Positions 1 to 64,000 of a stretch of 64,000 nt of DNA are shown here, piece by piece. This DNA comes from a virus. The number at the start of each line of letters is the position of its first letter. Positions within the stretch are counted from its first letter, which is position 1. Both the position numbers and the translations under genes were made by a program. The notes below the pieces were generated by a model, which was given only the letters and a program-made list of their open reading frames with translations, had not been told where the DNA came from and ran no database searches. The DNA lies in IMG/VR virus record IMGVR_UViG_3300019776_000657, positions 15,828 through 79,827 of that record; one strand, given 5' to 3'.

Positions 1-1
1 A

Positions 2-526
2 GCAACTGGAGAATCCTACCCTATCAGCCAAGCAAAAGACGACATTGAGCAGTATTTTACTCGCTTCAAGAAGCTCAAGAATTGGCTGGATCAGCGAAAG
101 ACATTCATTGAGACTAATGGGTATACATATTCATTCTTTGGCCGTAAAAGGCGTCTACCAAACGTATTCTCAGCGGACAAAGGAATTGCAGCGCATGAAG
201 TACGTTCGGGAATTAACGCGGAAGTACAAAGCCTAGCCTCAGACGTAAATCTGTTGGGCGCTATGGACACACATGATGAGTTGAAGAGGCTGAAGATGAA
301 GAGTAAAATCTTTATGTTAGTACACGACTCGATTGTGGGATTGGTGCCGGACAGTGAGGTCGAACACTACTGCGAGATCCTAAAGACAATGACTCAAAAA
401 GATCGTGGTTGCGGTATTTTGGGCAGTCCTATTGGTGTTGACCAAGATATCGGCCAAGACTACAGCTTTGACAAATTTGACCAATACTACACACTAGAAA
501 ACGGAATTCTTGTTAAAAATGCTTAA
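2..526 (+). CDS. DNA polymerase family A, C-terminal part (5' truncated by window)
   Basis: Frame 2 is open from base 2: ...YSFFGRKRRLP...GINAEVQSLASD...MLVHDSIV (PolA motifs including motif C VHD); track ORF 254..526 is only its tail. Confidence 0.93.
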   Translation, partial: ATGESYPISQAKDDIEQYFTRFKKLKNWLDQRKTFIETNGYTYSFFGRKRRLPNVFSADKGIAAHEVRSGINAEVQSLASDVNLLGAMDTHDELKRLKMKSKIFMLVHDSIVGLVPDSEVEHYCEILKTMTQKDRGCGILGSPIGVDQDIGQDYSFDKFDQYYTLENGILVKNA

Positions 527-1046
527 TCAAATTCAATTCCCAATCTATCACCTGGGTCAAGACAAGCCCCTCAAGGAGGGTACTCGCTGGTATTACTACT
601 ATGAAGTACACCACAAAGACGGCGAAGTAGACCCTAAAACTGCAATAATCGACGACACCAGTGTCGTGGGTAATTCTCTTGCAATGAGGCGGCTACAATT
701 GAAGAATGTTGGAACCCATCTACACAAGCTGAAGCATGCTGTGTTCTTTTTGGGTGACATGGTAAAGCTAAGCAAGGGTGGAACTTGGTTTATTGACAGT
801 GAAGGGTATGTGTTTGAGTACCGTAAGACTAAAAAGGTTCCATTAGTATTCAAGCCCATCAGTCAGGTAATACCCATGAAGACCGGTGGTGCAGTGATCG
901 AGATTCAGGGCGTGGGTACCAGATTCAAAACTTTGTATGCGCCAAAACCCACTGAAAAATATGCTGGATTATTGTTGGTAGGCACAGGTTATTTACTATA
1001 CGGAGTTTATGAAGAAGAACACCCGTCCACTGTAAGGATGATTTAG
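519..1046 (+). CDS. hypothetical protein between polymerase and D10 helicase
   Basis: ATG at 519 overlaps pol end; same position as a conserved gene in T5-like phages. Confidence 0.75.
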   Translation: MLNQIQFPIYHLGQDKPLKEGTRWYYYYEVHHKDGEVDPKTAIIDDTSVVGNSLAMRRLQLKNVGTHLHKLKHAVFFLGDMVKLSKGGTWFIDSEGYVFEYRKTKKVPLVFKPISQVIPMKTGGAVIEIQGVGTRFKTLYAPKPTEKYAGLLLVGTGYLLYGVYEEEHPSTVRMI

Positions 1047-2353
1047 TGAGTGAAAAACCTAAAGCAATAATAAGCAACAGGATATATCTTAAACCACGTG
1101 ACCAAGCCCACCTAAAACAAATCATGGAAGCTCTTACCTATCGTATTGAATTAAATACAGGTAAAAAGGGCAAAACCAAAAGAATCGAAATCATCAAAAA
1201 CTATAAACTGTTGCCCAGAGATATTGTTAGCATACCTCAGGGTCGTAGGGACTTGATTCCAGAAGGTTGGGAAGTTGTAGACAAACGTGTTACACACGAA
1301 GTACCTTTTCCCAATCCTGTTTACCCACTACGTGACAGTCAACAGCCTGTATATGATCAGGTAGACGATACCTGCTTTATCAATGCACTTGTGGGCTGGG
1401 GCAAGACTTTTACTGCGTTACATTTAGCCCGTAAACTGGGTCAAAAAACACTGGTAATCACACACAATACTTTTTTGCGTGACCAGTGGATAGGCGAAGT
1501 AGAAAGTCTATACGGATTGACTCCTGGTGTAATCGGTGCTGGAGTGTTTGATATTGAAGATCACTTTATTGTGGTGGGAAATATTCAGAGTGTGATCAAA
1601 CACATGACAACTCTAAGCAAAGAGTTTGGCACTGTGATCTTAGACGAGGCTCATCACGTACCAGCCGAAACTTTTGGTGAATTGATAGATGCCATGTACA
1701 GTCGATATCGTATTGCCCTGAGTGGTACTATGGAGAGAACTGACCGCAAGCACGTAGTATTTCGTGACTACTTTGGTGACAAGGTTTACAGACCACCACA
1801 AGCTCACACACTCAACCCAGTCATAAAAGTGGTCAACACAGGACTACACCTTAAAAATGACGGCACTTGGGTAGAAAAGATCAACCAACTGTTATACGAT
1901 GAGGACTATCAAAACTTTATTGCAGCCATGGCTAAAATTCAGATGGGTCATGGTCACAGTGTTTTGATAGTAGCAGACAGAACCGAATTTTTGGAAAGAG
2001 TAAGGGATAAAATTGGAGAAAGTTGCGCGCTTGTTACAGGATCCACTACGTATGAACAACGTAAAATCATCATCGAAGACCTTGAGTGTGAGAAAAAGTT
2101 GTGCGTTGCTGGTAGCCGTCAAATATTTTCAGAAGGAATCTCTGTCAACAGACTGTCATGTGTCATCTTGGCAGTACCAACCTCAAATCCAATCAGTCTA
2201 GAACAGATAATTGGACGAATCATGAGACTACACCCAAATAAACCAGATCCAGTAGTTTTAGACATATGTTTTGCTAGCGGCCCTGAGCGTCGGCAGGCTG
2301 CTTTAAGACTGGGTTTCTACATGGACAAGGGCTGGACAGTAGACAAACTGTAA
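1046..2353 (+). CDS. D10: SF2 DEAH-box helicase, T5 D10-like
   Basis: GWGKT Walker A, DEAHH, SGT, QIIGRIMR motifs; synteny. Confidence 0.92.
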   Translation: MSEKPKAIISNRIYLKPRDQAHLKQIMEALTYRIELNTGKKGKTKRIEIIKNYKLLPRDIVSIPQGRRDLIPEGWEVVDKRVTHEVPFPNPVYPLRDSQQPVYDQVDDTCFINALVGWGKTFTALHLARKLGQKTLVITHNTFLRDQWIGEVESLYGLTPGVIGAGVFDIEDHFIVVGNIQSVIKHMTTLSKEFGTVILDEAHHVPAETFGELIDAMYSRYRIALSGTMERTDRKHVVFRDYFGDKVYRPPQAHTLNPVIKVVNTGLHLKNDGTWVEKINQLLYDEDYQNFIAAMAKIQMGHGHSVLIVADRTEFLERVRDKIGESCALVTGSTTYEQRKIIIEDLECEKKLCVAGSRQIFSEGISVNRLSCVILAVPTSNPISLEQIIGRIMRLHPNKPDPVVLDICFASGPERRQAALRLGFYMDKGWTVDKL

Positions 2354-2371
2354 GGCAAAATAAATTTTGAC

Positions 2372-2400
2372 TTGCGCATACATAGTGTAAATGCTATAAT
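2372..2400 (+). promoter_or_regulatory. sigma70-type promoter
   Basis: TTGCGC-N17-TATAAT with TGn extension and AT-rich upstream tract. Confidence 0.7.
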
Positions 2401-2420
2401 AATTGTTCTTAAGGCAAATA

Positions 2421-2837
2421 ATGGCTTTATTTTTTAATTTAGAAGTTCTGGAGCGGGAAGCTGCAGGTGACCCCGATAAATTCCTAGCATTGCTTAACTA
2501 TCATCATCGTGGCAGCATCCCCTCTAACTCTAAAACTAAATATAAACCTAGTAAATCATCGCTAAAAGGCACCAGTTACATACTGAATCCTGATCCTGTA
2601 TTGAATCTAGAAAACATAGACCCTGGTTACAGAACACAATACATAAGACTGGCAGGAAGACGTAACTGGTTCCTATATAAAACACACGGCGTAATAACAC
2701 TAGACAGATCGTTTTTTCCTGATCTCTTGATCGAAAAAATAAAGCACAATCCATTATTAATTATTGAAACCAATCTAATCAAATTTAAATACGAGGAAAT
2801 ATACAATGGCTCTAAAGTTTGGCGACACAAAGGGTAA
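2421..2837 (+). CDS. hypothetical protein upstream of D11
   Basis: ATG 2421 downstream of promoter; synteny with T5-like phages. Confidence 0.7.
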   Translation: MALFFNLEVLEREAAGDPDKFLALLNYHHRGSIPSNSKTKYKPSKSSLKGTSYILNPDPVLNLENIDPGYRTQYIRLAGRRNWFLYKTHGVITLDRSFFPDLLIEKIKHNPLLIIETNLIKFKYEEIYNGSKVWRHKG

Positions 2838-3441
2838 GGCAGCAAAGAAGTCAGTTGAGGCCTATGAGTACAAAGACGGCGAAAACACAGTTCGACTGAT
2901 TGGTGGTGTACTACCCCGATATGTGTACTGGTTGAAGGGTACAAACAACAAGGATATTCCTATTGAGTGTTTGGCCTTTGACCGTGAAAAAGAGAAGTTT
3001 ACCAATGTAGAAATGGACCATGTTCCAAACTACTTCTCTGACAAGCGTTGCAGTTGGGCATACTCCATCAACTGTATCGATCCTAAAGATGGCAAAGTCA
3101 AGGCGCTGAACTTGAAGAAGAAGCTGTTCGAACAGATTCTTAGCGCAGCAGAAGACTTGGGCGATCCTACGGACTATGACAGTGGATGGGATGTTGTATT
3201 CAAGCGTCAAAAGACCGGTCCTCTACCTTTCAATGTAGAGTACAATCTTAGTGTATTGAAGTGCAAGCGTCGTTCTTTGACACCAGAAGAGCGTGGCCTA
3301 GCAGATGTTGCCGAAGACATTGACAGCAAGTTCCCTCGTCCATCTCCAGAAGAAGTCAAGGCTGCCCTAGAGAAGTTGGTGGCTGGCTCCGTTGCTGAAG
3401 ACGAAGCTGTTGACGATGAATCTATCAAAGAACTAGGTTAA
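2806..3441 (+). CDS. D11: T5 D11-like putative ssDNA-binding protein
   Basis: GAGGA RBS; VRLIGGVLPRYVYW and GDPTDYDSGWDVVFKR motifs, acidic C-tail. Confidence 0.85.
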   Translation: MALKFGDTKGKAAKKSVEAYEYKDGENTVRLIGGVLPRYVYWLKGTNNKDIPIECLAFDREKEKFTNVEMDHVPNYFSDKRCSWAYSINCIDPKDGKVKALNLKKKLFEQILSAAEDLGDPTDYDSGWDVVFKRQKTGPLPFNVEYNLSVLKCKRRSLTPEERGLADVAEDIDSKFPRPSPEEVKAALEKLVAGSVAEDEAVDDESIKELG

Positions 3442-3443
3442 TC

Positions 3444-3480
3444 AAAAAGCCCCTAAGACGTTGAACTCTTAGGGGCTTTT
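3444..3480 (+). terminator. intrinsic terminator
   Basis: AAAAGCCCCTAAGA/TCTTAGGGGCTTTT hairpin. Confidence 0.85.
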
Positions 3481-3494
3481 CTCACTGAGGAATT

Positions 3495-4460
3495 ATGAAA
3501 TTACTATTTACTGCCGATATCCACATAAAATTGGGTCAAAAGAGTGTTCCTATTGATTGGGCTAAAAATCGGTATGAAATCATGATGGATCAATTGTGGG
3601 AGATTCAGGAAAGCTGTGATGCAATGATTGTTGGTGGAGACCTATTCGACAAGTTACCCAACATGGAGGAGCTTGAAGTTTACTTTGACTTTGTAGCCAG
3701 CTGTAAGATTCCTACTTATATCTACAGTGGCAATCATGAAGCAGTCAAAAAGAATACTACTTTTTTGACTAATCTTAAGAGTGCCACCACCAGGATCAAT
3801 ACTCAAGTATCAATAGTAGATGACTACTGGCACAAACTGCCAGGTATTGATATTATTCCTTATAATAAATTGAAGGAATGGGAAAAAGATCCTGACAATA
3901 CTTTTTATAGTACCCACAACCGAATACTTTGTACTCACGTCAGAGGAGAGATTCCACCACATGTTAAACCTGAAATACCTCTTGAAATGTTTGATCGCTG
4001 GAGTGTGGTTTTGGCCGGGGATCTTCACTCTTACGACAATTGCCAGCGTAATATTCTTTACCCTGGTAGTCCAGTTACCACTAGTTTTCATCGCAACCAT
4101 GTTGATACCGGCGTTATTGTTATGGATACTGATACTCTGGAACATACTTGGGTAAAACTAAAAGTACCACAACTTATTCGCAAGACTGTTAAAGCAGGTG
4201 AACCCATGGTTGCCACAGAGTATGATCACACCATCTATGAAGTAGAAGGTGACATGAGTGAACTGAGTGGCGTAGAAGACAGCCACTTAATCGACAAAAA
4301 GATTGTTAAACGAGAAACAGACACTGCACTGATCTTGGCTCCAGAACTTACACTAAACGAAGAAGTTGCAGAATACCTACGATATGTCTTACAGTTAAAT
4401 GAAGACTCCATATCAAAAGCACTACAGGAATTGACTAACAATGCAGAAAGACTTATTTAA
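3495..4460 (+). CDS. D12: SbcD/Mre11-like nuclease, T5 D12-like
   Basis: ADIH, GGDLFD, GNHE, GDLH metallophosphoesterase motifs. Confidence 0.93.
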   Translation: MKLLFTADIHIKLGQKSVPIDWAKNRYEIMMDQLWEIQESCDAMIVGGDLFDKLPNMEELEVYFDFVASCKIPTYIYSGNHEAVKKNTTFLTNLKSATTRINTQVSIVDDYWHKLPGIDIIPYNKLKEWEKDPDNTFYSTHNRILCTHVRGEIPPHVKPEIPLEMFDRWSVVLAGDLHSYDNCQRNILYPGSPVTTSFHRNHVDTGVIVMDTDTLEHTWVKLKVPQLIRKTVKAGEPMVATEYDHTIYEVEGDMSELSGVEDSHLIDKKIVKRETDTALILAPELTLNEEVAEYLRYVLQLNEDSISKALQELTNNAERLI

Positions 4461-4695
4461 TACAGCCACAGTCTACAGCCAACACGGTTGTACTGCGTGT
4501 GACACAGCTGTGGCCTTGCTAAAAAGAAAAGATTATGTGGTAGAAGTTCGCAAGATTGGTGAGGGCGAAGCCTGGTCTAAAAAGGACTTGTTAGATGCTG
4601 TTCCCAATGCTAGAAGTGTACCACAGATTTTTATTAATAACAATCATATTGGAGGTCTTCCTCAACTACAAGAGTTTTTGAAGAACATTCAATGA
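4441..4695 (+). CDS. glutaredoxin
   Basis: CTAC, SVPQIFI, IGG motifs. Confidence 0.9.
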   Translation: MQKDLFNTATVYSQHGCTACDTAVALLKRKDYVVEVRKIGEGEAWSKKDLLDAVPNARSVPQIFINNNHIGGLPQLQEFLKNIQ

Positions 4696-6491
4696 TTACA
4701 CTAAAAACAATGAGGTGGAGCAATCTATTTAGTTATGGTGAAAATAACCAGATTGACTTCAGCAACAGTCCACTAACACAAATTGTGGGGAGTAATGGAC
4801 ATGGCAAGAGCAGTATTGCCTTAATACTAGAAGAGGTATTGTACAATAAAAACTCCAAAGGCATCAAAAAAGCAGACATTTTAAATAGAAATGTAAAGAG
4901 CAAGAATTACACCATCGAACTGGACTTTGATAAAGATGGTGAAAGTTACACCATTAAAACAGTTCGTGGTACAACACAGAATGTTAAACTGACTTGTTCT
5001 GGTGAAGACATTAGCAGTCACACTTCTACTGCAACCTACAAAACCATTGAAGAATTGATAGGCTATGACCACAAGACTTTTTGTCAGATAGTTTATCAAA
5101 GCAGTGCAGCCAGCTTAGAGTTTTTAACTGCCACCGACGGCAATCGTAAAAAGTTCTTGATTGACCTACTCAACCTGAGTAAGTATGTTGAATTGGGTGA
5201 TGTATTCAAGGACTTGGCAAAAGGTGTAGATAGTGCAGTTACTACAGCCAATGCTAAAATTGCAACCTGTACAGACTGGTTAAAAAAGTACAAGAGTGTA
5301 GACTTAACAAAACAACAGGTATTAGAGGTTCCTGAGCAACCAAAAGAGTTGGAAGACAGTTGTCAGGAAACCAAAAATACTATCAGAGATATTGAAGCCA
5401 AAAATAAGACTATTGTACAAAACAACAAGTATAAAGAATTATTGGATGGATTGGTAGTAAAACCTGTAGGTGCAAAACCGGGCAGTGAACTGTCAAACTA
5501 TACAACAGAAAAGATTGAACTAACAAAAACAGTCAAAGACTGTGACGTGTTTATTTCAAAAATGGCAAAATTAGGAAGTGTTTGTCCTACTTGTCTACAA
5601 GACATTGACAAACACAAAATTGATGACTTATTAAATGAACAAAAGTCATCAAAGAATTATGCCAATATTAGAATTCAAGAACTAGAATCCATGATTAAAC
5701 ATCTAGAGCTTGAAGTCAAGGAATGGAACAAATTAAATGAGGTCAAGGAACTGTATGAAGAATATCATGCACTATATGATCCCAATATCAGCAATGTTAT
5801 CTTAGACAAGAAAACCCTAGAAGACACCATCAAGGTTACAGAGAGCACAATTCAGGAGATCAAAGATAACATCAAAAAGGTTGTAGACAGCAATAACAAG
5901 GTAGTTGCTCACAATGCAAAAGTAGATGTTATCTTAAGCCAGCTAGAAGAGATGGAATCTAGCTTAGTTAGTCACCAAGAAGAACTAAGACAAGCCAATG
6001 ATAAGTTGAGCACTCTTCAAGTATTAGTAAAAACTTTTAGTCCTACAGGCTTGGTGGCTTATAAGATTGAGTGTTTGGTCAAAGACTTGGAGTCTACTAC
6101 AAATGAGTACTTAGGCGAATTGAGTGGTGGACGCTTTCAGTTGGGTTTCAGAATTGCAGGCAGTGATAAGTTGAACGTAGTTATCACAGATCAAGGCAAA
6201 GACATTGAGATCCTAGCACTGAGTGGTGGCGAAAGAGCCAGAGTAAATGCAGCAGCACTGTTAGGCATTCGCAAACTGATGCAGAGTTTGAGCAATACCA
6301 GAATCAATTTATTGATACTAGACGAGACTATTGAAAACTTGGACATTGAAGGCAAAGAAAAACTTGTTGAGGTATTGCTACAAGAAGAATACTTAAATAC
6401 GTTTGTTATCAGTCACGGATTCCAACATCCTCTCCTAGAAAAGATAACTGTAGTAAAACAAAATAACATTTCTAGGATTGAGAATGGTTGA
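4692..6491 (+). CDS. D13: SbcC/Rad50-like ATPase, T5 D13-like
   Basis: GSNGHGKSS Walker A, CPTC zinc hook, LSGGE signature, LLILDE Walker B. Confidence 0.94.
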   Translation: MITLKTMRWSNLFSYGENNQIDFSNSPLTQIVGSNGHGKSSIALILEEVLYNKNSKGIKKADILNRNVKSKNYTIELDFDKDGESYTIKTVRGTTQNVKLTCSGEDISSHTSTATYKTIEELIGYDHKTFCQIVYQSSAASLEFLTATDGNRKKFLIDLLNLSKYVELGDVFKDLAKGVDSAVTTANAKIATCTDWLKKYKSVDLTKQQVLEVPEQPKELEDSCQETKNTIRDIEAKNKTIVQNNKYKELLDGLVVKPVGAKPGSELSNYTTEKIELTKTVKDCDVFISKMAKLGSVCPTCLQDIDKHKIDDLLNEQKSSKNYANIRIQELESMIKHLELEVKEWNKLNEVKELYEEYHALYDPNISNVILDKKTLEDTIKVTESTIQEIKDNIKKVVDSNNKVVAHNAKVDVILSQLEEMESSLVSHQEELRQANDKLSTLQVLVKTFSPTGLVAYKIECLVKDLESTTNEYLGELSGGRFQLGFRIAGSDKLNVVITDQGKDIEILALSGGERARVNAAALLGIRKLMQSLSNTRINLLILDETIENLDIEGKEKLVEVLLQEEYLNTFVISHGFQHPLLEKITVVKQNNISRIENG

Positions 6492-6936
6492 CAGCAGAGA
6501 CAAAGGTAGCAGAGCGGAAACTGCTGTAAAAAAGACCCTAAAAGATCTCACAGGATTAGACTGGCAGCGTACTCCTGGTAGTGGTGCCCTAGATGCCAAA
6601 CACTTGATGAAGGGCGACCTATATCTTCCAGGTGTTGGCAATGTGTTTTGTGTAGAAGTAAAGCATTATCAAGACGATCATCTTACCAGCAAAATCTTAA
6701 CAGATAAAACTCCACAACTGTTTCACTGGTGGGAACAGTGCAAACGCCAAGCAGATCAGGTAAACCGCGAGCCGTTGCTCGTATTTAAGTTTGATCGTAG
6801 CAAAATGTTTTGCGCTTTTGAACTGATGCCAAATAGTCACTTGCCGTTTATGTATGTAAGCCGCAATGGTTTTGAGTTTTATGTGGCAGTGTTAGAGGAC
6901 TGGATCAAGATGGAACGTCCGCAATTTGTATGTTGA
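6484..6936 (+). CDS. D14: T5 D14-like PD-(D/E)XK nuclease
   Basis: SRDKG..AE, RTPGSGA, KGD..EVK motifs; synteny. Confidence 0.85.
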   Translation: MVDSRDKGSRAETAVKKTLKDLTGLDWQRTPGSGALDAKHLMKGDLYLPGVGNVFCVEVKHYQDDHLTSKILTDKTPQLFHWWEQCKRQADQVNREPLLVFKFDRSKMFCAFELMPNSHLPFMYVSRNGFEFYVAVLEDWIKMERPQFVC

Positions 6937-6961
6937 ATGTCACTATTCAATATTATATAAT
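6933..6961 (+). promoter_or_regulatory. sigma70-type promoter of D15
   Basis: TTGAAT-N17-TATAAT. Confidence 0.7.
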
Positions 6962-6984
6962 AGTAGATTAACTAAACAATCAAC

Positions 6985-7836
6985 ATGAGTATTGAATTCA
7001 ACAAAGTACAAGAGCTAGAATCAAACACTGCCCTAGTGGTGGACTGTCTCAATCTGGGTTTTCGATGGAAGCACAGTGGCGATACCGACTTCCTAGACAA
7101 CTATTTGAGAACAGTGGACAGCTTACGCAAGAGCTATAAAGCTGGTAAGGTTATCCTAACCTGTGACAGTGGTAGTAGTAGCTATCGTAAAGCTATTTAT
7201 CCTGACTACAAACAAAACCGCAAAGACAAGTTTGATCAGCAAACTCCAGAAGAGCAATTGGCTTTTGAACGATTCTTTACAGAGTTTAACCGTGTAATGG
7301 ATCACTATAAGAGTTCCTCAAAGCACCCACTATTTCGTTTTGAAAAGTGTGAAGCAGACGATATTGCTGCTTACATTGTGAAATACCGCAAAAAGCTGGG
7401 CATTGATAAAGTGGTCTTGATCTCTAGTGACAGAGACTGGGACTTGTTAATCAGTGAGGATGTAATGCGGTTTAGTTACGTTACACGCAAAGAAATTACA
7501 TGGGAAAATTGGAACGAACATTATGAGTACAACCCTGCTGATCATATTAGTATCAAGTGCCTTACTGGCGATTCCGGTGATAACATTCCTGGTGTGGCCG
7601 GAATTGGTCCGAAAAAGGCGCAAACTCTGGTATCTACTTATGGCAGTACCTGGGATATCATTGCTAATTTGCCAATTGTTAGTCGTTATAAATATGTTCA
7701 AAGTCTTAACGAGTTCGGGGCTGATGCCTTGATGTTAAACTACAAACTAATGGACCTGCTAGAATTCTGTGACGAAGCATTGGGTCCAACAAACTGCGAA
7801 ACCATTAATACCACACTCTTAAATTATGCTAATTAA
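6985..7836 (+). CDS. D15: flap endonuclease/5'-3' exonuclease, T5 D15-like
   Basis: YPDYKQNR, EADD, SSDRD, GDSGDNIPGVAGIGPK motifs. Confidence 0.95.
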   Translation: MSIEFNKVQELESNTALVVDCLNLGFRWKHSGDTDFLDNYLRTVDSLRKSYKAGKVILTCDSGSSSYRKAIYPDYKQNRKDKFDQQTPEEQLAFERFFTEFNRVMDHYKSSSKHPLFRFEKCEADDIAAYIVKYRKKLGIDKVVLISSDRDWDLLISEDVMRFSYVTRKEITWENWNEHYEYNPADHISIKCLTGDSGDNIPGVAGIGPKKAQTLVSTYGSTWDIIANLPIVSRYKYVQSLNEFGADALMLNYKLMDLLEFCDEALGPTNCETINTTLLNYAN

Positions 7837-8269
7837 ACTAGAACATCCAGCATGTATGCCTACTCGCAGCAACCCCACAGATGCTGGATTGGACTTACGA
7901 GCTAAAACTACAACTACTCTGCAAATGGGTAAAAGAACACTGGTACCTACTGGTGTAAGCGTAAAAATTCCTGTAAATAATGTGGGATTGCTGTTTCCAC
8001 GTAGCTCACTGAGCAAACAGGGTATTACAATGACCAATTCGGTTGGTGTAATTGACAGTGATTATCGTGGCGAAATCATGGCTTCACTCATGTTTAATGG
8101 GGTCCCAGGAAATTGTAACGAATTAGAATTGCCAGCTGGCGAACGAATTGTTCAGCTGGTTATAGTTCCAATTGTTATTCCAATGCTGGAAGTAATGGAT
8201 TGGTCAGAAAACGAATGGAATGACACACAACGCGGTACTGGCGGATTTGGCAGTACTGGAAAGGCTTAA
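7826..8269 (+). CDS. dut: dUTPase
   Basis: AGLDL, RSS, GVIDSDYRGE, RGTGGFGSTG. Confidence 0.97.
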   Translation: MLIKLEHPACMPTRSNPTDAGLDLRAKTTTTLQMGKRTLVPTGVSVKIPVNNVGLLFPRSSLSKQGITMTNSVGVIDSDYRGEIMASLMFNGVPGNCNELELPAGERIVQLVIVPIVIPMLEVMDWSENEWNDTQRGTGGFGSTGKA

Positions 8270-8271
8270 AT

Positions 8272-10128
8272 ATGGACGACAAACAAGCATTGGCAGATAT
8301 TACAGTATTTAACAAATACGCTCGATTTGATCACAGCTTAAATAGGCGCGAAAATTGGAGTGAAATTGTTACTCGCAATATGAATATGCACAAAACTAAG
8401 TATCCGCATATGAGTAGCAAAATCGATGAAGTCTATAAGGAATTTGTTTATACCAAGAAGGTATTACCATCCATGAGGTCACTGCAATTTGGTGGCAAAC
8501 CTATTTTGATGGCAGAAAACAGAATTTTCAACTGCGCATATATGCCTGCAGAATCTACAAAATTTTTTAGTGAACTTATGTTTCTACTTTTAGGTGGAAC
8601 AGGTGTTGGATACTCTGTACAAAGTCGACACATAAATAAGTTGCCAAAAATTAAAGCTCCTGAAAGCGATAATGAATACAAGTATCAAATTCAAGATAGT
8701 ATTGTAGGCTGGAGTGATGCAGTAAAAGTAGTATGTAAAGCGTTTTTTAATGCAGGTACTTTGCCTGTGTTTGACTACAGAGACATTCGCGAAAAAGGTG
8801 CTGATTTAATTACAACCGGAGGTCAAGCTCCGGGACCAGATCCTCTCAGAACTTGTATCGAAAATATGATTCCTATTTTTAGGAATGCCGTTGGACGTAG
8901 GTTGAAACCTGTAGAAGTACACGATTTGGCATGTATTATTGCTGATGCTGTATTAGCAGGAGGTATTCGTAGAGCTGCAATGATTTGCCTATTTGACAGA
9001 TTTGATGAAGAAATGTTAACTTGCAAATCCGGAGAATGGTGGAAAAATTATCCTGCCAGAGCACGCGCAAATAATTCTGCTGTACTACCACGAGGGGAGG
9101 TATCAGAACAAGAATTTAAATTGTTAATGAAGAGGGTAGAACAAAGTGGGTGCGGCGAGCCAGGAGTTTATTGGACTAACAATAAAGACTGGGGAACAAA
9201 TCCATGTTGTGAAATTGCTCTACGTCCCTACCAGATGTGTAATTTAACAGAAATTAATGCGGGCGCTATTAATTCTCAAAAAGACTTTAATAAAGTAAGT
9301 CGTGCAGCTAGTTTTATTGGTACATTGCAAGCAGGATATACAGATTTTCACTATCTAAATCCAAAATGGAAAATTGCTTGTGAAAAGGATGCTCTATTAG
9401 GTGTGTCCATGACTGGAATTGCCAGCGGAACTATTGAACAATTGGATAGTACTTGGGCTTCGGAAGAGGCTGTTGAGCAAAATAGAGAAACTGCGAGAGA
9501 TATTGGTATTAATCCAGCTGCTCGTACAACTACTGTCAAACCAGCAGGTACTACTAGCTTAGTATTAGGAACTAGTAGTGGTATTCATGCTTGGCATGCC
9601 CCATACTACATACGTCGTATGAGAGCCGGCAAAGATGAGGCTTTAGCTAAGTATATGAGTATTGCTGCACCTGAGCTTGTAGAACAAGATGTAATGAATG
9701 ACAAGCAGGTTGTATTAAGCTTTCCCCAAAAAGCTCCAGAGAATGCTAAAGTACGTACCGAATCAATGTTTAGCCTACTTGAACGAGTAAAACATGTAAG
9801 CCAAAGCTGGGTAGCTCCTGGACATACTGAGGGAGATAACAAACACAACGTATCTTGTACTATTTCTGTTAAAGACAACGAGTGGATACCTCTAACAGAA
9901 TGGATGTGGAAAAATAGAGAGTACTACAACGGTATATCAGTACTTCCGTACTTTGGGGCAGAAGCGTATCCACAACTGCCTTTTGAAGACATCACCAAAG
10001 AACAGTATGAAAAACTGCTGCCTTTCCTGAAAAATATTGATATTAGTCAGGTTTTTGAGAACAATGGGCGCTCAGTAGATCTTGCAAGTGAACTAGCCTG
10101 TAGTGGCGGAGCTTGCGAAATATTGTAA
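8272..10128 (+). CDS. nrdJ: class II (adenosylcobalamin-dependent) ribonucleotide reductase
   Basis: FNCAY, TNPCCEI, CNLTE, TVKPAGT, C-terminal CSGGAC; no beta subunit next to it. Confidence 0.85.
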   Translation: MDDKQALADITVFNKYARFDHSLNRRENWSEIVTRNMNMHKTKYPHMSSKIDEVYKEFVYTKKVLPSMRSLQFGGKPILMAENRIFNCAYMPAESTKFFSELMFLLLGGTGVGYSVQSRHINKLPKIKAPESDNEYKYQIQDSIVGWSDAVKVVCKAFFNAGTLPVFDYRDIREKGADLITTGGQAPGPDPLRTCIENMIPIFRNAVGRRLKPVEVHDLACIIADAVLAGGIRRAAMICLFDRFDEEMLTCKSGEWWKNYPARARANNSAVLPRGEVSEQEFKLLMKRVEQSGCGEPGVYWTNNKDWGTNPCCEIALRPYQMCNLTEINAGAINSQKDFNKVSRAASFIGTLQAGYTDFHYLNPKWKIACEKDALLGVSMTGIASGTIEQLDSTWASEEAVEQNRETARDIGINPAARTTTVKPAGTTSLVLGTSSGIHAWHAPYYIRRMRAGKDEALAKYMSIAAPELVEQDVMNDKQVVLSFPQKAPENAKVRTESMFSLLERVKHVSQSWVAPGHTEGDNKHNVSCTISVKDNEWIPLTEWMWKNREYYNGISVLPYFGAEAYPQLPFEDITKEQYEKLLPFLKNIDISQVFENNGRSVDLASELACSGGACEIL

Positions 10129-10146
10129 AGCAAAATAAATTTGTAC

Positions 10147-10175
10147 TTGTCTCTACAAAGCATCCATGCTATAAT
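10147..10175 (+). promoter_or_regulatory. sigma70-type promoter of GIY-YIG gene
   Basis: TTGTCT-N17-TATAAT with TGn. Confidence 0.7.
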
Positions 10176-10204
10176 TGATGGATAATTTGAGGGGACAGGT
10201 ATTT

Positions 10205-10909
10205 ATGACATGTGGCATATACTTATTAAAATTTAATGGTACCAATAAGGTATACGTGGGCCAATCTGAAAATATTGAGTATAGGTATAAAAAACATTTG
10301 CAAAGGCTAAAAAGAGGCGACCATAATTATAAAATGCAGCAAGCATATAAAGACTATGGATCGCCCATATTAGAAATAGTACTTGCAGATTTAACCAAAG
10401 AAGAGCTAAATTCAAACGAGTATGAAGCTTTTAAAATTTATGACTCAATATCTAATGGATTTAATATAGCTGAGCAGCCAAGTATTCATGGTAGTGGAGA
10501 GCTTAATCCAAGTTCAAAGTATCCAAATGAAAAACTAATAGAAGTATTATTTTTATTATTAAATATTAATAATACCTACAAACAAATAGAATCACTTACA
10601 AGTGTAAGTGAAAGTACTATACGGCATATTGCAAATCAAGAAGCCCATCATTGGTTAGAACAAAAATACCCTTTAGAATACTCACAACTGAGGAATTTAA
10701 AGGGTAAAAGATCTACTGGTAAAAATACAGCAATAGATCGAGGTATAGTATATCCTACAATACTTTCCCCGACTGGAGAAGAGTATAATATTACTAATAT
10801 TGCAGCTTTTGCTAAGGAACACGGATTAGATAGCAGTTCATTAGCTAAAGTGTTAAAGAAACGGCCAAAGTATAACAGTCATAAAGGCTGGAAACTAAAA
10901 CAAACTTAA
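10205..10909 (+). CDS. free-standing GIY-YIG homing endonuclease
   Basis: GIY...YVGQS..R..H..., NGFN; C-terminal SHKGWKL DNA-binding tail. Confidence 0.88.
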   Translation: MTCGIYLLKFNGTNKVYVGQSENIEYRYKKHLQRLKRGDHNYKMQQAYKDYGSPILEIVLADLTKEELNSNEYEAFKIYDSISNGFNIAEQPSIHGSGELNPSSKYPNEKLIEVLFLLLNINNTYKQIESLTSVSESTIRHIANQEAHHWLEQKYPLEYSQLRNLKGKRSTGKNTAIDRGIVYPTILSPTGEEYNITNIAAFAKEHGLDSSSLAKVLKKRPKYNSHKGWKLKQT

Positions 10910-10921
10910 CAAGAGGAAAAT

Positions 10922-11068
10922 ATGGAATTTACATTTAAGGTATCAGAGCAAGAAGCAAACGTGATTCTTGCAGGACTTCAGGAATTACCAGCCAAGCTGG
11001 CTAATCCATTGACTCGTAAGTTGCAAGAACAGGCTCAAGAGCAGATGCTAAAAAAGGAAGAAGAATGA
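10922..11068 (+). CDS. 48-aa hypothetical protein (not in ORF track)
   Basis: GAGG RBS; MEFTFKVSEQEANVILAGLQELPAKLANPLTRKLQEQAQEQMLKKEEE; fills the gap to the terminator. Confidence 0.75.
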   Translation: MEFTFKVSEQEANVILAGLQELPAKLANPLTRKLQEQAQEQMLKKEEE

Positions 11069-11105
11069 AAAAAGCCCCTCAACCTAAAAGTTGAGGGGCT
11101 TTTTT
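11068..11105. terminator. bidirectional terminator between convergent early and late blocks
   Basis: A6-GCCCCTCAAC-loop-GTTGAGGGGC-T6. Confidence 0.92.
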
Positions 11106-11446
11106 CATTTGTGACGATTGTGCCGATTTTCCAAATCTGCTTTTATGGTTTTAAGCATTAAAATAATCAGTACAACAGCTACTGAAATATTGAGGGCAGT
11201 TTCACCCAAGATACCCATTGACCAATAACTAAGCGGAAATTCAGGACCAATAGCCCACTGACATACAATAGTAATACTAGTAAATAGACTTATTAGTCCA
11301 ATATACCACATAGGGGTCACAACCCAGTTCGGCATGTCTCTATTATGTAGGGCCGTGTAAAGGGCACCTACAAATATAGATAAGTGAGCTGCAAAATTAA
11401 GTGTTAAATGACTTGCAGACACAAAGTCAAGAGCAGAGGAAATCAT
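11105..11446 (-). CDS. three-TM membrane protein
   Basis: three hydrophobic segments, basic C-tail. Confidence 0.7.
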   Translation of the reverse strand: MISSALDFVSASHLTLNFAAHLSIFVGALYTALHNRDMPNWVVTPMWYIGLISLFTSITIVCQWAIGPEFPLSYWSMGILGETALNISVAVVLIILMLKTIKADLENRHNRHK

Positions 11447-11450
11447 GATA

Positions 11451-11783
11451 TTAGCCCTTCTTTTTCTTTATATCTTGTACGGCTTCTACTATGTCTTTAT
11501 CTTGGTTTTTTACCAAAAAGTTAGCCACCATTCCGAGTACTGTATAGGCTAAAAATCCTACACAAAAACCACCCATCAGTTGAGTTTCCCAGTTGTTATC
11601 AAAACCAGCTATTTGTAAAAAAGGTTGTGCAAATACCATTGCACTACCAACACTCATTCCACCTCTCATAAATGCTTCACCAATTGTTTTTGGTCTGATG
11701 AAGGTTAAGATTGCAAATCCACCAAAAAGTCCACCCACCATTGAGGCAACTTTTGCAGTTAAATAACCTGTTGGATCAGCCAT
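11451..11783 (-). CDS. putative holin-like membrane protein
   Basis: GAGG RBS; Gly-rich TM segments, KKKKG C-terminus; close to endolysin. Confidence 0.55.
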   Translation of the reverse strand: MADPTGYLTAKVASMVGGLFGGFAILTFIRPKTIGEAFMRGGMSVGSAMVFAQPFLQIAGFDNNWETQLMGGFCVGFLAYTVLGMVANFLVKNQDKDIVEAVQDIKKKKG

Positions 11784-11793
11784 AGGCCACCTC

Positions 11794-12591
11794 TTATTTG
11801 TTTTCGCGAGCCCTTACAATTTGATCTCGCTTAGCTTTGGCCCAAGTTTGGCCACCATCCCCACCCCATAAGTCCCAAGCTACTCTGCCAGCACTTGGAA
11901 AGCCTTCTTCTCCACTATTAAATCCTGTTGCTTTTTTATCTACTTCATGACGACTAAAAAATGAGTGCATTCTCATTACAGTTCTATCACTCAGCGTTTC
12001 GCGGTTTACAAGTTGATGCGCTCTGGACAACCCTACAGCAGTACCACCACTGTAACCTTCTTTTTTCCAGTTTAATGCTCGGCGAGCAGCGCTTGCCATT
12101 CCACTAGTAGGCTTGTGATTATTTAAAGCTTTACTGTCATAACCAAGTGATTTTTCTTCTTCTGGGTCGTCCTCTGGAGTAACAAACCAAACATTTTGAT
12201 TGTCTTCGTCACTATTAGGATTTTCCCAATCATCACAGGTACGTAGGGCGCTACAAGTAATACTCCAGCGAGTACATACAGCAGCGGGCATACCAGGAAT
12301 ATCTGCCCATTTAGGAGTAACAGGTAAGTCACTGGCTTTTAGTTGACCGCCAGGACCTTCAATGATACAGTCTTGTGTTTCTGGATCATTTTTGTAGTGA
12401 GCACAGTTCATACATAAACGAGTACGTGCTAAGCCTTCTGTTACACCCCATTTTTCTTGTTTCCTAGCCCAGTACTCTGTGCTTGGCTCACGAGGATCAG
12501 CAGGACCCAAGTTAGCGTACTCAATGGTTTGTAAGTGATTTGCCAGATTTATATCTTTATACATCGTGGCTACTGGACATAAATCTGCCAT
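11794..12591 (-). CDS. two-domain hypothetical protein (Cys-rich N-domain, basic C-domain)
   Basis: GGAG RBS; CMNC..C..C..C cluster, acidic linker, MHSFFSRH..AWDLWGGD domain. Confidence 0.7.
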   Translation of the reverse strand: MADLCPVATMYKDINLANHLQTIEYANLGPADPREPSTEYWARKQEKWGVTEGLARTRLCMNCAHYKNDPETQDCIIEGPGGQLKASDLPVTPKWADIPGMPAAVCTRWSITCSALRTCDDWENPNSDEDNQNVWFVTPEDDPEEEKSLGYDSKALNNHKPTSGMASAARRALNWKKEGYSGGTAVGLSRAHQLVNRETLSDRTVMRMHSFFSRHEVDKKATGFNSGEEGFPSAGRVAWDLWGGDGGQTWAKAKRDQIVRARENK

Positions 12592-12599
12592 GGTTACTC

Positions 12600-13295
12600 C
12601 TAGTTTTTATAAGCTAAAATTATAGATTTGCACATCTTTGAGCGAACAATGTCACTCTCCAAGAAGCGAACGACCTCAATGCCACCAATACCTTCTAATC
12701 GGTTGACAGCATCCATTAAACCGCTATCTGGAATGTCGCTTTGATCATCATCGCCACTAATAATCATTTTAGTATTACGACCGATTCTGCTCAACAGCAT
12801 TTTCAATTCCATTTTAGTGGCGTTTTGTGCTTCGTCTACCAATACAATAGCATTGTCAAATGTAGCACCTCTCATGAATCCCAATGGGCGTGGTTCAATG
12901 GCTTTCGACTTAAGCGCATATTCATAGAAACCTTTACCAAGTGACCGACTAAATACCTGATCAAAAGGATCCAAGTAAGGCTCGTACTTTTCTTCTAGAG
13001 TACCAGGAAGAAAACCCAGTCCTCTACCAGTTTCTACATTGGGTCTGGTCAAAATAATTTTGTCTACTCTGCGATGAAACAGCTCGCTGGCAGCATAACT
13101 AGCAGCCACATAGGTTTTTCCTGTGCCTGCACTGCCAATACCAAAAACTATCTCGCTGGTTTTTATAGCATTAAGATACGTTTCCTGTATATAATTTAGT
13201 GGTTTTACTTCCTTGAATTCAGTTTTAGTTAAAAAACTGTTGTCAGAGCCTTGATGTACTGCTCGACGAGCTTTTTTGCCACTGTTATTTGCCAT
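12600..13295 (-). CDS. phoH: PhoH-like ATPase
   Basis: GSAGTGKT, LGFLPG, FMRGATF, DEAQN, SRIG, GD..QSD, DIVRS. Confidence 0.96.
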   Translation of the reverse strand: MANNSGKKARRAVHQGSDNSFLTKTEFKEVKPLNYIQETYLNAIKTSEIVFGIGSAGTGKTYVAASYAASELFHRRVDKIILTRPNVETGRGLGFLPGTLEEKYEPYLDPFDQVFSRSLGKGFYEYALKSKAIEPRPLGFMRGATFDNAIVLVDEAQNATKMELKMLLSRIGRNTKMIISGDDDQSDIPDSGLMDAVNRLEGIGGIEVVRFLESDIVRSKMCKSIILAYKN

Positions 13296-13324
13296 AATAT
13301 TTGAAGGTTGGTTAGTCGGCCTGT

Positions 13325-13816
13325 TTATCTTAACAGGTTCGCTTCTGCTTTTCTACGTGTTGTCAACCCTGGTAGTACCCTACCAGCAGCTTTATTCCAC
13401 TTCTGTATTTCTTCATAAGCACCTGTCCAGTCGCAGCTATTGACTCTTTTACGAAGTGTACTTATTTTATAATTGCCTAACCCGCAATTATAACAAAAAC
13501 TAATGATTGCTGCAAAACGTCGCGTTGGTTGATTGACCAAGTCTGGACTAAGACCTAACACACCATAAGCAAAATGCTTTAGGTGTGCTTGTAGGTCTGT
13601 TTCAGCTTGTTGTTTAGTCCACACTGTATCTGGATTGACATGCGGCCCAGTACTTCCCCAGCCAATAGTCCAAGGTTTGCCCCCTGTACCTGGATCTGGG
13701 TAAGCCCTGCAACCGCCGTCTGGTAACTTCTTGTGATAACCCTCAAAGGGTTTCACAAGAAGTTCACAGCTCATGTCAATAGCCTCCTTGATTGGATCCC
13801 TGACTTCATCAGTCAT
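13325..13816 (-). CDS. endolysin, GH24 lysozyme
   Basis: FEG..AYPDP..WTIGWG..SFCYNCG..LPGLTTRRKAE. Confidence 0.93.
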   Translation of the reverse strand: MTDEVRDPIKEAIDMSCELLVKPFEGYHKKLPDGGCRAYPDPGTGGKPWTIGWGSTGPHVNPDTVWTKQQAETDLQAHLKHFAYGVLGLSPDLVNQPTRRFAAIISFCYNCGLGNYKISTLRKRVNSCDWTGAYEEIQKWNKAAGRVLPGLTTRRKAEANLLR

Positions 13817-14295
13817 GACTTAGGCTTTTCTAGTGGGCGACCTAGGAACCAGAATGTGAGTATCATGTTTAACATTGCAAAGTCATCTGGAGTCCAGTGT
13901 TTGTCTGCAATCTGTACCCAACTGGCTCCTGTGTTAATGGCATGCATTATTACCACAATTTTAAATGCCACATACATACCAAATAGTACATAAGTAACCA
14001 TTGGTCTGACTAAGGCACTTAATGCAGCTACCCACTTGTAGCTTTTACCAGCATCATCGCCTTGCTGCTTGATAGCTGCTTCAATTGCCTGGGTTTGTGC
14101 AATATTGTAGTCAACATACTTTTCTTCAATCTTGACTTGACCACGAGTTTTTTCCAAGTCAATTTGAAGGCCATACATCGCTAACTCATGCTTGCGATCA
14201 TCTTTGCGATCCCAAAATTTTAGTACTTCTGGGGCTAAGCGGAATAATCCGCCAAATACTGATCCCAGTATACCACTTGCTGCAAATTCTAACAT
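13813..14295 (-). CDS. putative holin (resembles 3TM gene-transfer-agent holin type)
   Basis: AAGGA RBS, ATG 14295; ALVRPMVTY and ILTFWFLGR motifs; overlaps the endolysin start. Confidence 0.65.
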   Translation of the reverse strand: MLEFAASGILGSVFGGLFRLAPEVLKFWDRKDDRKHELAMYGLQIDLEKTRGQVKIEEKYVDYNIAQTQAIEAAIKQQGDDAGKSYKWVAALSALVRPMVTYVLFGMYVAFKIVVIMHAINTGASWVQIADKHWTPDDFAMLNMILTFWFLGRPLEKPKS

Positions 14296-14305
14296 AGCTA
14301 TTTCC

Positions 14306-14464
14306 TTAGACGGATTCACCATCTACTATTGTGGGTTGATTACCACTGTTCACCCAGGCTATATACTCCATAAAGTCTGGATCAAACTCGGACTCACAAG
14401 GAGCGACGACCTTGTCGTCGCTATTCCTTGTCACTGTGCCTTGGTATAAGCTAAGAGTGTACAT
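14306..14464 (-). CDS. 52-aa protein, possible tail-fibre assembly factor (not in ORF track)
   Basis: MYTLSLYQGTVTRNSDDKVVAPCESEFDPDFMEYIAWVNSGNQPTIVDGESV directly after the fibre gene. Confidence 0.7.
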   Translation of the reverse strand: MYTLSLYQGTVTRNSDDKVVAPCESEFDPDFMEYIAWVNSGNQPTIVDGESV

Positions 14465-14465
14465 G

Positions 14466-17400
14466 TTAAGTATCCGTTTCTAGATAAATGCTGCCAATAT
14501 CAATACCAACAGCTTGCGCAGTTGCATTATTACTGGTATATATTCTAGGCCCTAAAAGCGTAGTACTTAAAGGAAGTTGAGTACCTGCCACAGCTGCTGT
14601 AATTGTACCTTCTGCAATAATTCCAGTAGTAATATTTTGAACTCTATAGCTTACCACATTGTTTACATTGCTAGGAGAGAACAATATCAATTCATACCAG
14701 TCTGTAGTTAACGTTTTACCAGGAAAACTTGCACTCAAAGCTATTGGTGTTTGGGCAGCGCTGCCACCATAAAACAATCTCAAGTTGGTATCGCCGCTAC
14801 TAGTACCAATACCAATACTATTGGTAAAAGTTGCTGGATCTGTTGCTGGAACAGGAACCGCTACTGTACTTGTCATGCCAACAAAAGTAATCTGAGTTGC
14901 CAAAGTTGCTGCATTACTAATACCAAATCTAGCAATAAAGTAAAACCCGCCTATTCCAACAGTACCAGTACCAACAGTAAATTGGCTATTTGCTGCAACG
15001 TTGTATAATCCGGTATAGCTACCTGCTGTTGCTGCACTTACATAACCCAGCCTTCTTGCACGAGTAAATACGTTTGTGGTTGCTACGTTACGAGCAGTCG
15101 CTGTACCATTGGCTGTAAGATTCATACCAAATATAACAGGAACAGTATTAACGTTACCAGTTGGGTTATAAATAGCAATCTTATTTTGAGCAAAACTGGC
15201 TTGAAGTGCTGTGTCATACCCACTAGGCCCAATAAATTTGGGCATAATACGTCCACCAATATTTTTTGCATATAATAATAGTCGTCCAGCAGCAGGTACT
15301 GCAGGTTCTGTAGCAATAGCCTGTAATTCAAACTCAGGATCAGTACCAATTAGCGATAGTCTATTGGCTGTTACATCATAAGTAAAATTAGCATTGCCAC
15401 CAAAACCACCACTGGCGTTATATTGAACATAAGTATTACTACCACCCGGACTACCAGTACCACCATTGATTATTAGATCACCACTACCCAACAGTGAGTT
15501 ACCATTAACAGTTTTGATATTGGTACCACTCACCAAAGTGGCTTGAACTGCTATATCGCCGCTACCTAGCAGAGAAGTACTATTAACAGTTTTGATGGAT
15601 GTGCCACTTACCAAGGTGGCTTGAACCGCAATATCTCCACTACCCAGTATTGATGCACTGTTAACAGTTTTGATGTTGGTGCCACTCACCAGTGTGGCTT
15701 GAACTGCTATATCACCACTACCAAGTATTGATGTACTGTTAACAGTTTTGATATTGGTACCACTCACCAAAGTGGCTTGAACTGCTATATCACCACTACC
15801 TAACAGAGAAGTACTATTAACAGTCTTGATAGATGTACCACTTACTAGAGTTGATTGCTTGTTATTAAAAGTATTCCAGTCCGTGGCTGTTAAATATCCA
15901 TTAGTATTAGTAGTAGCTTGACTAATACTAATTGTAGGGGTTGTTCCGCCACTACTACTAATTGGGGCGGTTCCTCCAACACTCTCTACTCTGTCTACCC
16001 AAGCAGTATCATAATTAGTACCGCTCAGTTTTACCAACGACTGACCAGTTGTTCCACCAACAGCTACGCCAGCACCTGTACTACCAGTACTACCTGTAGC
16101 TCCACGAGGACCTTGAGCACCTTGTGTACTTTGTTCTAGTGCAAAATAGTCTAGTTTGGTTGTGTGAGTAGCGCTGCCACTATTACTGTGATATAACCTG
16201 GCTTGTACAGTACCACTAGAAATATAACTAGTAGAATTCAATACTTCAAGTGCATACTGAGAATATCCAGTTGAACCAGAGTAAGACCCAATATTGTCCC
16301 ATGCCAAAGTACTATTATTGTACAATTGGAAATAGACAATGTGCCCAGAAGCAAGTGTATAATCAACGTTGGCTACTACACGGTTAAACGAAGCAACTCC
16401 ATTGATAGTAAATGTTATTATCCAAGCAGGACCTGCGGCAGTACCGTCTGTTATTTCATAATAATTACCATCATTAAGAACTTGTGTACTTGTTACAGAA
16501 CCACCTACATAAACACCATTAGTTAAAGTTAATGAGCTGGCGGTATAAATAACAGGGGCAGTTAAAACACTCTTCCACGCCAGTCCACTTGCAGTAGTTG
16601 AATCCGCAGCTAAATATAAATTATCGCTACCAACTGGCAATCTGATATTTGCAGTGCTACTACGAGTATATAAGTCTCCCTTAGTTGTAAGTGGAGATAT
16701 GCTGTTTAGTGTAGTCTGTAGGTCTGTTATAGAACTGATTGGGTGAGTATCAGCACTTGAACGACCACTGAGGTCATTGTGACTTGTTGCAGAAACAACA
16801 GATGCTGCAGAAGTAGCGGACCGGGCTAGAATCTTTCTGATTCCAGCGATTTGAACTTTTGCACTATTGGCTGTATATGCACTGCTTGTTTTAACAACAA
16901 TTTGGTACATAAATACTTGTTCTGCAAAGCTCAATCCATACTCAACAAATTCTTCTGTGTATGCGGTTTCAACACTGTCGTAAGTAGCGCGGCCAAGAAC
17001 TAACTTAATTGGTGAACGTGTGTCGTTTGTTGCTAACAACCAGTAAGAAATATACTTACCCTCTGCTGCATCTGCCAAAGACCAAGTACTGCCATTGTAA
17101 TAGTTGTATCTGGCCAAAGAAATGCCGGCTATCCAAGGTGTAGTACTTGCAGCTGTGATTCTGTATGATGAACCCACCAAGTACATTACTTCTAGATTTG
17201 CAGAACTTTCTAGAACCTGTTGATAAAATCCATTTGGTGTGGCTGAGTGCGTAATAGTGTGAGTTAAATCTTCGTCTTGAATAGCGATTGGAGCACCTAT
17301 TCCAAGATTAACACTACTGGCATTGTTCAATGTATAAGTTAAAGCACCACCACTTCTCCACACTGTTCCAACATTTAAGTGTGTTACTGAGTGCCAAGTT

Positions 17401-18509
17401 GTATCACGTTTACTACCATGACGCTCATCGCCAACTATGATGGCTTTTGCATCGTTGCTGTCCCAGTAGATATATGCTAGGTTTATGTTGAGCTCAAAGT
17501 TAGGAGCACCTGTAAACTGTACTAAGTCTAAAGTGTCGGGATCTATTTTAATCCAGCTTGCTCCATCCGTATTTGTGATAACAATGGATTTAGTAGTAGA
17601 AACAGTCTTGAGTACACCATTATAGTAAAATGTCCAACTACCACTCACTGGAGTTACTGTAAATGTTCTGGTACTGTCATTAAAAGACAATGTAGCAGCA
17701 GTTCTGTCTACAACACCGATCATGTCACCAGTTACAGCCGCAACTGTAGGCAACACAGAATAATCACCAGTACCTGTAATTGTAGTACCGTCGATTGTTT
17801 TGAAAGTAGGTTTATTGATTAAGTCTGTATAACTACCGCTGGTTGCTACAGTAGCTAAAGTAGGAGTACCGCTCAGATCACTATATAAACCACTAGTAGC
17901 TACAGTGGCCAATGTTGGTTTATTGATTAAGTCTGTGTAACTACCACTAGTAGCTACAGTGGCCAATGTTGGTTTATTGATTAAGTCTGTGTAACTACCA
18001 CTAGTAGCTACAGATGCTAAACTTGGGGTACCACTGAGGTCACTATAAAGTCCACTGGTTGCTACTGCTGCAAGTGTAGGTGCTCCACTCAAATCACTAT
18101 AACTACCGCTGGTTGCTACTGTAGCAAAAGTTGGTTTGCTTGTGATACCAGACCAAGGTACTGCATCTGCGCTTTCTGCAGAATCTACCTTACCATTATT
18201 ATTAGTATCATAAATAGATTTTACCATATCTCCAGTAGCTAGAGTTGGTTTATTTATTAAGTCTGTATAACTACCACTAGTAGCTACAGTGGCTAGAGTA
18301 GGTGTGCCACTGAGGTCACTATAAAGCCCACTGGTTGCTACAGCAGCAAATGTTGGTTTATCGCTTACTCCAGCCCAAGGAACAGCATCTGCATTGTCTG
18401 CATAGTCTACTTTGCCATTATCGTTGCTGTCATAGACAGCTTTGGTCATATCACCAGTACCGCTAGGATAGCTGCTCTGTATAAGGTCGGTTAAATTAAT
18501 TGTTGCCAT
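14466..18509 (-). CDS. long repetitive tail fibre (1347 aa)
   Basis: 18-aa and 26-aa repeats, short collagen-like stretch, Thr/Ser/Gly-rich. Confidence 0.8.
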   Translation of the reverse strand: MATINLTDLIQSSYPSGTGDMTKAVYDSNDNGKVDYADNADAVPWAGVSDKPTFAAVATSGLYSDLSGTPTLATVATSGSYTDLINKPTLATGDMVKSIYDTNNNGKVDSAESADAVPWSGITSKPTFATVATSGSYSDLSGAPTLAAVATSGLYSDLSGTPSLASVATSGSYTDLINKPTLATVATSGSYTDLINKPTLATVATSGLYSDLSGTPTLATVATSGSYTDLINKPTFKTIDGTTITGTGDYSVLPTVAAVTGDMIGVVDRTAATLSFNDSTRTFTVTPVSGSWTFYYNGVLKTVSTTKSIVITNTDGASWIKIDPDTLDLVQFTGAPNFELNINLAYIYWDSNDAKAIIVGDERHGSKRDTTWHSVTHLNVGTVWRSGGALTYTLNNASSVNLGIGAPIAIQDEDLTHTITHSATPNGFYQQVLESSANLEVMYLVGSSYRITAASTTPWIAGISLARYNYYNGSTWSLADAAEGKYISYWLLATNDTRSPIKLVLGRATYDSVETAYTEEFVEYGLSFAEQVFMYQIVVKTSSAYTANSAKVQIAGIRKILARSATSAASVVSATSHNDLSGRSSADTHPISSITDLQTTLNSISPLTTKGDLYTRSSTANIRLPVGSDNLYLAADSTTASGLAWKSVLTAPVIYTASSLTLTNGVYVGGSVTSTQVLNDGNYYEITDGTAAGPAWIITFTINGVASFNRVVANVDYTLASGHIVYFQLYNNSTLAWDNIGSYSGSTGYSQYALEVLNSTSYISSGTVQARLYHSNSGSATHTTKLDYFALEQSTQGAQGPRGATGSTGSTGAGVAVGGTTGQSLVKLSGTNYDTAWVDRVESVGGTAPISSSGGTTPTISISQATTNTNGYLTATDWNTFNNKQSTLVSGTSIKTVNSTSLLGSGDIAVQATLVSGTNIKTVNSTSILGSGDIAVQATLVSGTNIKTVNSASILGSGDIAVQATLVSGTSIKTVNSTSLLGSGDIAVQATLVSGTNIKTVNGNSLLGSGDLIINGGTGSPGGSNTYVQYNASGGFGGNANFTYDVTANRLSLIGTDPEFELQAIATEPAVPAAGRLLLYAKNIGGRIMPKFIGPSGYDTALQASFAQNKIAIYNPTGNVNTVPVIFGMNLTANGTATARNVATTNVFTRARRLGYVSAATAGSYTGLYNVAANSQFTVGTGTVGIGGFYFIARFGISNAATLATQITFVGMTSTVAVPVPATDPATFTNSIGIGTSSGDTNLRLFYGGSAAQTPIALSASFPGKTLTTDWYELILFSPSNVNNVVSYRVQNITTGIIAEGTITAAVAGTQLPLSTTLLGPRIYTSNNATAQAVGIDIGSIYLETDT
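15478..15857 (-). repeat. 78-bp tandem coding repeat, about 5 copies
   Basis: QATLVSGTNIKTVNSTSLLGSGDIAV units. Confidence 0.9.
17807..18360 (-). repeat. 54-bp coding repeats in two blocks
   Basis: TLATVATSG(S/L)Y(T/S)DL(INK/SGT)P units; boundaries approximate. Confidence 0.85.
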
Positions 18510-18531
18510 TTATATTCCTTATACAGGTTCC

Positions 18532-20010
18532 TTAACTATTGGGGAATGGTTGAGTTGGAGCAGTAAAATTAGCAGTATATCGTGCTACACCTTTGGTTAC
18601 GCGAATTTCGTCTATATTTCCTTGATAATTACCATTTCCACCCTTACCAAAGTATAGGGTAGATGTAGTATTACTCCAAGCAGGTTGAGCTAATACAGTA
18701 GTACTCTTTGTTCCATTTACATATAAACTCAAGTTTGTTCCATTTCCAACAAATGCTAGGTGAGTCCACGTATTAAGTGGTACTGACACACCACCAAATG
18801 AGTCAATTGACTGCCAAGCAGTAATTGCAGCGTTTGATACTAGTATAGACACAGTTGCTGCATCTAAAATTAGTTCAAAAGGACTGTACTGTGCACCTGT
18901 TCTGGTTGATATTACGGCTTGATTGTTTGAAGTTCCGGTTCTGTAAATCCAGGCCTCAACAGTAAATGAACCACTACCAAACGCAAACAATGCACTGTTA
19001 GTAGTATTTATAAATGCACCAACAGAGAAGATTCCGCTAGCAGTACCAAACTTATAAACACTAGTATCTAACTGAGCCCCATTGTTGCCAGTCATTGATA
19101 CATTGTTTGAGCTGCTATCAGTAAATGTAGTACCACCACTGCTACCATCTAAATGTAACAATAGGCTAACACTACTAAAAGATGGATCTGTTAAGGCCAA
19201 TGAATTATAGGTTAATCCAAATCCACTAACATACCAAGTAGTGTTTTCTACCTTTAATGCAGAGGCTAATCCATATTGTGGTAATACAACAGAGGCAACG
19301 GGACCTGTTCCTGCTAATACTAATGAATCAGTATTTATACCAACTGTAGCTGATGCCGTTGACTGATTAATAAATGTTACTGACGTACCTGTTGAAAAAG
19401 GCACTGAAGCATTTGAAGGTATAGTAAATGTACGAGGAGTGGTATCAGTACTTGGATGTAGTATGTACTTTCCACTGTCTGATGAAATCAATGTATAATT
19501 TGCGCTCTGACTGTTTTGTGTCAATACAGTAGTACCAGCTCCAGCATCACCCTTTTTACCTAAAGTGGCAGTTACTTGCCAGGTTGTACCGTCGTATATA
19601 AAATATACAGAAATACCCTTGACATTTAGGAGGACGTCATTGGTAGTACCCTCTACAGTACTACCATTACGAGCAACAGTAAGACTATTCGTTCCCCAAT
19701 CTGCACCGTCTGTAAATTCAACATAGTTGCCAACAGCAGGAGTGGATGGAAGTGTTACAGTAAACACTCCACCGCTTGTGTCAGCAATGATCTTGTCTCC
19801 GCTAACTGCTGTATAGTTAGCAGTTTTACGAATCCAAGTGGTTGCAGAACTGGTTCCAGAACCAGAAATAGAGGAAATTGTATTAGTGGCTGTTTTGTAA
19901 TACAGTTTACCATCTGTGTAATTTAAAGCTAGTTCACCGTAGTCTAGGTCACCAACAAGGGGAACCTTGCTGGCGACACTGGACTTTTTAAGAATAATCT
20001 TTGAGGCCAT
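18532..20010 (-). CDS. tail fibre/adhesin with C-terminal LamG/ConA-like lectin domain
   Basis: GELALNY N-domain; FTVEAWIY..WTHLAFV..LYVNG..IDEIRVTKGVARY. Confidence 0.8.
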   Translation of the reverse strand: MASKIILKKSSVASKVPLVGDLDYGELALNYTDGKLYYKTATNTISSISGSGTSSATTWIRKTANYTAVSGDKIIADTSGGVFTVTLPSTPAVGNYVEFTDGADWGTNSLTVARNGSTVEGTTNDVLLNVKGISVYFIYDGTTWQVTATLGKKGDAGAGTTVLTQNSQSANYTLISSDSGKYILHPSTDTTPRTFTIPSNASVPFSTGTSVTFINQSTASATVGINTDSLVLAGTGPVASVVLPQYGLASALKVENTTWYVSGFGLTYNSLALTDPSFSSVSLLLHLDGSSGGTTFTDSSSNNVSMTGNNGAQLDTSVYKFGTASGIFSVGAFINTTNSALFAFGSGSFTVEAWIYRTGTSNNQAVISTRTGAQYSPFELILDAATVSILVSNAAITAWQSIDSFGGVSVPLNTWTHLAFVGNGTNLSLYVNGTKSTTVLAQPAWSNTTSTLYFGKGGNGNYQGNIDEIRVTKGVARYTANFTAPTQPFPNS

Positions 20011-20044
20011 CTGTGTTCCTAAAAAGGGATGGAGTTATAAAAAA

Positions 20045-21826
20045 TTAGTAAGAACCACCATCCACTGTGGCAATAGTTACTGCTCCACCTGTGACTAAGA
20101 AGTCTGTACTATTAAAACTGGCCAATCCCAATACACTTGATGTTGCTGTTGGAATTGCATTAGTTGTGACTGCGGTCACCAAGCCTTTAGCATTTACTGT
20201 AATTGCAGGAACTGAGGTAGAAGTACCAAAACTTCCCACGTTGCTATTTACAGTGGCCAGAGTAGCCGCAGCTGTTACGTTGGCACTACCATCAAAGCTG
20301 GGACTGGTATAAGTAATATCGCCGCTAATACTGATTGTGCGGCCAGTTGCTAACGCAGTGGCTGTTGAGGCGTTACCACTTAAGGCACCAAATACTGTGG
20401 TAACGTTTAAGTTCTTATTTAGGTTCCAGCGATCGTCAGCACTTGTATAAGTGAAAGTAGCAGGAGTGGTTGGACCATTGACTGTTAAACCTGCGCCATT
20501 AGCTGCGGCAGCAGTTGCTGCATTTTTAGCAACTGTGATGTTCAAGTCTGCTACATCTAGTGTAGTGGTATTAATAGTGGTAGTTGTACCACTAACTGTT
20601 AAGTTACCGCTGACAGTTAGATCATTGAATGTAACATTGCTGGTAGTGTCCACAGCCTGACCAATTGCGATGCTAACTTGATTGTTGGTTACAGTGGTTG
20701 TAACACCTGTGCCGCCTGCAAAGGTTAGGGTATCGGTGCCAACTGTTACTGTGTCTGTACCTGTACTACCAGCAATACTTAGTGAGCTACTAGTAGCTGC
20801 TGTTGTAATAGCTGTTACACGACCCTTAGCATCAACAGTAATAACAGGAACTGCTCCAGCACTACCAAATGTACCTGCAACTTTATTTGTTGAACCATCC
20901 AATACTGTGGCCAATGTACCTGCTGCTGTTACATTGCCACTGCCATCAAATGCAGGGCTTGTGTAACTTAAATCGCCTGAGATACTGATTGTACGACCAG
21001 TTGCTAACGCAGTGGCTGTTGAGGCATTACCTGTTAGGGCACCTGTAAATCCGGTAGAACTAACACTGGTCAATCCAGCCAGAGTAGTACTTGAACCACC
21101 TAGAGAAATTGCAGTAGTACCAACTGTAACACTGCTGTTGGCCAACATAGTATTGGTGACTGTGGCAGTATCACCTGTAGTAACGATTGTACCACTTACA
21201 TTGGGAACTGTTAATGTTCTAGTAGTAGCAGTAGCAATTCCGCTCAACTGGAATTGTAATTTTTTGGTATTATCTAAGTCGTCTTGGAAAAATGTGGTAT
21301 TATCAGTAAATGTCTTATTTGTAAAGGTCTGAGTGCCGGTAAGAGTAGCAACTGTACTATCGATTGCAATTGTGACTGCACCGCTGCCATTAAAACTGGT
21401 ACCACTAAGACCAGTACCAATTGTTAGGGCATTGGTAGTGTTGGCAGTAATTGTAATGTTAGCACTACCATTAAAACTAACACCGTTAATATTACGGGCT
21501 GTTTGAAGTGTAGTAGCGGTTGAGGCATTACCAGTCAGTGCTGCTGTAATAGTTCCAGCAGAAAAGTTGCCGCTGGCATCACGCTTTACAATTTTAGAAG
21601 CAGTATTAAGATCAGTAGCACCGTTGATTTGACCTACATAGTAGTTACCGCCAATTGCTATAACAGGTGCATCTCCATTACCATCTACTGTACCTGCACC
21701 GATGTATAGTATGTCACCACCGTTACTTCCGTTATTGGCTAAGTGGCTGTAGGCTAATTCGCCTAGTTTTAGAGTACTTGGAGCTCCAGCCGTAGCTGAA
21801 CGCTTAATTCTGATTAATGAAGCCAT
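20045..21826 (-). CDS. tail fibre-like protein
   Basis: IRIKRS..GELAYS N-domain, repeated GNASTATALATGRTISISGD units, DGGSY end. Confidence 0.75.
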   Translation of the reverse strand: MASLIRIKRSATAGAPSTLKLGELAYSHLANNGSNGGDILYIGAGTVDGNGDAPVIAIGGNYYVGQINGATDLNTASKIVKRDASGNFSAGTITAALTGNASTATTLQTARNINGVSFNGSANITITANTTNALTIGTGLSGTSFNGSGAVTIAIDSTVATLTGTQTFTNKTFTDNTTFFQDDLDNTKKLQFQLSGIATATTRTLTVPNVSGTIVTTGDTATVTNTMLANSSVTVGTTAISLGGSSTTLAGLTSVSSTGFTGALTGNASTATALATGRTISISGDLSYTSPAFDGSGNVTAAGTLATVLDGSTNKVAGTFGSAGAVPVITVDAKGRVTAITTAATSSSLSIAGSTGTDTVTVGTDTLTFAGGTGVTTTVTNNQVSIAIGQAVDTTSNVTFNDLTVSGNLTVSGTTTTINTTTLDVADLNITVAKNAATAAAANGAGLTVNGPTTPATFTYTSADDRWNLNKNLNVTTVFGALSGNASTATALATGRTISISGDITYTSPSFDGSANVTAAATLATVNSNVGSFGTSTSVPAITVNAKGLVTAVTTNAIPTATSSVLGLASFNSTDFLVTGGAVTIATVDGGSY

Positions 21827-21841
21827 AGTTTATTTCCATTA

Positions 21842-22228
21842 CTAATAATCTCCGGCATTCAAATACTGTGCCTGGAGGTTGACATTTGATACCCACTTAC
21901 TAGACACTTGATCATAGATTAATAGTGAGCCGGTTGTTAGTGTAGAAACATCTACGTCTGAAGCAGTGCTAATAGTAGCAACTGGACCTTGTGGTCCTTG
22001 AATACCTTGAGGACCCTGAGGTCCCTGAGGTCCTTGAATACCTTGTGGTCCAACTTCGCCTTGAGAACCTGCAGCCCCCTGCGCACCTTGAGGACCTACA
22101 GCTCCCTGTGGACCTTGAATACCTTGTGGACCTTGATATCCACTGCTTGTATAAACTAAACTTTCAGGTACTGTTACAATTACTGTTTGATTTTTTTCTA
22201 CTTGTATAGCTACTAATGAATCACTCAT
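21842..22228 (-). CDS. collagen-like (Gly-X-Gln) protein
   Basis: long run of GPQ/GIQ triplets. Confidence 0.85.
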
Positions 22229-22812
22229 CGTGTTACCTCCTTTACTAGAGATATATTACCAGTGATGAGTTGGGTGACATCATTTCCGCTACTAACTAAT
22301 TCTAAGCTATACACACCACTCTGGAACGATAATACAGTAGTATCTGCTGCACTCATATACAATTCAATAGTTTTTGTACTATTGTTAATAATAACCCCAC
22401 CATTGGAAGTAGTTAACTCTTTAATTATAGATGGATCATCTAACTTACTGCGTATTTGCATTCTGGCAGTATAACCAGTTAAATTAACTGGTTGATTGTA
22501 CTCCAATACCCCACCACCTGTATAGGCTGTATAGTTAAGGGCATTGACAGCATTAAACGTAACTGAGTTAGTAGTAACATCACTGGTAATTAAATAGTCA
22601 GTGGTATTAGCTTCTTTCATTCCTAAGGCACCACTAATTTTAGCTCTCCAACCCACTGGAATTCCGTGGGCCCCAGCAGTTACTACCATGGGAGCACTTT
22701 TTGAAATATTTGTAATGGGTGAGTATACTTTTAAGGCGCTTTCCCAACGTAGGGTTTCACGAAAGGTACTGCCCTGATAAACTTTTAGGTTCAATTTTGT
22801 TGGACTTGCCAT
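22225..22812 (-). CDS. baseplate/fibre adaptor-like structural protein
   Basis: GGAG RBS; [28 protein letters not shown] pattern typical of fibre-anchoring proteins. Confidence 0.6.
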
Positions 22813-22870
22813 AGGGCGCTCCTTGGTTCAAGAAGACATAAAAAAGTTGGTCTTCCGGTATTTTGGTACT

Positions 22871-22899
22871 ATTATAGCATATAAGGAAAAAGTGTTCAA
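22871..22899 (-). promoter_or_regulatory. late sigma70-type promoter
   Basis: TTGAAC-N17-TATAAT on minus strand. Confidence 0.75.
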
Positions 22900-22902
22900 G
22901 CG

Positions 22903-22933
22903 AAAAAATACCCAGCTGGTAGGCTGGGTATTT
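22903..22933 (-). terminator. intrinsic terminator
   Basis: AATACCCAGC/GCTGGGTATT hairpin with T-tract on minus strand. Confidence 0.8.
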
Positions 22934-22936
22934 ATT

Positions 22937-23290
22937 TTAACTTGGTTGAACTGGCCATTGAACCTGTGCAGGAAATTCCGATTGTTGGGTAATATCACGT
23001 AATGCTTGGCGATAATTTGCCCAAACAAGTTTGTCAACAGGTGCATCAACTATCTGTGTCCAATCCGATTCTTTCAATAATTCATTTCTACGTTGACGTA
23101 TAAGTGATATCAAAATTTCTATATTATTATCTGGTGGCGCAGAAAAGGTTACACCATCAAATATCCAACCATTTGAACATTCGTCTGACACTTCAATAAA
23201 TTGATTGGCATAACCCCAAGCAAATAGGAGCGAAGGATGTGTCATTACTACATCCTGCAATATTCCATTATTTACAAATGCATATTTCAT
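22937..23290 (-). CDS. tail fibre assembly chaperone
   Basis: IRQRRNELLKESDWTQ..W..YRQALRDI..WP motif. Confidence 0.88.
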   Translation of the reverse strand: MKYAFVNNGILQDVVMTHPSLLFAWGYANQFIEVSDECSNGWIFDGVTFSAPPDNNIEILISLIRQRRNELLKESDWTQIVDAPVDKLVWANYRQALRDITQQSEFPAQVQWPVQPS

Positions 23291-23300
23291 GTATTGTACC

Positions 23301-24647
23301 TCAATAATAAATTACAACACAACCATCGCCACCAAGACCTTGTGTGGTAGTACCTCCAGAAGCTGCCGAGGCCAAGCAAGCACCGCCTCCACCACCACCA
23401 AATCCTCCACTGCCACCAACTGTTGTGCCAGCTGTCGTACTTCCATAACGATAAGCAGTGCCTCCACCACCCAGTATTCCACCATTCATACCACGAATAA
23501 GTGCATTTGTAACAGTTGTACTTGCTGCACCTCCACCACCAAAATCACCAGCATATGCTGGATTTGCTGCTTGACCGGAATTTCCTCCAGTCATTGCCGC
23601 CCCTCCGCCACCAGGACCGGGTGATATATATGTTTGTGATCCAATATTATATCCGCCAGTTCCATCTACATGGCTGAGCAAAGGATCTGTAAATCTTTGA
23701 TCAAATTGTCTAGACGCTCCATTTGATGATAGATTTCCACTATTACCTTGTTGTGGGCCTGAACTTCCACCATTACTCAAACCGCTGCCGCCCTGACCTC
23801 CAGGAATACTTCCAGCACCTCCCCCACCGCCTGCCGCGCTGCCAGCACCGCCAATTCCAGCACCGCCTGGACCGATGGAGTATGAAGTAGTACTAGAGCC
23901 GCTTGTACCATTTACACCAGCACCAAGAGGTGATCCAGCACTAGCACCAGAACCACATTCATAATTATTAGCTGTTGCACCGCCAGTTCCACCGCTAAAT
24001 GCACCACCACTAGTCACACTTGCATCTTTTGATGCAGTTCCGCCAGCACCTCCAGTTGTTGCTGCAGTAGGTGCTGATCCGGCATTAGCAGTTAAATAAG
24101 TTGTTGCTCCAATAGCTACAGTAGTAGACGAAGCACCAATAGTGACTGAAACAGTGGCTCCAGGAGTTACCGCAATATTACCAAAGGCAAAACCGCCTCC
24201 GCCCCCACCAGGTGCACGTTCTGTTGCAAATGTTGCAGCATTGCCACCTTTACCAACAGCATATACACGAATAGTTGTAACATTTGCAGGAACAGTAAAA
24301 GTAGCTGTGGTATTTGTAAAATATCGATTAGTATAATAGTTTACATATCCTCCGGTAGAAGGAGAAGAAACCCAAGTCGTACCATTAGAAGTAAGTACAT
24401 TACCAGATGTGCTGGGAGCAACCACCTGCACTGCCGAAGTACCGTTACCAAGTAACACATTATTAGCAGTGAGAGTAGCTGTACCCGTACCACCATTTGC
24501 TACAGGTAATGTACCAGTTACCCCTGCAGTAAGTGACACATTTGTAATAGTATTGGTACTACCACTAATGGCTTTATTACTAAGTGTATTTGTACTGCTG
24601 GCTGTGAGTACATTGGTGGGTGTGATGATGTTTGATAAATTAGCCAT
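23301..24647 (-). CDS. glycine-rich tail fibre protein
   Basis: TLPVANGGTG, FTVPANVT..GGGGGG, GGDGCVVIYY end. Confidence 0.75.
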   Translation of the reverse strand: MANLSNIITPTNVLTASSTNTLSNKAISGSTNTITNVSLTAGVTGTLPVANGGTGTATLTANNVLLGNGTSAVQVVAPSTSGNVLTSNGTTWVSSPSTGGYVNYYTNRYFTNTTATFTVPANVTTIRVYAVGKGGNAATFATERAPGGGGGGFAFGNIAVTPGATVSVTIGASSTTVAIGATTYLTANAGSAPTAATTGGAGGTASKDASVTSGGAFSGGTGGATANNYECGSGASAGSPLGAGVNGTSGSSTTSYSIGPGGAGIGGAGSAAGGGGGAGSIPGGQGGSGLSNGGSSGPQQGNSGNLSSNGASRQFDQRFTDPLLSHVDGTGGYNIGSQTYISPGPGGGGAAMTGGNSGQAANPAYAGDFGGGGAASTTVTNALIRGMNGGILGGGGTAYRYGSTTAGTTVGGSGGFGGGGGGACLASAASGGTTTQGLGGDGCVVIYY

Positions 24648-24706
24648 GGTTTACTCCAGTATACAAAGCTGGAAGCTTTTAATTATTTTTAACACTATAA
24701 CTTCCT

Positions 24707-25303
24707 TTACACTAGAGGCCACTCTAATGGTGGCAATAATGGTTCTATGTCTGAAAAGTTGTTGGGCTTGGGTATTGTGCCAGTTTTTACTTGGTCCAAT
24801 ATGTCGTATAATACACTCCAAGTTTGAGCTCTTATGTCTCGACAATAGGTACCCTCTATATCAAAATTTAACACAGAACAACCTGCATAAGTAGATGCAC
24901 TTTTGACATCATCGTATCCACGAGTTTGTGCAAAAACATCCAGGCGCTCTTGGGTTTTACGTTCTATATCTTTTTGTAGTAACAGATCTTTTTGGATTTG
25001 ATCTGCCGCAAGGGCGGCAAGTTGTTGAGCTTCAATTGTGTGTGTTGTTCCGGTTTCATCTGTGTATTCCACAAACTTAGACACTATATTCCAACGTTGT
25101 TCCCAGTGACCTTTGACAGTCAATTCTGGTTGAGTTTCTATAGCCTGTTCAATTATAGGATTAAAAGTAGGTTGTGGGGTTGGAAATACCCAACTATATC
25201 CATCTGGTGGTTCGAAAGGTTGGGGAAAACTGGTATTGGGGTGCTGAGCCCTGATCTCGCTCTCGCTGACCGAATACTGATTTGTAATAATATTGATGTA
25301 CAT
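24707..25303 (-). CDS. tail fibre-associated/chaperone-like protein
   Basis: GAGGA RBS; RLDVFAQTRGYD..A.TY..LPPLEWP. Confidence 0.7.
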   Translation of the reverse strand: MYINIITNQYSVSESEIRAQHPNTSFPQPFEPPDGYSWVFPTPQPTFNPIIEQAIETQPELTVKGHWEQRWNIVSKFVEYTDETGTTHTIEAQQLAALAADQIQKDLLLQKDIERKTQERLDVFAQTRGYDDVKSASTYAGCSVLNFDIEGTYCRDIRAQTWSVLYDILDQVKTGTIPKPNNFSDIEPLLPPLEWPLV

Positions 25304-25311
25304 GATATTCC

Positions 25312-27789
25312 TCAAGCGATGGCGAGGTAGATGTAGATGGCGCTAGTCACGTTGATGTTTGTCGCAGCAACCTGGTTGACAATGAAGCCGGTGTTGTCGG
25401 GGTCGATGCTGTCATCGGTGGTGACTTCGGCGGCCGCAAAGTTGAAACTTGAGTGTGGATCATTGGCGGAGATGATGCCGCGTGCGGTGTCCCAGACGTA
25501 CCAGTCGCCGACGTTGTCGATGCGCTTGACAAGGACAAACCTGGTGCCCGTGGTAAATCCGCAGTTAATTGTCTGGGTACCTCCATTGCCAGTGTAGCTA
25601 CCGACTTTGCTGATGCCTGGGAGGGAAGCAAAAAGGTAGGCGACATGAGTGGCGGAAGTGAGCAAACTGCCATCGCCGAAGTGAAATACCGAATTCTTTA
25701 TTGAGTCTTGAATGTAAATCCAAGCGGTACTCGTAAACGCAGAAGTTAAGTTAAGTTGACCCAATCCGTAAGTCCCAGGGAACCAATAACCCCCGGACAG
25801 AGAGGCCTGACTTGTGGCGTACACATACCAATTCTTAATTGAGCTTCTTGGCTTAGAAATTATCAGCTCCGGCATCACTCCCAGAGTGTGCGGCACATCA
25901 AGATCGTTACCTGTATAGCAAACCACATCAAAAAAGCCGGGGGCACGAGCAAGTGCATAACTTATATGATTATTAATTCCAGAACTTGATGCCCACCAAG
26001 CATCAAATCCTGAAGAAGCGAACATAGTACGCTGATCTTTTCTAGACCAGTAAGTTGGATAGCCGGCTTCGGAAGTAGTTGAAACCGTCTGTAAAACTTT
26101 TCCATCTATGCCACGCAGCGAATCAACTATCAAAAATCCAGGACCCGCCACATCTCGATTAGCATTTATTTCTACATCAAATGTAACATCGTGAGTAACA
26201 CTGGCACTACTTGTAGTGGCACTATATGTCTTAACACTAAATACACTAGTTCCCGCTGTAGGCGGCTTGTTGGGCCGGCGGATGGCGATATAATTGTAAT
26301 TATAGGTAACCGCAGGCACATTAACTACTGTAGTAGTGGTTCCGGTTCCGCCTATTATCATAGCATCACTACCATTATTCCTAATACGAACATTATTAAA
26401 ATGCCATTCGTAACCAGAAGAATTCTGCCTTGTTGCGGAATTTTGATATATTCTCCAATATCTAGCACTTATTGTACTAAATGAAATTGTTTGAACGCTA
26501 GTTGATGCATTATCTGAATACGTGGTTGCATCGATCCAATTTGTATTATCGGAGCTATATTGAATTTTTATAGAAGTGGGGGCCCAGTTTGATCCAGCTG
26601 TATTTCTATATAAAATCTGATTAATAGCAGTAGATCCGCCTAAATCAAAAGAGATCCATTCTCCTGCTGTAACATTAGCAAATATATAACAAGGACTGAC
26701 ATTTGGAGCAGCCGTAGTATCTGCAACACAATCCTGCACGGAGGGACCACGAGTTGAACTTGCAGAAATTGTAGTAGATGTTGAATAATTATATGAATAT
26801 GTGTTATAACTATACCCAGCCGTATAATTATTCACATCAGTACTACTATTAGTAATTTTGAATCCTATTGGAGTCAATTCAACAAGATTTTGAGAATATT
26901 CTGCACTATTGACATTAGATGACAATATTGAGTCATTTCCATCAGTGACTATACCCCTCATATTGTCTGCTAATATCCATCCTCCAGTTCCACTAGCATT
27001 TTTAATTAAAAGCCATTGTGGTTCCCATCCCAAATTAACTGTAGGTCCAGTTGAACTACCATTACCTATGTATGATCCGCACTGAATAAGACCATCAGTT
27101 GCTGCATTATGAGCAAATAAATAGGCAACACCTTGGGCATTTGCATTCATCTGTCCAATACCTACAGAAGTTGCACTAATCGAAGTAACATAGCTTCCAG
27201 TAAATTCAGACCCTGTTCCATTGAGAATTAAGTACTTACCGGATGTTCCACTACGATGATATACATACCAGTTATCTACAGTACTTGTTTGTTTAATTAT
27301 AATGGCACCAGGTACTATACCAAGTGAATGTGAGATAGTGGCTACACCACTAGCATTCGCTGTAAAAGTTACAACATCAAAAAATTTAGGAGCTCGCTTA
27401 AATGACCAAGAGACATAATTGACATTTACTTCACTAAATCCATAAGCCGCTGATGCAATAGAATATCCATTATTATTAAATGATCCGATTGCTGAACCAG
27501 TAACAAAGTTTGCATCAGTAGTATTACTTTTTAAATGATAAAGATACGACCATGAAGAGGCAGGTGTTTCTGAATTATTGCTAACTAACCAATGATCTTG
27601 CCCACTTCCAGTTGTAGCAGTTCTATTTTTAGTCCAGACTAATCCACCTTTATTTAATAAATCAAGTCCATTAGTAATAGTCTGAGCAGCCCCAGTACCT
27701 GTATAGAGGTACGTAGAAAACACATCATCAACATAGGTAGTAGTAGTACTACTACCTACAGTTAAAAGAGCTCTGCTAATTTGATCCAT
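25312..27789 (-). CDS. putative receptor-binding protein with inserted F5/8 (discoidin-like) domain
   Basis: repeated FSTYLYTG/FFDVV/GSY.GNG units; EWISFDLG..IQYSSDNTNW..ARYWRI insert. Confidence 0.72.
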   Translation of the reverse strand: MDQISRALLTVGSSTTTTYVDDVFSTYLYTGTGAAQTITNGLDLLNKGGLVWTKNRTATTGSGQDHWLVSNNSETPASSWSYLYHLKSNTTDANFVTGSAIGSFNNNGYSIASAAYGFSEVNVNYVSWSFKRAPKFFDVVTFTANASGVATISHSLGIVPGAIIIKQTSTVDNWYVYHRSGTSGKYLILNGTGSEFTGSYVTSISATSVGIGQMNANAQGVAYLFAHNAATDGLIQCGSYIGNGSSTGPTVNLGWEPQWLLIKNASGTGGWILADNMRGIVTDGNDSILSSNVNSAEYSQNLVELTPIGFKITNSSTDVNNYTAGYSYNTYSYNYSTSTTISASSTRGPSVQDCVADTTAAPNVSPCYIFANVTAGEWISFDLGGSTAINQILYRNTAGSNWAPTSIKIQYSSDNTNWIDATTYSDNASTSVQTISFSTISARYWRIYQNSATRQNSSGYEWHFNNVRIRNNGSDAMIIGGTGTTTTVVNVPAVTYNYNYIAIRRPNKPPTAGTSVFSVKTYSATTSSASVTHDVTFDVEINANRDVAGPGFLIVDSLRGIDGKVLQTVSTTSEAGYPTYWSRKDQRTMFASSGFDAWWASSSGINNHISYALARAPGFFDVVCYTGNDLDVPHTLGVMPELIISKPRSSIKNWYVYATSQASLSGGYWFPGTYGLGQLNLTSAFTSTAWIYIQDSIKNSVFHFGDGSLLTSATHVAYLFASLPGISKVGSYTGNGGTQTINCGFTTGTRFVLVKRIDNVGDWYVWDTARGIISANDPHSSFNFAAAEVTTDDSIDPDNTGFIVNQVAATNINVTSAIYIYLAIA

Positions 27790-27795
27790 GTTACC

Positions 27796-28863
27796 TCAAC
27801 TATTGTAATTCACTTGTGATGCACCCCGCCAAGTGGTACCGCTGTCATCTGTGACAAAGGTGAACAGATGGACCTTGCCAGTGGTAAGAGTGGGTGCTGT
27901 ACCACTTGGCCACTGCACTCCACTAAACCATGTGACAGTTCCACTGGTATGCGTTAATTCTAGGGTGAAAGCATATGCTCGCGAAGTGGGTACATTGCTT
28001 ACAGTAAAAGTGCTATTGGCAGCAATAATTTTGGTAAAATAGTTACCTACCGAACAATCTATGTCTAAGGCAGCAACTGCTGTGATACCTCCTCTAACAG
28101 AGCCTGTTTGATCCACTGTAGAAGTATAGATGCCACCCTGCACTGTCTTGTTTGTAAGTGTATCAGTAGTTGTACGACCTACCAATGTATCTGTAGTAGT
28201 TGGTAGTGTTAATGTACCAGTATTACTTATTGAGCTTATTACAGGACTTGTTAAGGTCTTGTTTGTAAGTGTTTGAGCACCTGTTAAAGTTACAGCAGTC
28301 CCGCCTTGCCCGCCCACCTGTGAATATACGTTCCAAGTGGTGCCGTCATAAACTAGGTGAACACTTACCCCACCTATGTCCAATGTTAAATCTTCGGCTA
28401 AACCTTCAATAGTACTACCATTACGTGCAACTGTTAGATTTGTAGTACTCCAGTTGGCTCCGTCAACTACAGAAACTTGTGTTCCTGTAGCCGGTGTAGC
28501 CGGTAGGGTAACAGTAAATATGCCACCTGTAGTATCTGCAATAACGCCCTGTTTATCTACTAATGTAGTGGCACTAGTAACTCTGGTATAATTTATACCG
28601 CCACTAACGGTACTCCAGCTTGTGAGAGTACCATTAGTGGTTAAGTACTTTCCACTATTACCAGTTTGAGCTGGTAATACTTTTGTTTCACTTAGTGCAG
28701 TTATCCAACTGGGATTGCTGTAACTGCCAGTAGTATAGGCAGCATTATTAAGATCAGTATTAATATTAATAAAATTGGTGTCTAACTGAGTGTTACTAAG
28801 AGGGCCATTATTGTTAGTAATCCCTGCACCACCTGCTGTTTGTCTTGTGGTAATTGCTGCCAT
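27796..28863 (-). CDS. tail fibre/branching protein
   Basis: GPLSNTQLDTNF N-domain; ADTTGG.FTVTLP..YDGTTW domain shared with 18532..20010. Confidence 0.7.
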   Translation of the reverse strand: MAAITTRQTAGGAGITNNNGPLSNTQLDTNFININTDLNNAAYTTGSYSNPSWITALSETKVLPAQTGNSGKYLTTNGTLTSWSTVSGGINYTRVTSATTLVDKQGVIADTTGGIFTVTLPATPATGTQVSVVDGANWSTTNLTVARNGSTIEGLAEDLTLDIGGVSVHLVYDGTTWNVYSQVGGQGGTAVTLTGAQTLTNKTLTSPVISSISNTGTLTLPTTTDTLVGRTTTDTLTNKTVQGGIYTSTVDQTGSVRGGITAVAALDIDCSVGNYFTKIIAANSTFTVSNVPTSRAYAFTLELTHTSGTVTWFSGVQWPSGTAPTLTTGKVHLFTFVTDDSGTTWRGASQVNYNS

Positions 28864-28946
28864 CTTTGTTCCTCTAATTGATCATTATTTTTATGGAGTG
28901 ACACACCCCATAAAAATAATGGCGAGAGTTCCCGCCATTATTACTA

Positions 28947-29396
28947 TTAAACTGCTGCTAGAGTAATTGTCCAGGTAACAGTCATGGTGTCGTTAGCACC
29001 CTTGTTGATAACTGAGAATACAGTACGGCAAAGCATTGTGCCAGCAGAGGCAGCATTGAAAATGCCGGCTTCTGTAAGAGCAGCAGTGCCTGTACCTGCA
29101 GGAAATGATGCTACATAAGCAATAGTTGTGGTGCTTGGAGTAGTACTGGTTAGAGTAACTCTGGCACTTTCAGTACCCAATGTAGTATTACCAGCAGCTG
29201 CAGCTACAGCACCCGTACCAACAGCCATGTGAGTCATTGCTGTTGCTGTGGCATCTTTCATGCGACTAGCAATATAGGTGAGACCGGCTGTAACTACTAA
29301 GTTATCTACTTCTCGTTGATCCTTAATGGTGCCGTCTTCCCCGGTAAGTACAATATTTAACTTACCTTTTAATTTCAAATTTTCTTGGGAAATCAT
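28947..29396 (-). CDS. structural protein (fibre collar/baseplate-type)
   Basis: NLVVTAG..MAVGTG..LTEAGIFNA..LCRTVF. Confidence 0.7.
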   Translation of the reverse strand: MISQENLKLKGKLNIVLTGEDGTIKDQREVDNLVVTAGLTYIASRMKDATATAMTHMAVGTGAVAAAAGNTTLGTESARVTLTSTTPSTTTIAYVASFPAGTGTAALTEAGIFNAASAGTMLCRTVFSVINKGANDTMTVTWTITLAAV

Positions 29397-29411
29397 AGAA
29401 AACCTTTCTGG

Positions 29412-30818
29412 TTATGTAATTGTCCTGGAAACCCCTACATAATCACTTGAGAAGTAGTCGGGCCCATTTATATAGTCCTGATTGAGAATGGTGCCACTGT
29501 TAGATACATTTGTACTGTCAGAAGGCTGCTTATTTATTAAACTCTGTAATAACTCATTAACATTGAACTGATCACTTGTATTTTTAAAGAATGTGACATT
29601 TTGATCATCATCTACAGCCGCTCCATTTACGTCATCTGTAAAATTGACCTGATCTGTAAAATCACGAATAAAAGATAACTGAGCTGTTAACAATTCACTA
29701 ATATTGAATTGGTCACCTGGAGCTTTGTCAAATGTTACTATACTTTGTTCGCTAACATTGAATTGATCACTAGACCCCTTGCCAAAGTCTATAACATCTT
29801 GTTCACTGATATTGAATTGATCACTAGATACCTTACCAAAGTCTACAACATCTTGTTCACTGATATTGAACTGGTCGCTCAGAGCTTTTTCGAACAGTGC
29901 TAAAAATTGTTCTGATACGTTGTATTGATCTTGTAGAGTTAATGATATTACTATTAGTATTGTTAATATTTCAGATATTTGAAACTGGTCGATTAGAGAT
30001 TTATCAAATCCTGCCTGGTACTGCTCACTGATATTAGTAGTATCAGCTAATTCCGGATTAAAGTCAACATTACTGGAAAATGTATCACTCAAACTCAAGC
30101 CATCGTCTTTTGAACTATTAAACTCTACAATTGTTTGTTCTGTAAAACTGAACTGATCTAGTAATGCTTTAGATAGATCTGAATATATTAAGTCAGTTAA
30201 ATTATAACTATCATTAAAATTTCTATCAAAAACATTAGTAAAATCTACAGTTTCTGATATATTGGCTACATCTGATAATGTTTTAAAGAATGCAACATTT
30301 TGATCATCATCTACGGCTGCTCCGTTTACGTCATCAGTTACATTTATTATATCTTGTAGACTTCTAACATAATCAACTTGTCTATTTAATGAATCACTAA
30401 TATTAAAACTATCTGTTGTACCTTTATTAAATATCACAGTATTCTGTTCTGTGATATTGAATTGATCAAAGTAAGATCGATTAAAACCTACCTGTTTATC
30501 AAAAGTTTCTTGTATAGTCAGACTATCTGTGGTATTTTTACCAACTTCAGAAGACTGACTGTCTTGTACTGCTGATTCGTCTACAACACCTTTTCCCACC
30601 TGTGATGACAGAGAATCTGTGATCTGGGCGTTATCATAAAATAACCTATCTAACAGTGTAAAAAATATTCCAGTTGTGTAGGCTGCAACAGTTCTGCCTA
30701 CTTGTAGTATGTCAGATAATTTTGCTCTTGTATTTTCAACTACCAGTGCCGTAGTTTTTGATACAGTCTCTATACCGGCTTTAGCTTTAGAGACTGCTTC
30801 AGCTAAAAAGGTGGTCAT
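29412..30818 (-). CDS. acidic repeat structural protein
   Basis: about 18-aa DQFNISEQ repeats, Asp-rich. Confidence 0.7.
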   Translation of the reverse strand: MTTFLAEAVSKAKAGIETVSKTTALVVENTRAKLSDILQVGRTVAAYTTGIFFTLLDRLFYDNAQITDSLSSQVGKGVVDESAVQDSQSSEVGKNTTDSLTIQETFDKQVGFNRSYFDQFNITEQNTVIFNKGTTDSFNISDSLNRQVDYVRSLQDIINVTDDVNGAAVDDDQNVAFFKTLSDVANISETVDFTNVFDRNFNDSYNLTDLIYSDLSKALLDQFSFTEQTIVEFNSSKDDGLSLSDTFSSNVDFNPELADTTNISEQYQAGFDKSLIDQFQISEILTILIVISLTLQDQYNVSEQFLALFEKALSDQFNISEQDVVDFGKVSSDQFNISEQDVIDFGKGSSDQFNVSEQSIVTFDKAPGDQFNISELLTAQLSFIRDFTDQVNFTDDVNGAAVDDDQNVTFFKNTSDQFNVNELLQSLINKQPSDSTNVSNSGTILNQDYINGPDYFSSDYVGVSRTIT

Positions 30819-31222
30819 GTTGGATCAGGAGCACTAGGACTAGGTGTAGTAGGTGCAGGTGCAGGTAGTGGTGTAATATCTGCAATATCTTCACGTATTA
30901 CCAGTTTGATAAGATCATAAACAGTTTCACGACTGCTGGTGGCTGTATCATAGATCTCTATTTCAGCATTGTAGTCGCCCGCAGGACGGTTGAGGTCACC
31001 ATCTACCCATTGAATATAGCAGATTCCTGCAGTTCTGTCAGCATTTCCATTAGGAAAAATTGCTTGTCTACTAAAACGTACACCAGTACCTGTAGCAGGT
31101 TTAGCGTGTAGGCTAACAGTTTTGTTTGTTAAATCTTTGGCTACACCAGTGTCTTCGTTTGTAAGAGTTAATTTAATCTGTGGTAAAGTATCTGATTGTA
31201 CAAAATAAAGTGTTGTGGCCAT
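30815..31222 (-). CDS. baseplate upper protein (BppU)-like adaptor
   Basis: AAGGAG RBS; VQSDTLP..DLT..G.Y.AEIEI..ETV pattern. Confidence 0.65.
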   Translation of the reverse strand: MATTLYFVQSDTLPQIKLTLTNEDTGVAKDLTNKTVSLHAKPATGTGVRFSRQAIFPNGNADRTAGICYIQWVDGDLNRPAGDYNAEIEIYDTATSSRETVYDLIKLVIREDIADITPLPAPAPTTPSPSAPDPT

Positions 31223-31280
31223 AGTGACTCCTTGTGTATACACACCAACATTTTATTTTGGTGCTTTCTATTTTGGTACT

Positions 31281-31309
31281 ATTATAACATATAGGCACAG
31301 TTAGATCAA
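31281..31309 (-). promoter_or_regulatory. late sigma70-type promoter (paralogue of 22871-22899)
   Basis: TTGATC-N17-TATAAT. Confidence 0.75.
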
Positions 31310-31312
31310 GTG

Positions 31313-31344
31313 AAAAAATACCCCACCTTGTGGGTGGGGTATTT
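31313..31344 (-). terminator. intrinsic terminator
   Basis: AAATACCCCACC/GGTGGGGTATTT hairpin with T-tract. Confidence 0.82.
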
Positions 31345-31348
31345 ATAA

Positions 31349-31681
31349 TCAAGTTCTTGAACGTATCAAATCAACAAAGTGCCACAGGTCTTCTTTGCGG
31401 AAAACTCCAGCTGGTTTTTGAGGAGACCAGACTGGGTATGCACTCAGTAACTCTTGATAGTCTAATTGAGCTTCTTTTGTGACTTCGTTTGTCATGGAGT
31501 TAATTTGTGCAGGACTATCGGAAATTGTAAAAGATTCGTAGGTTTGTGATGGAAATGGTTGAAACTTGTTATCAACCACTGTTCCCTTACCAACTAAAAC
31601 TCTTACAAAACGATCCACTTGGTGTTCAAAAGAAATTATATCTTCTGTGACCGTTTGTTGTGGTACTATAACTTGTCTCAT
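31349..31681 (-). CDS. hypothetical protein following central fibre
   Basis: AAGGA RBS, 110 aa. Confidence 0.7.
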   Translation of the reverse strand: MRQVIVPQQTVTEDIISFEHQVDRFVRVLVGKGTVVDNKFQPFPSQTYESFTISDSPAQINSMTNEVTKEAQLDYQELLSAYPVWSPQKPAGVFRKEDLWHFVDLIRSRT

Positions 31682-31691
31682 TTATATTCCT

Positions 31692-34600
31692 TTAAACATA
31701 TATCTTCATCCACACCATTTGACCATCATTTGTACTAAACTTTTTCCAGACACCATTGACAGCATCAGTTGGTGCTGTTGGATCTCCTGCTAGTATTGGT
31801 ACAAATCTTAAGTATTGTGCGTTTGCTGCTCCGCTAGCCACTTGTACAAATGCACTAGCATCCAGTCCATCTACTTTGTCAGCATTTAGGTTAGTTACCA
31901 GAGTTGTACTAGTTATTTGCATGGTTCCGTCTACATATAATGCTGTGGCCGGACTGACAGCGGCAGCCCTTACAGCAATATAACCACTAGTAGCATCTAC
32001 ACCTATACCAGTAGTACCTCCTGTACCTCGTACACCTGCAGTAGTAGCGGCTCCTGTAGTGTTGCCATAAACCCCATACTCGCCTGTGGTAGTACCATAT
32101 ACTCCTGTTTTTGTGCCACCATTAGCAAATACTCCATAAAAACTACCAGTAGCTAATATACCTATATCTGCTGTAGGAGTAACAGGTGTTTTTAAATTAG
32201 CAGAAAGAAGTCCAGCAGCATTAGCGTTGACCCCTCTAATAACTGCAGTACCGGCAACGTCTAAGTTTCCACTAAATGTGCCACTAGATCCTGTAATGTC
32301 GCCTTTAAACACAGCTGCACCAGTAGTGGCATTAATACTAAATGTAGCCACATCCGCATTTAAGCCAACTATGCCCTTACTGCTAATTGCAACACCAGAT
32401 CCAGTAGTAGTTCCATCAGCTGCAATTGCTACAGTTCCTGTTTTAAATCCACCGGCACTTGTAAAGTCTATTGTTCCACTAAGTGTATCTGCTGCATTTT
32501 TATTTAACTTATTAATTACGTCAGCTGCATTACTTACTACAGTAGATGCAGTAGTTGCACCAATTATAGAAGTAGCAGATAAAGTTCCAGTTATTGTTAA
32601 AACACCTGTAGCAGTATCCCAAGTCAATTTATTACCAGCAGAATTACCAATACTAAAATTAGGATTAGATCCTGAAAAACCTAAAAAGAATCCTGTGCCA
32701 GTATCATATGCTGTTTGTCCAGCCTTTATGCTACCTCCACCGTTAAGAGTAATACCTCCCCCGGTAATAGTTACACCACTAATAAGACCTGACTGAGCTT
32801 GATTTTGAGGAGTTAAATTAGATACATTACCTAATCCTACTTGAGTAGCTGTAGTATTACTGTTTAGAAATTGACTAGTATTATAATCGGTGCCACTAAC
32901 TGTTATACTACCACCAAATACTGCTGTACCATCAGAAGCAATTCTAAAGTTCTTAGCGGATATAGCACCATTTACTAAATCAATGGCCATTCCTGCTGTA
33001 GCAAAAGCACTGCCGTCAGCAGTACCAGTATGGTTATTAGACAGTATAGAGCCTGCTCTTATCTTACTACCACTTATAGTAGTAGAGTTAGCATTGACAT
33101 CACTGGCTGCACTTCCTGGTTGTAGAGATGAAGCACCAGATGCAGCTCCTGTTTTAACTGTAGATGCTGCAGTACCGTCAATAGTTGCAACAGAACTTAT
33201 ACTACCACCAAATACTGCTGTACCATCAGAAGCAATTCTAAAATTCTTAGCGGATATAGCACCATTTACTAAATCAATGGCCATTCCTGCTGTAGCAAAA
33301 GCACTACCATCAGCAGTACCAGTATGATTATTAGACAGTATAGAGCCTGCTCTTATCTTACTACCACTTATAGTAGTAGAATTAGCATTGACATCACTGG
33401 CTGCACTTCCTGGTTGTAGAGATGAAGCACCAGATGCAGCTCCTGTTTTAACTGTAGTTGCGGATGCCCCATCAATAGTACTACTACTATTTAGGGATAT
33501 TGTTCCAGCAATAGTTAAAGCAGTACCACTCCACCTCAAGTAATTAGTGTCATCACCAATATCAAACTTGTAAACACCACTACCGCCATCTCCCAAAAAG
33601 AATCCAGCAGTTGCAGAACCGTAACTCTTGCCATCACTGTACAAAGACCCACTAGCAGCTATTTTTACACTACCCAAGTTTGCACTCAACGCACTCAGGC
33701 TACCCACCTTGAGATTACTCAAGTATGGAGCACCCCAGGTTACTGTATTTGTACTGGTAACATACGTACCATCTGATTGATACATATACTGACCAGCAGT
33801 TAAGTTGCTTGTAGCAGTATAGCTCCAAGTTGTACCATCTGTGCTACCAGGAGCAGTACTACCAGTACTAGAATTTGGTGTGGCTGGTGCTGTAGCACTA
33901 TTAGTAACGGCATACACTAAACGGGCTGAATCACCAGTAAGTCCTATACTACCATCTTGCCGGTATCCAACACTATTTAAGGTAGCACTTGACCAATTTG
34001 TTGGAGTAGTTGTAGCACTACTTAAGTCAGTTATTACCAAGTTAAGTTGATAAAGAGTATAACCACTTCCAGGAGAACTACCGGCTGAAGCTGCCCAGTT
34101 AGTTGGAGATGCAGGAGGATAAGCACTTATTGCTCCACTACTCCAAGTATAGTCAAATGCTTGTGTGTACGTACCAGCACCACTGTTGCTCCAACGATAA
34201 CAACTTACAGTAGTACTCTTGTTACCTGCAGGACCTGTAGCACCTGTAGCACCTGTAGCACCTGTAGCACCTGTAGCACCTGTATCGCCTTTTACGGCTT
34301 CTATATAAGGTGCACCCCAAGTACCTCCAGTATTAGTAGTACTTCCTTGATTGACAACAAATACATAGTCACTTGCCCATGTGGGAGTTGTTGTTGTTGT
34401 TGGTTGTGTTACTAACCATCCACCAGCCGGGGCTGTTAATGCTCCTGTAGAAGCATTAAAGTTACCGCCTGTTGGTGTGTTTGGTGTAGGAGTATAAGCT
34501 GCTTGTAGATATACTGTAGCAGCATAAACAACTTTACCATCAGTACCTGTTTGTCCATTTTTAGCAACTATAATTGGATCGCTCCAAGTATTCAGTGTTA

Positions 34601-37600
34601 ACTGTGTAGCAGGAGTAGTTGTAGAAGCCAAAGCAGTAGTCATGTACACTGCTCCAGGATATGCAGGAGTTGTTGGCATTGTTAGTGACCAACCTGTGGT
34701 ACCCCCAGTTTGTGCTCCTAACACAGTTCCTGTAATAGTATACAATACACTGGTTGGTTTAGTAGGTGGACTAGCAGTATCTGATGCAGAAATGTAGAGT
34801 TCAACTCGTTCTTGGGTTGTACCTGCAGTTCCTATATTACCAGTTTTGCTTTTGCTTAAACTAAAACGGCTGACTTGACTGGCATAACCACTCTTTGTAG
34901 CAGTAATATCGATAAACGCGCTATCTGTGCCTGTTGCTATGTTAGTAACAGTAATAGTTTTATTGCTATCAGTACTAGTATAGGTTAGTGAAGCACTACT
35001 AGCTGGTGAAGTAGTAAATGTCCAGTTAGCACTATCATCTGTACCACCCAACAATATTGTAGCAGTAGTTGTTGCACCTGTATAACTCAACACAGTGCCA
35101 TCATTAGCAGCAGGAATAACATGACTGTCATTACTGAGGTTCATGGCCACACCACCAAGACCGGTTTTACTCTTACTCAAACTAAATCTACTGGTTTGAG
35201 TAGTATAACCTGTTCTTGTAGCAGTGATATCGATGTACGCACTGTCTACACCTGTCGCCATGTTGGTAACAGTTACAGTTCTATTGCTATTAGTACTAGT
35301 ATAAGTTAATGAGGCGTTACTGGCTGGTAGAGTACTAAACGTCCAATTGGCACTGTCGTCTATGCCACCCAACAATATTGTAGCAGTAGTTGTTGCACCT
35401 GTATAACTCAACACAGTGCCATCGTTCTGCGCAGGAACTACATGGCTGTCATTGTTGAGGCCAATAGATGTTGCTGAAGTACCTGGACTACCCTGTATTG
35501 ATTTCGACAAGGACTGTACAGCTATAACAGACGAAGTGGTTCCATTTGATCTTGTAAAGCCTATTGTATAGGTTACAGTGGCATTATTTCCAGTTATACC
35601 AGTATGATCGCCTATAGTCACTGTTGTTGTACCAGTTCCACTGGTTATAGAACCTGGAGTAGACAATCCGTTTGCTGCAATTCCAACAGAGTTTATCTGA
35701 ACATAATTATCACCTTCAAGTACTCTTATAGTAGTACCTGATCCGGTATATGTTACAACTCCCAAGTTGGTAGTTTGTAGTTGATGTGTGGGATTACCTA
35801 GGACTACAGTTATTCCACTATCGCCATCTTTTACAGCTGAAACAATTGTGGCATCGGTAAGGCTATCTTGGCCAATATAACAAGTTACAGTTACTTTGGT
35901 GTTTGTACCAAAATCTGCTATTCTCAAATATACCACATCTGCATTTGTACTATTTTGTGCAATTGCAGAACCGCCAGTTGCTGCTGTATACAGTGTTACT
36001 GTAGGAGACGTACTCCATTTTACACCATTAACAGTATTTTGTTTTAAAGCAGTTAATTGACATACTTGATCGGCTATGTTGACGTTATTTTTATCTCTAT
36101 TAAAGACGTATCTATCTGCTGTTAAGAATAATCCCTTGGCTATTCCACTCAAGACTTGTGGAGTACTCCACTCAGCGTCTGGAATGCTATCTGTATCTCC
36201 AGTATTTGCAGCACTTGCTTGTGTTATCCATACCACTTTACCCTGTGTTTCACTGGGAATTGCATCACTCCAGTAGTTGGGTGATACGCCAACAGGGAAT
36301 CCAGTAATATTTCCTGTACTAAAAATATAGGTACTGGTTGTACTGGTATCTCCAACTGCTCTGGTAAAGTCAGGAGCTACAGTAGTACTATTATTTCTGG
36401 CATACAAATATATTGTGGCTGAGTTTATACCATTGTCTGTAAGAATTACAGGTGTGCTCCACTCAGTAGCTGCAAGAGTATCTGTATCTGTAGCACTAGA
36501 AGCACTTATTACTGTTACATAGAGTGGGTTACTGCCTTCTGGTATTGACTTTTGCCAGCCATTTAACAAGGCTGTATTTGTTATTTCTTTTGTAACAAAG
36601 TTGTAGGTTATTTCACCAGGATTACTTGTTAATGCTGTTGCACTTCTTTGATAGGCATAAACAAGTGCAGTATTTAAACCAACACCACCCTTAAAAACAA
36701 CTTGAAGTTCTTCTTTGTCTAATACTTCTGAACTAGTTTCTTCTGCATATAATCGTACAACAAACTTAGTACTCAAGTCTGTAGAGCTAGGACTAAAGAT
36801 TATATCATTGGTTTCTGAAGACTGTACTCTTTGTTCAGTTCCTGCTGTAGTGCCTACATAAGGAGTAACTCCCAGCCAACCATAGTTGGATTCTACACTA
36901 CCCACATACTTTTTACCAGTTGCCCTGATTTCATTAAACGGTCCCTCAACAATGCTGTTGGGGCTGTTCTTGTAAACCACTTTTGTACTGGTTACTATTC
37001 TGTAGATTGTATTGCTTTCACCATTTTTTACTTTTACAAAACTTTGAGTTTTTGTAATTTCAAAAGGTATTCCTGTAAGGCTCTTTCCTACAATAGTGAA
37101 TACAATGTTGCCCAAGTCCTCAGTAAACTCTGTTAGATCGCCCAACACAGCACTAGGATCACCACTTATACTATCCTGTACACTCTGTAGTGTTCCAGGT
37201 GTAACATTGGTTTCTGTTATAGCAGTAATTTTCCAACGACCCAAAGTAGTACCAGCATCATCATAGGCCAACAGTGTGCCGCCTTGATACACTGATATTT
37301 CAGTACCACTAAACAGTAGGTTGGGACTGGTACCATCAAAGTTTGCAGGTACTTGGTGGCGATCGTTGCTGAGCTCTACTCTTATAGTAGCCAATTCAAT
37401 TGCTGTATAGTCAATGTTGAGTACGGCGTCTTGTCTACTCAAGATATTGCTGTCATCAACATGTCGAGCTGCTATAACATACTGGCCTGTAACAGCTTCG
37501 TCCCAAGTCCAATTTGTTAATGGACCTTGAAACAGTGTTATTCCAGTTTCCCAAGTGGATCCAGGAGCAGTTATATCTTTGATAATTGTATAGGTATAAT

Positions 37601-40600
37601 CAGGAGCAGGACAACGATCCCATTGAAACTTCATTTTTCCTGGCAACACCAAGAAGTCAAAGTTTTGTACATCATCTGGAGGATTGCGCTTTCCTATGAC
37701 TTCATGAGAAATCCAAGGAGTCCAATTACCAACTCGACCACTGTTGTCTATGTATCGTAATCTTACTCTATAAGTCTTACCTTGTTCTAGGTCTGTAAAT
37801 GTAATGCTGCTTTTATCTATTTCTGTTGAAAAATATTTATAACTAGCACTTTCATTGGTTCCTATGTCAATTTGACCCTGTACTGTTGTAACTGTTTTTG
37901 GAAGGGTTAGGTCAGCAAAAAACGGCACTCTCATGGCAAAAATAAATCCACGAGTAGCAGTTTTAATCATAACACTTTCATCACTAACAATGCGCTCTGG
38001 CATTATTTCAGGTACTTTGTCACCAATGTCATCTATTTGTAACTGTGGAGTATCTGTTATGTTTGGAAAGTATGCTAAATTTGTGTAATTGTAGTATTGT
38101 GTGAATATGTTATAGGGATTGGGATTATCTGGGCTAGTATCTACACCATAATCAACAAGAGTCAATCTGGCATTCTTGGCCCCATTAGTGGGTTCAATTG
38201 AAAGCACTAAAAGGTCTTGAGTTTCTGTTTGTAGTTCGCCAAACATAAACAAATCGCCATCACCTGCTTCATACTGAGTGGTTGTGGCTGTTGTTTGTAT
38301 TTTGGAGTAGTAACCGTCTTTTAATTTTATAGTTGCTGTTATTGCGGTGCCAAGAGCAACATATGATACTGTTCCAACAGCTTTGTATGTTATACTGGTA
38401 GTGGTTACTGAAGTAATCACAGCAGTTGTGTTAGAGATTCCAGAGGCTGTTGTTGTAACATTTACTCTGTCACCAACGCTAATTGGATGGTTTCCAATTA
38501 CTAGTGTAACAAAGTTACCAGTAGCTGTAACACCATAAGTTGAAGCATTAAAAGTAGTTTTTACTTGACGTTCAGTGTTTAAAACTTGATTAGTACCAAC
38601 TCCAGTATTACTAACACCTCTAAATCTAATAGTATAGTTTTTATTTTCTGCAATGGGTAGATCTTCGTCTAGTTTAAGAACATCATCACTTATTCTGTCT
38701 GTTATTCTGCCGCTCTGAATTCCCCACATGGGTACGTCATGCAACACCTTAACGCGATCACCACGATTACATACTAAATACTCTATATCAGTATTAAGTG
38801 TATAAATTTCTGGACGAAGTTTGATTTGTGCATAATGCCAACGACCAAAATCTTCTGCAATCTCTGCATTTGTAATACCAGGCAGTGTTATGGTTTCAAA
38901 CAGTTCTGCGCTATCTGCTGTTTTACCCGCAGATGGTAGTATTACTTCATTTTCTTGATAGTTTTTGCTCTCATCAAAAAACTGTATCTTAAATGCATCA
39001 GGATACTTGGGCAGTGCTTTCACACTCTCAAAACCCCAACTGTTATGAGGAGTAAAGTGTTGAACTACTACACTTTGTGCTTCATCAATAATTACAGTCC
39101 ACTTGCCATCTTTTAATGCAGGACTACCACGACCGGCTGCACAAATATCACGTAGTACTTCCAATACACTGCGTTGGGCTGCTAACACACCATTATACTC
39201 TAATGCCTTGCTAACATTGCCAGAAATTTTCTTTATTTGATAGGTCTGACAGTAGTTGTACCAATACTGAAGTTTTTGTACGTCTACTTTTGATAAGATC
39301 TCTGATTCCAGTATTCTTTGTGGGTTAGCTGGATGTGTTAAAACGTGTAGGAATAGTGCTGCAGGATTACTGGTTGGTGCTAGGGTGGTCCAGTCTGTTA
39401 AAACTGTTTGTGAGTTTACTATAGATGTATTTACTGCATTAACATTGGTACCTGTCCATATCTTACAGATACTTTGTACTACTGCACTGATTCCATCAAT
39501 AGTACCATTGAGTTGATCTGTTGCCTTTATCTTGATAGCAGTTTTAGCAACTTGACAGTTGTAAGGTGCCCAATCTATTGGACTATAGTTAGGATCTGTA
39601 TAGTAACCAGTAACAGAGTGCAACACAGAGGTGTGGCTTAATCTGTCTGTGTCGTTTGGCTCACTATCATCAACTGTAGTACGTCTAATTTTGAATTCTA
39701 CACCCTCATATTGAGGATATGTACCAGGTTCTGGACTATCTAATAAATATTCAATAGTCTTTGTAAATCCATCTTTTTCGCGCTTGGTAATAACAACATC
39801 GGGTTGGGGTATCCAAGATCCCCAAGCAGCTGTGCTTTGTGCTGTTGCTTTGATCTTGTACCTATACTCAACTGCAAAAGTCACTGAGGCTTCAAATGTT
39901 TTGCCAGAATCACCACCACTGATCTTGATCAACCTCAAGCCCTGTGGAAAAGATATAGCCACAACCGCTTTTTGTAACTTTTGAGTAAATGTGCTCTCTA
40001 CCCAATTTGTAGTGCTCTGTTGAAATACAACAGCTGTTTGTTGAAGTTCTGTATCTGAAACATCTAGATCTGCTTGAACAGAATCTCTTTTTAAGATTGT
40101 ATCTGAGTATGGTTGCCAAGTGTTAGAATATCCAGTACCTACAAATCCACCACTTGAGTTTGTTTTTCTCATGTAGTAATTGCCAGTATTATAGTTATCA
40201 GCCCACTCTTGACTGTCAACAACTACTGCTTTTTGCTTACCAGTAACAGGATCTAATGTTGTAACTGCTTTGAAGTTTGCACCTACTAGTTCCAACCCAC
40301 TAAAGTTTTGTACTACATCACTGGCGACTATTCTTTCAAAAGCTGTTTTTTGTGCTTTTCTTTGTTCTTCAGTAAGAGCTGTTGCATAACTAACAGTTAC
40401 TTGTTCAGTATTTTCATAGTTATCCCATTGTGAGGCACCTACTTGCAGTGTGGTTTCATCAATGGATAAAGGACCATAACCCCAAGCCAGCATCATGTTT
40501 AAATAACTAATACTCTTGCTTTGATTTAGTTCACCTACTAAAGCTTGTTCTAGTTCTGCACCTGCAGCATCCTCAAAGGTAACAAACGAACCTGCTCCAA

Positions 40601-41567
40601 GTGGAGGAGTTATTCTTACTTTACCCAACACAACAGGTATTGCACCATATCGGTTGGCCTGATTCTGCCCACCACCAGCAATCATTTGAGCTTCACTGCT
40701 GCCAGGATCTCTTTGTGTTGGTGGTCTAATAGGAAAAGCTGCGTTGATTAAGGCACCGCCTGCTAACATAGTTGCTGCAGATGCTGTGTACGCTACTGCA
40801 TGCGCAGCTGTAAAACCGCCAGGTATTGCACCAGCAGCTGTTAATTCTCCTCCGGCCAGTTCAAAAGCAGCAGGACCAATAACTTGATATGCAACTACTA
40901 CAAGAGCAATGGTTAATACCATTCTCATTGTACCCTTGTCTTGTGGAACAGCGCGGTATTCCACTACATCTGTATGATTTAATATTGTACCTGCCCAAGC
41001 TGTACGAGGTACTAATACACCATTAACAAAAATGTGTACAGTGCTCTCTAAAACTTCTGCAGTATTATATTGAGATTTGACAAGGCTGTACAATTGTTCT
41101 AGATTAGTACCAGGAACTATAGCAAGAGTAACTCGCTCTGTTTTGAGGGGGTGTGGAACTGCATTTAATACCACACCAGCAGCCTCACGATAGCGGTAAA
41201 AACCGTGTACACGGTTATTCCACTTTACACTATCAAAACTCTGGATACTACTACCACTGCCCTCTTGAGCATGTAAAAACTGTGTGTCACTAACGCATAC
41301 ACCAACGTGTGATAGGTGCCCCATTACTCGTAATAGTACAATACAGCCCTCCGCTGGAGTATTTACCTCTTCCCAGCCTTCACGGTATTGACTTATCAAT
41401 TCCTCGCTGCGGGCTCTGTCATCTTCTAGGTAACTGTCAACAAAACTGGGTAGTTCTATGTTGTACTCATTTTTATAAACAAGACGCACTAAACCCCAGC
41501 AGTCAATGCCGGCTTCATCACGACCATGATGTTTGTAGGGAATACCAAGATATTTATTTGACCACAT
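31692..41567 (-). CDS. tail tip/central fibre protein: NlpC/P60 + gpI-like + gpJ-like + FN3/Ig-like repeats (3291 aa)
   Basis: GIDCWGLV..HVG; VNG..D.V..RAVP; YGAIPVVLG, TSNPA; FN3-like YRVRLR..G.W; KVGSLSALSANLG. Confidence 0.85.
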   Translation of the reverse strand: MWSNKYLGIPYKHHGRDEAGIDCWGLVRLVYKNEYNIELPSFVDSYLEDDRARSEELISQYREGWEEVNTPAEGCIVLLRVMGHLSHVGVCVSDTQFLHAQEGSGSSIQSFDSVKWNNRVHGFYRYREAAGVVLNAVPHPLKTERVTLAIVPGTNLEQLYSLVKSQYNTAEVLESTVHIFVNGVLVPRTAWAGTILNHTDVVEYRAVPQDKGTMRMVLTIALVVVAYQVIGPAAFELAGGELTAAGAIPGGFTAAHAVAYTASAATMLAGGALINAAFPIRPPTQRDPGSSEAQMIAGGGQNQANRYGAIPVVLGKVRITPPLGAGSFVTFEDAAGAELEQALVGELNQSKSISYLNMMLAWGYGPLSIDETTLQVGASQWDNYENTEQVTVSYATALTEEQRKAQKTAFERIVASDVVQNFSGLELVGANFKAVTTLDPVTGKQKAVVVDSQEWADNYNTGNYYMRKTNSSGGFVGTGYSNTWQPYSDTILKRDSVQADLDVSDTELQQTAVVFQQSTTNWVESTFTQKLQKAVVAISFPQGLRLIKISGGDSGKTFEASVTFAVEYRYKIKATAQSTAAWGSWIPQPDVVITKREKDGFTKTIEYLLDSPEPGTYPQYEGVEFKIRRTTVDDSEPNDTDRLSHTSVLHSVTGYYTDPNYSPIDWAPYNCQVAKTAIKIKATDQLNGTIDGISAVVQSICKIWTGTNVNAVNTSIVNSQTVLTDWTTLAPTSNPAALFLHVLTHPANPQRILESEILSKVDVQKLQYWYNYCQTYQIKKISGNVSKALEYNGVLAAQRSVLEVLRDICAAGRGSPALKDGKWTVIIDEAQSVVVQHFTPHNSWGFESVKALPKYPDAFKIQFFDESKNYQENEVILPSAGKTADSAELFETITLPGITNAEIAEDFGRWHYAQIKLRPEIYTLNTDIEYLVCNRGDRVKVLHDVPMWGIQSGRITDRISDDVLKLDEDLPIAENKNYTIRFRGVSNTGVGTNQVLNTERQVKTTFNASTYGVTATGNFVTLVIGNHPISVGDRVNVTTTASGISNTTAVITSVTTTSITYKAVGTVSYVALGTAITATIKLKDGYYSKIQTTATTTQYEAGDGDLFMFGELQTETQDLLVLSIEPTNGAKNARLTLVDYGVDTSPDNPNPYNIFTQYYNYTNLAYFPNITDTPQLQIDDIGDKVPEIMPERIVSDESVMIKTATRGFIFAMRVPFFADLTLPKTVTTVQGQIDIGTNESASYKYFSTEIDKSSITFTDLEQGKTYRVRLRYIDNSGRVGNWTPWISHEVIGKRNPPDDVQNFDFLVLPGKMKFQWDRCPAPDYTYTIIKDITAPGSTWETGITLFQGPLTNWTWDEAVTGQYVIAARHVDDSNILSRQDAVLNIDYTAIELATIRVELSNDRHQVPANFDGTSPNLLFSGTEISVYQGGTLLAYDDAGTTLGRWKITAITETNVTPGTLQSVQDSISGDPSAVLGDLTEFTEDLGNIVFTIVGKSLTGIPFEITKTQSFVKVKNGESNTIYRIVTSTKVVYKNSPNSIVEGPFNEIRATGKKYVGSVESNYGWLGVTPYVGTTAGTEQRVQSSETNDIIFSPSSTDLSTKFVVRLYAEETSSEVLDKEELQVVFKGGVGLNTALVYAYQRSATALTSNPGEITYNFVTKEITNTALLNGWQKSIPEGSNPLYVTVISASSATDTDTLAATEWSTPVILTDNGINSATIYLYARNNSTTVAPDFTRAVGDTSTTSTYIFSTGNITGFPVGVSPNYWSDAIPSETQGKVVWITQASAANTGDTDSIPDAEWSTPQVLSGIAKGLFLTADRYVFNRDKNNVNIADQVCQLTALKQNTVNGVKWSTSPTVTLYTAATGGSAIAQNSTNADVVYLRIADFGTNTKVTVTCYIGQDSLTDATIVSAVKDGDSGITVVLGNPTHQLQTTNLGVVTYTGSGTTIRVLEGDNYVQINSVGIAANGLSTPGSITSGTGTTTVTIGDHTGITGNNATVTYTIGFTRSNGTTSSVIAVQSLSKSIQGSPGTSATSIGLNNDSHVVPAQNDGTVLSYTGATTTATILLGGIDDSANWTFSTLPASNASLTYTSTNSNRTVTVTNMATGVDSAYIDITATRTGYTTQTSRFSLSKSKTGLGGVAMNLSNDSHVIPAANDGTVLSYTGATTTATILLGGTDDSANWTFTTSPASSASLTYTSTDSNKTITVTNIATGTDSAFIDITATKSGYASQVSRFSLSKSKTGNIGTAGTTQERVELYISASDTASPPTKPTSVLYTITGTVLGAQTGGTTGWSLTMPTTPAYPGAVYMTTALASTTTPATQLTLNTWSDPIIVAKNGQTGTDGKVVYAATVYLQAAYTPTPNTPTGGNFNASTGALTAPAGGWLVTQPTTTTTPTWASDYVFVVNQGSTTNTGGTWGAPYIEAVKGDTGATGATGATGATGATGPAGNKSTTVSCYRWSNSGAGTYTQAFDYTWSSGAISAYPPASPTNWAASAGSSPGSGYTLYQLNLVITDLSSATTTPTNWSSATLNSVGYRQDGSIGLTGDSARLVYAVTNSATAPATPNSSTGSTAPGSTDGTTWSYTATSNLTAGQYMYQSDGTYVTSTNTVTWGAPYLSNLKVGSLSALSANLGSVKIAASGSLYSDGKSYGSATAGFFLGDGGSGVYKFDIGDDTNYLRWSGTALTIAGTISLNSSSTIDGASATTVKTGAASGASSLQPGSAASDVNANSTTISGSKIRAGSILSNNHTGTADGSAFATAGMAIDLVNGAISAKNFRIASDGTAVFGGSISSVATIDGTAASTVKTGAASGASSLQPGSAASDVNANSTTISGSKIRAGSILSNNHTGTADGSAFATAGMAIDLVNGAISAKNFRIASDGTAVFGGSITVSGTDYNTSQFLNSNTTATQVGLGNVSNLTPQNQAQSGLISGVTITGGGITLNGGGSIKAGQTAYDTGTGFFLGFSGSNPNFSIGNSAGNKLTWDTATGVLTITGTLSATSIIGATTASTVVSNAADVINKLNKNAADTLSGTIDFTSAGGFKTGTVAIAADGTTTGSGVAISSKGIVGLNADVATFSINATTGAAVFKGDITGSSGTFSGNLDVAGTAVIRGVNANAAGLLSANLKTPVTPTADIGILATGSFYGVFANGGTKTGVYGTTTGEYGVYGNTTGAATTAGVRGTGGTTGIGVDATSGYIAVRAAAVSPATALYVDGTMQITSTTLVTNLNADKVDGLDASAFVQVASGAANAQYLRFVPILAGDPTAPTDAVNGVWKKFSTNDGQMVWMKIYV
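32903..33457. repeat. near-identical direct repeat, 261 bp x2, period 294 bp
   Basis: 32903-33163 vs 33197-33457. Confidence 0.92.
34233..34284. repeat. 9-bp perfect tandem repeat (ACCTGTAGC) x5.8 encoding (GAT)n
   Basis: direct reading. Confidence 0.95.
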
Positions 41568-42097
41568 TAGAATAACCCCGGAAAGTATTTTGGACTAAAG
41601 CTGTGCATTGGAAATGGCTCACGTTCATAGTTTACCATTTGTAGTTCACAGGTTACTTGGTCGCGATTGTAAGTAAAATTTGTAACATAAAATCCATCAA
41701 AGCTCACCTCTACTGTGTTTGGACTAGAACTCAATACCAGTTCTAGTTTGACTTTTGGTGGACTAGTGATGTTTCTAATAACAGGTGTTAAGTAACGAGT
41801 AACATCACGTATTACTATTGAACAACGAGGAGCCTGAGCTTCTTCTTCTTGTGGTAGTGTGATTTCCAGCGGCAAAAAGGTATAATCTTCTCCACGACTG
41901 GTTATACCATAAACAATGTCATTATCTGTTTCATTGATTCTGTGAGTATTGCCAAGGCTGTCAGTACAGTTATCACACAAACGAATTTCGCTGTTGGTGC
42001 CATCAGAAAATGTTACCAATGTAATAAGATCATTGGCACTTTCGGTAGAAAACAGGGCCCTAAGGGCCTCTGGAGTCATAGAACTAATTCTGCTCAT
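41567..42097 (-). CDS. minor tail protein (DUF1833/gpL-like)
   Basis: GITSRGEDYTFLPLEITLP..EPFP..FSPKYFPGLF. Confidence 0.8.
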   Translation of the reverse strand: MSRISSMTPEALRALFSTESANDLITLVTFSDGTNSEIRLCDNCTDSLGNTHRINETDNDIVYGITSRGEDYTFLPLEITLPQEEEAQAPRCSIVIRDVTRYLTPVIRNITSPPKVKLELVLSSSPNTVEVSFDGFYVTNFTYNRDQVTCELQMVNYEREPFPMHSFSPKYFPGLF

Positions 42098-42453
42098 GGT
42101 AAGATTTCTAACTGTAGTTGTACTGTGTAATAACCTGGTGCCGCATAGGAGAGGGTGTAGTAATCACCCTCTCCTTGCGGAACTATTCTAACATCTGATA
42201 CAGTACCCAGTCGTGGATGTGGATACTGAAAACGAAGCGTGCCCTGTGTAGTGGTTTTAACAAACGTTTCTAAAGCGCTAACTTGTGCGTCTGTCATTAG
42301 GTATGACACACTCAAAGTTTTGGGTTTGTTGCCACGTTTTCTCATTTTTGCAGGTCCACTATCCATTGGAGTTCTAGTAACTAGTACTCCTCCGGTTTCA
42401 GTGAACCCTTTTTGTGGACTTTGTGGCAGTGTGGTTGGCCAAACTAAGGGCAT
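42094..42453 (-). CDS. distal tail protein (gpM-like)
   Basis: WPTTLPQ..RTPMDSGPAKMRKR..LEILP; follows the tape measure gene. Confidence 0.78.
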   Translation of the reverse strand: MPLVWPTTLPQSPQKGFTETGGVLVTRTPMDSGPAKMRKRGNKPKTLSVSYLMTDAQVSALETFVKTTTQGTLRFQYPHPRLGTVSDVRIVPQGEGDYYTLSYAAPGYYTVQLQLEILP

Positions 42454-42454
42454 G

Positions 42455-45400
42455 TTATCTCCTTATTAATTGTGGTTGTAGTCCAAAAGTACCACGAATA
42501 GAACGATTGGCACTACTGCCACCACGAGTGATTTCTCCAGCAGTCATGTCGCCAACAACAACCTCTACACGTCGATTTCCGCGACTGTCTGTGGTTTCAC
42601 GAGCTTCAGCACGTTCTGTTGAATAGTTGTTGACAACTACTTCTACTGACCCGCCACCTCCACGAACACCCAGGTTGCCCTGACCATCGCGTTTCAATGG
42701 CATGATCGCCTCAGGGCCGGCTTCACCCATCATACCGGTGCCCTTGGCAAACTTGAATAGGGTAGGGCTGTCGACTATGGAGTTGGTAAAAGTACCACCC
42801 ATAGCAAACTTGTGTACGCCATTATCAAAAGCATTTCCTTTAGCGCTCTTTAATAAAGCAAACTGTGAGCCTGATAAACTTGCTGTACCACCTCCAGGGC
42901 CTCCTAAGCCTATACCACTGCCGCCAAACATACTACCAACCAAGTTCATTAAACCAGGACGGAATGCTTGATACATCTCCTGCATTTGCATTCTAAGTTC
43001 TAATCTTAACAAGTCTGCCAGCATGGAGTTTATTAGACTCTTGAAGTTCAATTTACCAGTCTGAGCAAACTCAACTATGGCATCAGCCATTTTGTCAAAA
43101 CTACTTCTAAATACTTCTGCATAGCCTTTTTGGCGAATATCTAATTCATTTATTAGATCTATTTCTTTTAATCTTTGAGCATTTAAACTCTGAGTTAATC
43201 TAATTCTATCTTCATAGGCTGTATTTACTCTGCCTTCATCCTGTTTTTGTTGTTCTCTAACTGCGATTAAAGCTTCAACAGTGTCAGCAGCTTGAGCCTT
43301 TATTTGTGCTTCTCTTCTTATAGATGCTAATTTTGTTTCTTTATCAAGTTGTGCCTCTCTCAAATCTCTTTGATAGGCCATACTTTGAGTTTCTAAATCA
43401 AGTGCTTTTTGTTTGTCTTGTGCTTGTTGAGCGGTTATTGCTCCAATAGATACTAAATAGTCTAACTCAGTCTTTTTACCAGAAACAATAGCACTACTAA
43501 TATCTTCTTCTATCTTAGCTCTGGTATTAGCAAAATCTAATTCTCTTTGCGCAATAGCTGCAGTATTTCTTATAGTTTCTGCCTGTCTTGCTAACTGACT
43601 CATTTCTTGTCTAGCAAGTAGTATTTCTGCAGTTTGGAAATACTCTTTTCTGGTATTTTGCAACCTTTCAAGAGCAGATTGTTTTAGTACTTTATCTGTT
43701 TCTTCATTATATTTTTTCTGATCTGTATTTACTCTAAATTGAGCATCATTCATTGTTTTTTCAATATTTTGTATTTCCAATGCTGTTTCAGCTTGCTGTC
43801 TCAAATTCAGTAAGGTTTTATCTACTACTTCTACATTTGAAGTTAAGATCTTTAATCTATCTAATTCTATTGATTTAAGTTCTATATTTTGCTGTAGTTC
43901 TTTCTGTAGTACTGCTTGTTGTTCAGCCTTCTTTTGATAACCTTCAGTGACAGTTACAGCTGCTTTTTCACCTTTAATCTGTGTTGTTTTTCTTCTTGAT
44001 TCTACTCGGGCCTGTTCTGCAGCAGTAAAAGCTTTTGCTTGTTCGGGAGCTGTTTCCATTAATTTTTTGAATGTTAATGTTCCCTGTATGTAACTCTGAG
44101 CAGCTTTTAATCCAGCTGTAGCAGCTATGATACTTTCTCGTTCTACTTGAGCAGTATCTAATTCAGATTTTACATTTTCACCGGCCATTTGCCTTTCAGT
44201 ATATCTTAATATATCTCTATTAGCTAGTTCTAATCTTCTTAAGTTATTTTGTTGATCATTTAAGTTATTTGCCAGTAACATAGCATCTACTAAGCTTTGT
44301 GTAACTTTTATGTTATCCAACTGTATGTCTAATTCTCTTCTCTTTAATTCTGCTTCTATTGTGGCGGTGCCAGGACCTGTTCCACCTGCAAGATTTGCTC
44401 TAGAAATAGATAAGGATGCCAATTGTGCAGCTTCAGATAGTGGACGATATAGTAGTGTTATAGCTTTTTTGGCAAGATCTGAAAGGGCTAAATCTGTTAT
44501 GGGTTTTATTGTTTCTTTTAAAGCGGCATTAAATTTTTGGAGTGTTTCTGCTGCTTCTTTTTGTACAGCTTGAGCTTTTTCTAAAGCTTTAATTGCTGCT
44601 TCTGGATTCGTTGTTTTAACTGTAGTTAATCTTACATCATAACCAAATGCTTCTCCAACTGCTTGCGGTGCAGCCGCTCCTTGATTTTTTAATTCTTGTG
44701 TAGTTTGTTCAGCTTTTTTTAACTGATTTTCATAGTATCCAGCCGCTAATGTCAATCCAGTTAACTGTGCTCTATAAGACTCCAATCCTTTTTGCACTTC
44801 AGGAGAGAAAAATCTCATTTTACCTACATCATCTATTATGTTTCCTAACTCTATTAACGCCAACTTTGGAGTTTTAAAAGCTTCGGCCATAGATATACTT
44901 GTAGTTATAAATCCTAGAGCTAACTTACTTAAAGGATCTGTAGGGGCCATACTTGTAATTAAATCATCATAGGCTTTTCCCAACTTTTCAAAACTATCCT
45001 TTAAAGAAGTAGAAGATGTTGATATCTTTTTAAACTTTTTTGTTGTTTCGGACTCTAATACTGTGATCTGTTTAGTAATATCTACTAATAAATTATCTGG
45101 TATATTTAAAAGTCCGCTGGCCAAAGATTTACTATCTATTTCTTTTATATTTAGTATTTGTTTTACTTTTTGTACAAATTCGGATTTAACTGTGCCTTCT
45201 GGCATCAACTTAATAGCGTTGCCTAGACTATAAGCAAATTGCTTGGAAAATTGCTGTTCTGTGCTCTTTCCAAATACACTCATTATGCTATTTACAAATC
45301 TATCCCAACCATTGGATGCAAATCTCACTTTATCTAAGTCAACTACTAGTTTAGTTAAACTATTAGATACTTCTTCTAAGGCATTTGCTACTGCTACAAT

Positions 45401-47329
45401 ATTCTGTGAACTCATCAATTTAAATGGGTCCATTTTTGACATCTCAAAAAAGACTTCATTTGCCAGTTTTCCAGCATCTTTTGTAGCATCCAAGGACTTT
45501 TCGAAGTTTTCAGACTCTTTTTGATTATCACTCATTGCACTGTTTAGTGCACTGAATGCTGCTGTAGCTATTCCTATTGCGAGTAACCAAGGCTGCATAG
45601 CATTGAATGCTAACATTAGGGTTGAGCTAAGTATTCTTATTCCGCCACTAGCAAGCGTAGTTATTCTGGTAAATCCTGTTAATGTTTTTCCTGTTGTAGC
45701 AGTTCTTTCATTAAATTCATTAAACACTCCAGGACCATTTTTTACTTCATCAACTAATCTTTTCCAAGCTTCTTTAGCTCCCATTATTTGGGTATTTTCA
45801 CCAACATTGGATAAAATCTTGGTACTAGCGGCTGCCATTTCTGCTCTACGAGCAACTATGTCTTTGGCACGACCTTCCAATGTATTTTTTGCTCCAGCTG
45901 TTTCAGCTCCTGAAAGTGCAGCTATTCTTTTATTTTCTTCTTGAATATATACCTGATTTAATAGTGCTGCTTGTTTCATCTGACCTAGCCGTACTTCTTG
46001 TTTGGCTATGTCTTGATCCATTATCTTTAAGTGCTCTACTTCACTTACATTTATATTATCACGAAGTGTTTTTAATTTTATTAAGGCATTTTGTTCTTTT
46101 ACTAGTTGAGTTTCAATAGCTTTTTGATTTGCTACTGCTGCTTGGGCATCGTACTCCTCACCCATTACTCTACCAAGTATTTTTGATTTTGGAGAAAGTA
46201 CTTGTCCTAGAGCTGTTTGAGTTCCTGCTAAAGCCTGATTAGCTGCGTCGGCTGCTTCTTTTGCATCCTGCAAACCAGCTCTCATCTTCTTGCCAATATC
46301 AAATTCTTCATATGAATCGCGAAGTCTTTTTGCAGTAGCAGCAGCTATATCAGCATTTTTAACTAATTCTTGTCTCCAAGAAGTAAGGGCAGGAATTGCT
46401 TGTTTTACTAGACTAGCACCTATAGCCACCAATAGAGAGGAGAGCGCAGTTGGACTTTCTGACAATAGTTTTATAAGTGGTGTAAGTACAGTATTTACTA
46501 AACTCAACCCACTTTGAGCCACATTACTTATAGTAGCAGACAGTTTACTGTATGGATTTACATCTACCTTGATATTTCCGAATTTTTGCTCTGCTTCTGC
46601 TAACACAGCGTTGGCAAAACCCTGACGTTTTTCAAAGTCAGTTAGTGATGATACTGTTTTACCTAGAGTTCTAGCATAATCCTGATTTGCTTTATCTATT
46701 TTTACATAGATTCCGAGTTCGTCTAATAGTTCTGGCTCTATTTTGCTAATACCGCGACTCAATCTGCTGATGGCATCAGGCATTGAAATTCCAAGAGCAG
46801 TAGATGCCTTCTTGGCTGCATCACCAATACGCAATATTTGCTGACTGCTCAATCCTGCTGCTGAACCTTTTGTAGTGGCCTCCAATGCATCGCGCATAGA
46901 TATAGCACCGTCAGTAGCATCGTATAATCTTTTACTCAGGGTTCCTAATGCTTGTCCACTACTAACACTTAACTTGTCTAGTCCGGTTATCATATTTGTA
47001 GTGTCAGCAGCCTTACTTAATGCGCTAAATGCAGCTGTAACTGCATATATATTTGCTGCAACAGTTGCGTATAGACGTACTACTCCGCCCAATCCCTCAG
47101 ATTGTTTTGCAAAATCACGGGCTTCGGCACCCGTACCACCAGTAGCCCGACCACGATTATAGTCTATTACTTGTTGGCTACTAACAGCCCCACCTCCACC
47201 CATAGCTACGCTCCTAGCCAGCTTTTGGGTTTTGGTGAGTTCACCGTTGAGTTCTTTTGTTTCGCCAGTTCTTTTTTGGATTGAGTTGCCACTATCGGAC
47301 AACATCATAGAAATATTTACATCTGCCAT
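42455..47329 (-). CDS. tape measure protein
   Basis: AAGGAGAGG RBS before ATG 47329; Ala/Lys/Gln-rich helical; KIEPELLDELGI near N-term, GEAGPEAIMPL near C-term. Confidence 0.93.
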   Translation of the reverse strand: MADVNISMMLSDSGNSIQKRTGETKELNGELTKTQKLARSVAMGGGGAVSSQQVIDYNRGRATGGTGAEARDFAKQSEGLGGVVRLYATVAANIYAVTAAFSALSKAADTTNMITGLDKLSVSSGQALGTLSKRLYDATDGAISMRDALEATTKGSAAGLSSQQILRIGDAAKKASTALGISMPDAISRLSRGISKIEPELLDELGIYVKIDKANQDYARTLGKTVSSLTDFEKRQGFANAVLAEAEQKFGNIKVDVNPYSKLSATISNVAQSGLSLVNTVLTPLIKLLSESPTALSSLLVAIGASLVKQAIPALTSWRQELVKNADIAAATAKRLRDSYEEFDIGKKMRAGLQDAKEAADAANQALAGTQTALGQVLSPKSKILGRVMGEEYDAQAAVANQKAIETQLVKEQNALIKLKTLRDNINVSEVEHLKIMDQDIAKQEVRLGQMKQAALLNQVYIQEENKRIAALSGAETAGAKNTLEGRAKDIVARRAEMAAASTKILSNVGENTQIMGAKEAWKRLVDEVKNGPGVFNEFNERTATTGKTLTGFTRITTLASGGIRILSSTLMLAFNAMQPWLLAIGIATAAFSALNSAMSDNQKESENFEKSLDATKDAGKLANEVFFEMSKMDPFKLMSSQNIVAVANALEEVSNSLTKLVVDLDKVRFASNGWDRFVNSIMSVFGKSTEQQFSKQFAYSLGNAIKLMPEGTVKSEFVQKVKQILNIKEIDSKSLASGLLNIPDNLLVDITKQITVLESETTKKFKKISTSSTSLKDSFEKLGKAYDDLITSMAPTDPLSKLALGFITTSISMAEAFKTPKLALIELGNIIDDVGKMRFFSPEVQKGLESYRAQLTGLTLAAGYYENQLKKAEQTTQELKNQGAAAPQAVGEAFGYDVRLTTVKTTNPEAAIKALEKAQAVQKEAAETLQKFNAALKETIKPITDLALSDLAKKAITLLYRPLSEAAQLASLSISRANLAGGTGPGTATIEAELKRRELDIQLDNIKVTQSLVDAMLLANNLNDQQNNLRRLELANRDILRYTERQMAGENVKSELDTAQVERESIIAATAGLKAAQSYIQGTLTFKKLMETAPEQAKAFTAAEQARVESRRKTTQIKGEKAAVTVTEGYQKKAEQQAVLQKELQQNIELKSIELDRLKILTSNVEVVDKTLLNLRQQAETALEIQNIEKTMNDAQFRVNTDQKKYNEETDKVLKQSALERLQNTRKEYFQTAEILLARQEMSQLARQAETIRNTAAIAQRELDFANTRAKIEEDISSAIVSGKKTELDYLVSIGAITAQQAQDKQKALDLETQSMAYQRDLREAQLDKETKLASIRREAQIKAQAADTVEALIAVREQQKQDEGRVNTAYEDRIRLTQSLNAQRLKEIDLINELDIRQKGYAEVFRSSFDKMADAIVEFAQTGKLNFKSLINSMLADLLRLELRMQMQEMYQAFRPGLMNLVGSMFGGSGIGLGGPGGGTASLSGSQFALLKSAKGNAFDNGVHKFAMGGTFTNSIVDSPTLFKFAKGTGMMGEAGPEAIMPLKRDGQGNLGVRGGGGSVEVVVNNYSTERAEARETTDSRGNRRVEVVVGDMTAGEITRGGSSANRSIRGTFGLQPQLIRR

Positions 47330-47386
47330 AGCCTCTCCTTGAGAGATGAGCACGCACAAAAATTAGTGCTTATTCAAGTAGCTCTA

Positions 47387-47415
47387 ATTATATCATGTAA
47401 GCAAGGGTCAGTCAA
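47387..47415 (-). promoter_or_regulatory. late promoter of tape measure gene
   Basis: TTGACT-N17-TATAAT. Confidence 0.78.
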
Positions 47416-47424
47416 ACCAAAAAT

Positions 47425-47453
47425 AAAAAAGCCCACCATTAAGGCGGGCTTTT
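47425..47453 (-). terminator. intrinsic terminator overlapping chaperone stop
   Basis: AAAAGCCC/GGGCTTTT hairpin plus T-tract. Confidence 0.7.
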
Positions 47454-47849
47454 TACTTCTTTGAGGCTTTCCTCTTGTTTTCGCTTAGCCGACAACTGCT
47501 TCATACGCTCACTGTCGATCAACGCTATCAATTCTAGTATGAATCGCTTCTCGTCTTGACTTACCTGGTAAATTATGAACAGGTCATTGACACCACTCAT
47601 ATTTTTACCCATATAGGTCCCACTCATGCCTTCCCACACATCCTGCAATACTTGATACAATTCAAATGCTTGCTGTACCTCAGCCGGAAAATCTTCAAAC
47701 TCCACTGGAATTTCATCTTCTACAGCCGGGGTTCCCATCATCTCACACATTTCAAGATACTGTTCTTTGGTCATGCCAACAGCACTGTTTTGAAAGAAAT
47801 TTGTTATGGCTTGACGAATGGTGTGGGTTTGCTCACTTAGAAGTTTCCC
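47439..47849 (-). CDS. tail assembly chaperone, frameshift extension (gpT-like)
   Basis: -1 frame is open from the slippery site through ORF 47439..47774. Confidence 0.78.
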   Translation of the reverse strand, partial: GKLLSEQTHTIRQAITNFFQNSAVGMTKEQYLEMCEMMGTPAVEDEIPVEFEDFPAEVQQAFELYQVLQDVWEGMSGTYMGKNMSGVNDLFIIYQVSQDEKRFILELIALIDSERMKQLSAKRKQEESLKEVKSPP

Positions 47850-48235
47850 AGGTCTGTGACCTGTTCAGTGATAAAACTGTCAAAGTTTGTACTGTTCTTC
47901 ATCAAGCTCAGTGCATTATCATCTGAGAAATCTACGAGTGTATTGGGATCTTGATCACCTAACTCAATTGGTACCAATTTGGATAGGTGGTCTAAGGTTA
48001 AGCCACTCCAACCCTTGATTGTGTTTTGTACGTACAATTGTAGGAAAAGATCTTCGTCAAAATCTTCTGTCATTTGACGGTTTTTAAACACAGTTTTAGT
48101 GCTCTTCTTACGAATTGTAGTCAAGGTCTCACGACTCAAAAAACAAAGTTTGAGTTTAAAACCTGGCAGACCAGGAAACTCGGTTTCCACAGTCTTGTTT
48201 GGTACTAATAGGGTTTTGATATTGCTGATTGACAT
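47837..48235 (-). CDS. tail assembly chaperone (gpG-like)
   Basis: lies between major tail and tape measure genes; IKGWSGL motif. Confidence 0.82.
   Translation of the reverse strand: MSISNIKTLLVPNKTVETEFPGLPGFKLKLCFLSRETLTTIRKKSTKTVFKNRQMTEDFDEDLFLQLYVQNTIKGWSGLTLDHLSKLVPIELGDQDPNTLVDFSDDNALSLMKNSTNFDSFITEQVTDLGNF
47843..47849 (-). other. -1 ribosomal frameshift site G GGA AAC
   Basis: X XXY YYZ heptamer one codon before the gpG stop. Confidence 0.82.
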
Positions 48236-48250
48236 TTGTGCCTTTTTAGG

Positions 48251-48277
48251 AAAAGGGCTGACGGTTAAGTCAGCCCT
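48251..48277 (-). terminator. intrinsic terminator after major tail gene
   Basis: AGGGCTGAC/GTCAGCCCT-TTT. Confidence 0.75.
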
Positions 48278-48287
48278 AGGTTATACA

Positions 48288-49415
48288 TTAAGCTGCGTAG
48301 TAGCTGACAGTAGCTTCGTTAGCTGCTTCGATATTGTATGTATCGGTTGTGCTATCAGTAAATCCATGAGCGGTAAAGTTAATAGTCGTACTAACAACCT
48401 GCTCTGCAGCAACTGTTGGAATAGCCAACATTCCAGCGGGAACTTCTATTACTACCTTATTGCTATTAGAACTTCCACCAATAGAAATGGTTGTCTTATA
48501 GGCTGGAGCTACTTCTGTGGCGCTGCCTGTTAACAAGTCACTAAGAATAGCACCTGTATCTGTACCGCCTGTGCGCAAGTATGCGGTCAAGGTACCAGTA
48601 ATTGCGCGAGTTCCTGTAAAGTAGGTAACAGGTTTATTTACAGTTCCCAGATTAGCTGGTGTTAAATACGTTAAGTTATTGGCAAATGTAATACTACCAC
48701 CAGTGATAGGTATATTATAATCTGTGGCACCACCACCATTAATACCCTTGGTCATAGTTACAGTACTTAACTTGTTGGCCAAATATCCAGCAGTAGTATC
48801 CTTTGTTTTAACACTACCACTTAAAGTGCCACCTCCAAGTGTACCATCACTTGCTACTGTTACACCGGTAATTTGACGAATAGCTGTACCACGTCCAGTC
48901 CAAGCAATAGTTGCAATTGCATCTAGTCCAAAGTCAATAGTGGCTTGATCAAGAGCACAGTTATCGATCAAGTATGCTACGTTGTCTACCAACATAATCA
49001 TACCAAAACCCTTTAATTGATGCTGATTTGAGTTAGCAAAGCTCAATGTTGAGGAGGGGCTACCAGGAGTCCAAGCATCTGTAGCACCACGACCTGTTGC
49101 AAAAGCATTCCATAAAACGCTTTCTTCGCAGATTACATTAGTAGATAACTTTGGTCTAATATAGGTTGAAAATGTAAACTCTACTGGTTCCAGAGCTGTG
49201 TTAAAAGCTCTTTGACCACGATTAGGAGTACTACCTGCCTCGTTTAGAGTTACTGTTTCTGTTGTTGTATTTTGTGAAAAACTAAATCCATCCAATACTT
49301 GGATTTCAAAAGTATCTGCGTTATCAAAGCCGCTTGCAGCAACCACACCAGTAGCAGTATCTACTAGATTGGTTGTGAAAAACACGCGACTATTACGTAC
49401 TAAATTTAATGCCAT
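48288..49415 (-). CDS. major tail tube protein (T5 pb6-like)
   Basis: EIQVLDGFSFSQ..TLNEAG..RG...FNTALEP.EF.FSTY.RP. Confidence 0.9.
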   Translation of the reverse strand: MALNLVRNSRVFFTTNLVDTATGVVAASGFDNADTFEIQVLDGFSFSQNTTTETVTLNEAGSTPNRGQRAFNTALEPVEFTFSTYIRPKLSTNVICEESVLWNAFATGRGATDAWTPGSPSSTLSFANSNQHQLKGFGMIMLVDNVAYLIDNCALDQATIDFGLDAIATIAWTGRGTAIRQITGVTVASDGTLGGGTLSGSVKTKDTTAGYLANKLSTVTMTKGINGGGATDYNIPITGGSITFANNLTYLTPANLGTVNKPVTYFTGTRAITGTLTAYLRTGGTDTGAILSDLLTGSATEVAPAYKTTISIGGSSNSNKVVIEVPAGMLAIPTVAAEQVVSTTINFTAHGFTDSTTDTYNIEAANEATVSYYAA

Positions 49416-49488
49416 GGCAATTCCTTTATGGTATTATACCACTTGACCTTTGCTAGATATTTATCTGCGTTGGCTTTGGGTATTGTTT

Positions 49489-49926
49489 CTACATGATCTC
49501 GTATCGAACTTGTAGATTTATTTCTCCGACTGCATACGGAGCTAGCAAACCCTCATCTGTGGTTATGCTGGTGATCAAAATTTCTGTGGTTTCATAGCCA
49601 TTGGTTTCGTCATAGACTAGTACCCGGTTACTATCTACACAGTTCTCTACGTCTTCTAGTAGAGTTTCTAATTGTTCTTGGCTGTTATCGCCCTTGCAAT
49701 ACAGCTTCAATGCAATTCCCAGAAATCCCCACTTAAAGTCGCTGGGGAGGTACTCTCTCATCTCACTTCCAGGAGTGACATATACCGATGGAAAATTATT
49801 ACACTCATCCCAAAATACCAACTTGGAGAAAGCTGCACCATAAAGGTTGGTTTGATAAGGGCTGTTGCCGTCTATTGTTTTCAGCTTTTCTGTTAATGCT
49901 TTTACTATACTGGTTCTTCTAGACAT
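49489..49926 (-). CDS. tail terminator protein (T5 p142-like)
   Basis: SRRTSI..E.REYLP..ITTDEGLL.PY; synteny. Confidence 0.82.
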   Translation of the reverse strand: MSRRTSIVKALTEKLKTIDGNSPYQTNLYGAAFSKLVFWDECNNFPSVYVTPGSEMREYLPSDFKWGFLGIALKLYCKGDNSQEQLETLLEDVENCVDSNRVLVYDETNGYETTEILITSITTDEGLLAPYAVGEINLQVRYEIM

Positions 49927-51637
49927 TGACAGCCCTCATACGGTTACTTACTACACTCTGGGCAATTTCCCGGATTGACTTACTTATCAGCAATTTAGGG
50001 TCTCTGGAGGCAGGACTTGACTGTCGTCCACCTTTGGAAAAAGTTGCATAAGGATTCTTCATATAACTGTAAAATGCAGTTATCATGCCTTCACGACTTT
50101 CGCTCATTCTTTCAACTTTAACAGAACTGGCAAATCTACCTGTACGATAATTTAACACATCACGTCTATTACCGGTGCCCATGTTTTGTTTGATCTGGTC
50201 GTATAGGTTGCGATTGATAAGATTTAATAAACTAGATAAATTTAGTGCACTTTCTGGTTGTACTACTATATTCGCTTTGGGCGTAACTTTTGAGCGTGCT
50301 TTAGCCTTGGACTTTGTTCTATTTTTAGATAAAGCTGCTGAAGTAAGTTTATTTATATCGAGACCAGTACCCTTAAATCTGCTATTTTGTGTATAGTCTA
50401 CGCCTTCTTTACCTGTAAGTGTTTCTATCAAAGATTGCTTAATATAATCAACCAATGTTTTTGAGCTCTCTGCTACTGGCAATATATTAGCAACTTCTGC
50501 AAAAGCTTCGGCACCGCTTCTAGATTTTATTACATCAACAAGGGCTTGCTCACCTATTTGCCCTACAATACCTCGAATTGCAGCCTGTTCTTGAGGACCA
50601 AGAATTGCACTATTAAAGGTACCTTCCATAGATACTACAAAATTAAATTGTAAGTCTAAAAAAACTCCTGCTCTTTTTGCAAATTTCTTTGTTAGCCTTA
50701 TACCGTGTTCTACATGTAATGGTAGGCTACCAATTGCATTTTCTATATTCTGTAGATTATTTGAGGCAATTCCAGCAATAATACCAGAAGGCATATTTAT
50801 ACCCAGTAACGAGTTATCTTGGTATATGCCAACGTGTCCGGCGTGAACTAAATTACCTACTTCTACTTTGTTAAACTCTACTAACTCTGAAAGGGCTTTA
50901 AATTCTTTATCTAGAGCTTTTTGAATACTAATATTTATATTCTTGACGCCTTGATTAAAATTAAAAGCTACAAATGGTATTCTATTGTTTAAATTTTGTA
51001 TCATATTTTCGGGATCTTCTATTACCGAAATACCTACAATATTTAATTCTCTTCTTATTTCTGCTCCAGCTTTAGCTGCAGCAGCCCTAAAGTCAGCATA
51101 TACTTTATTCTTTTTTGTTTCTGCCTGTTGTAATTCTCTTAACATTGCAAAATAAGTAGTTTTAGCAGTATTAAGCAAAGTATCAGTGTTTATTTTTTTA
51201 AAATCAGTAATTAGTGTATCAGCAATACTTTTTTCTAGCTTATTTTGAAAATTAGATATTTCGGCCCTATTTACCTTTTTAAATGTCCTTACAATCCTGG
51301 CGAATCTTTTTTCATCTTGCGGACTATCAGAAAATAGTGGTATTCTATTGTTACTATCCAAAGATTTGGAATATATTTTAGAAATATACTTGTTATTTCC
51401 GTCGTTACTAAATAAAGCAGAAATAATAGTAGTAGCTATCAACTGTGGGTCTACTAAATATATGCTAGGTGAATTAGCTCGTAAAACATCATTAAATTTA
51501 GTTTTAGAATCAGCAACTGAAACTTTTGCTCTTAGTGCCAATTCTCTGGCTTTTCTCTTCATACCATTTAAAATTGAACCCATCATTAAGTCTGGAATTC
51601 TTCTAGCATGGAGCCTTCTATATCTTAGGGAATCCAT
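49919..51637 (-). CDS. tail completion protein (T5 p143-like C-domain) with long N-terminal extension
   Basis: LNYRTGRFASS..YMKNPY.TF..RDP.LLI..SIREIA. Confidence 0.75.
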   Translation of the reverse strand: MDSLRYRRLHARRIPDLMMGSILNGMKRKARELALRAKVSVADSKTKFNDVLRANSPSIYLVDPQLIATTIISALFSNDGNNKYISKIYSKSLDSNNRIPLFSDSPQDEKRFARIVRTFKKVNRAEISNFQNKLEKSIADTLITDFKKINTDTLLNTAKTTYFAMLRELQQAETKKNKVYADFRAAAAKAGAEIRRELNIVGISVIEDPENMIQNLNNRIPFVAFNFNQGVKNINISIQKALDKEFKALSELVEFNKVEVGNLVHAGHVGIYQDNSLLGINMPSGIIAGIASNNLQNIENAIGSLPLHVEHGIRLTKKFAKRAGVFLDLQFNFVVSMEGTFNSAILGPQEQAAIRGIVGQIGEQALVDVIKSRSGAEAFAEVANILPVAESSKTLVDYIKQSLIETLTGKEGVDYTQNSRFKGTGLDINKLTSAALSKNRTKSKAKARSKVTPKANIVVQPESALNLSSLLNLINRNLYDQIKQNMGTGNRRDVLNYRTGRFASSVKVERMSESREGMITAFYSYMKNPYATFSKGGRQSSPASRDPKLLISKSIREIAQSVVSNRMRAVNV

Positions 51638-51638
51638 A

Positions 51639-52211
51639 TCAGTTGTAATTCATTACGTATAGATCCAACACTCGTTTAATATGTGTTGGTAGATTTGTCT
51701 GACTCAAGTACTGAACTTGTGCATTTCCACTACTCACTGCAACACTGCTGTGAACTGCACCTTCATGCTTCATGTAGTAGGTTACCAAATCTAGTACAGC
51801 TAGCTTTAAGTCTTCTGGTATAACTTCAAATCCAGCGGTGTAGTTTACCTTATAACCATTGATATAATCTGGAAAGTACTTCAAAGGGTTGAGTGGAAGT
51901 ATTTGTTGGTTCTTTACATCCAATACCCAGCCACTAAACTCACTCAGTTCAGTGTAACTCTGACCATAATTTGTACTGACTTCAACACTCTGTATTTGAA
52001 TCACTGGTGTTTCTGCTAGTATAAACTCGCTACCACCACCAAACATTTCTGTCTTGGTTTCGTCTACCCAGTCTATAAAAGTGCGACGGCAAATATTTTT
52101 AACAAACTCGCTGACTTTTGGTATTGTTGTGGCTATTTCGGCGTCTTGTGAAGGGCTACTAATACCCTGATAGGCTTTGTACTCAGCCAGAGTAATTAAA
52201 CTAGTTCCCAT
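51639..52211 (-). CDS. head completion/head-tail adaptor
   Basis: AAGGAG RBS; ITLAEYKAY..YTAGF..IPEDLKLA..P.HIKRVLDLY. Confidence 0.85.
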   Translation of the reverse strand: MGTSLITLAEYKAYQGISSPSQDAEIATTIPKVSEFVKNICRRTFIDWVDETKTEMFGGGSEFILAETPVIQIQSVEVSTNYGQSYTELSEFSGWVLDVKNQQILPLNPLKYFPDYINGYKVNYTAGFEVIPEDLKLAVLDLVTYYMKHEGAVHSSVAVSSGNAQVQYLSQTNLPTHIKRVLDLYVMNYN

Positions 52212-52255
52212 ACCATCTCCTTGGTTTTTCCAAAGAGCTGAAGTCAACTCTTTGG

Positions 52256-52286
52256 AAAAACCGGGGACCTTTCAGTCCCCAGTTTT
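52256..52286 (-). terminator. intrinsic terminator after capsid gene
   Basis: GGGGAC/GTCCCC hairpin plus T-tract on minus strand. Confidence 0.8.
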
Positions 52287-52290
52287 ATGA

Positions 52291-54201
52291 TTAAGCTACG
52301 TAACGTAGGGCGCTTACGCCGTCTCCGTTATTTGTTGTAACTTGTGTCATGCCGGTGCGTAGTGAAGCAACCATTACACGACGTTGTGTTTCAACTAGGT
52401 CTTGTGTGTCAACACGTAGACCACGCTGATTTCCAACTAGGAAGTTCATAGGAGCATAGGCAACGGCGCCAACAGCACCAGCAGCCTTGTCTTCGAACTC
52501 AGCACTTACCAATACTGGTGAATTGGCAACAGTTCCAATTTGACCAGTTAGGATAGTAGCACTTGTACCAACCTTGTCCATTGTCATGAAGCTGGTGTCT
52601 TCTAGTAGGTCATAGTAACCTTCTGTAGAAACAACATAGATAACTTCAGCAGGATCTAGACCCCAGGCACCTAGGTCACGACGTAGACTACGTAGTGAAG
52701 TAACGGTTAGCTTGGCAGCATCGCTGATATCTAGTGTTACGGCGCTAGAGGCGTCATAAGTAGAAAGACCCTTAACAGGATCAGCACCAGCACCAGCACC
52801 ACGTAGCATAGCACGGTCAACAGCGCGAGCAACACGGCGAACCATGGCGTCACGGATAACAGGCATGATTGCCAATAGAGCGTCTTCTTCTTCTTCAAAG
52901 GCGACATACTCATTTGTAGCAACCTTGTATGCACTCAAAGTGATTTCTTTTAGTGTGTGAGTAGCATTATTACCAGCACTATTGGCTGTGCCAAACTGAG
53001 CATTCTGAACCCAAGATGCTACACCTGCTTCTGGATTTAGAGGAATCTTCATTACATTGGTCTGCATGTTGATACCACGTAGGGTAGGAGCAACAACTAG
53101 ACGACGACGTACTTCGTTTTCCATTGTTAGGGATACTTCGGTTTCCCATGTGGCTGAAGGAACGTGAGCACCGTACTTTTGTACCATTTGGCCACCAAAA
53201 CGAGTGGTCTCAATGCTCTTGCCAGCCATCTTGGCTAACAATACGGCCTTTTCCTTGTCTTGATAAGACATTTCGCCAGACTTGTTGTCAGCAAATGTCA
53301 TCTTGCTCTTCTGGATGGCTTCTAGTTCAGTAGCCTTTTCCTTTAGAGCGGCTTCTAGACCTTCTAAAGCACTCTTGTTGCTGTCACGCTCTTGTTGTAG
53401 GCGCTTTTCGACTTCAGCTAGTAGCTTTTCTGAACCACTCTGACCAACTTCGATCTGAGCTTGTACAGCAGCCTTAACACGGCTTTCAATTTCAGCCTGA
53501 CGGGCTGTTTCTTGTGCCTTGGCTTGTACCTCGGCTTGTTGACGGGCTTCAATAGCCTTGGTAGCTTGTTCGGCAGCTTCACGAGCGGCTTGGGCAAGCA
53601 TTTGCTTGATTTCTTCTGGATTCATATTCCATTCCTTTTTAACATCGCGATCTGCTTCCGTAGAACACTCTAGCCCTTTAGCTGATTGGCCTTGAGTTGC
53701 AAATTGCTCTTTATAACGCTTGTAATCTTCAGCACTATCAAATGCTTTACTTAGATCAAAAAGAGTATTTTGATTTGCAGGCACTGAAACGACGGAAATT
53801 TCCACCAATTCCAAGTCCTTGATTAGAAACACTTCAGCCGCTGAGTTATACTCAGCATCCAACACCCTGAAGCCGATAGAGAAAGCTGTTAAGATTCCAT
53901 CTTTTATAAGTTGGAACTGCTTAGCAGCCGTTGAAATTCTTGCTTTAATCCACAAACCTTTATTATCCGATTTATGTTCTGTCATACGTCCGATCGGATT
54001 ACTGTGATCGTGGTAAGCTAGAATAACTGGATTTTTCAGGTAGTTCTGCATTCCTTTTTCCCAGACTGAACTGGGAACAACATCACCGTGACGATCCACA
54101 TCAACTGTACTTGCGTACCCTTCGATATGGATTGAACCTTCGGCACTGTCTGCAGCTTTGATGGAAAAAGCACTATTTAAATGTAGTACTTTATCTTTCA
54201 T
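52291..54201 (-). CDS. HK97-type prohead protease fused in frame to major capsid protein
   Basis: IEGYAST..D..GD..LAYHD..FSIGF..EISVVSVPAN, then coiled-coil delta domain and capsid; internal RBS+ATG at 53625. Confidence 0.9.
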   Translation of the reverse strand: MKDKVLHLNSAFSIKAADSAEGSIHIEGYASTVDVDRHGDVVPSSVWEKGMQNYLKNPVILAYHDHSNPIGRMTEHKSDNKGLWIKARISTAAKQFQLIKDGILTAFSIGFRVLDAEYNSAAEVFLIKDLELVEISVVSVPANQNTLFDLSKAFDSAEDYKRYKEQFATQGQSAKGLECSTEADRDVKKEWNMNPEEIKQMLAQAAREAAEQATKAIEARQQAEVQAKAQETARQAEIESRVKAAVQAQIEVGQSGSEKLLAEVEKRLQQERDSNKSALEGLEAALKEKATELEAIQKSKMTFADNKSGEMSYQDKEKAVLLAKMAGKSIETTRFGGQMVQKYGAHVPSATWETEVSLTMENEVRRRLVVAPTLRGINMQTNVMKIPLNPEAGVASWVQNAQFGTANSAGNNATHTLKEITLSAYKVATNEYVAFEEEEDALLAIMPVIRDAMVRRVARAVDRAMLRGAGAGADPVKGLSTYDASSAVTLDISDAAKLTVTSLRSLRRDLGAWGLDPAEVIYVVSTEGYYDLLEDTSFMTMDKVGTSATILTGQIGTVANSPVLVSAEFEDKAAGAVGAVAYAPMNFLVGNQRGLRVDTQDLVETQRRVMVASLRTGMTQVTTNNGDGVSALRYVA

Positions 54202-54213
54202 AGGCTCCTTACC

Positions 54214-55401
54214 TCAATTTTGCGGAGGCTTTTTAGGCGCTCCTCCCACGCTAGGATTACTTGCACTACCAGCAATATTTGCTGGTACTCGCAGGTCACT
54301 GTGACCTGGTTTTTCTTCATAACGTAGTTCTACACGGGCCTCGTTGGGACTTAATACCCCACCATTGACCAGAGTAGTATAGTAAGCAGCCACATCTTTC
54401 AATTCTGGCTGCAGTGCGGAAACGTTGCTAGTCACTGCCTGAACATCGTATCCGAAAAATCTTTCCATTGCACTAACGTACTTGTTTACAATAGGTATTA
54501 CTGTTTCTAAATAGAACAGTCGTAGGTTGGGTGCTATGTTAGCGTTGTTGCCACCGTCTAATAGTATAGGGGGCACACCAAGGCTCTTCAACACCTTGGT
54601 ATCATGGGTTTTGAGACTGGTATCAAAATCCATTTCTTTGAATGAGTCGGAGAACTCGCCCCAGGGCTTTAATCCACTGTCTAAGATCATGGGCTTTTTG
54701 GCACCGTTCTTGGGTGAATACTGAGTTTTCCAATTTTGAATTGTTCGTTCTTTGGCCTGTTGTGAGAGAGTATTCTCACTGGTCAAGATCAGTCCCATTA
54801 CAGCACCGTTTTCAAAGAATTGTTCTTGAAACGTCTGCATCTTATACATGATCTTGATGTTGCGGTCGGCTGAGACTAACCGGCTAGTACCGCGGTAGAT
54901 TGAGTCACTGCTCAAATCTTTGATGTGAATGACTTCGTCTGGTTTGAACTTGACCTCATTGTTATAAGTGTATCCTCTTATAAAAGTTTTAGGGTCTGTT
55001 TCAATTACTACCCGATTTGCTGGAAGGTGATACATGTAAGCACCGTCCCAGTAGATAAATATGTTACCGTCCAATATAAAGTCAGTAAATATGTTGGTAC
55101 GAAAATCTACTGCACTCTGATACGGATTAGGAGTATAGTTCAACAACTTACTCAGGGTCTTTTGACGAACACCGCTGATGACGGCGTCTGCCTTACTGTC
55201 CTTAACATCGAAGTCTAAACTGCTGCAAGCACTAACTATCATGTTAGTGCCACGGTTAACAGTTTCCAACTTGTTAAAAGCCTGAAGGTAAGTAATGATG
55301 TGATCACCACTGATTGTGTTACCCTCTTCACGACTGATAACATACTGGGCAGGATTCATTTTCTCTACCACCCAGGCTCTAGCATCTTTTATCCAGCCCA
55401 T
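54214..55401 (-). CDS. portal protein (HK97/T5 pb7-like)
   Basis: LLNYTPNPYQ, DGN, VIHIK, FFENGA, LGVPP, SPNEAR. Confidence 0.93.
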   Translation of the reverse strand: MGWIKDARAWVVEKMNPAQYVISREEGNTISGDHIITYLQAFNKLETVNRGTNMIVSACSSLDFDVKDSKADAVISGVRQKTLSKLLNYTPNPYQSAVDFRTNIFTDFILDGNIFIYWDGAYMYHLPANRVVIETDPKTFIRGYTYNNEVKFKPDEVIHIKDLSSDSIYRGTSRLVSADRNIKIMYKMQTFQEQFFENGAVMGLILTSENTLSQQAKERTIQNWKTQYSPKNGAKKPMILDSGLKPWGEFSDSFKEMDFDTSLKTHDTKVLKSLGVPPILLDGGNNANIAPNLRLFYLETVIPIVNKYVSAMERFFGYDVQAVTSNVSALQPELKDVAAYYTTLVNGGVLSPNEARVELRYEEKPGHSDLRVPANIAGSASNPSVGGAPKKPPQN

Positions 55402-55408
55402 ATTCACC

Positions 55409-55834
55409 TCAATAAAAATCGCTAAAACTACCTGTCACCTTTGGCTTTTCGTCACGAGGTAATAAGGTCTTAGCCTTTTGAGTTTCTATCCAGTGGTTCT
55501 GTTTCAAGGCAGTGGAAAGTGGTGGTGCTTTACCGTACACTCCGTGCAAGGCTATATGATGACGGTTACACAGTGTGTAAACATCTTCATATATTTCCTT
55601 GTGGTGGTGTTCGATAAACTCGTCTCGGTTGGCCAAGACGGCTTCATCACTAGAGAAGTCACGACCAGTTTTTTCAATCCAACGCTCTAAAAGCAGTGTC
55701 ACTGAATGCGTATGATGTAGCTCTAAGTCTTGATTAGTCCCACAAATATAGCAGGACTCTTTCTTATCATAAGCACTTTTTGCTCTATCTCTAATCCATT
55801 TGACAGGAATTCTTTTGTTCGTATTCTTAGCCAT
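55409..55834 (-). CDS. HNH endonuclease, T5 nicking-endonuclease-like
   Basis: KWIRD.AKS.Y.K..CYIC..LELHH..TLC..HH..LH; lies between TerL and portal as in T5. Confidence 0.82.
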   Translation of the reverse strand: MAKNTNKRIPVKWIRDRAKSAYDKKESCYICGTNQDLELHHTHSVTLLLERWIEKTGRDFSSDEAVLANRDEFIEHHHKEIYEDVYTLCNRHHIALHGVYGKAPPLSTALKQNHWIETQKAKTLLPRDEKPKVTGSFSDFY

Positions 55835-56528
55835 TTGGTAGAAGTCTCCAACCTTTATGTGTCTTTGCTTTTCCTTGTAAGACTCTACGTAAGGCAGACC
55901 TGTCTAGTAAATGTTCTTCACAAAATTTTAGTAAATTTTTAATAGTGTATATAGTATTTAAAGGAGATATTACTGGAGGATATGACTTTCCTCTGTATTC
56001 TAGTGATTGCGCTCTGTACCGCAATCCTTTTACTGACAGTAATTTTTCATATACTTCTGGTACTGCTTCTTGTAGCCAGTTATGTGAATTAAAACAAGCA
56101 ATATCTCTTACTGTTGTTTCTGGTATACCAACAATGCTAGAAATGTATTTGGCTGTATTTTTTGTATCAGTTAATAATTTGGCTGCTTCTATTATTTGAG
56201 TTTCTGAATATTTAGAATTAGGATTACTAATTCCTTTATTATTATGCATTAACTCAGATAGAGCTATAGTGTTAAATCCGTTATTAACACTATCAAAAAT
56301 CTTAATTGCTTCTTCTTCCAGCTTATCTAACTCAGACGTGGCGCATACACAAAGTATTTCAAGATATGGTTTTCCATACTTATTATATGCTTCTTGAAGC
56401 TTTGCTACGGCTGAACACTTACTAAAACTCAGTATGTGTTGATTAAATCTTCTTTCAATATCAACGCTCTGGCCAATATAGCAATGGTCTGTACCGTTAA
56501 AGCACAGACGATAAATTCCAATAGTCAT
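55827..56528 (-). CDS. free-standing GIY-YIG homing endonuclease
   Basis: GIY..YIGQS..RRF..H; THKGWRL tail; paralogous to 10205..10909. Confidence 0.88.
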   Translation of the reverse strand: MTIGIYRLCFNGTDHCYIGQSVDIERRFNQHILSFSKCSAVAKLQEAYNKYGKPYLEILCVCATSELDKLEEEAIKIFDSVNNGFNTIALSELMHNNKGISNPNSKYSETQIIEAAKLLTDTKNTAKYISSIVGIPETTVRDIACFNSHNWLQEAVPEVYEKLLSVKGLRYRAQSLEYRGKSYPPVISPLNTIYTIKNLLKFCEEHLLDRSALRRVLQGKAKTHKGWRLLPNG

Positions 56529-56534
56529 GAAAAT

Positions 56535-56596
56535 CTCCGACAAGATAGTAGCGGTCCGTGTGTCGGCACGATGAAGGGTTAATTAGGCCCACCCGC
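56535..56596 (-). promoter_or_regulatory. putative structured 5' leader (junction plus pseudoknot over the SD)
   Basis: GCGG/CCGC, GGG/CCC, CGTG/CACG stems; loop CCGACA complementary to TGTCGG overlapping GGAG. Confidence 0.55.
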
Positions 56597-56629
56597 AAAA
56601 AAGTTGGTAATACAACTCAAATTAGGGAT

Positions 56630-56658
56630 ATTATAGCATTAAAGGAACCACATGTCAA
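56630..56658 (-). promoter_or_regulatory. consensus sigma70 promoter
   Basis: TTGACA-N17-TATAAT. Confidence 0.85.
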
Positions 56659-56709
56659 AACCTTTTTTGGTGACCCTATTTTTTAAAGTATATGTTTACC
56701 ACTACTGGT

Positions 56710-58017
56710 TCAAATTGTATAAGTGTACAATGCATAACGTAATGCGTCAGCAATGTGTGAAACCTTGCTATGAACCGGTTTTTCTCGGGTTAGGGTCTCA
56801 CGATTGTCCCACTGGTAAGCATTGAACATTTCTATGGTATTGACACAGTGCGGACTCACTTTGATTCGATTTTGCTCTGTTAGGGTCTGTACGTATGCGA
56901 TACCTTCTAGTACCTGCTTTTTAGCTTTGATGGTAGAGATATCGTAACCATATGCTAAATCACCGGCAAACTGAGCAGCAGCCGAGTCGATAAATAAGCC
57001 ACCAGGTAAACCATCCCAACGATCTATAATTTGTTGAAATTTTACGGCATGTTCTGCTGTAGTTTTTTCTGCTTCTAAGTACTCGTCAACTACATGGAAA
57101 GTGTCAGTTTTCGGGTCATAACAAACTACTACCATAGCTGTGGGGTCACGGTATCCGGGATCTATTCCTCCCAGAAACTCTTGACCTTCACTCCGTTCCC
57201 AATCCATAATTAGATTTTCAGAGAACTTGTAGATTTGACCCTCGAACACGTTGAATGACGCCATGTACTCCTGTTCAAACTCGGCCTTCGACATGCTACG
57301 ACGAGCTTCTTCAACGTCGCTCTCCAGCATGCGGTCATTTTCGAGGTAGTCGGCTTGTAACGACACCCACTGAGGGTATTGGTCACTCCACCCACGCTCC
57401 CAAAACTTACTAAACCAGTTATACTTGCCACGCGGCGTACTAATAAAGATAGCCTTCGATCCAGGACGGTCTAGGGTAGGACGCAGTGAAACATTGAAAG
57501 CTTCTTCACCACCATCACCCAGTGCAGCCTCATCAAAGATGATCAAGTTGTAGCTCCGACCCACACTACTATCCACAGTAGTAATGCTACCCATACGAAT
57601 AGTACTGCCGTTTGAGAGCTCAATAACTTTATCTTTTACGTTATCTTTGGTTACTTCCAAGTCAAACTGCTTGATAAACCCGCGCTGTAGGTCAAAACTG
57701 ATCGTCGACAGGTTATAATTGGGACTCATGATCAGGACATTACAACCTGGGATCAACACCACCAGTTGCCCGATCACGTTGGCAATAAAGGTCTTGCCTA
57801 ACCGTCGACTGAGGGCGGCACAAACAAATCGGTAGTTTGGTGAGTTGACAGCATTGATCAGGGCAATTTGCGGACAGTTTAAATTGTCGTAGATGGGTTG
57901 TCCATTAACAGTGGCCAACTTTAAATAGTTGGCAATGGGCAATTTAATAAATCTGGTATCACCCGGATAGTCGGTGATATTGTAACAATCAATGTCTGGA
58001 CGTGATATTTTAAGCAT
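56710..58017 (-). CDS. terL: terminase large subunit (T5-like)
   Basis: SRRLGKT, LIIFDEAA, ISTPRG, GIDPG, HIADALRY. Confidence 0.96.
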   Translation of the reverse strand: MLKISRPDIDCYNITDYPGDTRFIKLPIANYLKLATVNGQPIYDNLNCPQIALINAVNSPNYRFVCAALSRRLGKTFIANVIGQLVVLIPGCNVLIMSPNYNLSTISFDLQRGFIKQFDLEVTKDNVKDKVIELSNGSTIRMGSITTVDSSVGRSYNLIIFDEAALGDGGEEAFNVSLRPTLDRPGSKAIFISTPRGKYNWFSKFWERGWSDQYPQWVSLQADYLENDRMLESDVEEARRSMSKAEFEQEYMASFNVFEGQIYKFSENLIMDWERSEGQEFLGGIDPGYRDPTAMVVVCYDPKTDTFHVVDEYLEAEKTTAEHAVKFQQIIDRWDGLPGGLFIDSAAAQFAGDLAYGYDISTIKAKKQVLEGIAYVQTLTEQNRIKVSPHCVNTIEMFNAYQWDNRETLTREKPVHSKVSHIADALRYALYTYTI

Positions 58018-58483
58018 TGCTCTTCAACAGTTTCTCTAGCAGTGATCCATAGTTACTACCAGATGAACCGCCATCGTTAATTTGAACGTTGACCTGGCTT
58101 TTAATATTGTTGGCACGTACCTTCTCTAACTGAATCTCACGGTCCAATTGCTCCATGGTCATCTTGTGACTCAACGCGAGCAGATCTGCAATGTCTTTTG
58201 AACTCCCCACTCCCGCCTCATCCAATTCCTGGAACTTCTTTGAGATCAACATATCCATCGCTTTACGCATTTTGAAGCGGTTGTTGAAGCCTACATCTTT
58301 GAAGACCTGATCGATATAGGCTTTGACCTCACGGCGGTTGAGTTGAGTTGCTACCAGCTCTGTGGAAATGCCTAAATCCTCAGCAACCTTGCTTAGGCTC
58401 TGAGTCTGTAGGTAGCAGTTGGCGATTTCCAATCCTTCAGGATCGATTTGAATAGTTTCTGCTGGGTGGGCGGCTGGTAGCAT
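58010..58483 (-). CDS. terS: terminase small subunit (T5-like)
   Basis: PEGLEIANCYL..REVK.YID.VF.D.G..NR..SSKDIADLL; directly upstream of TerL. Confidence 0.88.
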   Translation of the reverse strand: MLPAAHPAETIQIDPEGLEIANCYLQTQSLSKVAEDLGISTELVATQLNRREVKAYIDQVFKDVGFNNRFKMRKAMDMLISKKFQELDEAGVGSSKDIADLLALSHKMTMEQLDREIQLEKVRANNIKSQVNVQINDGGSSGSNYGSLLEKLLKSNA

Positions 58484-58491
58484 AACTTCCC

Positions 58492-58881
58492 TTACTTAAT
58501 ATCGAGTTTACGAGTTTGTGACTTGGGGTTGACATACAGTTCGATGTAGAGTACACCGTCAACAAGTTCCACATCTTCGACTGAAATGTCTGGTTCTAGG
58601 GTCCAGGTACGAGTCCAGGACCGGTGGGCTAAGCCACGGACTAGATAATTACGTTCCTCTTCCTTGGCCTTGGTACCTTTCACAGTTAGTGTGGTTCCTG
58701 CGAGGCTGACGTCCAACTCGCTCTTCTTCCAACCACTCACAGCGATTTCAATCACATAGTTGTGTTCGTCGGCTTTGTACAAGTTGTACGGTGGGTAGGA
58801 GTTGGTTGAAGCTGCTCGGTTCAGCATGTTTTCAAAACCAATCATGGTCTGGTACAATGGGTCTAACATGTTGTTTTTCAA
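58492..58881 (-). CDS. small heat shock protein (Hsp20, IbpA-like)
   Basis: IGFE..SYPPYN..IEIAVSG..RGLAHR..L.DGVL; TTG start after AAGGA, or ATG 12 nt later. Confidence 0.92.
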   Translation of the reverse strand: MKNNMLDPLYQTMIGFENMLNRAASTNSYPPYNLYKADEHNYVIEIAVSGWKKSELDVSLAGTTLTVKGTKAKEEERNYLVRGLAHRSWTRTWTLEPDISVEDVELVDGVLYIELYVNPKSQTRKLDIK

Positions 58882-58892
58882 GATTGATCCTT

Positions 58893-59000
58893 TCAGTAGT
58901 AGCGATCAAAGATTTGGGACTTGTAGTAACGAGTACGAAACTTGTGCAGTTCCTCTGAGTAGTCTACTAAAAGGTCCCATAAGGTTGATAAAAATTTCAT
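58893..59000 (-). CDS. 35-aa hypothetical protein (not in ORF track)
   Basis: MKFLSTLWDLLVDYSEELHKFRTRYYKSQIFDRYY; ATGA overlap with the upstream ORF. Confidence 0.65.
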   Translation of the reverse strand: MKFLSTLWDLLVDYSEELHKFRTRYYKSQIFDRYY

Positions 59001-59134
59001 AGGTACCCCCGGCGCTGGATGAAGTTCATTCTGCGTTCTAAATCACAGAGGTCTGAACTCTGTGCTAGGTATGTATAAATTTCATCACGGTAGTGGGGTT
59101 GAAATGATCTGGTGATCCATTTTAAAAAGTTCAT
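58997..59134 (-). CDS. 45-aa DUF3563-like protein (not in ORF track)
   Basis: AAGGA RBS; MNFLKWITRSFQPHYRDEIYTYLAQSSDLCDLERRMNFIQRRGYL with YLAQS.D..DLERR motif. Confidence 0.72.
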   Translation of the reverse strand: MNFLKWITRSFQPHYRDEIYTYLAQSSDLCDLERRMNFIQRRGYL

Positions 59135-59176
59135 ACAATTCCTTGTTGTTGATCCCAAATTTGGCGATCCGGGGTA

Positions 59177-59205
59177 ATTATAACAGTTTAGGGTAGAACG
59201 TTCAA
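59177..59205 (-). promoter_or_regulatory. sigma70-type promoter of DUF3563/Hsp20/terminase unit
   Basis: TTGAAC-N17-TATAAT. Confidence 0.75.
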
Positions 59206-59215
59206 GCCATATTTT

Positions 59216-59665
59216 TTAGTCCACTTTTGCAAAGGTCCCGTGTACTTCTAGGGCCATTTGGTCGTAGGCGTTCTTTGCCTCTTCCAAGGTGTTGAAAGTT
59301 CCTAGACTTACCGTTTGGCCGTTGTGAGTCAATCTGGCTCTGTATTTGGAGCCGATTTTAGTAACACCTTTACAGTTTGTAGAATTTATTGATTTGGCTC
59401 TACTGTTTGCATTGTTCTGGCCCCTCGTAGCCAGTCTCAAGTTCTCTATTCTGTTATTGAAAACATCTCCATCTATGTGATCTACCAACAGTTCATTAGG
59501 AATCGGCCCATTAAACATTTCCCAAATTAATCGGTGTGCTCTATATTCCCTGCCGTCGACGCGTACTCTTACGTACCCATCACGGTCTAAATTGCAGTAA
59601 ATTTTTCCTGTTTTGTTGCTTATCAACAATCCGTCGTCATATGTAAAAAGTTTGTGCAAGTCCAT
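59216..59665 (-). CDS. HNH endonuclease with AP2-like domain
   Basis: GGAGG RBS; AHRLIW..VDHIDG..NNRIENLR..N; LGTF.T.EEA..AY. Confidence 0.9.
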   Translation of the reverse strand: MDLHKLFTYDDGLLISNKTGKIYCNLDRDGYVRVRVDGREYRAHRLIWEMFNGPIPNELLVDHIDGDVFNNRIENLRLATRGQNNANSRAKSINSTNCKGVTKIGSKYRARLTHNGQTVSLGTFNTLEEAKNAYDQMALEVHGTFAKVD

Positions 59666-59684
59666 AGTTTCCTCCAAAAAATAT

Positions 59685-59713
59685 ATTATAGCACATAGGG
59701 TGGTGGTTGACAA
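59685..59713 (-). promoter_or_regulatory. sigma70-type promoter of HNH gene
   Basis: TTGTCA-N17-TATAAT. Confidence 0.72.
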
Positions 59714-59951
59714 TAGTAAATTTTCTATGGGTGGGGTATTGACTGACTAGCTTTTTGGGAAAATTTCCAAAAATACCGCGTGCGGGTGGGCGCAGCGGGG
59801 GTAGGTAACTCACTAGTTTAATAACCGCCCCTGTCCTATTCTATCACGGAACCTACAGCATTGTAAATACCCTACTAATTTGTACGGAAATAAATTTGTG
59901 TGTGAAGTTCCATGCTATACTGTGTTCACTGTAGACAAAGAGGTAAACGAA

Positions 59952-60113
59952 ATGAACACACGAGAGCACATGGAAAACCTGGCGATCCGTTATGCTGATG
60001 CACTGGTTCGTTATCATCTTGACAAGAACCCCAGCAACTTTGACGACATGGCAGCACTGCACGACATGCTGAACATGGTATGCGTTGAAGTTGCCGAAGA
60101 GGAGGAAGTATGA
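59952..60113 (+). CDS. 53-aa pre-early hypothetical protein
   Basis: GAGG RBS, ATG 59952. Confidence 0.7.
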   Translation: MNTREHMENLAIRYADALVRYHLDKNPSNFDDMAALHDMLNMVCVEVAEEEEV

Positions 60114-60265
60114 CAAGCGCAGCAATTGTAAGACTGTGGGATGCCATCTCCATGGTAACCTATCTGACTAAGACCTGCGGGATGGCACTGCATGATGCGT
60201 GCAGAATCGCAGCAACAGAGCACGATGTGGACACCGTGCAACTGTATCGAATAATGACCGACTAA
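60110..60265 (+). CDS. 51-aa hypothetical protein (not in ORF track)
   Basis: GGAGG RBS, ATGA overlap; MTSAAIVRLWDAIS... Confidence 0.65.
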   Translation: MTSAAIVRLWDAISMVTYLTKTCGMALHDACRIAATEHDVDTVQLYRIMTD

Positions 60266-60349
60266 GATCAAGGGGATTAAATTTCCCCTTGATTGTGACA
60301 GGTGTTCTGGCTTAAAATCATTACATCGCAAGGCAAACAGGAGAGACGA

Positions 60350-60478
60350 ATGTACTACCCAGCAGACATGACAAAAGAAGACATTGAATCCTTCGAACTT
60401 GACATGGTTGCGGTGGAGTTGATCTGGAACGAAGACCCAATCAACTGGGAACTGCAAGAGTTGGCGGAGGGTGTATGA
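60350..60478 (+). CDS. 42-aa acidic protein (not in ORF track)
   Basis: AGGAG RBS; MYYPADMTKEDIESFELDMVAVELIWNEDPINWELQELAEGV. Confidence 0.7.
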   Translation: MYYPADMTKEDIESFELDMVAVELIWNEDPINWELQELAEGV

Positions 60479-60627
60479 CAGCATGGATGTTATTGGTTGA
60501 CGGACAACCCACAATGTACTATGATACAGAATGGGATGCTAACTGTGATGCCCAGCATCTCAGACACACACTGGGCAACAGCTGCCCTGACCTTCAAATC
60601 AAGAGGATGACACTATCATGGAAATGA
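60475..60627 (+). CDS. 50-aa hypothetical protein (not in ORF track)
   Basis: GGAGG RBS, ATGA overlap; MTAWMLLVDGQPTMYYD... Confidence 0.62.
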   Translation: MTAWMLLVDGQPTMYYDTEWDANCDAQHLRHTLGNSCPDLQIKRMTLSWK

Positions 60628-60701
60628 TCTGGTTCTTGGGGTTCTTGATCGTACCGACACTGATTGCCGGAATTGCAATGATCTTGATGGGGGAATGGTA
60701 A
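60618..60701 (+). CDS. 27-aa single-TM peptide (not in ORF track)
   Basis: GAGGA RBS; MEMIWFLGFLIVPTLIAGIAMILMGEW; TAATG coupling to the next gene. Confidence 0.55.
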   Translation: MEMIWFLGFLIVPTLIAGIAMILMGEW

Positions 60702-60922
60702 TGAACTGGAACGACTACGACACCGAGGAATTGGCCTCTATTTATAGTGACTACCACAAAGACGTGCACGGTGTTAGGCCTCGTGGTATTCCCCTTGACA
60801 ATCGAGGGGATTTGATCGAGGGATTAGAGGGATTGGACCGTTATATGCTGAACATGAAAGCCACCCCAGAAGGCAGGGCCAGGCTCAGGGCTGAAGGCTG
60901 GGTGATGCCAGAAGACGATTGA
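60701..60922 (+). CDS. hypothetical protein
   Basis: YSDYHKDVHGVRPR motif. Confidence 0.72.
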   Translation: MNWNDYDTEELASIYSDYHKDVHGVRPRGIPLDNRGDLIEGLEGLDRYMLNMKATPEGRARLRAEGWVMPEDD

Positions 60923-60951
60923 AAAAAGACCCCACAGTTTGTGGGGTTATA

Positions 60952-60990
60952 GGCGCCGAAATTATATCACATAATTTCGGGGGCTGTCAA
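60952..60990 (-). repeat. promoter-palindrome element, copy 1
   Basis: minus: TTGACA-N18-TATAAT-TTCGGCGCC; CCGAAATTAT-N5-ATAATTTCGG palindrome. Confidence 0.9.
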
Positions 60991-61087
60991 GGGCCTGGCC
61001 AATACCCGACCTGGGCTCGGGGTTAATGTGTTGACTGTTTTTTGCTGGGCGTGGTAACATGCGTCATCGCATCAAGAAAGGAATTGT

Positions 61088-61315
61088 ATGAAGGTTTTTA
61101 TCTTCAATCATCCCGTACCGTTTCCAGAATCAGAATATGGTGGCATGTGGGTTGTTCGTGCTGAGGGCCATTACCAAGCCGGACAGGTGGCATGGGAATA
61201 CTACGATGAGCCCGATGTGCGGGTGGAGATATTCCAGCAAGCTGCACTTGAGGGTCAATCGCTGGAACTGGTGAACCACGGCGAGCCCATGGTTCTGGAT
61301 TGTTTTTACACTTGA
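61088..61315 (+). CDS. hypothetical protein
   Basis: AAGGA RBS; VPFPESEYGG motif. Confidence 0.72.
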   Translation: MKVFIFNHPVPFPESEYGGMWVVRAEGHYQAGQVAWEYYDEPDVRVEIFQQAALEGQSLELVNHGEPMVLDCFYT

Positions 61316-61382
61316 AAAACCCTACGCTTGACAGGGTTATGTGTCAGGCACTAAAATCATCTTTCACTTTGGAGATTTTGAC

Positions 61383-61697
61383 ATGGCTGAGAAGACTGTA
61401 AATTATACCCCGGAACAAACCGCCTCCATGCTGGCGGATTACGCTCAAGGCGTGGCTGTTGAGGCCATCGCCGAGAGCCTAGGGAAAACCGTGCGCTCTG
61501 TTGTGGCCAAGCTGTCACGCGAGGGTGTTTATCGCAAGAAGGAATACGTCAGCAAAACTGGCGAGCGTCCTGTCAAGAAGGATGAGACTGCCGAGAAGAT
61601 CGGCACTCTGGCTGGATTGTCGGATGGTGAGATTGATTCACTCACCAAGGCCAACAAGACTGCATTGGCCAAGATCCTGGCCAAGCTGTCGGCTTGA
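61383..61697 (+). CDS. A2: T5 A2-like pre-early DNA-binding protein
   Basis: GGAG RBS; HTH-like IAESLGKTVRSVVAKL..Y and SL.KA.K pattern recalled from T5 A2. Confidence 0.7.
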   Translation: MAEKTVNYTPEQTASMLADYAQGVAVEAIAESLGKTVRSVVAKLSREGVYRKKEYVSKTGERPVKKDETAEKIGTLAGLSDGEIDSLTKANKTALAKILAKLSA

Positions 61698-61748
61698 CAA
61701 TAGGGGGAAACCCCTATTGACAACCCCTTGCCAAAATGGCAAGGGGTT

Positions 61749-61787
61749 GGCGCCAAAATTATACCACATAATTTTGGGGGCTGTCAA
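61749..61787 (-). repeat. promoter-palindrome element, copy 2
   Basis: minus: TTGACA-N18-TATAAT-TTTGGCGCC; CCAAAATTAT-N5-ATAATTTTGG. Confidence 0.9.
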
Positions 61788-61851
61788 CAGATTCCCGACA
61801 AAATTGTGGGGTTGTAAGAAAACTGTCAGGTAGGGCCGCGAGAATCTAGGG

Positions 61852-62229
61852 ATGGACAAGCAAACACTTCAAGACCTGGCGCAATACCATGTCAGGGCGT
61901 GGTGGGTCAAGTTTTTGGCTCAATACCCTACAATCCAAAGGGCCACTCCCAGAGTGACCTTGAACAATCGACTGAAGACCACGGCCGGGCGCGCTTTCAT
62001 TGAAGACAATCCCCAGCGAATCGACCTGTCAACGGACTTGTTCGAACAATACACGGACCACATGATTGTGGACACAATCCCCCACGAACTGGCGCACTTG
62101 GTGGCTTATACCATACACGGTGACCCCGGACATGGCAAGGGTTGGTATAGTGTACTAAAACAGATGGGCATTGTGACCACGCGATGCCACACAATGGTAA
62201 ACTACAGATTCGGTAGATACAAGGGTTGA
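61852..62229 (+). CDS. SprT-like zinc metalloprotease
   Basis: RLKTTAGRA..HELAH..HG.GW. Confidence 0.88.
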   Translation: MDKQTLQDLAQYHVRAWWVKFLAQYPTIQRATPRVTLNNRLKTTAGRAFIEDNPQRIDLSTDLFEQYTDHMIVDTIPHELAHLVAYTIHGDPGHGKGWYSVLKQMGIVTTRCHTMVNYRFGRYKG

Positions 62230-62230
62230 C

Positions 62231-62434
62231 ATGATTGGCTGGGTCGGTACTGTGGCAAGCGTGATCGGTAGCTTTGTGGTTGCCTTTCAGGTTTTTGTGA
62301 TCGGTTACATTCTTTTCTTGGTGGGCAGCGTTTCCTGGCTCTGGGTGGCCATCAAAACCCGGAATTTGAGTCTGGGTGTTTTGAATGGGTTTTTCATGGT
62401 TGCTAACATCATCGGATTGTGGAAGGCAATATAA
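62231..62434 (+). CDS. small three-TM membrane protein
   Basis: entirely hydrophobic 67 aa. Confidence 0.72.
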   Translation: MIGWVGTVASVIGSFVVAFQVFVIGYILFLVGSVSWLWVAIKTRNLSLGVLNGFFMVANIIGLWKAI

Positions 62435-62435
62435 A

Positions 62436-62576
62436 ATGTTGGAATATCAGGATTGGGTTTTTACTGAAGAAGCCGTTACTGGTTTTGAGATAATCGATTT
62501 GGTAATGGACCACCCAGATTGCTGGTATTGTCCGCCAAACGAATATCCTCCCTTAATGCCCTGTTGGTCGGAGTAA
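62436..62576 (+). CDS. 46-aa hypothetical protein
   Basis: ATG 62436 immediately after the previous stop. Confidence 0.55.
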   Translation: MLEYQDWVFTEEAVTGFEIIDLVMDHPDCWYCPPNEYPPLMPCWSE

Positions 62577-62582
62577 AACATA

Positions 62583-62780
62583 ATGGCTAAATACCGTATT
62601 GTTAAAATGGCTGGATATGAATGTTCATATAAAGTCCAACAAAAGTTTTTTAGATTCTTTTGGGCAACTATATATAGTTTTCTGAGTTTGGACGAAGCAG
62701 AGGATTATATTAAAACGGAAATAAGGCAGGACAAAGTAAGACAAGAAAATAAAAAGGATATTGTTATAAAAGAATATTGA
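62583..62780 (+). CDS. 65-aa hypothetical protein
   Basis: GGAG RBS; KYRIVK..Y.VQ..FF.FFW. Confidence 0.7.
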   Translation: MAKYRIVKMAGYECSYKVQQKFFRFFWATIYSFLSLDEAEDYIKTEIRQDKVRQENKKDIVIKEY

Positions 62781-62808
62781 ATACTATATAAGGGTTTACC
62801 CTTATATA

Positions 62809-62847
62809 GGCGCCAAAATTATAACACATAATTTTGGGCCATGTCAA
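62809..62847 (-). repeat. promoter-palindrome element, copy 3
   Basis: minus: TTGACA-N18-TATAAT-TTTGGCGCC; same palindrome. Confidence 0.9.
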
Positions 62848-62886
62848 GCCCCACGTCTAAAGCCCCTACAGGTTGTGGGGCTTTGT

Positions 62887-62905
62887 GGCGCCAAAATTAT
62901 ACCAC
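62887..62905 (-). repeat. promoter-palindrome element, copy 4 (half copy)
   Basis: GGCGCCAAAATTATACCAC; extended -10 only. Confidence 0.8.
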
Positions 62906-63024
62906 GGCCCACGTAGGCGACCCCTTCAAAAACCTTGAACGCACCCTACAAAATTTTTGATTGACAAAATTCTGTTGGTCCCCCATAATACACACATAGC
63001 AACAAACAACCGATAGGATACAAA

Positions 63025-63501
63025 ATGGCAAAGATCAATAAGGTTTCGATTTACGACATGGACGGTACCATTGTTAATTCACTGCATCGTTATCGGACCA
63101 TTATCGACGATAATGGTGAGAGAATCGATCTTCAATACTGGCGCGATAATCAGTATCGCGCTGGTGAAGATACTCTGTTGCCATTAGCCGAACAATATAA
63201 GCGTGATTTGCTGGACGATAATACTTTCGTTATTATCGCCACCGCCCGTGTTATGCACGAACCCGATTATCAATTTGTCCGTGAGGTACTCGGCGAACCC
63301 GATTATCTTATTTCTCGTCCAGAGGGTTCTACAGTATCTGGCAAAACCCTCAAAATTGCTGGCCTTGCCAAGTTTTTCAATTTGATCAATTTCCGTGATG
63401 CAGAATTTACATTCTATGAAGACAATATCGAATATCTCAAAGCGGTTTGCGACCGATTCAATATCAGGGGTGTATATGTTCCCTCAAAACAAGGTCATTA
63501 A
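63025..63501 (+). CDS. dmp: HAD-family deoxynucleoside-5'-monophosphatase, T5 Dmp-like
   Basis: YDMDGTIVNSLHR..DTLLPL..IIATAR..K..YEDN. Confidence 0.8.
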   Translation: MAKINKVSIYDMDGTIVNSLHRYRTIIDDNGERIDLQYWRDNQYRAGEDTLLPLAEQYKRDLLDDNTFVIIATARVMHEPDYQFVREVLGEPDYLISRPEGSTVSGKTLKIAGLAKFFNLINFRDAEFTFYEDNIEYLKAVCDRFNIRGVYVPSKQGH

Positions 63502-63538
63502 CTAACATACCCCGAAAGGGGTTATTATTGGAGAGTAT

Positions 63539-63715
63539 ATGAGAAACTGGGCAAAATGGTTAATTAACCATAATCTGAGGTGGGTTTTGTGCCTAATAAC
63601 GATTTTGTTTTTTCCGCTGTATTTTGCAGTTAATCTGAAACACTGCATTGTTAATACTGTGGAGGATTTTATGGGCGATTTTAATAATATCAGGACTCAC
63701 CCAAAGGGTAAATAA
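63539..63715 (+). CDS. 58-aa membrane-anchored protein (not in ORF track)
   Basis: GGAG RBS; MRNWAKWLINHNLRWVLCLITILFFPLYF...; TAATG coupling. Confidence 0.62.
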   Translation: MRNWAKWLINHNLRWVLCLITILFFPLYFAVNLKHCIVNTVEDFMGDFNNIRTHPKGK

Positions 63716-63963
63716 TGGAAACTATAGGTTGGCTAGGTGCCATATTGTTTGCAATATGTGGATTGCCTCAGGCAATACAATGTGCAAAAGATGGACATTC
63801 CAGAGGATTAAACTGGTTTTTCTTGGCCGCATGGTTGGGCGGTGAGATTATGACAATAATCTATATCTGGCCGAAACGTGATTATCCCCTGTTATTCAAT
63901 TACCTATTAAATCTGGTATTCTTGGGGATTATGATCCGATATAAAATCTGGGAGAGAAAATGA
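63715..63963 (+). CDS. PQ-loop/SemiSWEET-family small transporter
   Basis: IGW.G......LPQ......S.GL; three TM helices, 82 aa. Confidence 0.78.
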   Translation: METIGWLGAILFAICGLPQAIQCAKDGHSRGLNWFFLAAWLGGEIMTIIYIWPKRDYPLLFNYLLNLVFLGIMIRYKIWERK

Positions 63964-64000
63964 AGTCAGAAGATATTTATACTGTTGGAGATTTGATTAA

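Follow-up and report, generated by a model that had tools for sequence, protein, structure and literature searches.

We found that a stretch of viral DNA of 64,000 nucleotides (the window) carries a repeated element, here called a unit, that faces the genes beside it: on the minus strand, a consensus σ70-type promoter sequence is overlapped by a palindrome and followed by a hairpin. The units stand where rightward pre-early operons end, ahead of further, separate promoters that read rightward (Table 1). The reading that we favor, with a probability of roughly one half, is that they are self-contained promoter/terminator mini-units for the host RNA polymerase that close the pre-early operons, probably insulating them head-on or braking them by antisense action, and that also serve as crossover points.

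Table 1. Units, adjoining hairpins and neighboring features, in positions of the window
Feature	Position	Strand	Description
Unit 1	60952–60990	–	Putative leftward promoter with 10-bp-arm palindrome across -10 and spacer
Unit 1, -35	60990–60985	–	
Unit 1, -10	60966–60961	–	With TG
Unit 1, GGCGCC	60957–60952	–	
Unit 2	61749–61787	–	Putative leftward promoter with palindrome; -35 61787–61782, -10 61763–61758
Unit 3	62809–62847	–	Putative leftward promoter with palindrome; -35 62847–62842, -10 62823–62818
Half copy	62887–62905	–	GGCGCC and TGnTATAAT (-10 62901–62896); without -35 and without right arm
Unit 1 hairpin and U-tract	60921–60947	–	Stem 60947–60929, then CTTTTTT; putative terminator of leftward RNA
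Two hairpins past unit 2	61700–61749		13-bp stem 61721–61749; TAGGGG/CCCCTA stem 61700–61717
Hairpin abutting unit 3	62784–62809		AT-rich, GGG/CCC core
Hairpin between unit 3 and half copy	62859–62884		Bidirectional; AAAG...CTTT flanks
Rightward promoter-like site	61031–61060	+	Sense; serves gene 61088–61315; back-to-back with unit 1
A2-like 104-aa protein	61383–61697	+	Predicted DNA-binding protein; distant relative of T5 A2
Rightward promoter of dmp	62961–62989	+	TTGACA-17-CATAAT
Dmp homologue	63025–63501	+	Deoxynucleoside 5'-monophosphatase; pre-early region marker

Matches to GGCGCCRAAATTATA were found at four positions of the window (60952, 61749, 62809 and 62887), all on the plus strand, and a count of four was reached in none of 100 shuffles. 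The first three belong to full copies of a 44-nt repeat family, each located 29–52 nt from the preceding plus-strand stop codon, and the fourth to a half copy, as an earlier note on this DNA had described. On the minus strand, the full copies read TTGACA-N18-TGnTATAAT-TT(T/C)GGCGCC, with a promoter score of 12/12 in all three, and no credible ORF lies downstream (leftward) of the units in the window, which is also what the note had stated. The half copy is present as claimed; however, it is better regarded as an extended -10-only variant than as a mere fragment, because TGnTATAAT and GGCGCC are kept while the -35 and the right arm are absent, and it formed no hairpin in DNA folding. The palindromes of the full copies (10-bp arms, 5-nt loop) folded as DNA at –7.7 to –10.5 kcal/mol (z from –3.4 to –5.8), and the arms of unit 1 contain a compensated G/C change. 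All other promoters of the record scoring at least 11/12 are sense, and the phage's own sense promoters have the same consensus as the antisense units. The contrast previously drawn between the 18-bp spacer of the units and 17 bp elsewhere holds for all of these other promoters except one. In σ70 promoters an 18-bp spacer is below the optimum, and this weighs against the mini-unit reading.

The source phage is, judging from its predicted proteins, a distant and uncultured T5-like siphovirus, in agreement with the setting supposed earlier. Its large terminase shares ~48% identity with those of Vibrio T5-like phages, its Dmp homologue shares ~31–33% with the annotated Dmp proteins encoded in the terminal repeats of My1 and PR1, and PHROG 1725 is matched by T5 A2 as well as by the 104-aa protein. 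The phage also carries a two-piece tmRNA. These Dmp and A2 homologues adjoin the late block on its terminase side, which is the Demerecviridae-type pre-early layout. In BLAST searches, neither the region nor the one unit submitted matched any cultured phage, and the record yielded no phage RNA polymerase.

The earlier note had proposed a wider sequence search; this gave no further match to GGCGCCRAAATTATA within the record (79.8 kb) at a tolerance of one mismatch or fewer, and revealed 120 distinct related copies in ~28 metagenomic loci. In nearly every locus the units run antisense to the genes around them, and in complete ~100-kb relatives they lie on one strand, clustered within 3–6.5 kb. 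There are 3–11 units per genome, and the Dmp identity of the carriers ranges from 94% to ~30%. Among the related copies, 78 distinct ones were picked by their left 15-mer alone. At least 5/6 of TTGACA was present at 17–18 bp in 74 of these copies (perfect in 62), and TG was retained in 69. Among all 120 copies, the spacer between the -35 and -10 was 18 bp in 106 and sometimes 17 bp, and this spacing stays constant where the palindrome arms and loop vary (arms of 8–14 bp, loops of 3–7 nt) or where the palindrome is missing, as in 19 copies. At the sequence level, the minus-strand σ70 promoter proposed in the note is accordingly borne out, both by the score and TG of the three full copies and by the hexamers and spacing kept in ~120 related ones. 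The GGCGC located 3' of the -10 is conserved at 82–95% per base, which exceeds the need of promoter function alone and weighs against the mini-unit reading. When a 19-base composite pattern was searched in 185,579 species genomes, 11 matches were obtained, all on short MAG contigs of unrelated taxa that are probably mis-binned phage, and the search pointed to no host and to no host promoter of this sequence. Part of the nucleotide-level conservation could stem from recombinational homogenization instead of function.

Pairing within the arms was 94–100% Watson–Crick per position, with 39 distinct compensated left arms, and differing compensated variants occur side by side in single genomes. Together with the change in unit 1, the pairing conserved across ~120 related copies upholds the suggestion that the symmetry is under selection. 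Because two G·T and three A·C wobble pairs were counted among ~1000 pairs, there is no G·T bias that would favor RNA over DNA pairing or one strand over the other. We infer that the AT-rich palindrome over the -10 and spacer, held paired by compensatory change, forms a DNA hairpin or cruciform that would gate the promoter. A palindrome spanning the -10 might instead be bound as an operator by a dimeric protein of the phage, with the A2-like 104-aa protein as one candidate; such a protein would switch the leftward promoters or mark the DNA for second-step transfer. The A2-like gene, related to T5 A2 through their common PHROG, is present at nearly all unit-bearing loci. However, this co-occurrence may be mere shared ancestry, mutually compensated arms that differ within one genome fit base pairing and not fixed half-sites, and 19 copies have no palindrome; we consider an operator improbable. 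Another reading, unlikely in our judgment, is that the units form a new class of phage DNA element, in which host-polymerase promoter, extrudable cruciform and private terminator together sense the topology or entry state of the injected DNA, insulate, and time pre-early expression during two-step injection, in which case the RNA would be incidental and a coupling to a strand-specific nick at GGCGC would be possible.

The hairpins could also be read rightward, as N4-type DNA-hairpin promoters for a phage-encoded RNA polymerase. Their geometry resembles that of the N4 and LUZ7 early promoters, with a hairpin, TTTT and a G ~11–14 nt from the loop centre (PMC4496689, PMC9163698), and the units sit past terminators and ahead of plus-strand genes. 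However, the -35 is kept at fixed spacing in hairpin-less copies, and a search for PF00940, run without a positive control, came up empty both for the record and for three relatives with a completeness of 91% or more. The 3291-aa ORF, considered as a virion RNA polymerase, was rejected, since PHROGs assigned it to tail fibre J and the neighboring ORF to tape measure proteins; it is a tail-tip/fibre protein. We find rightward hairpin promoters scarcely credible. A rightward σ70 promoter using the right arm as its -10 was likewise rejected, with no conserved -35 and best scores mostly of 7–9/12.

Each full copy has a hairpin directly downstream on the minus strand, and in 92 of 119 related copies a hairpin lies 0–4 nt from GCGCC. 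The hairpin of unit 1 lies just past the stop codon of the plus-strand ORF at 60695–60922, and because its stem and CTTTTTT come right after the putative start site, the predicted leftward RNA measures ~31–33 nt. This is in line with the hairpin ending in a U-tract and the RNA of ~35 nt that had been claimed. Among the three full units of the window, a clear leftward U-tract is present at copy 1 only, and the hairpins of unit 2 have a clear U-tract on neither strand. In the related copies, the leftward RNA would contain at least 5 T in 42/119 and at least 4 T in 66/119, and tracts of at least 5 T, found leftward in 42 copies versus rightward in 15, favor the leftward direction. We regard the adjoining hairpins as putative bidirectional terminators, each private to one unit; their rightward U-tracts are poor, so that rightward transcripts may need stopping at the units or may normally read through, a point against the mini-unit reading. 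No match was found in an Rfam search of 60500–63100 with E up to 1. Promoters of consensus strength with predicted immediate termination might alternatively be RNA polymerase sinks, or sources of short 5'-triphosphate hairpin RNAs, serving as decoys for host polymerase, Hfq, RNases or RNA-sensing defence, and the variable hairpin sequences imply no specific target. Such a decoy seems very unlikely to us, however, because 3–11 sites per genome are too few to titrate the cellular polymerase, and the GC-rich start region speaks against very stable open complexes. Of the functions suggested in the note, neither the decoy nor the part in staged injection gained specific support.

In the mini-unit reading that we favor, the host housekeeping RNA polymerase would bind each unit and read it against the pre-early genes, using the consensus -35, the 18-bp spacer and the extended -10, and would initiate within GGCGC. 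Because the private hairpin terminator lies 0–4 nt past this start, the RNA would be only ~30–45 nt long. At the end of one rightward pre-early operon and immediately before the next rightward promoter, punctuation would be the likeliest role: a head-on polymerase, bound or firing, may halt or destabilize rightward transcripts, and the short RNA, which would be complementary to the 3' hairpin of the preceding message, may contribute to this effect. The outcome would be separate expression of each cassette, and as conserved ~45-bp linkers the units may offer crossover points in cassette exchange.

Homology breakpoints between the window and two related loci (L039 and L019) fall on or beside units in two junction cases. 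Two alignments of the window with L039 overlap exactly at unit 3, which is thus a chimera of two L039 units, and the gene at 62583–62780 has moved to another place at this junction. The cassette at 61005–61315 is swapped out immediately rightward of unit 1, and the gene content between units differs among relatives. The coincidence of units with junctions, their place at operon ends and the private, putatively bidirectional terminators are features that the earlier note did not mention. These junctions, the relocated gene and the variable gene content also favor a reading that we hold possible, if doubtful, in which the units are mobile cassettes resembling PeSLs (promoter-early stem-loops): they would be conserved mainly as homology patches, perhaps cruciform-cut hot spots, for pre-early cassette swaps between co-infecting phages, and their promoter would be secondary. 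The PeSLs of T4-like phages pair σ70 promoters with stem-loops at the -35/-10 and have been shown to recombine (PMC2839356). However, homology patches need no exact -35/-10 spacing, TG or compensated pairing, the junction cases number two, and PeSL promoters are sense and followed by SD and ATG, whereas those of the units are antisense orphans.

The conserved G^GCGC of the minus strand, adjoining a hairpin, also suggests a T5-type nick or DNA-processing signal, that is, a target of the phage's site-specific nickase or a packaging or injection signal to which polymerase binding would be coupled or incidental. The major nicks of T5, its single-chain interruptions, lie on one strand at Pu^GCGC (NC_005859), with the extended form R/GCGCRGG (PMC3517423). 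The nick of the T5 terminal repeat, AAAA^GCGC-A and then a hairpin, has the same layout as TTTG^GCGC-C/A and hairpin in the units, and the minus-strand GGCGC persists in variants without a plus-strand palindrome. However, the extended R^GCGCRGG is not matched, as C/A and variable bases follow G^GCGC in the units; the -35, TG, spacing and palindrome are left unexplained; T5 nicks are dispersed and the units clustered; and a genome-wide strand bias of GGCGC fails to single out the TGGCGC of the units. A nick signal is distinctly unlikely in our estimation. The strand asymmetry of GGCGC in this genome is itself real, its depleted class being [A/C/G]GGCGC and not TGGCGC, and for this reason it was dropped as support for nicking.

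We found no published description of backward promoter-palindrome-hairpin units or of their role. If they are read correctly, a whole freshwater T5-like lineage closes the operons that it expresses first with reversed host promoters of consensus sequence, and has retained this design while the proteins diverged to ~30% identity, which would represent an undescribed mode of insulating or braking early genes. The family would further supply ~100 natural promoter variants with a co-varying DNA hairpin over the -10, usable for studying cruciform and spacer-length gating of σ70 promoters. Places of pre-early cassette exchange also appear to coincide with the units, which bears on the shuffling of host-takeover genes among phages.

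In comparison with known systems, the units resemble the T5 nicks in their Pu^GCGC core on one strand, and in T5 the terminal-repeat nick also abuts a hairpin in first-step-transfer DNA; T5 sites, however, are dispersed, have no promoter or palindrome, and carry the extended GCGCRGG. First-step-transfer repeats of T5 comprise arrays of DnaA boxes and inverted repeats in large untranslated regions, and in work on these regions and on the injection stop signal, the non-coding repeats and palindromes of T5-like pre-early regions are better conserved than adjacent genes (bioRxiv 10.1101/866236). The units are likewise conserved non-coding repeats and palindromes of a pre-early region, and a scan of the T5 terminal repeat for an antisense array of consensus promoters detected none. 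In the T4-like phages RB49 and phi1, PeSLs are repeated intergenic cassettes found where the early genome is plastic. They combine a strong σ70-like promoter with a stem-loop, which is often placed over the -35 and -10 or between them, and provide terminator function and recombination sites for gene shuffling (PMC2839356). The units too are repeated σ70 promoter sequences with stem-loops in early intergenic regions, but PeSL promoters have the same orientation as the genes, and the units have a separate private terminator, an AT-rich palindrome (GGGG/CCCC in PeSLs) and the conserved GGCGC after the -10.

Virion-RNA-polymerase promoters of N4 and LUZ7 are sense, with 4–7-bp stems and 3-nt loops, and their hairpin extrusion is linked to supercoiling (PMC4496689, PMC9163698). 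They share with the units a DNA hairpin in the first-expressed region that is preserved by pairing and not by sequence, whereas they require a virion RNA polymerase, and the conserved features of the units are σ70 hexamers on the opposite strand. In phage λ, the short OOP RNA has a promoter (pO) and a terminator to itself and is antisense to the 3' end of an early gene that is read rightward; the predicted geometry of unit 1 fits such a promoter-terminator RNA complementary to the 3' terminus of a convergent mRNA. There is just one OOP unit, 77 nt in length, and it overlaps coding sequence of cII, whereas the units occur in arrays of 3–11, reach no further than the 3' hairpin or stop codon, and carry a compensated palindrome over the -10.

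The motif GGCGCCRAAATTATA matched the window at four sites, all on the + strand, a number reached by none of 100 shuffles; the rest of the 79,827-base virus record from which the window comes had no further occurrence. Three sites form a 44-nt repeat family (the full copies, units 1–3), in which the minus strand reads TTGACA-N18-TATAAT at 12/12 positions, with TG ahead of the –10, followed by TT(T/C)GGCGCC. A palindrome with 10-bp arms and a 5-nt loop spans the –10 and the neighbouring spacer of each full copy; its DNA hairpin folded at –7.7 to –10.5 kcal/mol, far outside shuffles, and the fourth copy gave no hairpin on folding. The full copies lie 29–52 nt downstream of a + stop codon and adjoin hairpins that differ in sequence from copy to copy; among the window's copies, only the hairpin of copy 1 has a clear leftward U-tract. 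The description of the elements in an earlier note thus proved accurate. If transcription started 7 nt beyond the –10, the predicted RNA of copy 1 would be ~31–33 nt, compared with ~35 nt in that note.

Features of the unit region (window coordinates)
Feature	Position	Strand	Remark
Small ORFs	59880–60113, 60110–60265, 60302–60478, 60475–60627, 60695–60922	+	overlapping stops/starts
166-aa ORF	60014–60514	minus	
Unit 1	60952	minus (promoter)	full copy
Replaced cassette	61005–61315		immediately right of unit 1
A2-like ORF	61383–61697	+	104 aa
TAGGGG-N4-CCCCTA palindrome	61691–61726		flanked by TTGACA/TGTCAA; just ahead of unit 2 hairpin
Unit 2	61749	minus (promoter)	full copy
GAGAAT-N6-ATG	61840–61854	+	rightward gene start
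Relocated gene	62583–62780		across dmp in L019 and L039
Alignment to L039, first	62580–62849		L039 8795–9064
Alignment to L039, second	62779–63548		L039 7787–8558
Unit 3	62809	minus (promoter)	full copy
Fourth copy	62887		half copy
dmp	63025–63501	+	directed away from late block
Record end	63960		start of a further + gene

Judged by its protein matches, the phage is a distant, uncultured T5-like phage with the unit array within its pre-early block, because its large terminase shares ~48% identity with the enzymes of T5-like Vibrio phages, it encodes a homologue of Dmp (deoxynucleoside 5'-monophosphatase), a marker of the T5 first-step-transfer region, and its A2-like ORF shares a match to PHROG 1725 with T5 A2 (pairwise E 0.014). 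This ORF, a probable distant A2 homologue, is the most regular neighbour of the units (59–94% identity in most related loci, ~34% in the 94-kb relative L020/L094). The pre-early block lies on +, beside the late block on minus at the end where the terminase is encoded, and probably starts near 59.9 kb; the minus ORF is probably spurious, since small + ORFs tile 59880–60922. No A1-sized gene was found between the late block and dmp; in the T5 record (NC_005859), dmp lies at 124–858 on minus, at the extreme left end, transcribed toward the terminus. The record starts inside a tRNA cluster (positions 1–180 of locus L005); with a CheckV completeness of 76% and complete relatives of ~100 kb, it would lack some 20 kb of early or pre-early sequence.

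An N4-like phage, suspected from a 3291-aa ORF, was dropped, as the matches of this ORF are to tail fibre J families and those of the adjacent ORF to tape measure proteins. Neither the record nor any of three relatives at least 91% complete gave a match to a single-subunit RNA polymerase family, in a search run without positive control. The record's remaining promoters at ≥11/12 are all oriented with their genes, from which host polymerase evidently reads this consensus in this phage; all but one have a 17-bp spacer, in agreement with the contrast to the 18-bp unit spacer drawn previously.

Extending the search across phages, as the earlier note had proposed, we scanned IMG/VR with the 15-mer and found many contigs with 2–6 copies apiece; a profile search of these loci yielded 120 distinct copies in ~28 loci (101 with the palindrome, 19 without). 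For the 120 copies, the –35 counts were in part dictated by the pattern used for extraction; in the unbiased set of 78 distinct copies picked by the left 15-mer only, TTGACA matched at ≥5/6 at 17–18 bp in 74 (62 perfect) and TG was kept in 69, although many loci share kinship and copies are not independent events. The 18-bp spacer was kept in 106/120 copies despite arms of 8–14 bp and loops of 3–7 nt, with GC-rich filler compensating for these length differences, and palindrome-free copies still have the –35 at 17–18 bp. On this comparison, the promoter is the invariant part of the units. Beyond the –10, the conserved core on the minus strand is TTTGGCGC, then C or A. Dmp identity among unit carriers runs from 94% down to ~30%. 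The far more distant T5-like phage L020/L094 (Dmp ~32% identical) has three units with TTGACA-N18-TATAATTTTGGCGCC as elsewhere, no palindrome, and a 24-nt conserved stretch between GGCGCC and the following hairpin.

Rfam gave no match in the unit region, cultured phages no similar DNA, and the T5 terminal repeat no such array. In species genomes, the composite pattern was confined to short contigs in MAGs of unrelated taxa; these contigs (L129–L139; Acidimicrobiia, Saccharibacteria, Chitinophagaceae, Nanopelagicaceae and others, in unrelated phyla) probably represent phage DNA of freshwater samples that was assigned to the wrong bins.

Watson–Crick pairing is 94–100% at every arm position, with 39 distinct left arms and differing compensated variants even inside one genome; by this pattern, the palindrome is kept through base pairing. 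G·T pairs are not commoner than other mismatches, which fits a DNA-level palindrome and not a single-stranded RNA stem. The compensated arms also argue against a protein reading fixed half-sites, and thereby against an operator for the A2-like protein, whose sole support is the co-occurrence of its gene with the units and which we consider very improbable. The compensated palindrome would imply a DNA hairpin or cruciform over the –10, whose extrusion would then silence the promoter and make it superhelicity-sensitive. A rightward promoter with its –10 in the right arm was rejected, as it has no conserved –35.

A hairpin lies 0–4 nt from GCGCC in 92/119 copies, and tandem units have one each. 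The hairpins would be bidirectional, because they are usually A-rich on the left flank and T-rich on the right; T-tracts with ≥5 T are found leftward in 42 copies and rightward in 15, so that they look like terminators of leftward more than of rightward RNA. In nearly every locus, the surrounding genes are on the strand opposite to that read by the promoter; most copies are ≤100 nt downstream of a + ORF stop, and a separate rightward promoter-like –10 lies ~40–110 nt beyond. In complete ~100-kb relatives, all copies are clustered on a single strand (within ~5 kb in G001; ~6.5 kb in G002, wrapping across both record ends). The TAGGGG/CCCCTA palindrome is found in many relatives, often directly after the unit –35 (TGTCAATAGGGG...CCCCTAT). 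Several rightward genes start 6–8 nt past a –10-like hexamer, in many relatives as TGnTATAAT-N6/7-ATG, a spacing that points to leaderless mRNAs and to sense promoters of the extended –10 type that lack a –35.

We therefore favor host-polymerase promoter/terminator mini-units set against the pre-early genes, an explanation to which, taken whole, we assign a probability of about 0.5. The anatomy of the units and its conservation are established here; that they are such mini-units is very probable. Host holoenzyme would bind the unit and initiate inside GGCGC, and the leftward transcript would end at the private hairpin, leaving an RNA of only ~30–45 nt, or merely polymerase held head-on to rightward traffic. 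Their role as punctuation or antisense is more tentative. Punctuation would be simplest, because the units stand at operon ends immediately behind hairpins with poor rightward U-tracts: head-on polymerase, a short RNA complementary to the 3' hairpin, or both, would halt or destabilize rightward transcripts. A polymerase sink or decoy RNAs are possible but unsupported, and we give them very little weight.

The units might also be recombination linkers, in other words, homology patches for cassette swaps. Two alignments to the close relative L039 overlap precisely at unit 3, which makes this unit a chimera of two from L039; one gene has been relocated across dmp, and a cassette was replaced beside unit 1. 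This evidence amounts to two junctions and agrees with the behavior of promoter-early stem-loops (PeSLs) in T4-like phages (PMC2839356). Recombination may account for some nucleotide-level conservation, but it leaves spacing, TG and pairing unaccounted for and is unlikely as the explanation. Relative to L019/L039, the gene order is circularly permuted.

A T5-type nick site at GGCGC is less likely still. T5 nicks share a Pu^GCGC core, and the terminal-repeat nick adjoins a hairpin, like the units (PMC3517423; NC_005859), but the extended T5 consensus is absent from the units and the promoter features are left unaccounted for. Non-palindromic GGCGC is biased to + over minus (31 vs 2 in the whole record, 47 vs 18 in G001, 56 vs 22 in G002), in the record with the same direction in + and minus gene regions; the depletion on minus concerns [A/C/G]GGCGC, not the TGGCGC of the units.

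We found no published description of such units. Lambda pO/OOP is antisense, as the units are, but it is a single unit. N4 hairpin promoters share pairing-maintained DNA hairpins with the units, but are read by a different polymerase, and T5 nick sites are also among the nearest described relatives. PeSLs are likewise promoter-plus-stem-loop cassettes with recombination, whereas their promoters are sense (PMC2839356). Arrays of consensus promoters that face backward, drive no gene, and combine a compensated palindrome with a terminator of their own occur in none of these systems.
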